From an uncultured Ignavibacteriales bacterium (GTDB taxonomy: Bacteria > Zixibacteria > MSB-5A5 > GN15 > JAAZOE01): a stretch of DNA of 37,807 bases. A program made the position numbers and the translations under genes. Of the stretch, positions 1 through 37,807 are shown in pieces. The notes below the pieces were generated by a model. It was not told the origin of the DNA and did not search any database. It saw nothing but the letters and a program-made list of their open reading frames with translations. Every line of letters begins with the position of its first letter. The stretch's first letter is position 1. The stretch lies in assembly GCA_964611355.1 (NCBI GenBank), contig CAZSYD010000021.1, positions 1-37,807 on the forward strand, in the 5' to 3' direction.

Positions 1-52
1 TCTTTGCAGCGTTCCTGACCGGTCTATGGAGCTTTAAGGCGTTCAAATCCAT
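1..52 (-). CDS. 5' end of a probable divergent CDS running off the window (MDLNALKLHRPVRNAAK...)
   Basis: Minus-strand ATG at 52, open frame to the window edge, divergent from the regulator; too short to identify. Confidence 0.35.
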   Translation of the reverse strand, partial: MDLNALKLHRPVRNAAK

Positions 53-194
53 GATACCAACCCTGAGAATAAACTATAACACCTCCGCCGCAATGTCAAA
101 CACAAATTCCAAACCCGTTAAAACAACGTCAAGGAGTATTTCCCCCATTTTTTATCGAAATGACGCCCGACGGCATTGTTACTTTGGCAAATAA

Positions 195-208
195 TTGCTA
201 TATTGCAA
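195..208. promoter_or_regulatory. TTGC-N6-GCAA palindrome (TTGCTATATTGCAA), probable autoregulatory site of the sigma54 activator
   Basis: Same motif as the two sites at 1582 and 1616; its right half is the putative -35 of the activator promoter. Confidence 0.6.
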
Positions 209-232
209 TCATAGGCAAAATGTCTATATAAT
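203..232 (+). promoter_or_regulatory. sigma70-type promoter for the activator gene
   Basis: TTGCAA (203-208), 18-nt spacer, TATAAT (227-232), just upstream of ATG 244. Confidence 0.5.
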
Positions 233-243
233 GGCAGACAGTT

Positions 244-1575
244 ATGGAGCAAAAAAGCAAGGCGACAGATATTATTCTCGACAGTATTGCCGACGGCGTT
301 TTTACCGTTGACCGCGAGTGGCGGATTACCTCGTTCAACAAAGCCGCCGAGAAAATTACCGGCATATCCAGAGACGAAGCGGTCGGGCAACAATGCTGTG
401 ACGTTTTTCACGCTTCTATTTGCGAATCGGATTGCGCTTTAAGAAAAACCTTCGAGACCGAAAAGCCTGTGGTCAATAAGACAGTTTACATTATGAATCT
501 TGAAGGGCGACGGATACCCGTCAGCATTTCAACAGGGGTTTTAAGGGACGAAAAGGGCGAAATTGTCGGAGGCGTGGAAACGTTTCGCGACCTGAGCGCC
601 GTTGAAGAACTTCGCCGCCAGCTTCGCCAGAGCTATTCCTTTGAGGATATCATCAGCAAAAGCGATGCAATGCGGCAGGTTTTCGGCATCCTGCCGAGCG
701 TCGCCGAAAGCGATACTACCGTTCTGATCGAAGGCGAAAGCGGCACCGGCAAGGAACTTATCGCCCGCGCTATCCATAACCTGTCCCGTCGGCGTGAAAA
801 GCCGATGATTGCCGTCAACTGCGGGGCGCTGCCGGATACGCTCCTGGAGTCGGAACTTTTCGGGTACAAGGCGGGAGCTTTTACCGATGCCGTCAGGGAT
901 AAACCGGGCCGATTCGCCCTCGCCAAAGGAGGCACGCTCTTTCTGGATGAAATCGCCGACGTTTCACCGGCACTGCAGGTCAGATTGCTGAGAGTTTTGC
1001 AGGAACGCAAATACGAGCCGCTTGGGGCCACCGAATCGGTCGATGCTGACGTGCGCATCATCGCGGCCGTCAACCGACATCTTGAAACGCTGGTTAAAAA
1101 AGGAAAATTCCGCGAAGACCTTTACTATCGTATCAATGTTTTGCCGATCAAAATTCCCCCGCTCCGGGACCGAAAAGAAGATGTCCCGCTTCTAATCGAG
1201 CATTTTATTGACCGGTTCAACAAAATAAAAAGCAAAGAGATAGCCGACGTCTCGCCGGGGGTTTTATCAATTCTTATGACGCACGGCTACCCCGGAAACG
1301 TCCGCGAACTGGAAAATATTATCGAGCATGCTTTTGTTTTATGCAAAAGTACAATCATTGACGTCGATTGTCTTCCCCAAAATCTGCTTCCCGAAGGAAG
1401 GCGCCAGAAGATTACCGCGCCTATTCGTTCGGTAGGCGACTTTGAAAGAAATCTCATATTAGAAACACTCCGGAAAAACAACTGGAGCCGGGTCGGGACA
1501 GCCTCTGAACTGGGAATTGACAAATCGACATTGTGGCGGAAAATGAAAAAGCTCAAAATAAGTCCGCCTGATTAA
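244..1575 (+). CDS. sigma54-dependent enhancer-binding activator, PAS-AAA+-Fis HTH (OrpR-like)
   Basis: Cys-rich PAS (QCCDVFHASICESDC), Walker A GESGTGKE, ESELFGY..GAFTDA, LFLDEI, REDLYYR, PGNVRELEN, C-terminal HTH (LGIDKSTLWRKMKK). Confidence 0.95.
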   Translation: MEQKSKATDIILDSIADGVFTVDREWRITSFNKAAEKITGISRDEAVGQQCCDVFHASICESDCALRKTFETEKPVVNKTVYIMNLEGRRIPVSISTGVLRDEKGEIVGGVETFRDLSAVEELRRQLRQSYSFEDIISKSDAMRQVFGILPSVAESDTTVLIEGESGTGKELIARAIHNLSRRREKPMIAVNCGALPDTLLESELFGYKAGAFTDAVRDKPGRFALAKGGTLFLDEIADVSPALQVRLLRVLQERKYEPLGATESVDADVRIIAAVNRHLETLVKKGKFREDLYYRINVLPIKIPPLRDRKEDVPLLIEHFIDRFNKIKSKEIADVSPGVLSILMTHGYPGNVRELENIIEHAFVLCKSTIIDVDCLPQNLLPEGRRQKITAPIRSVGDFERNLILETLRKNNWSRVGTASELGIDKSTLWRKMKKLKISPPD

Positions 1576-1581
1576 CATTAA

Positions 1582-1629
1582 TTGCACTATTGCAAGGTAA
1601 TTTTATTCACAACCATTGCGCCAGTGCAA
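1582..1629. promoter_or_regulatory. Tandem upstream activator sites TTGCACTATTGCAA (1582-1595) and TTGCGCCAGTGCAA (1616-1629)
   Basis: Two TTGC-N6-GCAA palindromes with starts 34 bp apart, about 95-145 bp upstream of the -24/-12 box, the usual enhancer position. Confidence 0.7.
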
Positions 1630-1724
1630 CCATTTAGTTGTAAACCTGCGACTATTCTCAAATCCCTGTCATGTAACTGATTAATAGTCAGCATATTACA
1701 ATATCCGTCTATATTGCGGGTTAT

Positions 1725-1740
1725 TGGCATGGATTCTGCT
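1725..1740 (+). promoter_or_regulatory. sigma54 -24/-12 promoter TGGCATGGATTCTGCT
   Basis: GG-N10-GC spacing matches TGGCACG-N4-TTGCW; lies directly upstream of the GGAG RBS and ATG 1763, next to an enhancer-binding protein gene. Confidence 0.85.
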
Positions 1741-1762
1741 CTATGATTACCCGGAGTTAATT

Positions 1763-2176
1763 ATGATAGGTATACCGGTCTGGAATAATCGTGTTTCGCC
1801 CGTCCTGGACAGTGCCGGGCAGTTACTTGTGGTCGATTTTGAAGACGGAAGCGAAACTTCCCGTAGAAAGATAGATTTGGCCGAACCGTTTCTTGCGCAA
1901 AAGGTACGGCGTATCTGTCAGGCCGGTATTGATACGATTATCTGCGGCGCCGTTTCGCGCCACCTTGAAATGATGCTGACCGCCTCCGGAATCGAGGTTA
2001 TTCCCTGGGTTCGAGGCGAGGTGAATGATATTCTTGAAGCCCATCTTGCGGGCAGTCTTGAGAGAGAAGCGTTCCACTTACCGGGGTGCTTTCGTCGACG
2101 AGAGCGTCGGGGGATGGGCGGACGAAAAGGTCACCGACACGGTTCCGGCCGGGGCGGGGGAATATATAGGAGGTAA
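1763..2176 (+). CDS. NifB/NifX (dinitrogenase FeMo-cofactor biosynthesis) family protein with Gly/Arg-rich tail
   Basis: MIGIPVWNNRVSPVLDSA...IICGAVS...PGC motif. Start moved to ATG 1763 because of the GGAG RBS and because the longer ORF overlaps the promoter. Confidence 0.85.
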   Translation: MIGIPVWNNRVSPVLDSAGQLLVVDFEDGSETSRRKIDLAEPFLAQKVRRICQAGIDTIICGAVSRHLEMMLTASGIEVIPWVRGEVNDILEAHLAGSLEREAFHLPGCFRRRERRGMGGRKGHRHGSGRGGGIYRR

Positions 2177-2177
2177 T

Positions 2178-2531
2178 ATGAAAATCGCCATCACTTCACA
2201 AGGGACGGAATTGTCGTCTCAAATGGATCCACGATTTGGAAGAAGCAGGTATCTGGTAATCTTTGATACGGATACGGCCGGCAATGAATTAAAGGTCATT
2301 GACAACGAGGCGGCCGTGCAGGCGGCTCATGGCGCCGGCGTGGCGACGGCTCAAACGGTTATTCGGGAAAATGTCAATGTGGTTATTTCGGGCAATTTCG
2401 GCCCGAATGCTTTTCGGGTCCTCAATGCCGCCGGCATCAAGGCGGTGACGTTACCCGATGCAACGGTTGAAAAGGCGATTGAGATGGCAAGGCAAAACAA
2501 ACTGGATCCCATTGAAGGGGCTTCGGTGTGA
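2178..2531 (+). CDS. NifB/NifX family protein, Orange-protein (Orp/MTH1175)-like
   Basis: MKIAITS...DPRFGRS...AHGAG...VISGNFGPNAFRVL; AGGAGG RBS before ATG 2178. Confidence 0.9.
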   Translation: MKIAITSQGTELSSQMDPRFGRSRYLVIFDTDTAGNELKVIDNEAAVQAAHGAGVATAQTVIRENVNVVISGNFGPNAFRVLNAAGIKAVTLPDATVEKAIEMARQNKLDPIEGASV

Positions 2532-2661
2532 AAATGGCAAATTATCGAAAAGATACGGCTTTGGCTTGCGGAGAAAAGCCTCCGGCTAAAACCGTCGCTC
2601 TGATTTTAGGTAAAAACGTTTCGGTTCCATTGTACCGAAAAGGGAAAAGGAGGTAATTCGG

Positions 2662-2961
2662 ATGTCGAATATGAAAACCAATAGCGGTCCGGTAGAAGGT
2701 GGAGGCGGAGGCGGCCGAAGGATGCGAAAGAGGCTTGGACGATGTTTTTCCGGAAAACAGGGTAAAACGATTGGGATCGCCTCGATAGCCGCTCCGGTGG
2801 CCGGCTTTATCGTCAACGACCTGAGAAAGCCGAATAGTATTGTACGCAATCTCCTGGCGATCACGGCCGCCAAGCTCCTGCCGGCAAGGTTTGAAAAACG
2901 GAAGGCGCTTGACATCAGTGATAAGGTGGAGATTATCGAAGATAAAGGGCAGGGCAACTGA
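2662..2961 (+). CDS. Small hypothetical protein with Gly/Arg-rich N-terminus and a short hydrophobic segment
   Basis: Strong AAGGAGGT RBS; fits operon spacing. Confidence 0.7.
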   Translation: MSNMKTNSGPVEGGGGGGRRMRKRLGRCFSGKQGKTIGIASIAAPVAGFIVNDLRKPNSIVRNLLAITAAKLLPARFEKRKALDISDKVEIIEDKGQGN

Positions 2962-3026
2962 TATTATTCAATGTTGCCTTGATTAATAAGATATAAATAT
3001 CTTCAAGAAAGAGAAAGGAGTCTAAA

Positions 3027-3440
3027 ATGCCAGGTGGAGACAGAACGGGTCCGATCGGTGCCGGTCCGATGACCGGTCGCGGGCTTGGATATTGTGCAGG
3101 ATACGGCCGGCCGGGTTGGGCTAATCCCGGTTATGGCCGTGGAATGGGATTTATGGGACGAGGATTCGGCGGGGGTTTCGGTCGAGGTTTTGGCCGAGGT
3201 GGCGGCCGAGGATGGGGTCGTTCGTATTATGGCGCCGGTTTTCAGGGATGGGCCGGAGGAGGACCCGGGTACCCGGTTCCAACCTCGGAACCGTATCCCT
3301 GGTTTGGCGGGGCATTAGACCCGGGCGATGAATTGACCGGTCTCAGGGATGAGGCTAAATACTACGGGAAAACCCTGGAGGAAATCAACAAGAGAATCGA
3401 TGAGCTCCAGAAAGAAGTAAAACAGGCAAAGGAAAAATAA
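3027..3440 (+). CDS. DUF5320-family protein (RGG-rich, C-terminal coiled coil)
   Basis: MPGGDRTGPxGxGPMTGRGLGYCAG signature; C-terminal L..EA..L..I.KRI.EL coiled coil; AAGGAG RBS. Confidence 0.9.
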   Translation: MPGGDRTGPIGAGPMTGRGLGYCAGYGRPGWANPGYGRGMGFMGRGFGGGFGRGFGRGGGRGWGRSYYGAGFQGWAGGGPGYPVPTSEPYPWFGGALDPGDELTGLRDEAKYYGKTLEEINKRIDELQKEVKQAKEK

Positions 3441-3444
3441 GGGT

Positions 3445-3881
3445 ATGAAAAACAAAGGCGGTTTTGGTAGCGCGGCCGCACGTATAGGTCGCGGCCAGGG
3501 TGGGGGTATGGGCCGTGGTCAAGGCGGCGGCGCGGGCCGTGGTCAAGGTGGCGGCGCGGGCCGTGGTCAAGGTGGCGGCGNNNNNNNNNNNNNNNNNNNN
3601 NNNNNNNNNNNNNNNNNNNNNNNNNNNNNNNNNNNNNNNNNNNNNNNNNNNNNNNNNNNNNNNNNNNNNNNNNNNNNNNNGGCGGCGCGGGCCGTGGTCA
3701 AGGTGGCGGCGCGGGCCGTGGTCAAGGTGGCGGCGGTCGTGGTCAAGGCGGTGGGCGAGCCGCTGGCCCCGGCGGTGAGTGCGTTTGCCCCCAATGCGGT
3801 ACGATTGTAACGCATGACCTCGGAACGCAGTGCTTCAATATAAAATGCCCGAAGTGTGGCCAGCCGATGACGAGAAAATAG
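3445..3881 (+). CDS. Gly-rich repeat protein with C-terminal Cys-rich double zinc-ribbon-like domain (spans assembly gap)
   Basis: N-terminal (GRGQGGGA)n. After the N-gap, the frame starting at 3681 reads GGAGRGQGGG...AAGPGGECVCPQCGTIVTHDLGTQCFNIKCPKCGQPMTRK-stop (TAG 3879-3881). The supplied ORF track is frameshifted by the placeholder gap. Confidence 0.8.
3487..3755 (+). repeat. 24-bp coding tandem repeat (GGCCGTGGTCAAGGTGGCGGCGCG)n, true copy number unknown
   Basis: About 4 units before and about 3 after a 100-N gap (3581-3680); encodes GRGQGGGA. Confidence 0.95.
3581..3680. other. Assembly gap (100 N)
   Basis: Run of n, flanked by identical repeat units. Confidence 1.
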
Positions 3882-3900
3882 TCTACCGGGGAAACCGCAA

Positions 3901-4749
3901 TTGAAAATAGCCATAGCAAGCGGCAAAGGCGGCACGGGTAAAACGACAATCGCGACCAATCTGGCCGTCACGCTGGCGGATTCGGGGAAGGAAGTCGTCT
4001 ATCTTGACTGTGATGTGGAGGAACCGAACGGGCATATATTTATCAAGCCCGAAATCGGACAAAGCATCAAAGTAGGTCAGCTTATTCCCGAAGTCGATTA
4101 CCAGCGGTGCGATTTTTGCGGTGAGTGCGCTCGAATATGCGAGTTTAACGCTCTTGCCGTTATTCCCGATAAGGTTATGATTTTCCCGGAACTGTGTCAC
4201 AGTTGCGGGGGTTGTTACCATCTATGTCCCCGGAAAGCGATCAGCGAAATTCCTCGGGAAGTAGGCGTTATCAATCGGGGCAGGGGTCTGGGTCTCGATT
4301 TTGTCGAAGGAAGGCTGAATATCGGCGAAGTTATGGCGCCGCCGGTAACCCGCGCCGTTAAGCAGTCCGTTACTGATGCTCCGCTGATTATTATTGACGC
4401 TCCTCCGGGGACGTCGTGTCCGGTTATTGAAGCGGTCAAAGGCAGTGATTACGTGGCGCTGGTAACCGAACCGACGCCGTTCGGGCTTAATGATCTCAAA
4501 CTGGCTGCGGAAATGCTCCGAGAACTTGGGCTTCCCTTTGGCGTGGTAATTAATCGTTCCGGTTCCGGCGACGACGATGTCATCAGTTATTGCCGCAACG
4601 AGGATATCGAGATACTTTTGAAAATCCCCGACAATCGAGAAATTGCGGAAAGCTATTCCAAGGGCGAGATATTTGCCCGAGCCAGCGCAGATTATAGAAA
4701 AGGGTTGGAAAATCTTTTTGATCGCATAGCCGTCAGGGTGGCGTCGTGA
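3901..4749 (+). CDS. MinD/ParA/CobQ-like P-loop ATPase with 2x[4Fe-4S] ferredoxin insert
   Basis: TTG start; ASGKGGTGKTT, DCDVEEPN, CDFCGECARIC and CHSCGGCYHLC, DAPPGTSCP, TEPTPFGLNDL. Confidence 0.93.
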   Translation: MKIAIASGKGGTGKTTIATNLAVTLADSGKEVVYLDCDVEEPNGHIFIKPEIGQSIKVGQLIPEVDYQRCDFCGECARICEFNALAVIPDKVMIFPELCHSCGGCYHLCPRKAISEIPREVGVINRGRGLGLDFVEGRLNIGEVMAPPVTRAVKQSVTDAPLIIIDAPPGTSCPVIEAVKGSDYVALVTEPTPFGLNDLKLAAEMLRELGLPFGVVINRSGSGDDDVISYCRNEDIEILLKIPDNREIAESYSKGEIFARASADYRKGLENLFDRIAVRVAS

Positions 4750-5687
4750 AAGAGTTGGTGATCCTGAGCGGCAAAGGCGGTACCGGAAAGACCAGCCTGG
4801 TCGGCGCCCTGGCGACTCTGGCCGGCAGCAAGGTACTGGTTGATTGCGACGTGGACGCCGCCAATCTGTACCTGATCGCCGATCCGGGGATCAGGGAAAG
4901 TCATACATTTATCGGTGGCCAAAAAGCCGAGATTGATCAGCAATTATGCGCCTACTGCGGGGAATGCCTTGATTATTGCCGGTTTGAAGCTATTGTTTCA
5001 GTTGCCTCGGATGCTCCCGACCGGGAACCTCAGTTTGAAATAGACCGGCTTAATTGTGAAGGGTGCGGCGTTTGTACTTATTTCTGTCCGGAAAATGCGA
5101 TTAATATGAAGCCCGCCGAAAGCGGAAAGTGGTATGTTTCCGATACACGCTTCGGGCCTATGGTGCATGGTCAACTGGGCCCGGGAGAAGGCAATTCCGG
5201 AAAACTGGTGACTGTTTTGAGGAAAAAAGCGCGCGATGAGGCCGAATCTCTGAAATGCGATTTGATTTTAGTTGACGGTCCCCCGGGAATCGGCTGTCCG
5301 GCTATCGCGACTCTGACCGGAGCAGGTTATGTTCTGCTGGTCACCGAACCGTCGCTTTCGGCTTTTCATGATTTCAAGCGAGTGGCGCAGCTTGTCCGGC
5401 ATTTCAAAATCCCGGCCGGTCTTTGCGTCAACAAGTATGACATCAATAGATCAATCTCCGGGAAAATTGAAAAGAATGCCGAAGAAAACGGCATAGATAT
5501 ACTGGGACGGCTCAAATATGATGTTGACTTTACGAGGGCGCAGGTTTTGGGCAAGACGATAATGGAATATTCTACCGGCGAAACCGCCAATGATATAAGA
5601 TCGCTATGGAAAAAGCTGCAAAAAAGACTGCAATCGATTGACGAGACCGGGACGAATACGAATATTGCAAATATACAGGGTCTATAA
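4746..5687 (+). CDS. Second MinD/ParA-like P-loop ATPase with 2x[4Fe-4S] ferredoxin insert
   Basis: GTGA overlap with previous gene; SGKGGTGKTS, DCDVDAANL, CAYCGECLDYC and CEGCGVCTYFC, NSGKLV, DGPPGIGCP. Confidence 0.93.
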   Translation: MKELVILSGKGGTGKTSLVGALATLAGSKVLVDCDVDAANLYLIADPGIRESHTFIGGQKAEIDQQLCAYCGECLDYCRFEAIVSVASDAPDREPQFEIDRLNCEGCGVCTYFCPENAINMKPAESGKWYVSDTRFGPMVHGQLGPGEGNSGKLVTVLRKKARDEAESLKCDLILVDGPPGIGCPAIATLTGAGYVLLVTEPSLSAFHDFKRVAQLVRHFKIPAGLCVNKYDINRSISGKIEKNAEENGIDILGRLKYDVDFTRAQVLGKTIMEYSTGETANDIRSLWKKLQKRLQSIDETGTNTNIANIQGL

Positions 5688-5705
5688 AATAATGGAGTCA
5701 GTGAT

Positions 5706-6089
5706 ATGAAAATCGCCATCCCGACGTCAGACGGCGTGCTCTCGGCTCACTTCGGGTATTGCCAGGAGTTTGTTCTCGTGGAAGTTGATCCGTCGGCAAA
5801 AAAAACCATCAACTCGGAAAAACTTGTCCCGCCCGGACATCAGCCGGGCATACTGCCGCAGTGGTTAAGCCAACAGGGGGTGACCCATATTATTGTCGGG
5901 GGTATTGGTCATCGGGCGATTCAATTCTTTGACCAGATGGGTATTAAGGTTATCGCCGGCGTGCCGGAATTGCCGGTCGAAGAGGTTGTCGCCGAGTGGC
6001 TGGACGGCAAGCTCGAAGCAAATTACGTCCCCTGCGAGGGTCATGGTCCCTACTATGGCGAGGGACATGGCGGCCACGAAAATAAATAA
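5706..6089 (+). CDS. NifB/NifX family protein with Cys/His-rich tail
   Basis: MKIAIP...LSAHFGYC...PPGHQPGILP.WL...GGIG.RA; ends CEGHGPYYGEGHGGHENK. Confidence 0.9.
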   Translation: MKIAIPTSDGVLSAHFGYCQEFVLVEVDPSAKKTINSEKLVPPGHQPGILPQWLSQQGVTHIIVGGIGHRAIQFFDQMGIKVIAGVPELPVEEVVAEWLDGKLEANYVPCEGHGPYYGEGHGGHENK

Positions 6090-6116
6090 TCTATTCCCAA
6101 TTGGATTGGGGAGATT

Positions 6117-6755
6117 ATGCCGAAGACGGATCCGTACGACGACTGGGTGCAAAGTTACGACCGCTGGTATGATGAGCATAAGTTTGTCTATGAAGCCGAG
6201 CTGGAAGCGGTCGGAATACTTACTCCCCAATATGGCACAGGGTTGGAAATAGGGATCGGCACCGGTCGTTTTGCCCGGCCATTGAATATCTCCCACGGAG
6301 TTGAGCCTTCGAAAGATATGCGAGCTTTCGCCCGCTCCCGGGGGCTTGACGTGGTTGACGGTACCGCTGAGTCCCTCCCGCATGATGATGCTCAATTCGA
6401 CTTTGCGCTCATGGTCACCGTTTTGCTCCTGCTTGATGATGCCGATGCAGCCATGCGGGAATGTTATCGTGTTATTAAACCGGGGGGTTGTTTGATTATC
6501 GGATTCATCGACCGCGACAGCCGGGTCGGGAAAAATTATTCAAGCCGAAAGAATGAAAATAGCAGCAGCTATTTTGCGAAAGCCAGGTTTTACACCCCCA
6601 AAGAAGTAATCGCAATGCTGGAAAAGGCGGGCTTTTCAAATTTCGAATTCTATCAGACATTATTCCGCGACATGGAATCGATAGATACTCCCGAACCGGT
6701 CAGATCGGGTTACGGTGAAGGTTCGTTTGTTGTGGTCAGGGCGAAGAAGGAATGA
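6117..6755 (+). CDS. Class I SAM-dependent methyltransferase
   Basis: YDRWY, GLEIGIGTGRF, GVEPS..M, AESLP, C-terminal GYGEGSFVV. Confidence 0.9.
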   Translation: MPKTDPYDDWVQSYDRWYDEHKFVYEAELEAVGILTPQYGTGLEIGIGTGRFARPLNISHGVEPSKDMRAFARSRGLDVVDGTAESLPHDDAQFDFALMVTVLLLLDDADAAMRECYRVIKPGGCLIIGFIDRDSRVGKNYSSRKNENSSSYFAKARFYTPKEVIAMLEKAGFSNFEFYQTLFRDMESIDTPEPVRSGYGEGSFVVVRAKKE

Positions 6756-6791
6756 TTTCCTGCGGGTTGCTTTAGCGAGGTATGAACGTCA

Positions 6792-7583
6792 ATGGCTGAC
6801 AAAACGCGCGGAGTAGCCCTCATCACCGGCGCGTCAAGCGGTATCGGAGAAACCTTTGCCGAAGAACTGGCGGCGCGGGGATACGATCTGATTCTTGTCG
6901 CCCGACGACAGGATAAACTGGAAAGAATCTGCGAACAGCTAAGAGAAAAGTATTCGGTCAAGTGCCAAATCCTATCGGCTGATCTTGCCCGAGACGAAGA
7001 CATCGAAAAGGTCGCTTCCCGTATTAAAGAAACCGAAAATCTTACCATGCTGATAAACAACGCAGGTTTTGGCGCCATCGGCGATTTCGGTGAAGTTGAT
7101 TTCGGCAGGCAGCTCGATATGATCTCGGTTCATGTCCTGGCTGCGGTAAAACTGTGCCGGGCGGCGCTGCCGAATATGATTGCCGAAAAGCGCGGCGATA
7201 TTATCAATGTTTCTTCGGTGGCTGGCTTTATGGCTACTCCCGGAAATATCAACTACTGCGCCACCAAAGCCTACCTGATTCCTTTTTCCGAAGGACTGCA
7301 GGAGGAATTGAAAGATAAAGGCATCAGGGTACAGGCTCTCTGCCCGGGATTTACCTGTACTGAATTTCACGAAGTTGGCGATCTCGTCGGTTTCGACCGT
7401 TCGCACGTTCCCAAAGGCTGGTGGATGTCGGCCGAATATGTTGTCCGGGAATCGCTGAAGGCGCTGGAAAAAGGTCGGGTTACTTGTATTCCCCACATCA
7501 GGTATAGATTAATCGTAACGATTGTCCGCAACCGTTTTCTGGCCCGGCTGCTTCGTCCGCTGATCAGGAGACGGAGAAGATAG
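6792..7583 (+). CDS. SDR family NAD(P)-dependent oxidoreductase
   Basis: TGASSGIG, ARR, NNAGFG, YCATK, CPGFT.TEF. Confidence 0.93.
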   Translation: MADKTRGVALITGASSGIGETFAEELAARGYDLILVARRQDKLERICEQLREKYSVKCQILSADLARDEDIEKVASRIKETENLTMLINNAGFGAIGDFGEVDFGRQLDMISVHVLAAVKLCRAALPNMIAEKRGDIINVSSVAGFMATPGNINYCATKAYLIPFSEGLQEELKDKGIRVQALCPGFTCTEFHEVGDLVGFDRSHVPKGWWMSAEYVVRESLKALEKGRVTCIPHIRYRLIVTIVRNRFLARLLRPLIRRRRR

Positions 7584-7645
7584 ATTTGTTTCGATCCTTA
7601 TAATTGGCAGCGGACAATTATGTCCGTCGAGTATGGTGGTACGTT

Positions 7646-8011
7646 ATGGGATTTTTAGACAAACTGTTTAACAGAGAACCGAAGCCGGGCAAGCCACGCA
7701 AGCTGACCGATGAGACTTTCAGGGATGAGGTGCTGTCATCCGGCATTCCCTCTGTGATTGATTTCTGGTCGCTCAGTTGCCCGCCATGCCAGGTAATGGG
7801 CGGGCTTCTAAGCGAAATCGGCCCCGATTATGCCGGACGAGTAAATATCTTCAAGCTCAACGTTGATCGAAATCCGAAAATAACCGCTATGTATCAGGTA
7901 CAGAGTTTACCTACGCTGATTTTCCTTCGCGGGGGAAGGGTCGTCGACAGGGTAGTCGGCCTTTTGCCTTTGAACCCGTTAAAGCGAAAGCTTGACAGGC
8001 TGGCCAGGTAG
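7646..8011 (+). CDS. Thioredoxin family protein
   Basis: DFWSLSCPPC, KLNVD, SLPTL; likely start ATG 7646. Confidence 0.85.
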   Translation: MGFLDKLFNREPKPGKPRKLTDETFRDEVLSSGIPSVIDFWSLSCPPCQVMGGLLSEIGPDYAGRVNIFKLNVDRNPKITAMYQVQSLPTLIFLRGGRVVDRVVGLLPLNPLKRKLDRLAR

Positions 8012-8127
8012 GCGTTTGATAATACGTTGCCTCAATCCTCAGCCCCCGGGTCGCGGGTATATGTATGGCGTTCTCCGGTCGGCGCCGCGCTTCGGATTAT
8101 GATTGGATATGGACAAGCGGGGAAAAG

Positions 8128-8179
8128 ACCGGTTGCGCGACAAATTTGATATGACCGACCTGATTATCGCGCAACCGGT
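8128..8179 (-). terminator. 13-bp perfect inverted repeat, probable terminator between convergent genes
   Basis: ACCGGTTGCGCGA (8128-8140) and TCGCGCAACCGGT (8167-8179); followed by CTTTT on the minus strand. The 26-nt loop is long. Confidence 0.5.
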
Positions 8180-8200
8180 TGAGTTTTGTCTGCGCCCTGC

Positions 8201-8692
8201 TTATTCAATCAGTTGATGTTCCGCGTCCCTGACTTTGCTCTCAGCTTCGAACCAGTCGCCCATATCGTTACCTGGTGCGTATCCGTGCCTTTCGTAAAGC
8301 GAGTAGGCGACCTGTTCCACCAGTTTACGGGCCTGTACGGTCTCCGTGTCGCCGGTGAGTTCAAGGCTGGTTTCGCTGCCGTCCCTGGAGCGAATCCGGA
8401 GCCGGGCATCGACTCCGTTTTTGTCTTTCTCCAGATGGATCTTAGTCGGTTCCTTGATCGTTAAAATCGGTTCCACCACGTTTTCGGGATCTGCCCGGCC
8501 GGTGAAAAACCGGATGCCGTCGATTAATCGCCCCTGTTTGTTGATGGCGACGCCCATGAAAGGCATCAGCGGCATGATTACCGCATCGCCCTTCTTCTGC
8601 TTCGTTGTCAGCTGCGTGGGACGGTACTGGTTGGAGGCGCTGAATTTTTTGCAAAATCGCGTCCAGGTATTTCGCTTGATTTCGTTCGCCAT
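8201..8692 (-). CDS. DUF5335-like domain fused to C-terminal DUF2934-like domain
   Basis: N-terminal EI....W..F...FS; C-terminal AY.LYE..G..PG....DW..AE; AAGGGTGAGG RBS. Confidence 0.8.
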   Translation of the reverse strand: MANEIKRNTWTRFCKKFSASNQYRPTQLTTKQKKGDAVIMPLMPFMGVAINKQGRLIDGIRFFTGRADPENVVEPILTIKEPTKIHLEKDKNGVDARLRIRSRDGSETSLELTGDTETVQARKLVEQVAYSLYERHGYAPGNDMGDWFEAESKVRDAEHQLIE

Positions 8693-8929
8693 GATAACCT
8701 CACCCTTTTCCTTAAATGTACTAAAACAGGCTTTTACCCTTGTATCGGCTGAAAACTAAATCATTCAATATCCGAAAAGCAAAAAAATTACGTCGCTGGC
8801 ATGATTTTACGATAATACGATTGGATTAGTTTGAATCTTTGTGTTGCTTTAGAGATGTAGAATCTGTTCTCTGTTTCAAGCCGTTATTTTTTAGGTTTTA
8901 GCGGTAAGGATGCGCGATTATATTAAGGC

Positions 8930-10300
8930 ATGGGCTTTGATCGACCCCGCTTTAATGCGGATAGGGCGTTTTTTCTTTTGGTACTGCTTCTATACCTGGC
9001 GGGTCAGATTCTGATTGGAACCTGCCTGCCTGATGACGGCTCCTTTCATTTTGACGCCCCGGCCGACGTTGATTTTCTTTATTACGCCGGAATAATACAA
9101 CAGATGAAGCATAACTTCCCGCCGCAAAATCCGGCCCGCGGCGGAGAGCCTCTCAGCCAGTCATTTATCCAGTATTACCCGACCCTTTTGGTTTCATACC
9201 TGTTAAACCCTTACCTGTCCATGCGGGTTGTCAATTTTGCTTATCTTCTTTTATTTGCCTGGTTTTTACGAAGATATTTTCCGACCGGATGGGGTGTCAG
9301 CCTTTCAATCATAGCCGCCGGTTCGGTCGGGTTTGGCTTGATTAATTCCCTGGGGATAGACCTGATCGCCCGTGGGTTTAATCATTTTCCCTTTTTCATA
9401 GCTCTGATAATTGCTCTTTTCGAGACCAAAAACAAGCGGCTGCGATACGTCACCCTGTTTTTACTGGGGTGGTTTCACTCCTATTTAACGCTTTTGGTAT
9501 TTATCTATTTCGTATCGGTCATGGTATTGGAGAAATTCCGCCGATCATCTATTGTTGACACCGGAATAACTCTGGCGGGGCTGTTGTCGGCGGGTCTGCT
9601 CACTGCGGGCGTGGCCGATAAGCCTTTCTATTTTCCTTTTATTGAAGGTTTTCGATTCGATCCGACCGATCTTTGGATGCACGCCTTAATTGCCCTGATT
9701 CCGGTTGCGCCGGCCCGAAACGCGCGATTGTACATTATGTTTGCCGTAGCCTTTGTTTTCGGGCTGTTGTTTCATTACAACCCGTTCTTTCCGGTCTTTC
9801 TTCTTTACTTTACCGCCGGTCTGGCGGCAGCGGAATTGATCAAAAGATCAAGACATGGAAAAATTATCGCGGCCACACTGGCCGGATTACTTATTGTCGG
9901 TTTTATTGTGGGTGCGGTCGGTAAATACTATCCTCAAAAAGGCAACTATTACCCTCACCTTGACCCAGCCTACAAAGCGGCGGGGAAATGGCTCGAAGAG
10001 AATACCGTGCCGGACGCCGTACTCCTTACGGTTCCTTTGGACTCGGAATGGAGTTGTCGGCTGATGGAGAAGCGGGCTTTATATCTTGGCTTCATTCCTC
10101 ACGTGGCGCACCTTGGTATTGACTGGCGAGAGCGCGGCAAAAATATCGCCAATTATTTTACGAGTTCCTTCGCAAATTCGTCCGAAATCGACTATATAAT
10201 CTACGGGCCGGTCGAAAGGCGTCTTTTTCCGGCCTTTACGCTTTCGGACAGGCCGGTATTTGAGGATGAACTGGTAACTATCTGGAAAGCAAGAAATTGA
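8930..10300 (+). CDS. Polytopic membrane protein, possible GT-C-fold glycosyltransferase
   Basis: About 10-12 hydrophobic segments, first loop DVDFLYY, soluble C-terminal A..WL..NT..DA.LL domain. Fold assignment is inference. Confidence 0.7.
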   Translation: MGFDRPRFNADRAFFLLVLLLYLAGQILIGTCLPDDGSFHFDAPADVDFLYYAGIIQQMKHNFPPQNPARGGEPLSQSFIQYYPTLLVSYLLNPYLSMRVVNFAYLLLFAWFLRRYFPTGWGVSLSIIAAGSVGFGLINSLGIDLIARGFNHFPFFIALIIALFETKNKRLRYVTLFLLGWFHSYLTLLVFIYFVSVMVLEKFRRSSIVDTGITLAGLLSAGLLTAGVADKPFYFPFIEGFRFDPTDLWMHALIALIPVAPARNARLYIMFAVAFVFGLLFHYNPFFPVFLLYFTAGLAAAELIKRSRHGKIIAATLAGLLIVGFIVGAVGKYYPQKGNYYPHLDPAYKAAGKWLEENTVPDAVLLTVPLDSEWSCRLMEKRALYLGFIPHVAHLGIDWRERGKNIANYFTSSFANSSEIDYIIYGPVERRLFPAFTLSDRPVFEDELVTIWKARN

Positions 10301-10409
10301 GTTAAATTATCGTAGTGCATTTTTATCAAACCGATTAGACAGGATGAGTTGAAAATGTTTTATACCAAAGCCCATTATGGTTTAAAGATTGCATTGCAGC
10401 GGAGCGGAA

Positions 10410-11348
10410 ATGTCAGAAATCGCCGGCAGTATCATTGACCTGATTGGCGGGACGCCCCTGGTGGCTCTTGACCGACTTTCCAAAGGGTTGCCGGGACGTA
10501 TCCTGGCTAAGATGGAATCTCTTAATCCAACTTCTTCCTCGAAAGACAGAATCGGATACGCCATGATCAGGGCAGCCGAAAAGGCAGGGAAGATCAGTAA
10601 AGAAACCATCATTATCGAACCGACCTCAGGCAATACCGGCATCGCTCTGGCGTCTATTTGCGCGGTAAGGGGATACCGGTTGATATTAATCATGCCGGAT
10701 ACGATGTCGGTTGAACGGCGCAATATATTGAAGGCATTCGGGGCGGAATTGATTCTTACTTCGGGTGTGGAAGGCATGTCCGGCGCTATTGCCCGTGCCG
10801 AGGAGATGCTCAGGGAATATCCCGATTCTTTTATGCCGCAGCAGTTCAAAAATCCGGCAAACCCGGAGATGCACAAAAATACCACCGGCCCGGAGATCTG
10901 GGAAGATACAGATGGAAAAGTTGATATATTCGTCTCCGGCGTTGGAACAGGTGGAACTATTACCGGGGTCGCTTCATATATCAAGCCGCTCAAGCCGCAA
11001 TTCAAGGCGATAGCCGTGGAGCCCGCGGCTTCCCCGGTTCTTTCGGGAGGTAAAAAGAGGCCGCATCAGATTCAGGGAATCGGGGCCGGTTTCAAACCGG
11101 ATGTTTTGAATCTCGACCTGGTCGATGAAATAATAACTATTACCGATGAAAAGGCGATTGAAACCACCCGCCGACTTATCCGCAAGGAAGGTATTTCGGC
11201 CGGTATATCATCCGGCGCCAACGTCGCCGCGGCATTAGAAGTCATCTCGCGACGGGAAAACAAAGGCAAATTAATCGTTACGGTTATTTGTGATACAGGG
11301 GAAAGGTACCTTTCCACACCGGTCTATACTAAGATTAACCGGGGTTAA
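10410..11348 (+). CDS. cysK: Cysteine synthase A (O-acetylserine sulfhydrylase)
   Basis: IGGTPLV, K.ES.NP..S.KDRI (PLP Lys), [39 protein letters not shown]; start ATG 10410. Confidence 0.95.
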
Positions 11349-11508
11349 GCATGTTTCATAAGGTTCATTATGGAACAGGCCCTGTTTCTTTTTCAAACGT
11401 TTTCGGTCATTATCCGTTCGCAAAGCCAAAAGGTATTTCTTTCGCGTTGTAAGCTATTGTATTTCATTTCCTTATCAGGGCAAAAATTCGCCAAATAGAT
11501 CCATCAGT

Positions 11509-11524
11509 TGGCACGCCGTCTGCA
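11509..11524 (+). promoter_or_regulatory. sigma54 -24/-12 promoter TGGCACGCCGTCTGCA
   Basis: Perfect TGGCACG and GG-N10-GC spacing; AT-rich IHF-like tract at about 11449-11476 upstream. Confidence 0.75.
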
Positions 11525-11534
11525 TATTCTTTTT

Positions 11535-11716
11535 AATGAAGACTGATGCTTGAGTCAGGGGGTGGGGAATGGAACTGGCAAGTTTATTATTCAGCCCCCA
11601 TTCATTAGTCTTTGAAACGCCAAAAGGAGGCTAATGCAGGGCTCAAGGGGGTCCTCAAAGGTGAAATACCCAATGTGGGAAATCGGCCCGTATGCAATGT
11701 ACGGGCTGATTTTTTT
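11535..11716 (+). ncRNA. Candidate sigma54-dependent structured small RNA (about 180 nt)
   Basis: Begins at the predicted +1 of the -24/-12 box; long 5' stem (11539-11548 with 11603-11612); ends in an intrinsic terminator. No family recognised. Confidence 0.45.
11681..11716 (+). terminator. Intrinsic terminator
   Basis: AATCGGCCCGTA-TGCAATG-TACGGGCTGATT followed by a T-run. Confidence 0.8.
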
Positions 11717-11811
11717 ATTATCTTTTTCTTATATCACCTGCTTACTATATGTTAATACCTCACAGGAAAGTCGGGAAACATCGCCGTCTGATTACCGACC
11801 AAAGATTTCTA

Positions 11812-11839
11812 TAGACAAACCCGGGTTTTTTGCTATATT
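11812..11839 (+). promoter_or_regulatory. Possible sigma70 promoter for the peptidase gene
   Basis: TAGACA, 16-nt spacer ending in TGC (extended -10), TATATT. Confidence 0.4.
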
Positions 11840-11978
11840 TAGACGAGATGAGATAGCCATTCAATATGCGTGTTTCCGGCGTCCCCATTGACCGAGAGGC
11901 AAAACTGTGCCGATTCTTTTTTTACCTTCTCCGCCGAAAGATGTTGTTTTTCTTCAGTCAAAGTGAAAGGAGATTGCC

Positions 11979-13997
11979 ATGCCTGGGCCAGCAGGACGGG
12001 AAGATAATAACCGCCCATTGATAATAATTATGATTTCAATAATCCTGACGGCGATTTGTCTGTCAGCCACCGCTGCCTTTGCTCAATTAACCGACGAGGA
12101 TATTGTCGCTCTGCGGGAAAAAGGTAAACAGGAAGGGTGGACCTTTACGGTCGGCGAGAATCCGGCCACGAAATATTCACTGGAAATCCTGTGCGGAGCT
12201 GTATTGCCTCCCGACTGGCGGGATGGCGCCCGTTTTGATCCCTGCACGCCGACAAAAGATTTGCCGGATAGATTTGACTGGCGCGACTATGATGCTTGTA
12301 CACCCGTTAAATCGCAGGGCGGGTGCGGAAGTTGCTGGGCTTTCGGGACCGTCGGCACTGTTGAGAGCTACATCAAGATGGTGGATGGGTTGACGATTGA
12401 CCTTTCCGAGCAGTGGCTGGTCAGCTGCAACAGCCGCGGATGGGACTGCGAGTATGGCGGCTGGTTTGCCTATGATTATTTCGAGTGGGATACGGATCCA
12501 TGCGACAGTACTGGCCCCGTCGTGGAAGCCGATTTCCCCTATATGGCCAGCGATGTTCCCTGCGGATGCCCCTATCCACATCGATTTCATATTGAATCCT
12601 GGTCATACATCGGCAGTGGTTCTCCCTTTCCGCCTGTTGAGGTCCTGAAACAGGCGATAATGGACTACGGTCCCATCGCCGTAACGGTTTACGCTAATTC
12701 GGCCATGCAGGGGTATAACGGTGGAATATTCAACGGCTGCGTCGATGAGGAGCTTAATCACCTCGTTGACCTGGTCGGCTGGGACGATAATCAGGGAACC
12801 GAAGGCGTCTGGTTTATGCGCAATTCCTGGGGTAAAAGCTGGGGTGAAGACGGCGGGTATATGCGCATCCCTTATGGATGTTCACGTATCGGCGAGTACG
12901 CCGCCTATGCCGTCTATGCAGGTGCTCAGGAGTTGGTCTTTACCTATCAGGGAGCCGTTCCCGAGACGCTGATTCCTGATGAGCCGACCCCTTTTGAAGT
13001 CATGGTCGAAGGTATCTACAACGGGACGCCGGTACCCGGCACGGGTCAGCTTCATTATTCCATAAACGCCGGGGAAGTCCAAATCGTATCGATGACGGAA
13101 ACTGCGCCGAATCATTATGAAGGGGCTATGCCGGCGGTCGGTTGCGGCGATGTTCTCCAGTTCTATGTCAGCGCCGAAGAGAATTCCAAAGGCAGATTAA
13201 GCGATACCGATCCGAGTGCGTCTCACAAGGCTATTCCGGCTTCGGCTGTGATTACCGTTTTCGAAGATGACTTTGAAACGGATAAAGGCTGGACGGTATC
13301 CGGCAACGCCGTAGACGGTCGTTGGGAAAGAGGTGTGCCGGTCGGGGGTGGCGATCGCGGCGACCCGCCGACCGATTATGACGGGTCCGGAAACTGCTAC
13401 CTGACCGACAACGTCGACGGCAACTCCGACGTGGAATATGGCGCCACCCGGCTTGTCTCGCCGACTATAGACGGGTCGGGATTGGAACCCCGCGTCCACT
13501 ACGCTCGCTGGTACTGCAACGACTTGGGCGATATAAAAAACGCCAACGTGATGGAGGTTTACGTTTCCAATAATGACGGGGGAAGCTGGACGCCGGTCGA
13601 AACGGTGGGTCCTACCGAGCAATCTTCCGGCGGATGGTACGAGCATAGTTTCTGGGTAAGCGATTTTCTTACGCCGACGTCACAGTTGAAACTTCGTTTT
13701 GATGCCGCTTCGGAGGAAGGCGACGCCGAGATTGTCGAAGCCGGCCTTGATGATGTTCTGGTTACGGTGTATGAGTGCAGTTCGTATATATGCGGTGACG
13801 CCAACGGCGATGAATCGATCAATTTAGGCGATGCCGTGTATTTGGTTAACCACGTGTTCCATGAAGGTCCCGCTCCCGACCCGGCGGCGGCGGGTGACGT
13901 CAACTGCGATGGTGGTGTCAACCTGGGCGACGGAGTTTATATGGTCAATTTCATCTTCGTGGCTGGCGCGCCGGAACCATGCGCCGACTGCCCGTAG
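11979..13997 (+). CDS. Secreted papain-family (C1A) cysteine peptidase with beta-sandwich domains and C-terminal dockerin-like domain
   Basis: Signal peptide; FDWR, QGGCGSCWAF, LSEQ, NHLV, MRNSWG; C-terminal CGDANGDESINLGDAVYL...GDVNCDGGVNLGD; AAGGAG RBS. Confidence 0.93.
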   Translation: MPGPAGREDNNRPLIIIMISIILTAICLSATAAFAQLTDEDIVALREKGKQEGWTFTVGENPATKYSLEILCGAVLPPDWRDGARFDPCTPTKDLPDRFDWRDYDACTPVKSQGGCGSCWAFGTVGTVESYIKMVDGLTIDLSEQWLVSCNSRGWDCEYGGWFAYDYFEWDTDPCDSTGPVVEADFPYMASDVPCGCPYPHRFHIESWSYIGSGSPFPPVEVLKQAIMDYGPIAVTVYANSAMQGYNGGIFNGCVDEELNHLVDLVGWDDNQGTEGVWFMRNSWGKSWGEDGGYMRIPYGCSRIGEYAAYAVYAGAQELVFTYQGAVPETLIPDEPTPFEVMVEGIYNGTPVPGTGQLHYSINAGEVQIVSMTETAPNHYEGAMPAVGCGDVLQFYVSAEENSKGRLSDTDPSASHKAIPASAVITVFEDDFETDKGWTVSGNAVDGRWERGVPVGGGDRGDPPTDYDGSGNCYLTDNVDGNSDVEYGATRLVSPTIDGSGLEPRVHYARWYCNDLGDIKNANVMEVYVSNNDGGSWTPVETVGPTEQSSGGWYEHSFWVSDFLTPTSQLKLRFDAASEEGDAEIVEAGLDDVLVTVYECSSYICGDANGDESINLGDAVYLVNHVFHEGPAPDPAAAGDVNCDGGVNLGDGVYMVNFIFVAGAPEPCADCP

Positions 13998-14019
13998 AGC
14001 AGATACAGTCTAATTAGAC

Positions 14020-14049
14020 AGGGGCCGATGATTCATCGGCCTCTTTTTT
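14020..14049 (+). terminator. Intrinsic terminator
   Basis: AGGGGCCGATG-ATT-CATCGGCCTCT plus T-run right after the peptidase stop. Confidence 0.8.
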
Positions 14050-14168
14050 ATATATTTATGAATATTTATTAATCATTTGTCGATTGGCAGACGGGAGATC
14101 AGAGGGGCATCAGGTTTCTGGTTCAATATATAGTGCATCTTTTGGACGGGTTTATTGTATAGAGGAAT

Positions 14169-15179
14169 ATGACAGTCTATTCTCCCGGATTGAAAAGCCC
14201 GGCGTTTCCGGAAAAACTGGCTGCGACAGGAACCGGTCGGCCGATGGTGATGCCCCGCGAAACGGCGGAAGGCCGACTTGTAATCTATCCCGGGCGCCTG
14301 CGGTATCGGGAACTCCTTCGGAAAAGATTTCCACGCAAAAAAGTAAAGGCGTATTATCTTGAAATTGGTTACGGTAATATAACTGTCCTCGGCCGACTAT
14401 GGAACCGGTTGAAATATTTGTTTCAATTGTTCCGTTACCTTGACGCCTGTCGCGAAGTCGACCTTTGCGTTTTTTCCTACGGAGCGGATATGTTTCCCGC
14501 TTTCCTGACGGCGGCCATATGCCGCTTGAAAGGGCGATCGGTTGTGCTGCATGATTTCAGTTTCCCGAGCAGTTCCAAAAGCCGATGGGCTTGCCTGATG
14601 GATTCGCTTTGTCGCCACCGGGTCATTGCTGATCCGACGGCGTTGCCGGATAAAGAACCGCCGGCCCGTAACGTGACATTGCGCGTCTTTTGCGATGATC
14701 TTGCCGCCTATCGTATGTTTCAAAAAGACAGAGCCGTTCCGCGGGTTATTGTCTATGGTAATTTTGAAAACAGGTTGGTCTTGTCTTTGGCCGGAAGGAC
14801 GCATGATTTGATCAAGGAAAAATATCCGCGGACAGAATTTGTCCTCGTCTCGCTGACCGATTCGGACAATATTCGCACGGAAGTAAGCGCAACGTCTATA
14901 ATCATGGCGACACCGATGACTGAAGACGAATTAAGATCAATATATTCCGCTTCGGATATGGTTGTGCTGCTGTCTCCGGGTGGGGTAAACCGAATGTTTG
15001 TCCGCCGGGCCCAAGCGGCGTGTTTTCCGATTGTAACGAATGGATTTGAACATTCCGTCATTTCCTCTTCGGGCCGGCAGTCGATCGTGGCTGTTCGCGA
15101 CAGCTACAGTTCTTTGGCCGCAGAAATTATCGGTCTGGTCGACGATGAAGGCTATTATCGCAGTTTCGCTATTCGATAA
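14169..15179 (+). CDS. Divergent GT-B (GT4-like) glycosyltransferase-related protein
   Basis: Two alpha/beta domains; C-terminal IKEKYP.TEF.LV...LRSIYSASD.VV and A..ACFPIVT resemble GT4, but the E-x7-E motif is absent. Confidence 0.55.
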   Translation: MTVYSPGLKSPAFPEKLAATGTGRPMVMPRETAEGRLVIYPGRLRYRELLRKRFPRKKVKAYYLEIGYGNITVLGRLWNRLKYLFQLFRYLDACREVDLCVFSYGADMFPAFLTAAICRLKGRSVVLHDFSFPSSSKSRWACLMDSLCRHRVIADPTALPDKEPPARNVTLRVFCDDLAAYRMFQKDRAVPRVIVYGNFENRLVLSLAGRTHDLIKEKYPRTEFVLVSLTDSDNIRTEVSATSIIMATPMTEDELRSIYSASDMVVLLSPGGVNRMFVRRAQAACFPIVTNGFEHSVISSSGRQSIVAVRDSYSSLAAEIIGLVDDEGYYRSFAIR

Positions 15180-15268
15180 ATTCTCCCGACTTTCGCACGC
15201 CGCTTAATTCTCGCCGTTACCCTTAATCTTTCCATCTTCCGACCGATTAATGGTACAGGAGGATAGTT

Positions 15269-15865
15269 ATGAGGCAAGTATTGGTTGCGGTGGCGTTGTT
15301 GACGGTTTGCTACGCTCCCGTCAGCGCGGTTGATGAAGTTGGTTTTGGTATCAAAGGCGGTATCGTCGATAATTACAGTCAGAAGGGTCTCGATCTGCCG
15401 GTATATAATGTCAACCGGCTCAATCTGATCGGCGGGCAGTTCCATATTTCAAAGCTTCCGGTCGTTGAATTGATCGTGGGCGCAGATTATTCCTGGCGGG
15501 ACCGAACCTATGTAGTAGATAACCAAAATCTCGAATTCAGGGTGCGCGACCTGGCCGTGACCGCCTCGGTCGTATATCCGATTCGGCTGTCGACAGCCAA
15601 ACTATATATAGGTGGGGGGCTCGGCAGTCATTCAATCTCGTACGAATATCTTCGTCCGGCTTCGCTGGCGCTCGAAGATTACGGTATTGATATTCCAAGC
15701 ACTTCATCCTATTTCGGTTATCATGCTGTTATCGGATGCAAAACGGATATTCCATCGATTCCGGTCGGTTTTTTCATGGAGGCGCGTCTGTTCCACATTG
15801 ATGCGCCTGAAAACGATATAAGTTACAACAGTTGGTCGGGAGGTATCTTCCTTCCCCTTGAATAA
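15269..15865 (+). CDS. Outer-membrane beta-barrel (OmpA-like 8-strand) protein
   Basis: Signal peptide, alternating strands, YIGGGLG, aromatic C-terminal strand; AGGAGG RBS. Confidence 0.8.
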   Translation: MRQVLVAVALLTVCYAPVSAVDEVGFGIKGGIVDNYSQKGLDLPVYNVNRLNLIGGQFHISKLPVVELIVGADYSWRDRTYVVDNQNLEFRVRDLAVTASVVYPIRLSTAKLYIGGGLGSHSISYEYLRPASLALEDYGIDIPSTSSYFGYHAVIGCKTDIPSIPVGFFMEARLFHIDAPENDISYNSWSGGIFLPLE

Positions 15866-15923
15866 TATGCGGGAAGCGGTAAGCTATCCTGAAATACTGC
15901 ATCAACGAAACGCGGCGTATATC

Positions 15924-15943
15924 AATCCCCTTCAGGGGATTTT
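15924..15943 (+). terminator. Short hairpin terminator
   Basis: AATCCCC-TTCA-GGGGATT-TT. Confidence 0.45.
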
Positions 15944-16031
15944 AGTTGCTCCTTTTTAATAAAGCGGGTAGTTTCCATAAATACTTATATACTCCGTGTA
16001 AAGGATACAGGCACGGATCAGGGGTTGGAAC

Positions 16032-17246
16032 ATGCCGCTTTATTCATATTCACGAATCGGCTGCTTTGAGCAATGTCCCCGGAAATACAAGTTCAAATAT
16101 ATCGAAAAGCCCAAAATTGATATTCCCGTTGGCGTAGAAGCGTTTTTGGGCAATATGGTGCATAAGACGCTGGAACAATGCTATAAGCTGGCGCAACGCG
16201 GGAAAGTCATGGTCCTTGATGAACTGCTGGCCTATTACGAGCGGATCTGGAAGGAGAATCTCCCGGAAAATCTCAAAATCGTCAGGGATGAGATGGCTGC
16301 TGACGATTATTTCGGGATTGGCCAAAAGGCTTTACGTGTGTATCATGACCGGTATTACCCTTATGACCGTGAGATTACGCTTGACCTGGAACGGAAGGTA
16401 ATACTTGCCCTTGACGCCGATGGAAAATATAAATTGCAGGGATTTATTGATCGGTTAGCCCGCGATAGCTCGGGACGTCTGAGAATCCACGACTACAAAA
16501 CCTCGTCGAGTCTGCCGACCCAGCAGGAAGTCGATACCGACAGCCAGCTGGCGCTTTATCAAATCGCCGTTGAAGAAATGTGGCCGGATAATAACGGAAT
16601 CGAATTGGTTTGGCATTACGTGCAATTTGATACTACGTTGATCTCACATCGGGACGCCAATCAACTTAAAGAGCTTAAGAAAAAATACATCGATAGGATT
16701 AAAAAAATCGAAGCCGCCGTCAGGTTGAACAATTTCCCGACCAGCGAAACCGGTCTATGTAACTGGTGTGAATATTACCCGATTTGTCCGGCCAAGGGGG
16801 GAGAGGGTGCAATTGTCGAAAGTGCCCAGCGGGAACTTGAATCGTATTCTGAAACCGAACTTGCCTTGCTGGTCGACAGGTACGTTAAACTGGATGAGCA
16901 GAAGAAAAAGATAGAGGCGGAGATAAAGAGAATCAAACCGGAATTGGCTCGGCATGGCGAAGTCGGCTCCGGCAAATTATTGAAAGGTTCCGGTAATTGG
17001 GGCGTCATGGTGACGCTGAGCAACATTTACAAATTACCGACCAGGTCTTCCGATAAAGGGAAATTTGACATTATTGACGAGTTAATAAAGCAGGCCGGGT
17101 TATACCCGGATTATTCCACGCTTGATATGCCCGCCCTGCAAAAGGCTTTGTCCGAAGGTCAGTTGCCGGAAGCTCTGAATAAAGAACTGCAGAAATATAG
17201 CAGCCTTGCCGTCAGGGAAATGGTGAAGGTCAAAAAAGTGAAATAG
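16032..17246 (+). CDS. PD-(D/E)XK RecB-family nuclease with four-Cys Fe-S staple and C-terminal coiled-coil extension
   Basis: SYSRI..FEQCP, G..VH, E, GFIDRL, HDYKT, QLALY, CNWCEYYPIC. Confidence 0.9.
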   Translation: MPLYSYSRIGCFEQCPRKYKFKYIEKPKIDIPVGVEAFLGNMVHKTLEQCYKLAQRGKVMVLDELLAYYERIWKENLPENLKIVRDEMAADDYFGIGQKALRVYHDRYYPYDREITLDLERKVILALDADGKYKLQGFIDRLARDSSGRLRIHDYKTSSSLPTQQEVDTDSQLALYQIAVEEMWPDNNGIELVWHYVQFDTTLISHRDANQLKELKKKYIDRIKKIEAAVRLNNFPTSETGLCNWCEYYPICPAKGGEGAIVESAQRELESYSETELALLVDRYVKLDEQKKKIEAEIKRIKPELARHGEVGSGKLLKGSGNWGVMVTLSNIYKLPTRSSDKGKFDIIDELIKQAGLYPDYSTLDMPALQKALSEGQLPEALNKELQKYSSLAVREMVKVKKVK

Positions 17247-17251
17247 ACGGT

Positions 17252-17279
17252 AAAAAAGCCCGCCTTGTGGCGGGCTTTT
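17252..17279. terminator. Bidirectional intrinsic terminator
   Basis: AAAAAAGCCCGCC-TTGT-GGCGGGCTTTT between convergent stops. Confidence 0.9.
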
Positions 17280-17296
17280 CCGTATAGGCAAATGAG

Positions 17297-17866
17297 CTAA
17301 TTCTCCTTTTTGCCCTTGGTCTTTTCAGCTTTCTTCTCAGGTTTCACTGTGACGATCTTCAGCACCGGAATGATGCTCTTGGCGTTTTTATCCACCAGCA
17401 TCAGGGTGCCGTTGGGTGGCAGGGTGGTACTATCGGCGGCAAAGATCCCCGGTTCCCTTTTATCCCGGCTGGAGATATAAACTCGGGCGATTTCGCCGCT
17501 CCCGGGCGCCAGTAGCGGCTTGTTGGGGTTCATACGGGCGAGACCGCCGATGCGTACAGTCTGACCCGCGCTGTCGGTGGGATTGAATTTATGGGTAAAG
17601 TATTCGATACGAGCCCCGGCATATGATACCGAATCAACTCCCAGTTTAGCGATTCCGGCGGTGTATTCAACGGGAATATCAATGGCCGCCAGTTCCTCGT
17701 CATTCCAGACATGGGCGGAAATCATCCATTTGCCTTCGCCGGTATTTTCCAGGAAGAGAGAAACGGTATCGACCTTTCCGATGGGATCGGTCTGGGCCGA
17801 TACGGCTGCGGCCGTGAGGCACAGGCCGGCAACAAGAATGGCCGTTGTAAGAAGTCTTGGTGACAT
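17297..17866 (-). CDS. Secreted beta-sandwich protein, cohesin-like
   Basis: Signal peptide; D..G.VDTV, NDEEL..I.IP..Y, DSVSY.G.R, L.PGSG..A..Y pattern; Lys-rich tail. Cohesin call is by resemblance only. Confidence 0.6.
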   Translation of the reverse strand: MSPRLLTTAILVAGLCLTAAAVSAQTDPIGKVDTVSLFLENTGEGKWMISAHVWNDEELAAIDIPVEYTAGIAKLGVDSVSYAGARIEYFTHKFNPTDSAGQTVRIGGLARMNPNKPLLAPGSGEIARVYISSRDKREPGIFAADSTTLPPNGTLMLVDKNAKSIIPVLKIVTVKPEKKAEKTKGKKEN

Positions 17867-17879
17867 TTTTTCCTCCGGT

Positions 17880-19397
17880 TTATTCTAAAGATTCAGGATC
17901 GATTTCGGGCAAATCCTCTTGGTTTATCGAAGCGCTGTCGCTGGTTCCGAATTCCGCACGAAGGCGGTCAAGGTAGTTTTGAGCCAGTGCCGAATCTTCC
18001 AATTGATTGAAGGCTACTCTGGCGGAATTGAAAAGCGCCATGGCGCCGGTTTTTGTCTCGGGAACCATGGAATAAATTTTATCGTACGAATCGATAGCCT
18101 CTTTCCACCGGCCGGTGCGACCATAGGCGTCGGCCAAAAACATGTTGGCCGCCACGGCAATCGGCTGGTTCCGTTTTTTCTGAGCCACGCTCCGGTAAAA
18201 TTCGACAGCTCGACCGTACCAGATTTCAGCCAGTTTATCATCGTTTTCGGCGGTGAAATGGTCGGGGATATGAAGCGCGGCGCGGAAAGCATCCTCGGTA
18301 TAGGGGTAGTTTTCCATCAGCCATTGATACTCCGAGAGGGCTCGTTCCCAGCGGCCCTGTGATTCAAAAGCCCGGGCATAAAACAGTTGCGCCTTTGCGG
18401 TCAATTGCGGGTACCGCGCAAATTTTTTCTTTAATTCGGCCAGAGTCTTGCGCCCATCCTCGTAATCTTTCTGCGAACAAAGCGCCACACCCAGCCGAAG
18501 CATGGCGGTTCCGATAACACTGCTGTCCGGTTCGCGCCCTATAATTCCCCGGTACATCTTAATAGCTTTATCGACTTCTTTTTTCGAATCGTTATGGATA
18601 TTGGCGATAAGCAAAGCGGCGCGAACCTCGATCTGACCGGTGCTGTCTTTGATTTGTTCCAGTTGATCGACAGCTTTGTCCCAATCCTTGTTCATGGCGT
18701 AAACACGGGCGGCATAGACCGTGGCGGTTCGGAACAGGAGTGAGTTGGGATATTCGGTTTTCAACCGGTTATAGTAACCGACCGCCTGGCGGGTAAAAAT
18801 CCTTACTCGATCCGAATCGCCCATAGCCCGTGCGATATTGATCTTGTCCATCGGGAGCGATATGACGTCGGTATTAATGCGGTCAAGGCTGTCGGCCGGC
18901 GGGTAATAATCGGCAATGATTTTTTCATACAGGGCCAGGGTCGAGTCGAAAAGGTTGACCGACCGGTAAGTCAGAGCCAGCGCAAGGTTGGCTCCGGCGA
19001 GATCGTTCTTCTCAGCGGGGATATCGGCGCCGATTCTCCGGTAGGCGGCAATCGCCGAATCGAGTTCTCTGTGGGCGATATGGTATTTAGCCAGTTGTAC
19101 CGAAGCCGATATGGCCATCTTTCCCATCTCCGACAGGACGGTTTTGTTTTTGGCAACCTCGGGGCGATCCCGGTTTTCGACATAGTAATCAAGAATAGCC
19201 TGATAGGCTGATTTCAATTTCAGGCTGTCCTGCGCGGTTGTCAAATCGGGCTGAACGCTGATTCTTTCCGCTGCCCGCTCGGCGGCATAAGCCAGCTTTT
19301 CCATATCATAGCGGACCTTTTCCGCCGAATCGCTGCTGCAACCTGTCAGGAAAAGCAGAAAGACCGCAATAGAAAGTGAAATTACTGTTTTCTTCAT
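17880..19397 (-). CDS. TPR-repeat lipoprotein
   Basis: Lipobox LTGC; multiple TPR helices (A...Y..I...YP). Confidence 0.88.
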   Translation of the reverse strand: MKKTVISLSIAVFLLFLTGCSSDSAEKVRYDMEKLAYAAERAAERISVQPDLTTAQDSLKLKSAYQAILDYYVENRDRPEVAKNKTVLSEMGKMAISASVQLAKYHIAHRELDSAIAAYRRIGADIPAEKNDLAGANLALALTYRSVNLFDSTLALYEKIIADYYPPADSLDRINTDVISLPMDKINIARAMGDSDRVRIFTRQAVGYYNRLKTEYPNSLLFRTATVYAARVYAMNKDWDKAVDQLEQIKDSTGQIEVRAALLIANIHNDSKKEVDKAIKMYRGIIGREPDSSVIGTAMLRLGVALCSQKDYEDGRKTLAELKKKFARYPQLTAKAQLFYARAFESQGRWERALSEYQWLMENYPYTEDAFRAALHIPDHFTAENDDKLAEIWYGRAVEFYRSVAQKKRNQPIAVAANMFLADAYGRTGRWKEAIDSYDKIYSMVPETKTGAMALFNSARVAFNQLEDSALAQNYLDRLRAEFGTSDSASINQEDLPEIDPESLE

Positions 19398-20119
19398 CGC
19401 TATTTTCCCAATTGGACCTGCGACGGGTCTTTTTACTATATAATCGCCACAACGCCCAAAATATCAAGCGGTTGGCGACTTTTCTTCAAGCGCTGACAAA
19501 TCCCGTATTTGAAGTAGAATAGTTTCTCGATCATCGGTTTCTTCAAGACGGCCAGCGACAAATATCCAACGGCTTATACATTTGCAAAGAGCCTGTTCCA
19601 TGGCATAGATATATCAAAAAGGAGTTAAAATTTAGCCTATCTCAACGTCGATGTCAAGCGAGCCTTTCGTTAAATGTTGCAGGCGAATTGCCTCACAATA
19701 AATGTTACCAAAGGACGGCGCAATCTTCGACCGCAACCGGTTGCCTGTTTTGCCTCGATGAAAAATGGAGTTGGTAGGTGATAGGTTGCCATTAGTTATG
19801 GGGAAATGGGTTTGTTTCGTCATATTTTACTTTTCGTCCTATCGGTTTTGTGGTGATTCTGTTTTGCATTGAAGTGATGAACGGTTGATAATATTATTTT
19901 CGGCAATGAGCCGTCTTCGCCGATAGACATATTTATATCCTTGATGTAATTATCTATTAATTGGGTAAAGTGATGGAATACCATCGGTCGTATAGTGATT
20001 ATGGTGTAAGAAGTCTTTGCGGGGTAAAATAACAGGGGCGGATATGGACATTTGAATAGTCTTAAAATAGTCTCAAATGACTTTTCGATATACTCAAGGT
20101 GCGAAATATAATTAGACCT

Positions 20120-20845
20120 TCAAGCTTGCGATTTTTCCCCAAAATAAATCATTGCCATCCCCAATGTGTGCGGGAAAGCTTTTACATGACCAAATCCGGC
20201 TTCTCTTATTAAGGCCATGAAATCATCAGGGGAGGGAAAATCTTCGACGGAATCGTTTAAGTATTTGTAGGCTTTTCGATCGCCGGAGATGATTCCGCCG
20301 ATTATGGGCATGATGAATCTAAAGTAGAATGAGAACGCCAGGCTGACTATGGGATTTTCCGGCATTGCCGGTTCTATCATAACCAGCCTGCCGTGCGGTT
20401 TGAGAACGCGATGTATCTCTTTCAGGGCCGACAACCGGTCGGCGATATTTCTGATGCCGAACCCGATGGTAACGGCATCGATAGATTTATCGGTGAAGGG
20501 GAGATGCAAAGCATCAGCCTGACAAAGAACAAGGTTTGAATTATTTTTTGGATTGAGCCTGCTTTTTGCCGGATTCAACATGTCAGGGGAAAAATCAGCT
20601 CCAAAGACCTTTATATGTCCGCCGTATTTTTCCAGAAGAATCCGTATAAAATCACCTGTTCCGCAGCAGAGGTCGAGGGCGATTTTACCGCTCAGATCGC
20701 CCAGAAGCTCGACCGCCTGCCTGCGCCAGCGCATGTCCTGGCCCGCCGATAAAAGGCGATTCAGTAAATCGTATCGAGGGCTGATCCGGTTGAACATCGC
20801 CCGGATTTTTTTGGCTTGCCGTCTTTCAGTTATATTATCGTTCAT
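20120..20845 (-). CDS. ubiE: UbiE/MenG quinone biosynthesis C-methyltransferase
   Basis: MF..ISPRYDLLNRLLS.G.D..WR, LDLCCGTGD, DFS..ML, GFGIRN, AYKYL.DSV..FP. Confidence 0.93.
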   Translation of the reverse strand: MNDNITERRQAKKIRAMFNRISPRYDLLNRLLSAGQDMRWRRQAVELLGDLSGKIALDLCCGTGDFIRILLEKYGGHIKVFGADFSPDMLNPAKSRLNPKNNSNLVLCQADALHLPFTDKSIDAVTIGFGIRNIADRLSALKEIHRVLKPHGRLVMIEPAMPENPIVSLAFSFYFRFIMPIIGGIISGDRKAYKYLNDSVEDFPSPDDFMALIREAGFGHVKAFPHTLGMAMIYFGEKSQA

Positions 20846-20984
20846 TGGCGATCAGATAAAGTAATGGATGCGCAAGAGACTGGCAAATAGTATGATAGTG
20901 TTTTAAGATCAAATAGCTGAAATCAATGTCAAACGGTATTTTGGTTGTAATCAGGCAGTTATCTTGTGGGCCGTGGCGGGAGGA

Positions 20985-21851
20985 TTACATTCCTTTCCAG
21001 CCGATCGGTTTTTTATTGAAACCCAGGATCATCTTCCATGCCTGCTCGGCCGTGTCGGCAAAGCGGAAGAAGTCCGGATCATCCGGATCAATAGTACCTT
21101 CGGAAACCAGGAAATCGAAATTTATCAACTGAGTCCAGTAATCCCTTCCGAACAGGATAATCGGTATCCGTTTAGTCTTGTCGGTCTGAACCAGAGTAAG
21201 AGCTTCAAAAAGCTCATCAAGTGTTCCAAACCCGCCGGGGAAGGCGACCAGCGCTCTGGCCCGCATCACAAAATGCATTTTGCGAATGGCGAAATACCGG
21301 AACTGGAAACAAAGTTCCGGGGTGATATAAGGGTTCGGCGTTTGTTCCATTGGAAGAGTGACGTTCAGCCCGACCGATTTCGCGCCGCAATCGTAGGCGC
21401 CGCGATTGGCCGCTTCCATAATGCCGGGGCCGCCGCCGGTAACGATGACATATTCGCTCCCATTGGAGTTTTGCGATTCAGACGACGCCAATTCGGCGAA
21501 ACGGCGAGCTTCGTCATAATAACCTGACTTGGCCCGAACCCGCTTGGCGATAGACAACCTCTTCAATAATTCGGGATCGCGCGATTTGTTTTTCAGCAGA
21601 GCTTCCAGTTGCTTAACCCGTTTGCGGCATTCTTTCGGTTCCGGGATGCGGGTGCCGCCAAAGACGACGATAGTCGAGCGGATATTATGTTCGATAAAGC
21701 TCATTTCCGTTTTCATAAGTTCCAACTGGAGTCGCACCCCGCGCAGTTCATCCTGCATAATAAAATCGGGGTCTTCAAACGCCATCCGGTACGAAGGCTG
21801 GTTTTCCCACCAGTTGCCGTGATTTCCGGCTTTTTTCTTTCTTTCAGTCAT
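20985..21851 (-). CDS. LOG family (TIGR00730-like) nucleotide phosphoribohydrolase, long type
   Basis: TGGGPGIMEAANRGA, EQ.PNPY, FRYFAIRK, PGGFGTLDE; likely start ATG 21851. Confidence 0.92.
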   Translation of the reverse strand: MTERKKKAGNHGNWWENQPSYRMAFEDPDFIMQDELRGVRLQLELMKTEMSFIEHNIRSTIVVFGGTRIPEPKECRKRVKQLEALLKNKSRDPELLKRLSIAKRVRAKSGYYDEARRFAELASSESQNSNGSEYVIVTGGGPGIMEAANRGAYDCGAKSVGLNVTLPMEQTPNPYITPELCFQFRYFAIRKMHFVMRARALVAFPGGFGTLDELFEALTLVQTDKTKRIPIILFGRDYWTQLINFDFLVSEGTIDPDDPDFFRFADTAEQAWKMILGFNKKPIGWKGM

Positions 21852-21964
21852 ATTTTGTCCCGCAAAGTCATTATTCCAAACTCGCCCCATCTTATACCTG
21901 ATGAAAGATATGACCAGTTTTTTCCCAGCATGTATCCTTATCGGCAGAGAGCGGCTCTATTCTA

Positions 21965-22765
21965 TTAATCGGTTGAAGAGATTACCAAATCAACCTCTTC
22001 GTCTGGTAAAAGCTCCGAGCCGGCGTCTTCCGACTGTTCCATAACCGTTTCCGGCAGGTAATTTTCGTCGATTATCCGGGTTACCAGACCGACTTTCAAT
22101 CCTTTTTCTTCAAGGCGCAGCGTGGCCTCATCGAGCGAAAGACCAATCAGCCGTGGAACAAAAACGGTCCGTTGATACGGCCCGCGATTGACCATCAGAT
22201 TGACGTCGCTACCGTAGGGGATTTTTGTGCCCGCACGCGGATATGAGAAAACGACCACCTTTTCCGGCAGCGAATCTGCCAGAGTCCATTCGACATCACC
22301 CAGGGTGAACCCGGCTGCTTCCAGCTTCAGGCAGGCCTGCCTGATGGAGAAGCCGCGCAGATCCGGGATTTCGACCGCTTTCTGTCCCAGCGAGGTGACC
22401 ACCTTTATCGTCCGGCCCGATTTTACCATGGTGCCGCCGACAGGGAATTGAGAGAGAATGGTTCCGGTCGGTTTTTCGGGATGATATTCTTCCGAGGTGA
22501 TCTCGAGACGCAGGTTCCCTTCCCGGACGATCGGCTCGGCTTCAACTACTGTCATACCGATAATATTAGTCAACGGAAATTCCGATCCGTGGCGTGTGAT
22601 AGCCGGCATGACGATTTCATTCATAATAATAAAAAGAATAATCAGGGCGAGCAAAGAAGCGGTGATATTTATGGTATACCTGGCCCAGGTTGATTTCGGC
22701 AGGCTCAGTTTCCTGCGCAGGATGGACCGTTCCCCGGCGCTTTTTTCCCGTCTATAATTTATCAT
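21965..22765 (-). CDS. Membrane-anchored PASTA-domain protein (3 PASTA repeats)
   Basis: N-terminal TM; repeats P.L.G.S...A...L...GL..G...V..Q.P..G. Confidence 0.9.
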   Translation of the reverse strand: MINYRREKSAGERSILRRKLSLPKSTWARYTINITASLLALIILFIIMNEIVMPAITRHGSEFPLTNIIGMTVVEAEPIVREGNLRLEITSEEYHPEKPTGTILSQFPVGGTMVKSGRTIKVVTSLGQKAVEIPDLRGFSIRQACLKLEAAGFTLGDVEWTLADSLPEKVVVFSYPRAGTKIPYGSDVNLMVNRGPYQRTVFVPRLIGLSLDEATLRLEEKGLKVGLVTRIIDENYLPETVMEQSEDAGSELLPDEEVDLVISSTD

Positions 22766-22790
22766 ATTACGTTATACAAGGATTTATAGT

Positions 22791-24197
22791 TTATGATTTT
22801 TTTGATCTGGAGCCAACTTTTTTCTTCAGGCGGACACAAAAACCGCCGTCGAGGTTTTCGAAATCGGGATAGGTTTTTACGAAACCTCGTTCGTTGACCA
22901 GCTCTTTGGGGAAGGTTTTGGCCGCCGAATCGATGGAGAAATCCCGCCTTTCCAGGAGGAACTCTTCGATAACCTGGTCGTTTTCGTCCCTGATGATAGT
23001 GCAGGTGGAATAGACCAGTAGCCCGCCCGGGTTAACCAGGGTTGCCGCATGGCGCAGCAAACGGCCCTGGGTTTCGGCCAGCTTGAGGGAATCTTCCTTT
23101 GACTTTGACCAGCGCAGGTCGCTGTTTTTGCCAACCACGCCCCATCCGGAGCAGGGGGCGTCAAATAGGACTTTGTGGCATTTGGGGCCCTTAAAATCGA
23201 GTATATCGCAAAGAACCGGCGCAATGATCTTTATCCCCAATCTTTGGGCGTTGGCAAATAGCGTTTCCAGGCGGTTGTTGTTAATATCCACCGCCGTAAT
23301 AAGGCCCTGGTTTTTCATTTTGGCCGCGGCATAAGTCGACTTACCGCCGGGGGCGGCGGCCAAATCCAGGATATGATTTCGGGGTCGCGGATTGAGCAGC
23401 TTGATCGGCAAACCGGCCGATTCGTCCTGGATATATACTCTGCCGGGATCAACCAGTTTTTCCTGAAGGGGAAGACCCGGTTTGGTAATGTGATAAAAAT
23501 CTTCCAGGTACTTGCTCTGCCGGTATTCGACATTGTTCCGATCGAGCAATTCGGTGAGTTGTTCGTGGCTGAATCGCAGGTGGTTTACCCGGTAAGTTAG
23601 AGTCGGCGGCCGGTTGCCTCGGACGAGCAGTTTCTCGGCCTTATCGACGCCAAACTCATCGCAGCAATATTTGACAAACCAGTCCGGATAACTGTGGTAG
23701 ACGGCCAGGTACTCTTCCGTTTTTTCATTCTTATCGGGATAGACGACCTTTTCCGGATTACGCAGGTAATTCCTCAGTATGGCGTTGACAAACGAACCCC
23801 GGCTGTGGTGAACCAGCCCCCGGGCAAGGTTGACCGTCTCTGAGACCGCCGCACCGTGAGGGATACGATCGGTAAAAATCAGTTGGTATAAACCAAGACG
23901 CAGAATATTGCGCGTAACTTTGTCGATTTTGACGTCAGGGCGGGTTAAGTAAAACGCAGAGATAAAATCAAGCCGCCGTTTCATCTTTATTGTGCCGTGG
24001 CATAGTTGCAACAGGAAACGGCGATCGAGTTCATTGAATTTGGCGTCGCCAAGCACATTGTTTATGGCAACGTCCACTTTCCACCCTTTATCAAGGGCCA
24101 AATCCAGCACATGGATGCAGGCGGCTCGAACGGGGTCGTATTTCTGCCTTGGTGATTCCCGGGTAACTTTCGGTTTGTGGATGGATTTATCGGCCAT
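22791..24197 (-). CDS. rsmB: 16S rRNA m5C967 methyltransferase
   Basis: NusB-like N-terminus (LRLGLYQL, FVNAILR), QDES, DLAAAPGGKS, DAPCSG.G, YSTCT, DGGF. Confidence 0.93.
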   Translation of the reverse strand: MADKSIHKPKVTRESPRQKYDPVRAACIHVLDLALDKGWKVDVAINNVLGDAKFNELDRRFLLQLCHGTIKMKRRLDFISAFYLTRPDVKIDKVTRNILRLGLYQLIFTDRIPHGAAVSETVNLARGLVHHSRGSFVNAILRNYLRNPEKVVYPDKNEKTEEYLAVYHSYPDWFVKYCCDEFGVDKAEKLLVRGNRPPTLTYRVNHLRFSHEQLTELLDRNNVEYRQSKYLEDFYHITKPGLPLQEKLVDPGRVYIQDESAGLPIKLLNPRPRNHILDLAAAPGGKSTYAAAKMKNQGLITAVDINNNRLETLFANAQRLGIKIIAPVLCDILDFKGPKCHKVLFDAPCSGWGVVGKNSDLRWSKSKEDSLKLAETQGRLLRHAATLVNPGGLLVYSTCTIIRDENDQVIEEFLLERRDFSIDSAAKTFPKELVNERGFVKTYPDFENLDGGFCVRLKKKVGSRSKKS

Positions 24198-24278
24198 GGC
24201 GCCAAGTTGCTCCTTAAACTCTAATCAGCCTCCAACTCCGTATATCGGCTGGAAATGGGTTTGAATATACTGCAAATG

Positions 24279-26804
24279 TCAGATTACCGCCGTTAACGGA
24301 TCCAGGCAGGTTCCCTGTTCGTCCCTGTAGTGCAGCATCTTGCGGTGGAAATGAAAAGAGATGATCTGTTCCGGCTCAAAGATATTCAATACATCCAGGA
24401 CCTCGTTCGGTTTGGCATATCCTCCCTGCCCCAAGCCCAGCTCCATCTCGATGACGGACTCGGTATCGCCGCGGTGGAGATCAAGGCGATAGATGGCTGG
24501 TCGGATATCGACTTTCTTACCGCCTTCCCGGGTGGTTCGGACAGCGATGACCGAATCCCTACTCAGGACTTCGTCCATCCGTCTATAAAGCAGGTCGGGA
24601 TCTCCGAAGTTTCCCCTGATTGTATAAACGGCTCGATTAAGAAGAGTAGAGATGGCCGGCGCCTTGGAGAAAATCAACTTATAGTCGTATATGGAAAAAC
24701 CGCCGGGCAGCATCTGTGCCAGGGCGTCAATCTCCTCGCGAGAACAGCTTCCGTCAATTTGAATGTCGAGAAATTCGGATTCGGAACTGTAGCCGACCGG
24801 CAGCGGTGGGCCGAAGGATAACTTTTGATGCGGATGGAATCCCAAACTGTAAACTACCGGCAGATTGGCTCGCCTGATGGCTCGTCCAAAAACCCGGTTG
24901 TTGTCGAGGTGCGACATGAAACGGACCAGCCCCGATTTACCCCATTTCAACCGGATTTTTCCTCGAATGGGATTGGCGGTGGTCCGCGTTACCGGGATTT
25001 TTATTTTCCGCCGGCCGAACATATTTTCGCTGTTTGAGGATTGTCTTGCATTCATGGAAACGGCCGGCTCCTCGAATGATTCGTTTATGACTTCCGCGAT
25101 ACGGGATCTTTCCTTTGCGAGTTTCTCACCGGATTTCCCGGAGTCGATATGATCCCAGGGCAACGGTTCCGAGAAGCTGAATTCGCGGGCAAGCTCTTCG
25201 GGTTCAAGCCCGTTTTCGGCAAAAGCCTTTTTCCATTTTTCGATGTCAAAATGTTCGCTCCAGCCGTCAAATCGGGCGCCACCTTGGAAGGCAGACAGGA
25301 TAACTTTCCCTACCCGGCGATTACCCCGACCGATAATGCCTTCCACGTAGGAGCGATGGGGATCTCTGAATTTCAGCGTTACCTCGCGGGCTCGGATATT
25401 CTCTTTCAAATAAGTATTTTTTCTCCTGATTTCCTCCGGGGGGCGGAGTCGATCCCACTGGAAAGGCGTATGGGCCTTTGGTGAAAAGGGAGAGATGGTA
25501 ATATTTATTTTATGCCGGCCCTTAATCTGACGGCCAACCATGACAACTTTTGCAATCAGGTCGATGATTCCCCGGATATCATCGTCGGTCTCAGTGGGAA
25601 GGCCGATCATGAAGTAGAGTTTTACCAACTGCCAGCCTTTTTCAAAGGCCAACCTGACCGCGTCAAGGAGTTCTTTTTCGGTGATTTTTTTGCCGATAAC
25701 ACGGCGCATCCGGTCAGTCCCGACTTCAGGCGCGAAAGTCAATCCCGTTTTATGGCTTTTTCTGGCGGCATCGGCCATGGTGACGTTGAAACCGGCCGGT
25801 CTGAGAGACGGCAGCGACAGGGCAATCTTTTTGGGTTCCAGGGCCGTAACCAGTGTTGAAGTCAGGCTGTCGATGTCCGGATAATCGCTGGTTGAGAGGG
25901 AGAGAAGACCGACCTCATCGTGTCCGGTAGCCTTGAGACCGGCCATCGCCTGTTTTTTGATATCGTCTATGCTGCGGATACGAACCGGTCTATAAATCCT
26001 GCTTGCCTGACAGAACCGGCAACTCCGGGGACAACCGCGCATAATCTCCACGGTAACCCGATCATGAGTGATTTCTGTCAGTGGTACGATCGGCTGGGAG
26101 GGATAATATTCGGGCCGCAATTTAAGGGTATGGCGGGCGGTGATTTTTTCCGGAACGCCGTCGATGACCGGCTTTTTTGTTTTAGCATCATAAAAAGCGG
26201 GAACGTAAACCGATTCCACCTTCGCCAGGCGCAGAAGCCTTTCCCGACGGCTTTTGCCACGGCCTTCTTTTAACGCTTCAATCAACTCCGGGATAGCTTC
26301 CTCGACCTCGCCGATGAAGAAAAAATCAATGAAATCGGCCATTGGCTCCGGGTTGAAACAGATCGGCCCTCCGGCGGCCACTAATGGTTCTTCATCGCTT
26401 CGCTCGGATGTCAGGAGGGAAATACCGGCCAGGTTGAGCATGTTAAGCAGATTAGTGTAAACCATTTCATAGGAGAGGGTAAAACCGATCACATCGAATT
26501 CGCGTAAAGGACGGTAAGTTTCCAGCGAATAAAGGGGGATGTCGCGGGTCCGCATAAGATTTTCAGCGTCGCGCCAGGGAGCATATACCCTTTCGCAAAG
26601 CGCGTCATCCCGACAATTGATAATATGATAGATAATTTGTGTGCCGTAGTACGACATCCCGATCTCATAGAGATCCGGATAGCCGAGAGCGATATTTATT
26701 CGATCTCGATGTTCTTTGACGGTAATGCCGATTTCCTGTCCGATGTAGCGAGTTGGTTTTTCGACGAAAGGGAAAAACTTCTTTTCCAGTATGTCGCGCA
26801 TCAT
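24279..26804 (-). CDS. B12-binding radical SAM protein (TIGR03960-like) fused to radical SAM-linked domain (TIGR03936/DUF2344-like)
   Basis: KPTRY.G.E, PDLYEIGMS, RGCPRSCRFCQA, FAPE.G, YFMIGLP, PK.HTPFQW; C-terminal F.SHLD, GFHPH.KLSF. Confidence 0.92.
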   Translation of the reverse strand: MMRDILEKKFFPFVEKPTRYIGQEIGITVKEHRDRINIALGYPDLYEIGMSYYGTQIIYHIINCRDDALCERVYAPWRDAENLMRTRDIPLYSLETYRPLREFDVIGFTLSYEMVYTNLLNMLNLAGISLLTSERSDEEPLVAAGGPICFNPEPMADFIDFFFIGEVEEAIPELIEALKEGRGKSRRERLLRLAKVESVYVPAFYDAKTKKPVIDGVPEKITARHTLKLRPEYYPSQPIVPLTEITHDRVTVEIMRGCPRSCRFCQASRIYRPVRIRSIDDIKKQAMAGLKATGHDEVGLLSLSTSDYPDIDSLTSTLVTALEPKKIALSLPSLRPAGFNVTMADAARKSHKTGLTFAPEVGTDRMRRVIGKKITEKELLDAVRLAFEKGWQLVKLYFMIGLPTETDDDIRGIIDLIAKVVMVGRQIKGRHKINITISPFSPKAHTPFQWDRLRPPEEIRRKNTYLKENIRAREVTLKFRDPHRSYVEGIIGRGNRRVGKVILSAFQGGARFDGWSEHFDIEKWKKAFAENGLEPEELAREFSFSEPLPWDHIDSGKSGEKLAKERSRIAEVINESFEEPAVSMNARQSSNSENMFGRRKIKIPVTRTTANPIRGKIRLKWGKSGLVRFMSHLDNNRVFGRAIRRANLPVVYSLGFHPHQKLSFGPPLPVGYSSESEFLDIQIDGSCSREEIDALAQMLPGGFSIYDYKLIFSKAPAISTLLNRAVYTIRGNFGDPDLLYRRMDEVLSRDSVIAVRTTREGGKKVDIRPAIYRLDLHRGDTESVIEMELGLGQGGYAKPNEVLDVLNIFEPEQIISFHFHRKMLHYRDEQGTCLDPLTAVI

Positions 26805-26837
26805 CCGCCTGCAAGAATCACCTTTAAATGGTTTGAA

Positions 26838-27023
26838 TTACCCGTAGATTTCGGCTTCGTTACACTTGCAGACGCCGACCTGCCGAGTCGTAAATCTCCA
26901 GTTGCCGTTTCTTTTGACGGCTTTCATCAGCTTGATATGCGTAATTTCGCCGTTACAGACAGGGCAGATACTAACCTGCGCTTTCTTCGCTAATTTGTCG
27001 GCAAACGATTGTCTCTTCGCCAT
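26838..27023 (-). CDS. Small basic Cys4 protein, DUF4295/bL38-like candidate
   Basis: 61 aa, MAKRQSFADK...CPVC...IKLMKAVKRNGNWRF...CKC; GGGAG RBS. Confidence 0.8.
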   Translation of the reverse strand: MAKRQSFADKLAKKAQVSICPVCNGEITHIKLMKAVKRNGNWRFTTRQVGVCKCNEAEIYG

Positions 27024-27252
27024 TTTCAGCAGTCTCCCTGATATGATTTTCTAATTTCGATATCTTGACTTTTTCCTGCTGCAGAGCCGCCATTAAGCCG
27101 GCCGCCCGGGTCATTATATTGAATCCCCTGCTGTCGCCGTACAGCTTTGCGCATGCCCTGAATTCCTTATCGGCAACAGAATAGTCTTTCTTTCTTAGCG
27201 CCTCCAGCCCGCGGCAGTAAGCCTTTTCCTCCGGAGTCAGAATGCCGTCCAT
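26971..27252 (-). CDS. Hypothetical helical protein (single TPR-like)
   Basis: In operon, 2 nt after the upstream stop; overlaps the next gene by 53 nt. Confidence 0.65.
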   Translation of the reverse strand: MDGILTPEEKAYCRGLEALRKKDYSVADKEFRACAKLYGDSRGFNIMTRAAGLMAALQQEKVKISKLENHIRETAENGEETIVCRQISEESAG

Positions 27253-27254
27253 TC

Positions 27255-27875
27255 TTATTTATCCTCTTTGAGTCGGCTCAACCTTTTAATATACGGGTCT
27301 GTTTTATATCCTTCGAGTTTCAAAAAGTATATCAACGAGGCGGCCAGGTGTTGATACATCCTGTCATTCTTGCTTTCCGCCGAATTCAGAATGTCATCAA
27401 GGCAGGTTAAAAGGTGGCCTCGCTCAGTCAGGAGTATGTTCATTTCTTCCGATTCTCGCCGCAACAGGGAGTAAAAGCGATCGGCCAGGGAAGCTTGCTC
27501 TCCGGATGACTTGAAGATCAATTTTAGTGAGCCGGTTCCCAGCCTTTGCGCCCATTCCCTGATTTCTTCGGCCAGCTTGAAATGGTCCGTATCGTGGCGG
27601 TTAACCAGCTCCTGATTCAGGCTGTTAAGGAAAACACCGAGCCGCTTTCGCTGAGAACTGTCCAGATTCCCATCTTCCGGCCAAGCGCGATACCGGCTCA
27701 GGAATCGGGTAAGATCATCGATAACAGGTTGACCCTCACGCAAACTGATGAGGATATCGTCAAGCTGGTTAAGGCCGATCAGGAAATCGATCTGCGATTC
27801 CTTTTTGGCCAGCATACCTCCTATTAGATGTGCTAACCGGTCTTCAAGCCGATTTATGGTTTCGGTCTTTATCAT
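27255..27875 (-). CDS. Hypothetical all-alpha protein
   Basis: 206-aa ORF, ATGA-coupled to the DUF4388 gene. Confidence 0.8.
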   Translation of the reverse strand: MIKTETINRLEDRLAHLIGGMLAKKESQIDFLIGLNQLDDILISLREGQPVIDDLTRFLSRYRAWPEDGNLDSSQRKRLGVFLNSLNQELVNRHDTDHFKLAEEIREWAQRLGTGSLKLIFKSSGEQASLADRFYSLLRRESEEMNILLTERGHLLTCLDDILNSAESKNDRMYQHLAASLIYFLKLEGYKTDPYIKRLSRLKEDK

Positions 27876-28720
27876 TGATCGCCTGCGGGTCCCGCGGCAT
27901 CGGGCATTGCCTGGCCGATTTTTTGCGTAAGGTAGTCTTCAATCAGCTGGCCGAGCCGATCCACCATCGCCTCCAGTCGATCATTTCCTGAATCGCCTTT
28001 TTCGACCGGTATGATCAGTCCGGCCAATTGCAAAGAAGCCAGTTTCTTAAGCGTTTCAATCGATTCCAGGGGAGAGGCTTCAAGTATATCGTTGATATCG
28101 CGGTGGCCATCCACCAGAGCCAGAATGTTCCACTCCTCCGGTTCGAGCAAAATATCTCTTTTTTGGCCGGATTCCGAGAGCGCCAGGCCATAAGTGGTCG
28201 AAAAATCGGGCATGTGATCTTTCAGGCGGGATATTTCGTCCAGCCGGCGCAGGCCTTCCAGGACGACATTTTCGGTCGAAATGTTTACAGTGATTTCCTC
28301 TTCGGTGGGAAACTGGTCTTCATAAAACTTAAACGAGCCGTGGTCCCATGACATTAGCGAATAGATCAGTTCTTCGACCTGTTTTCGTATAACCTCTTCG
28401 AGGTCGGCCCGGTCAATATATCGCTTTTCGATCAGAACCTGTCCCAGCCGCCTGCCCGATGAGACATGGCGGGCCTGCTCGGCGATCACCTCGTCGAGTT
28501 GCTCGGGGGTGATTCGGTTTTTTTCCACCAACATGCGACCGACATGATAGGTTTTTCGAGGCCCGTAACCGTAAATAACCGAGCCGTTTTTAAAATAAAC
28601 CATAACGATGTCGTCGTCGCGCTGGATGCCCAGCGTGCCGGTTTTCCGGCTGGTCGAAACCAACTGGAAAATCTCAGGCAGCGTAAACCGTTCTATATTG
28701 CCCTGAAGATCCAAATCCAT
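27872..28720 (-). CDS. DUF4388 (PATAN-like) protein with MshEN-like insert
   Basis: LQG.I..F.LP.IFQL....RKTG.L; G.ML....IT.EQL...Q and RLGQVL....I....L.....Q; W..G.F.F; LEGLRRLDE; start ATG 28720. Confidence 0.88.
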   Translation of the reverse strand: MDLDLQGNIERFTLPEIFQLVSTSRKTGTLGIQRDDDIVMVYFKNGSVIYGYGPRKTYHVGRMLVEKNRITPEQLDEVIAEQARHVSSGRRLGQVLIEKRYIDRADLEEVIRKQVEELIYSLMSWDHGSFKFYEDQFPTEEEITVNISTENVVLEGLRRLDEISRLKDHMPDFSTTYGLALSESGQKRDILLEPEEWNILALVDGHRDINDILEASPLESIETLKKLASLQLAGLIIPVEKGDSGNDRLEAMVDRLGQLIEDYLTQKIGQAMPDAAGPAGDQ

Positions 28721-28752
28721 TATCTTTTTCCGCCTTTTTCTGACAAACCTAA

Positions 28753-28780
28753 AATATATCCATTTCTTAAGGATTGTCAA
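28753..28780 (-). promoter_or_regulatory. sigma70-type promoter of the minus-strand operon
   Basis: Minus-strand TTGACA, 16-nt spacer, TATATT. Confidence 0.5.
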
Positions 28781-28991
28781 TTTATATTAATGGCGCGCGG
28801 GCAATCCCTAATGGATTCGCTTAACTTAATCTGAGTAATGGCTGAAAAGCGTTTTTTGAATAGTGAAACATATTAGTAAAACAACATTTGCGTTAATAAT
28901 TCAGTTTCTCTATATTTCCGATAAGCCTTTGAATCGGCTTTCATCGGGCAGAACCATTATAGGGCGCAACCGCAATTATGGAGAAGCCAAA

Positions 28992-30317
28992 ATGACATTC
29001 GGATCGGTAGAAGCAGATGCTTTTTGCGATAGCAAGGCCGGATTCAGGCTGTCGCTGTTTGCCGTTGCGTTGATAATGTTTATTATTTGCGGGCATGCAC
29101 CGGTATCGGCCGAAGGCATCGCACGGATAAAAGTCGATATGGCCATCGGCCCGATAGCCGTCAAGGTTATCACTCGGGCGGTTGACCGGGCCTTTGAAGA
29201 AAACCGAGAACTTCTTATTATCGAGCTCGATACTCCCGGCGGGCTGGATCAATCAATGCGGATTATTTGCCGTAAGTTGCTTAATGCCGATTTGCCGGTG
29301 GTGGTTTATGTTTCTCCCTCTGGAGCGAGGGCGGCCTCGGCAGGGCTGTTTATCACTTACTCCGCCAATATTGCGGCCATGGCCCCGGGGACCAATATCG
29401 GCGCGGCTCATGTGGTTAGTATGGGCGCCAAGATCGATTCGGTCATGTCCGAAAAGGTACAAAATGACGCCGTCGCCTATATTACCTCCATTGCCAAGAA
29501 AAGGGATCGTAATTTTGAATGGGCCAAACTGGCGATATTGGAGAGCGCATCCATCGATGCCGAAGCGGCGCTCGATTCCAACGTTATCGATATTCTTGCC
29601 AAAGATATTGAAGACCTGCTGTCCCAGGTTGACGGCCGGGTAGTGGAGCTTCCTATCGGGCCGGATACAATCACTATCGCCGACAGGGAAGTCGAGGAAT
29701 ACGCTATAAGTTTCAAGGACCGTTTTCTCAAGGTTATTACTGATCCGACGATTGCTTTTATCCTGTTCAATATCGGCTGGCTGGGTTTGATGGTCGAGTT
29801 ATATAATCCGGGGGCGGTACTGCCCGGTGTGGTGGGTGGTATTTGCCTGATTATGGCTTTCTTTGCCTTTCAGCAGCTCCCGATAAATTACGCCGGTCTG
29901 GGTCTTATAATCTTTGCCATAATACTTTTTATCCTGGAAGTGAAGATTGTAAGTCATGGAATCTTATCGATTGGAGGGATTGTATCTATGCTTATGGGAT
30001 CGCTGCTTTTAATTGATTCTCCGGCTCCTTACCTCCAGATTTCATTGGTGGTCATAATCACTACGGTAATTATTATTTCGGCTTTTTTCCTTTTTGTCGT
30101 CGGTTTTGCCATCAGAGCTCACCGGCGTAAGGTGACCACCGGACATGAAGGGATGATCGGCGCTGTCGGCGAGGTTCGCGGCGACGGGATGGTCTTTGCC
30201 GAAGGCGAATTGTGGCGGGCTGATTGTGACGAACCGCTTAAACAGGGAGATAAGGTTCGAATCTTGGCGGTTGATAAAATGCGCCTAAAAGTAGAAAAAA
30301 TCGGAGGTGACAAATGA
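28992..30317 (+). CDS. nfeD: NfeD long form (ClpP-like serine protease, TM bundle, OB fold)
   Basis: [31 protein letters not shown] bundle, GELWRA; likely start 28992 or slightly downstream. Confidence 0.93.
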
Positions 30318-31075
30318 ACATTTTCAGTTCGGGTGTTCTCACTATCATCTTTTTTGCTGTTCTGATTCTGGCCTATGCCATACGTATCCTGCGGGAATAC
30401 GAGCGCGGCGTTATCTTTCGTCTTGGCCGCCTTGTCGGCGCCAAGGGACCGGGGTTGATTCTGCTTATCCCCATCATTGATAAAATGGTCAAGGTTTCCC
30501 TGCGGGTGGTTACCATGGACGTGCCGGAACAGGATGTCATCACGCGTGACAACGTTACCGTCCGCGTCAATGCCGTGGTCTATTTCCGCGTAGTAGACCC
30601 GGAAAAGGCAATCGTAGCCGTGGAAGACTATCTGTATGCCACCTCGATGGTTTCTCAGACAACCCTGCGATCTGTTCTGGGCCAGGCGGAACTGGACAGT
30701 CTCCTCGCCGAACGGGATAAGCTCAACGATCAGCTTCAGAAAATAATCGACGAGGATACCGAGCCGTGGGGCATCAAGGTTACCAAGGTGGAAGTTAAAA
30801 ACGTGGATCTGCCCCAGGAAATGCAGCGGGCTATCGCCAAGCAGGCCGAGGCCGAACGTGAACGGCGCGCCAAGGTTATCCATGCCGAGGGTGAACTGCA
30901 AGCAGCCGGAAAACTTCTTATGGCGGCCCAGGAGATATCCAAGGATAGCACCGCTATTCAACTACGATTCCTGCAAACGTTAACCGAAGTGGCGGCCGAA
31001 AAAAATTCGACACTGATCTTTCCGGTACCGATTGATCTTTTCACGCCGTTTATTGAGAAACATTCGAGAGGTTAA
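30314..31075 (+). CDS. SPFH/stomatin (slipin) family protein
   Basis: [47 protein letters not shown]; coupled to nfeD. Confidence 0.95.
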
Positions 31076-31112
31076 GCGGGAACTTGCCAAAGAAATTAAG
31101 GCGAAGCATCAA

Positions 31113-31147
31113 GCGGCTCTCCCGGTTTATACGAGAGAGCCGTTCTT
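31113..31147 (+). terminator. Probable terminator hairpin
   Basis: GCGGCTCTCCCG...CGAGAGAGCCGT followed by TCTT. Confidence 0.55.
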
Positions 31148-31240
31148 AATTGGGATACTGCAGCAGGATCAACACTGCGCTTATTCAATATACCGGCCCG
31201 GCAGGTGAATAGAACGGCTGAGTATTTATAAAGATAAGAA

Positions 31241-32611
31241 ATGAAGCAGAGAATAATCGAACTCGATATAGTCGATCTGGCCTATAACGGGCAGGCGATA
31301 GGATATGACAATGGCAAAGTAACGTTTGTCAATGGCGGACTTCCGGGAGAACGGGTCAGGGCGGAAATCGTCAAATCAAAGAAGCGTCATAACCAGGCCC
31401 GGCTTGTGAGGATTCTGTCCAAATCTCCGGAACGGATTGATCCGGCCTGTCGCCATTACGATATCTGCGGCGGTTGCATATGGCAGGACCTCGATTACGA
31501 AAGACAACTCTATTACAAAAGAAATCAGATCATCGCCAGCCTGGAACATATCGGTAAATTTAAGGACGTCGAAGTCGGGGATGTGCGCCGATCGCCGGAT
31601 ATTTTCTTCTACCGCAACAAGATGGAATTCTCGTTCAATGTCTGTTCGCCGGAAGAAGCCGGGCGGGGGTTTGTTCTCGGCCTGCATGAACAGGGTCGTT
31701 TTGACCGAATCTTCGACGTTGTCGAGTGCCGCCTGCAATCGGAGTTTTCGAATCAACTGGTTGTTTTTCTCCGTGAAAAGGTGGCCGAACTCGGCATCCC
31801 GATCTATGATTTGACGGCGCATCACGGGTTTTTGCGTTTCGCCGTCGTACGCGAGGGGAAAAACAGTGGGCAGATAATGCTGGCGCTGGTTTCGGGCGGA
31901 GGAGAATTTGTCGCCAAGGATCAGCTTGTCTCGGCCCTGATCGAGGCATTTCCCAAGCTTACAACAATTGTCTGGGTGATGAACGATAAGATGACCAATA
32001 TCGCCCGGGGCGAGGTTTGCGAAATCCTTCATGGTCCCGGTTATATTGAAGAAGAGATACTCGGCTTGCGATTCCGAATCAGCGTCGGTTCGTTTTTTCA
32101 GACAAACAGCCGTCAGAGCGAAGCGCTGTATCGGAGGGCTATTGAACTTGCTGAAATTGAAAGAAGCGACAACCTGCTTGATCTTTATTGCGGGGCCGGC
32201 ACGATCGGTTTGTGCGCCGCGTCAAAAGCCGGACGGGTGATTGGCATTGATATCGAAAAAGAAGCGGTTGATGCGGCAAAGATAAATGCCGAAATAAACG
32301 GCGTTGAAAACAGCCGCTTTTTCGCCGGGCCGATTCGCACGGCGCTGGCTTCGGATGATCTGCGGGGGATACGATTTGACGTGGTCATCAACGACCCGCC
32401 GCGCGCCGGTATGCATCCGAAGGCGATAAAACGCCTGCTGGAGATTAACGCCGGGCGGTTGATATATATATCCTGCAATCCGGCCACATTCGCTCGCGAC
32501 GCGGCTATCTTGTGCGAGGCCGGATATAATCTTTGCGAGATAATACCTTTCGATATGTTTCCCCACACTATGCATATCGAATTGGTTTCACGATTCGAAA
32601 AAAGTGATTGA
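31241..32611 (+). CDS. rlmD: 23S rRNA m5U1939 methyltransferase (RlmD/RlmCD)
   Basis: TRAM domain, CRHYDICGGC, YRNKMEF, SFFQTN, DLYCGAGTIG, DPPRAG, YISCNP, DMFPHT.HIE. Confidence 0.95.
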   Translation: MKQRIIELDIVDLAYNGQAIGYDNGKVTFVNGGLPGERVRAEIVKSKKRHNQARLVRILSKSPERIDPACRHYDICGGCIWQDLDYERQLYYKRNQIIASLEHIGKFKDVEVGDVRRSPDIFFYRNKMEFSFNVCSPEEAGRGFVLGLHEQGRFDRIFDVVECRLQSEFSNQLVVFLREKVAELGIPIYDLTAHHGFLRFAVVREGKNSGQIMLALVSGGGEFVAKDQLVSALIEAFPKLTTIVWVMNDKMTNIARGEVCEILHGPGYIEEEILGLRFRISVGSFFQTNSRQSEALYRRAIELAEIERSDNLLDLYCGAGTIGLCAASKAGRVIGIDIEKEAVDAAKINAEINGVENSRFFAGPIRTALASDDLRGIRFDVVINDPPRAGMHPKAIKRLLEINAGRLIYISCNPATFARDAAILCEAGYNLCEIIPFDMFPHTMHIELVSRFEKSD

Positions 32612-32660
32612 TCGCTTTTAAGCATAAAGATATTATCTTTATAAATTGGATTGGCGAATT

Positions 32661-33788
32661 ATGCCTGAATGTAAGCCTTTAACATTTATCCATGCGGCCG
32701 ATTTTCATCTCGGCGCTGACCTGAAAAGACTCGGCCCGGCGGCGGAAAAGCTGCGTCAGGCACAATTTGACGCCCTGTACCGAACGCTTGCCTGTGCCGC
32801 TGAAAAAGAAGCGGCTTTTGTCGTTATTTGCGGCGACCTCTTCGACAACCGATTTCCGGCCGAAAAGGTAATTAAGCAAACACGAGAGACTTTTGCCGAA
32901 TTTGCATCAGTTAAGGTTTTCGTTATCCCGGGAACGCATGATTTTTTGAGCCGTGATTCGATTCTGAGTTCGGAGAAAGCCGGATGGGCAGGCAAAAACG
33001 TTATTTTTTTAAACCGGTCTGTCGAGTCACCGCTTCACCTTCCAGATTTTAACTGCTATCTCTATTTTACTATAAATCGTTCTAATCGCTCGGCGTTTTC
33101 GCCGATTGAGGGATTTGCCCGGGAATGTCGGGAAGGATATCATATCGGTCTGGCTCACGGTTCACTCCGGATTGGAGGGCTTAACCTGTCATATGATTTT
33201 CCTATGGAACCAAAGGAAATCGAGGCAAGCGGTCTTGATTATTTGGCCCTGGGTCACTGGCATAAGGCAAGAGTAGAAAAATATGGCCGGACGACGGTCG
33301 CTTATTCCGGCATACCTCAGCCGCTTTCCTTTTCCGACCCGGAAGAAGGTTCAGCGCTTATTGTCACCATTGAATATTCCGGTCTGGTAAGCATGGAGAA
33401 GATAATAACATCCATGGTTGTCTTTAGGAAAATTTCCGAGGTAATTTATCATCCTCATCAATTGACCCAGGTTCTTGATAACGAGGCCGATACCAATAAG
33501 ATAATAAAGCTTGACCTGCGATTTTCCGATAATCTTAAAGAATATCATGAAATTGACAGGATAATCAAAAATTCTGCGTCGAGGTTTCTTTCAGTGAGCA
33601 CTGACGACTGGAAAGAGAAAAATGCATCCCCGGAGCCTGAAGATATTAACCTGGGGGGAAACAGCCTCCTGATTGCCGGATATCTTGAAGAGATAGACAG
33701 GCTGAAAGATAACGAAAGCCCGGAACGCGCTGATCTTTATGAAAAGGCGGCCAATTTGGGGGTTTGCATTATCAGGGGAGAGGTTTGA
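32661..33788 (+). CDS. Mre11/SbcD/YhaO-like metallophosphoesterase (DNA repair exonuclease family)
   Basis: HAADFHLG, GDLFD, PGTHD, AHG, DYLALGHWH, YSG.P. Confidence 0.9.
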   Translation: MPECKPLTFIHAADFHLGADLKRLGPAAEKLRQAQFDALYRTLACAAEKEAAFVVICGDLFDNRFPAEKVIKQTRETFAEFASVKVFVIPGTHDFLSRDSILSSEKAGWAGKNVIFLNRSVESPLHLPDFNCYLYFTINRSNRSAFSPIEGFARECREGYHIGLAHGSLRIGGLNLSYDFPMEPKEIEASGLDYLALGHWHKARVEKYGRTTVAYSGIPQPLSFSDPEEGSALIVTIEYSGLVSMEKIITSMVVFRKISEVIYHPHQLTQVLDNEADTNKIIKLDLRFSDNLKEYHEIDRIIKNSASRFLSVSTDDWKEKNASPEPEDINLGGNSLLIAGYLEEIDRLKDNESPERADLYEKAANLGVCIIRGEV

Positions 33789-35908
33789 TGCGCCGTCAGG
33801 TTGTGCTCAATTCTCTTCGGATGGAAAATTTCGGCTGCTTCCGCGATCGGACAGTCACTTTCGAGCCGGAACTCAATCAGCTCATCGGTCCCAATGAAAG
33901 CGGCAAGTCAACCGTTCTCAGGGGATTGTTGACTGCTGTCTTCGAGGATGGAACTACCCGGAAGAAAAATATCAGTCAACTACGAAACTGGAACCAAAAA
34001 AGTCCTTTCAAGCTGACCTTGAAGTTTTCCGTTGGCGATAAGGAATTTACTTTGATCAGGGATCACGGTACCGGCCGCGACATTATGACCGACTCCGACG
34101 GAATAACCTATGAGGGGAGAACAATCGGGGAAAACCTCGGTATTTACTTCGGCACTCCCGATCGGAATCTTTTTGAATCGGTTTTTTGCTTTTCATCGGA
34201 TGACCCCGCCTCCCTTGAGAAACAAAAGAGCAGGCTCAAATCAGCCCTGGAGACGCCGGTTTTTTCCGGTTTTGACCGTACCAAAGCCGACGACTATCTT
34301 GAGGAAGAAATCAAAAAAATCGATAATCCCCGGGCGCACGGACCGCGAAAACTCGACCTGCTCGACGAACAGATTCAAAGCTACCTGCAGCAGAAATCAG
34401 AGCTTGACCGACGGATGGAGGCTCTGGCCAAAGATAAAGCGGAGCTTGATACGGTTCGGGAAAATATCAAGCAGCATGAAGACGATTTGTCGCGATTGGA
34501 AAGACTCGTTATCGGTGGTGAAGCGTACCGGACGTTGGATACCCGGATGGCCGGTCTGGATGAGCGTCTCCAGACTCACCTGGCCAACTACTCCCGGGCG
34601 CAGCAGGCGGCTGAGGATTTGGAGAGAGTAGGCAAGGAGTTGGCCGGTATCACGGTTCCCGAACCCGGCGAAATCAAGGAGATTGAAACCAGGCGGAATG
34701 AACTGGTCCAGACTGTCGATCAGGCCAAGCGCGGAATGGATGAGTTGATCGTTCGGCGCGTCCGGGCCAAGCGCGACTTCATGGCGGTAACGCTGCTTTT
34801 GGTTTTCCTCTGCCTCGTGTATGTTATCCAGCAGATGGGGTATTACGACACCGGTCCGGTGGCCGATATCACTCCCTATACTATTCCCGTGATGACGCTA
34901 ATCTGGGTAGTGGGCATGTCCGCGTACCTGTCCTGTTTCCGCAGAAAGAAAAAGGCGACGACGATTTTCCGGGGAAAAGTGGCCGAAATGGACGGGTTCT
35001 ATGCCGAGTTGAATGATCGGTGTAACCTCAAAGCTGCCGATCCGATAAAAGCCATTCACGAACAAATAACGCGTCGGCAAACGCTTGGATTGAGCGCCGA
35101 GAACCTGGCCGGAAGAGTTGATCTTCTCTCCGACGGCAAAGGACTGGAACATCTTGCCGAAGTCAAGTGGCAACTGGAAGCGGAAGTGGCGCAGATTAAC
35201 AAGGAGTTTGCACCCCTGGTGGAGTTTGCCTCCGTGGCAGGGCAAGTGGCCGAATTAAAAGAGGAATTGACGGCCAAGCGGGTCCGATGTAATGCTTTTC
35301 GTGAAAGGGCGGCTTTGCTTACGGAAAGATGCTCGGCGATTGAACCGTTAAAAAACAGTTTTACCAAAGTAGAAAATGAACTGGAAGCGCTTAAGCGCGA
35401 GTACAAGGAAATCGTCGAAAGGCTGGAAATACTGAGGATTACCCGCGCGGCCCTGAACCGCGCCGCTGATCAATTGATTGAACAAACATTTGCCGCATAC
35501 AGCGATGAAGCTTCAACCTATCTGGCTGATTTGACCGACAGACGCTACGAAGAACTCCGCTTCTCAAAAGAGATCGACGCTTTTGAACTGAAGGTTAATA
35601 ATACCGATAACTGGTACGGGGTTGGCGAATATCTTTCATCATCCACTCGCGATGTCGTTTACATGGCTCTTCATCTGGCGGCGATGGATCGGCTGTCAGG
35701 CGATTATGCCGTGCCGGTGATATTTGATCAGGCCGGCGCAAGGATGGACGAAAACAGGCGGCGAAACTTTTTTGACCTGCTTTCCCGCCTGGCCTCCCGG
35801 CGGCAGGTTGTTTATGCCGCTGTCGGAAAAGGGAATCTTCAGGGCGAATCACATATCATAGAATTTGATTTAGAGGCTTCCGAGGTAACACGGGAGCAAA
35901 CCGTCTAA
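33788..35908 (+). CDS. Rad50/SbcC/YhaN-like coiled-coil ATPase with two central TM helices
   Basis: NFG.F, GPNESGKST, long coiled coils, degenerate C-terminal ABC motifs; TGATG-coupled to the previous gene. Confidence 0.88.
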   Translation: MRRQVVLNSLRMENFGCFRDRTVTFEPELNQLIGPNESGKSTVLRGLLTAVFEDGTTRKKNISQLRNWNQKSPFKLTLKFSVGDKEFTLIRDHGTGRDIMTDSDGITYEGRTIGENLGIYFGTPDRNLFESVFCFSSDDPASLEKQKSRLKSALETPVFSGFDRTKADDYLEEEIKKIDNPRAHGPRKLDLLDEQIQSYLQQKSELDRRMEALAKDKAELDTVRENIKQHEDDLSRLERLVIGGEAYRTLDTRMAGLDERLQTHLANYSRAQQAAEDLERVGKELAGITVPEPGEIKEIETRRNELVQTVDQAKRGMDELIVRRVRAKRDFMAVTLLLVFLCLVYVIQQMGYYDTGPVADITPYTIPVMTLIWVVGMSAYLSCFRRKKKATTIFRGKVAEMDGFYAELNDRCNLKAADPIKAIHEQITRRQTLGLSAENLAGRVDLLSDGKGLEHLAEVKWQLEAEVAQINKEFAPLVEFASVAGQVAELKEELTAKRVRCNAFRERAALLTERCSAIEPLKNSFTKVENELEALKREYKEIVERLEILRITRAALNRAADQLIEQTFAAYSDEASTYLADLTDRRYEELRFSKEIDAFELKVNNTDNWYGVGEYLSSSTRDVVYMALHLAAMDRLSGDYAVPVIFDQAGARMDENRRRNFFDLLSRLASRRQVVYAAVGKGNLQGESHIIEFDLEASEVTREQTV

Positions 35909-35958
35909 GAATAAAAATTCCCTTTATTTTCCCAGGCCAATCATTATATTTCATTTAT

Positions 35959-36450
35959 ATGGCAGACATGATGATCTGGGCCCCGTGGCGGTCGGAATTT
36001 ATTCTGGGTGAAAAAGAAAAGGGTTGTATCTTTTGCAGGTTGGCCGGGGAGAAAAGGAAAAATCATAAAAACCTGATATTATATCGTACCGAAAAGTCAT
36101 ACATCGTCCTGAACAAGTATCCGTACAATGCCGGGCATCTTCTTATCGTTCCCAATCGCCATATCGGGGCGCTGGAGCGGCTGACCGGGGTCGAATCGAT
36201 GGAACTGATTCAACTCAGCCAGATGGCGGTTAAAGTTATGAAATCGTGTCTCAAGCCGAATGCTTTCAACCTGGGGATGAATCTGGGTCGTCCCGCCGGC
36301 GCCGGGGTGGCGGGCCATCTCCATATGCATATCGTACCCCGCTGGACAGGCGATGCCAACTTCATGGCCGTGGTGGGCAAAACAAGAGTGCATTCGATTC
36401 CGATGAAATCGATTTACGACAAACTGGTCGAGGGGTTTGCCGAATTATGA
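35959..36450 (+). CDS. HIT family nucleotide hydrolase/phosphorylase (Ap4A phosphorylase-like)
   Basis: WAPWR, CIFC, LNKYPYN.GH, FNLGMNLG..AGAG, HLHMHIVPRW.GD.NF. Confidence 0.93.
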   Translation: MADMMIWAPWRSEFILGEKEKGCIFCRLAGEKRKNHKNLILYRTEKSYIVLNKYPYNAGHLLIVPNRHIGALERLTGVESMELIQLSQMAVKVMKSCLKPNAFNLGMNLGRPAGAGVAGHLHMHIVPRWTGDANFMAVVGKTRVHSIPMKSIYDKLVEGFAEL

Positions 36451-37807
36451 GTCCCCGACGGATACCAACCAGGGGGGAACTGCTCAGGCTCCAGAAACTG
36501 TACCGCACCGATAAGAAAATCGCCGAATTTATCGGTAACGGTGTTACCGAGCACCTGGTTTCTTATTGGCGCAGAAAAAAAGGGATTGATCAGTATTCCT
36601 TTCCCAAGTTTTCCGAGAAGGAGATTAGCGAAGTCTGGGATCGCTTTGGCGACGATTTCCATGCCGGTATGGAACTGGGTATCTCGAAGGCCGCTTTTTA
36701 TAATTGGCGGCGAAGATATAAAATCACCAAAAAGCCGGAAGCGCTGAAACTCGAACAACTGTCGCTTCAACTCTATACCGATGATAAAAGAGACCACCGA
36801 CGGATCGGAACCGGTCGGCAGACTATCCTTCAAAAAAGCCTTTCGCATAAGACAAGCGAAAAAGATATTCCGCCGGGGAAGAAGATAGAGTTTGAACCTG
36901 ACGTTACTTTGTCGGCAGGCACGGCGGGCGAGGTGCTTTATCATTTTCAGGTGTCGGGCATTAAATTCGTGAAAAATCCCGGCCGGATTATCATTGCTCT
37001 GGATGGAGCTTCCCCGGATGATTCCGCTGACATGGCTTCGCGCCTGAAATCGGTTCGTGATTTTGCCCGCCTGCAACAGATAAGAAATTTCTTTGACATC
37101 GGCGAGGGCGACGGTTTGCAACTCGCGCTCGAAAAGGGACTGATACTGCCGGGTCAGATCGTAGCGGGCAGTGACCGGTACAACGCCTCGTGCGGCTGTT
37201 TGGGAGCGATCAATTTTTCCGTCAGCGTCGAAGAGATGGCCGCCGTCTGGGCGGAAAATAAGTTTACCTTGACGATACCGGAAACGACGCGGATAAACAT
37301 CACCGGCCGGACGCCGCGCGGAGTATTTACGCGCGACGTAATTTACCAGGTTATCGCGCGGGTGGCGTCTAAGGGAATCGAAGGCAAGCAGGTTGAGTTT
37401 TATGGAAGCGCCGTCGATCAGATGTCGATTTCGGAAAGGTTTACCCTCTGCCGCGTGATTATGACTACCGGAGCCGCCGGTGCGGTCTGCCCGTTCGATG
37501 CTACTACCCGGCGATACGTCAATCTTCGCGCCCGTCGTCCTTTCACTCCGATATTGGCCGACCGCAATGCCGTCTATGCCGGTGAATATACTTTCGATGT
37601 CAACACCATGAAGCCGGTCGCCGCCCGCCGCGGCGGGCCGGAACGTATTGAAGATATTACGGCGATTGATGAGCTGTCGGACTTGCCGATTCGGCAGGTT
37701 TTTCTGGGCGGAGCCGCCAACGGTCGTTTTGACGATCTCAGGATCGCCGCCGAGATATTAAAAGGCAAAGTAATCAATCCTGATACAAGACTCATAATTC
37801 AACCGGC
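36447..37807 (+). CDS. Tandem-HTH protein fused to a degenerate LeuC/aconitase large-subunit domain (truncated by window end)
   Basis: Not in the ORF track because it has no stop in the window. Manual translation from ATG 36447 is open for 453 codons and shows two HTH-like repeats, then GRQTILQK, LILPGQ, IPET..I...G, VEFYG, SERFTLC, AD..A.Y, QVFLGGAANGR.DDLR.AA.IL.G. Confidence 0.88.
   Translation, partial: MSPRRIPTRGELLRLQKLYRTDKKIAEFIGNGVTEHLVSYWRRKKGIDQYSFPKFSEKEISEVWDRFGDDFHAGMELGISKAAFYNWRRRYKITKKPEALKLEQLSLQLYTDDKRDHRRIGTGRQTILQKSLSHKTSEKDIPPGKKIEFEPDVTLSAGTAGEVLYHFQVSGIKFVKNPGRIIIALDGASPDDSADMASRLKSVRDFARLQQIRNFFDIGEGDGLQLALEKGLILPGQIVAGSDRYNASCGCLGAINFSVSVEEMAAVWAENKFTLTIPETTRINITGRTPRGVFTRDVIYQVIARVASKGIEGKQVEFYGSAVDQMSISERFTLCRVIMTTGAAGAVCPFDATTRRYVNLRARRPFTPILADRNAVYAGEYTFDVNTMKPVAARRGGPERIEDITAIDELSDLPIRQVFLGGAANGRFDDLRIAAEILKGKVINPDTRLIIQP

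Follow-up and report, generated by a model that had tools for sequence, protein, structure and literature searches.

Regulators that join a DNA-binding head to an enzyme-derived body are a known architecture among effector-binding proteins. Enzyme-derived regulators and trigger enzymes of this kind include PutA, BirA and NadR, the aminotransferase-like MocR/GabR proteins, the sugar-kinase-like ROK proteins and the PRT-like PurR repressors, and these families bind their effector in an ex-enzyme pocket that has remained conserved. In the aconitase superfamily, IRP2 is a cluster-less pseudoenzyme. The open-access literature that we searched contained no aconitase-fold member of the enzyme-derived regulator class. 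It also contained no described fusion of an HTH domain with LeuC, in agreement with the preliminary description of this DNA, which knew of none. The protein analyzed here combines two HTH units with a LeuC/HacA-type body, and would be the first case of an aconitase-fold body preceded by a DNA-binding domain.

The window is the whole stretch of DNA that was analyzed, a complete contig of 37,807 nt (G000:C21:1-37807). The fusion ORF (36447-37805, plus strand) starts with ATG and remains open as far as the window extends, which bears out the earlier statement that the frame is intact. Because the ORF reaches the contig end, the gene was cut by the assembly rather than broken. The readable portion covers 453 of about 541 aa, i.e., the first 84% of the protein, and about 88 residues are absent at the C-terminal side as judged by the homologue P0002, which is full-length (541 aa) and 92% identical to the window protein. 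From the N-terminus, two HTH units take up aa 1-95, and a flexible linker connects them to a large-subunit body of the LeuC/HacA aconitase type:

36447..36596, plus strand: HTH unit 1 (aa 1-50; helices 9-19, 22-29 and 35-44, the third helix with a basic end)
36597..36731, plus strand: HTH unit 2 (aa 51-95; helices 57-67, 70-77 and 81-90)
36732..36821, plus strand: linker (aa 96-125)
36822..37805, plus strand: LeuC/HacA-type aconitase large-subunit body (aa 126-453), cut by the contig end
37173..37184, plus strand: DRYN in place of the catalytic DSHT (aa 243-246)
37707..37727, plus strand: GGAANGR in place of GSCTNGR (aa 421-427), which changes the first [4Fe-4S] Cys ligand to Ala

The two HTH-like repeats quoted in the preliminary description are both present in the translation of the fusion ORF, and the N-terminus was modeled by AF2 as two three-helix HTH units with a pLDDT of about 95. 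In the VIA comparison, each unit resembles GcrA, a phage immunity repressor on DNA, Tn3 resolvase, SETMAR/Mos1, Myb and Fis/NtrC with Z scores of 4-5.9, and unit 1 reaches 5.9 against the GcrA DNA-binding domain and 5.8 against the phage immunity repressor-DNA complex; scores up to 5.9 are in the middling range and, by the tool's own warning, may reflect only a common helical arrangement. A Foldseek search of the head against the PDB gave no match at E ≤ 0.001, the weak top rows being Mos1, tandem engrailed, SETMAR, POU and DUX4 (E ≥ 0.1), and the rows returned for a head profile searched against PDB sequences were all at chance level (adenosine deaminase, E 9e-4; a designed repeat protein; Cro, E 0.78).

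At the sequence level, the window protein has weak Pfam matches to HTH_23, HTH_Tnp_1 and HTH_28 at aa 76-100 that score below the Pfam cut-off (16.7 vs 24.6 bits), and the orthologue P0003 scores above the HTH_23 cut-off (25.9 vs 24.6 bits). The HTH unit shares homology (E down to 2e-24) with proteins made of 3-7 copies of it, and these repeat arrays match HTH_23 at E 1e-18 to 1e-45. With a pI of 10 (10.4 at HTH unit 1), the head is strongly basic. It is followed by a linker that starts with a conserved helix, in which K96, P97 and L100-L105 are nearly invariant, and that continues as a variable, low-confidence tether (pLDDT <50 at residues 102-118 of the full-length model). The homologue P0102 is annotated with PF28406 in a precomputed list.

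The rest of the window protein matches the Pfam Aconitase family (PF00330) at aa 203-453 (E 9.4e-38; 130.8 bits vs a cut-off of 28.7), and in the NCBIfam LeuC/HacA models (NF001614/TIGR01343) aa 125-453 correspond to profile positions 1-328 of 415. The NCBIfam subfamily score of 232.6 against a cut-off of 385 was obtained on the window protein as truncated by the contig end; the full-length orthologue P0045 passes this cut-off with 505.6 bits and matches the LeuC/HacA structure 4kp1 at E 1e-113 (phmmer). The full-length model of P0002 (pLDDT 89) aligns with 4kp1 in Foldseek at a target-normalized TM-score of 0.88, an rmsd of 2.7 Å and E 5e-43. Across 4kp1, 4kp2 and 4nqy the target-normalized TM-score is 0.88-0.90, which indicates that the three-domain alpha/beta fold of the large subunit is preserved, and across the LeuC/HacA structures the rmsd is 2.6-2.8 Å at about 31% identity (Foldseek).

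Although the fold is preserved, the motifs are not. Motif changes were judged against the motifs of M. jannaschii MJ0499 through an alignment and a family table, with positions taken from invariant columns (P235 G236 ... G250; G421 ... G426 ... D430). The changes read in the preliminary description were recovered, namely HD to AG, DH to DG, CHQ to GLQ, DSHT to DRYN, N..E to R..T and GSCTNGR to GGAANGR, and its numbering of DRYN (aa 243-246) and GGAANGR (aa 421-427) was correct. The catalytic and substrate motifs (HD, DH, CHQ, DSH, N..E and NRNFxGR) are all replaced in P0001 and P0002. The positions of the other two Cys ligands of the window protein lie past the contig end, and in P0002 no Cys occurs beyond residue 348. 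Judged from these sequences, the body in the window's lineage is without all three Fe-S ligands and without the catalytic residues. The window's genome also encodes two paralogues, in which every catalytic and Fe-S motif is intact.

The head was found at E ≤ 1e-10 in 265 of 285 Zixibacteria genomes with one match per genome, and is present in 194/198 high-quality genomes and 126/130 genera of the phylum. Identities of the best 120 homologues range from 44 to 92%, and all but one of them (119/120) cover at least 97% of the query. Values of dN/dS range from 0 to 0.05 for the head and from 0.05 to 0.16 for the body (0.086-0.128 in the three least saturated pairs), i.e., far below 1, so that the maintained pseudoenzyme family surmised in the preliminary description is supported by phylum-wide orthologues under purifying selection. 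Among 165 orthologues, the head is the most conserved part with a column entropy of about 0.7 bits (0.71 in unit 1 and 0.70 in unit 2), compared to 1.84 bits in the body.

Catalytic loss is not uniform across this family. The Cys triad is absent from 85 of the 165 orthologues, partial in 54 and complete in 26, with at least seven changes on the tree, and DSH is kept in only 4/165. In the orthologues P0103 and P0063, almost all canonical motifs survive and the active site is apparently complete. The proposal that fusion to the HTH head is coupled to catalytic loss thus agrees with the window's lineage, in which the motifs are gone while the paralogues are intact, but does not hold as a strict rule for the family. 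Since HTH-headed orthologues with intact motifs exist, the fusion predates the catalytic loss.

Directly upstream of the fusion gene is a catalytically intact HIT-family gene, which was not mentioned in the preliminary description. The features of this junction and of the region preceding it are:

35945..35950, plus strand: -10-like box TATATT, 8 nt before the HIT start codon
35959..36450, plus strand: HIT-family gene, Ap4A-phosphorylase/ATP-adenylyltransferase-like (163 aa, HxHxH kept)
36447..36450, plus strand: ATGA overlap of the HIT stop and the fusion start, with the same abutting or overlapping arrangement at other loci

The HIT protein matches PF01230 (E 7.2e-17) and the NCBIfam ATP adenylyltransferase model NF052622 (E 3.8e-44), the latter with 150 bits and thus under the 290-bit cut-off, and its residues H120, H122 and H124 are invariant in 74 sequences. 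At all 73 loci with room for it, a HIT homologue is located directly upstream on the same strand and abuts or overlaps the start of the fusion gene, and the ATGA overlap is a predicted translational coupling of the two genes. At 71/74 loci, compared to 12/74 in a control interval, the HIT start is preceded at a distance of 5-11 nt by the end of a TAnnnT hexamer, and a Shine-Dalgarno-like core before the HIT start was found at none of the 74 loci. This cross-locus conservation of a -10-like box together with the lack of a Shine-Dalgarno core suggests that the mRNA of the two-gene HIT-fusion operon is leaderless. A simple sigma-70 scan of the window flagged no promoter before the HIT gene. By eye, no conserved operator separable from promoter elements was seen upstream of the HIT gene beyond the -35- and -10-like boxes.

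On balance, we favor with modest confidence the interpretation that the fusion protein is a nucleic-acid-binding and probably DNA-binding protein, in which the dead enzyme body serves as a scaffold, possibly for the HIT partner. The HTH head, with its two HTH_23/homeodomain-like units, would bind nucleic acid, most likely a conserved DNA target, and the fusion protein would accordingly be a transcription factor or a chromosome-associated protein. The body may have been kept as a folded scaffold for oligomerization or partner docking, and the co-translated HIT enzyme is the obvious candidate for a docking partner, a HIT-fusion complex being predicted only from gene order. A more specific version of this interpretation, in which the two proteins form one DNA-tethered machine whose dead LeuC body docks the Ap4A-phosphorylase-like HIT enzyme and whose double-HTH head places it on DNA or at promoters, is speculative and rather improbable. 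If it were true, turnover of a dinucleoside polyphosphate or a related nucleotide signal or cap would be coupled to gene expression throughout the phylum, and living lineages of the family would together show all the steps by which an active Fe-S enzyme turned into a pure scaffold.

The alternative that carries the most weight, although unlikely, is a ligand-sensing transcription regulator, in which the dead body binds a tricarboxylate, a nucleotide or a substrate or product of the HIT enzyme and thereby switches the HTH head. Effector-binding regulators with this architecture are known, purifying selection acts on the body, and the operon partner is a nucleotide-handling enzyme. Moreover, three arginines (R355, R356 and R469) show 98-100% conservation among family members but are replaced in both paralogues of the window's genome. 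They could therefore line a new anion site, and a new ligand site of this kind would favor the sensor. The ancestral site is a different matter. The former catalytic, substrate and cluster columns are the most variable of the whole protein (3.0-3.6 bits among the 165 orthologues), with 130-150 motif variants, and cannot form one conserved pocket, which makes a common ligand in the ancestral pocket unlikely. The metabolite-sensing role proposed in the preliminary description does not, in its stated form, find support in this pattern: the body has probably not been kept as a metabolite sensor acting through its ancestral active site, and a conserved sensor of this type is less likely than the nucleic-acid-binding scaffold.

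It is also conceivable, if doubtful, that the target of the head is not DNA but RNA or a protein such as RNA polymerase or a sigma factor, and that the fusion protein acts after or alongside transcription. Similar three-helix units occur in protein- and RNA-binding settings, and sigma-54 and sigma region-4-like domains, as well as spliceosomal Myb-like repeats, are among the VIA rows. GcrA, which is the top VIA row, contacts both DNA and sigma-70. The aconitase family also offers a precedent for RNA binding in IRP1, whose entries 3snp and 3sn2 are in the Foldseek list. However, the closest sequence relatives of the HTH unit give matches to HTH_23 and related DNA-binding families, the head is strongly basic, and the protein lacks domain 4, which makes half of the IRP1 RNA cleft. 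The analogy to IRP1 drawn in the preliminary description is weak because there is neither a domain 4 nor a LeuD part.

A trigger enzyme, i.e., a window protein that remains a hydro-lyase with altered chemistry while also binding DNA, is very improbable. The family descends from LeuC/HacA enzymes, a full motif set is found in some orthologues, P0045 passes the NCBIfam subfamily cut-off as noted above, and a LeuD-like gene follows the fusion gene at L019, L020 and L063. Together with the intact-looking P0103 and P0063, the latter arrangement suggests that enzyme activity may persist in parts of the family. In the window protein, however, none of the tested catalytic motifs survives and Ala occupies the position of the first Cys ligand, and in P0002 Cys is missing at and around the positions of the other two ligands. 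There is also no stand-alone LeuD in the window's genome (96% complete), whose only matches to PF00694 and TIGR02087 are within the two fused paralogues of 642 and 657 aa; the region 3' of the fusion gene lies beyond the contig.

LeuD was considered as a regular partner and rejected, as LeuD-like ORFs occur within 8 kb at about 10 of the 74 loci and directly downstream at only three. The family has no Aconitase_C part, and its proteins end with the large subunit at about 540 aa. In a search of five genomes with one Pfam family, LeuA_dimer was found in none (0/5), and a role of the fusion protein in the leucine pathway is unlikely.

The probability of a decaying paralogue or an assembly artefact without function is negligible: the frame is incomplete in the window and the catalytic residues are lost, but the truncation is at the contig end, full-length orthologues are present in 265/285 genomes of the phylum, dN/dS values fall far short of 1, and the predicted fold has a pLDDT of 89.

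Taken as a whole, the earlier reading of the protein as a pseudoenzyme regulator is partly supported: it holds for the HTH head, the maintained family and the motif loss, but finds no support in its stated form for metabolite sensing, for the strict coupling of fusion and loss, and for the comparison with IRP1, which is weak. The family is named isopropylmalate dehydratase, homoaconitase or ‘aconitase family protein’ in public databases. These enzyme labels are wrong for the window's lineage and would mislead metabolic reconstructions of Zixibacteria. The fusion gene is among the few near-universal, single-copy, phylum-specific genes with a recognizable, predicted nucleic-acid-binding-type head, and for this reason the protein probably has a central function in Zixibacteria, to which the invariable pairing with the HIT gene provides a concrete lead. 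As the orthologues range from fully intact to fully stripped, the family also provides a natural series for the transition from Fe-S enzyme to pseudoenzyme with the fold under selection.

Compared to described systems, the window protein is of the same sequence family and fold as the archaeal-type large subunits of isopropylmalate/citramalate isomerase and homoaconitase (LeuC/HacA; M. jannaschii MJ0499 and MJ1003; PDB 4kp1, 4nqy and 4kp2). Unlike these enzymes, it carries about 125 additional N-terminal residues comprising the double HTH and the linker, its lineage lacks the Fe-S Cys ligands and the tested catalytic motifs, its genome lacks a stand-alone small subunit, and the fusion gene is always paired with a HIT gene rather than with genes of the leu or lys pathways. 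IRP1/IRP2 and the bacterial apo-aconitases AcnA, AcnB and CitB, which bind nucleic acids, are likewise aconitase-superfamily proteins in which regulation takes the place of catalysis, and the P0002 model has structural matches to IRP1 (3snp, 2b3x) and IRP2 (6vcd) at E 1e-13 to 1e-21. However, RNA binding by these proteins takes place in a cleft that domains 1-3 form with domain 4, whereas the window protein lacks domain 4 and has a dedicated HTH head instead.

The head itself resembles bipartite or tandem HTH domains (Mos1/SETMAR transposase, Myb R2R3 and double homeodomains) in its two consecutive three-helix units, and the GcrA DNA-binding domain in the single HTH unit, although it has no significant global match among tandem HTH domains and its sequence homology is only to uncharacterized repeat proteins of the same unit. 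In overall design, a DNA-binding domain followed by an enzyme or ex-enzyme body, the closest counterparts are the PutA, BirA, NadR, MocR, ROK and PurR proteins. The old pocket, which is the most variable region of the fusion family, sets it apart from that class, and by analogy of design the window protein plausibly works like these enzyme-derived DNA-binding regulators.

The fusion gene opens with an ATG at 36447 on the forward strand and continues as a stop-free frame of 453 codons to the last base of the window. The window corresponds to a complete contig of the source assembly; the gene is therefore truncated at an assembly boundary, rather than being broken. The Pfam Aconitase domain matches aa 203-453 of the encoded protein (E 9.4e-38), and aa 125-453 correspond to positions 1-328 of approximately 415 in the NCBIfam LeuC/HacA subfamily models. 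Based on these alignments, the window protein consists of an extension of approximately 125 aa followed by a large-subunit body with approximately 88 residues missing. Weak, sub-threshold Pfam matches to HTH_23, HTH_Tnp_1, and HTH_28 were found at aa 76-100.

The N-terminus had been read as two HTH units. AlphaFold2 modelling of aa 1-115 from a 67-sequence alignment (mean pLDDT of 87.9, and approximately 95 over aa 11-90) agrees with this, placing the helices as follows:

aa 9-19, 22-29, and 35-44: HTH unit 1, three predicted helices
aa 57-67, 70-77, and 81-90: HTH unit 2, three predicted helices
aa 98-113: extra predicted helix after the HTH units

This head has a pI of 10 and is the best-conserved part of the protein (column entropy of 0.7 bits vs. 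1.84 bits in the body). When 1.84 billion representative sequences were searched exhaustively with the head by phmmer, 96 matches were obtained; those outside the fusion family are proteins of three to seven tandem head-type units of approximately 50 aa, plus a few short two-unit proteins, and the array proteins score against HTH_23 at E 1e-18 to 1e-45. The uncharacterised proteins P0147, P0152, P0160, P0161, P0164, and P0169 (270-720 aa) consist almost wholly of such units, with 4-7 or more tandem copies. The precomputed Pfam list of another homologue, P0102, includes PF28406.1 beside Aconitase, and the N-terminal head may already be defined as a domain (PF28406) in a recent Pfam release.

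A model was made of the full-length homologue P0002, which is 92% identical to the window protein (118-sequence alignment; pLDDT 89, pTM 0.77); in it, a linker predicted with low confidence (residues 102-118) connects the head to the body. On superposition with 4kp1, 4kp2, and 4nqy, the P0002 body gives target-normalised TM-scores of 0.88-0.90 and rmsd of 2.6-2.8 Å. Alignment with the motifs of M. jannaschii MJ0499, taken as the canonical reference, bears out the altered motifs listed in the preliminary description: in both the window protein and P0002, HD is replaced by AG, DH by DG, CHQ by GLQ, DSHT by DRYN (aa 243-246), the N..E pair by R..T, and GSCTNGR by GGAANGR (aa 421-427). As P0002 contains no Cys beyond residue 348, the remaining two cluster ligands, judged from this homologue, are absent too. 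Two other aconitase-family genes in the source genome (ORFs of 642 and 657 aa) retain every one of these motifs. R355, R356, and R469 are among the residues that are 98-100% conserved in the family, yet different in both of these paralogues.

Among 5.8 billion proteins searched, 647 matched the window protein, and the organism, where the source names one, is Zixibacteria. Among the best 120 matches (44-92% identity), 119 align over 97% or more of the query and have lengths of 524-547 aa, the sole exception being a 381-aa fragment. With one genome per GTDB species, a relative is encoded at 143 loci, 80 of which were retained. Within Zixibacteria, 265 of 285 genomes contain a match to the head alone (aa 1-110) at E ≤ 1e-10, always one per genome; the same threshold is reached in 194 of the 198 high-quality genomes and in 126 of 130 genera. 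Nei-Gojobori dN/dS for 14 locus pairs (75-96% identity) was 0-0.05 in the head and 0.05-0.16 in the body, and the three pairs in which dS was not saturated (0.2-0.4) gave body values of 0.086-0.128. The fusion protein is conserved as a single-copy orthologue throughout the phylum and is under selection, in line with the maintained pseudoenzyme proposed earlier. A decaying copy is ruled out by this single-copy conservation, the near-full-length homologues, and the low dN/dS.

In a set of 165 unique full-length orthologues (500-620 aa and carrying the N-terminal motif; the incomplete window protein was excluded), the former active site is the least conserved region, its catalytic and ligand columns having an entropy of 3.0-3.6 bits. 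Of these orthologues, 85 lack the Cys triad, 54 have part of it, and 26 have all of it, with at least seven changes between complete and incomplete states on a FastTree phylogeny; DSH is retained in four. Nearly all canonical motifs are kept in the homologues P0103 and P0063, and hence the fusion arose on a working enzyme. From these alignments, the active site has been lost many times since the fusion, while the head, fold, and length stayed. The suggested tie between HTH fusion and catalytic loss is therefore not strict.

The fusion gene lies at the end of the following gene order in the window:

27872-28780, minus strand: DUF4388 protein
28863-31075: NfeD / SPFH (Band 7) pair
31241-32611: TRAM-domain RNA uracil-5 methyltransferase
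32646-33788, plus strand: SbcD-like metallophosphoesterase, directly upstream of the HIT gene together with the next entry
33764-35908, plus strand: SbcC/SMC-like ATPase (714 aa; AAA_23, SMC_N), directly upstream of the HIT gene
35959-36450, plus strand: HIT gene (Pfam E 7.2e-17)

In the closest loci (L007, L012, and L013), the corresponding position is also taken by an ATPase of approximately 700 aa, which is absent from that position in more distant loci. The HIT stop codon overlaps the fusion start codon (ATGA). A recognisable fusion ORF is present in 74 of the 80 loci, and in all 73 of these with at least 520 nt upstream, a HIT homologue immediately precedes the fusion in the same orientation, with the two genes abutting or overlapping. 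The genes downstream and further upstream differ between loci. The histidine triad of the HIT protein is invariant across 74 sequences, and its nearest NCBIfam model, with a score below the cut-off, is the actinobacterial ATP adenylyltransferase (Ap4A phosphorylase type). The fusion is thus obligatorily operon-coupled to an intact HIT enzyme. This operon seems, from its upstream sequence (35909-35958 in the window; same position in L005-L084), to be leaderless across the phylum. In 71 of 74 loci, the HIT start is preceded by a TAnnnT box whose end lies 5-11 nt upstream (mode 8); in a control window, such a box occurs in 12 of 74. A Shine-Dalgarno core before the HIT start was found in 0 of 74. 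By eye, several clades also have a TTGGCA- or TTTG-type -35 element.

The preliminary description also raised a LeuD-like gene after the fusion. Such an ORF lies within 8 kb in approximately 10 loci and directly downstream in three only, where it is of the LeuD/HacB small-subunit type:

L019, 9735-10235: TIGR02087 above cut-off
L020, 9839-10324: TIGR02087 above cut-off
L063, 9721-10134

In these lineages, the large and small subunits may still function as a pair or may have ceased to do so only recently. The L020 fusion has the complete Cys triad with DSH gone, and the L019 fusion keeps DSH with one Cys only. A stand-alone LeuD was not found in the source genome. LeuA_dimer (PF08502) was matched in none of five genomes (the source genome and four other Zixibacteria) and in all 14 control genomes; the canonical leucine pathway may be missing, or a synthase without LeuA_dimer may be used.

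Taken together, the models and alignments show that the fusion in this lineage is a double HTH-fold head on a preserved LeuC fold without cluster or catalytic residues. The head would bind DNA, and the body would act as a scaffold, possibly for the HIT protein. Because the ancestral pocket drifts, it is unlikely to sense a ligand; a remodelled site is possible. The earlier interpretation as a metabolite-sensing regulator is accordingly supported in part: the HTH-fold head, cluster-less body, and selection are borne out, and the drifting pocket speaks against sensing through the ancestral site.

Judged from titles and the beginnings of abstracts, no description of an aconitase/LeuC-HTH fusion was found in open-access papers and bioRxiv. 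Foldseek of the head model against the PDB gave no match at E ≤ 0.001, and the weak matches heading its list are bipartite HTH DNA-binding domains (Mos1, tandem engrailed, SETMAR, POU, and DUX4). In VIA-align against 48,161 chains, with Z-scores (4-5.9) that are middling by the tool's own warning, single head units align to the GcrA DNA-binding domain at Z 5.9 (46 residues, rmsd 2.7) and, at Z 5.8, to a DNA-bound mycobacteriophage immunity repressor, followed by Tn3 resolvase (Z 5.0) and the SETMAR, Mos1, Myb, Fis, and NtrC domains (Z 4-5).
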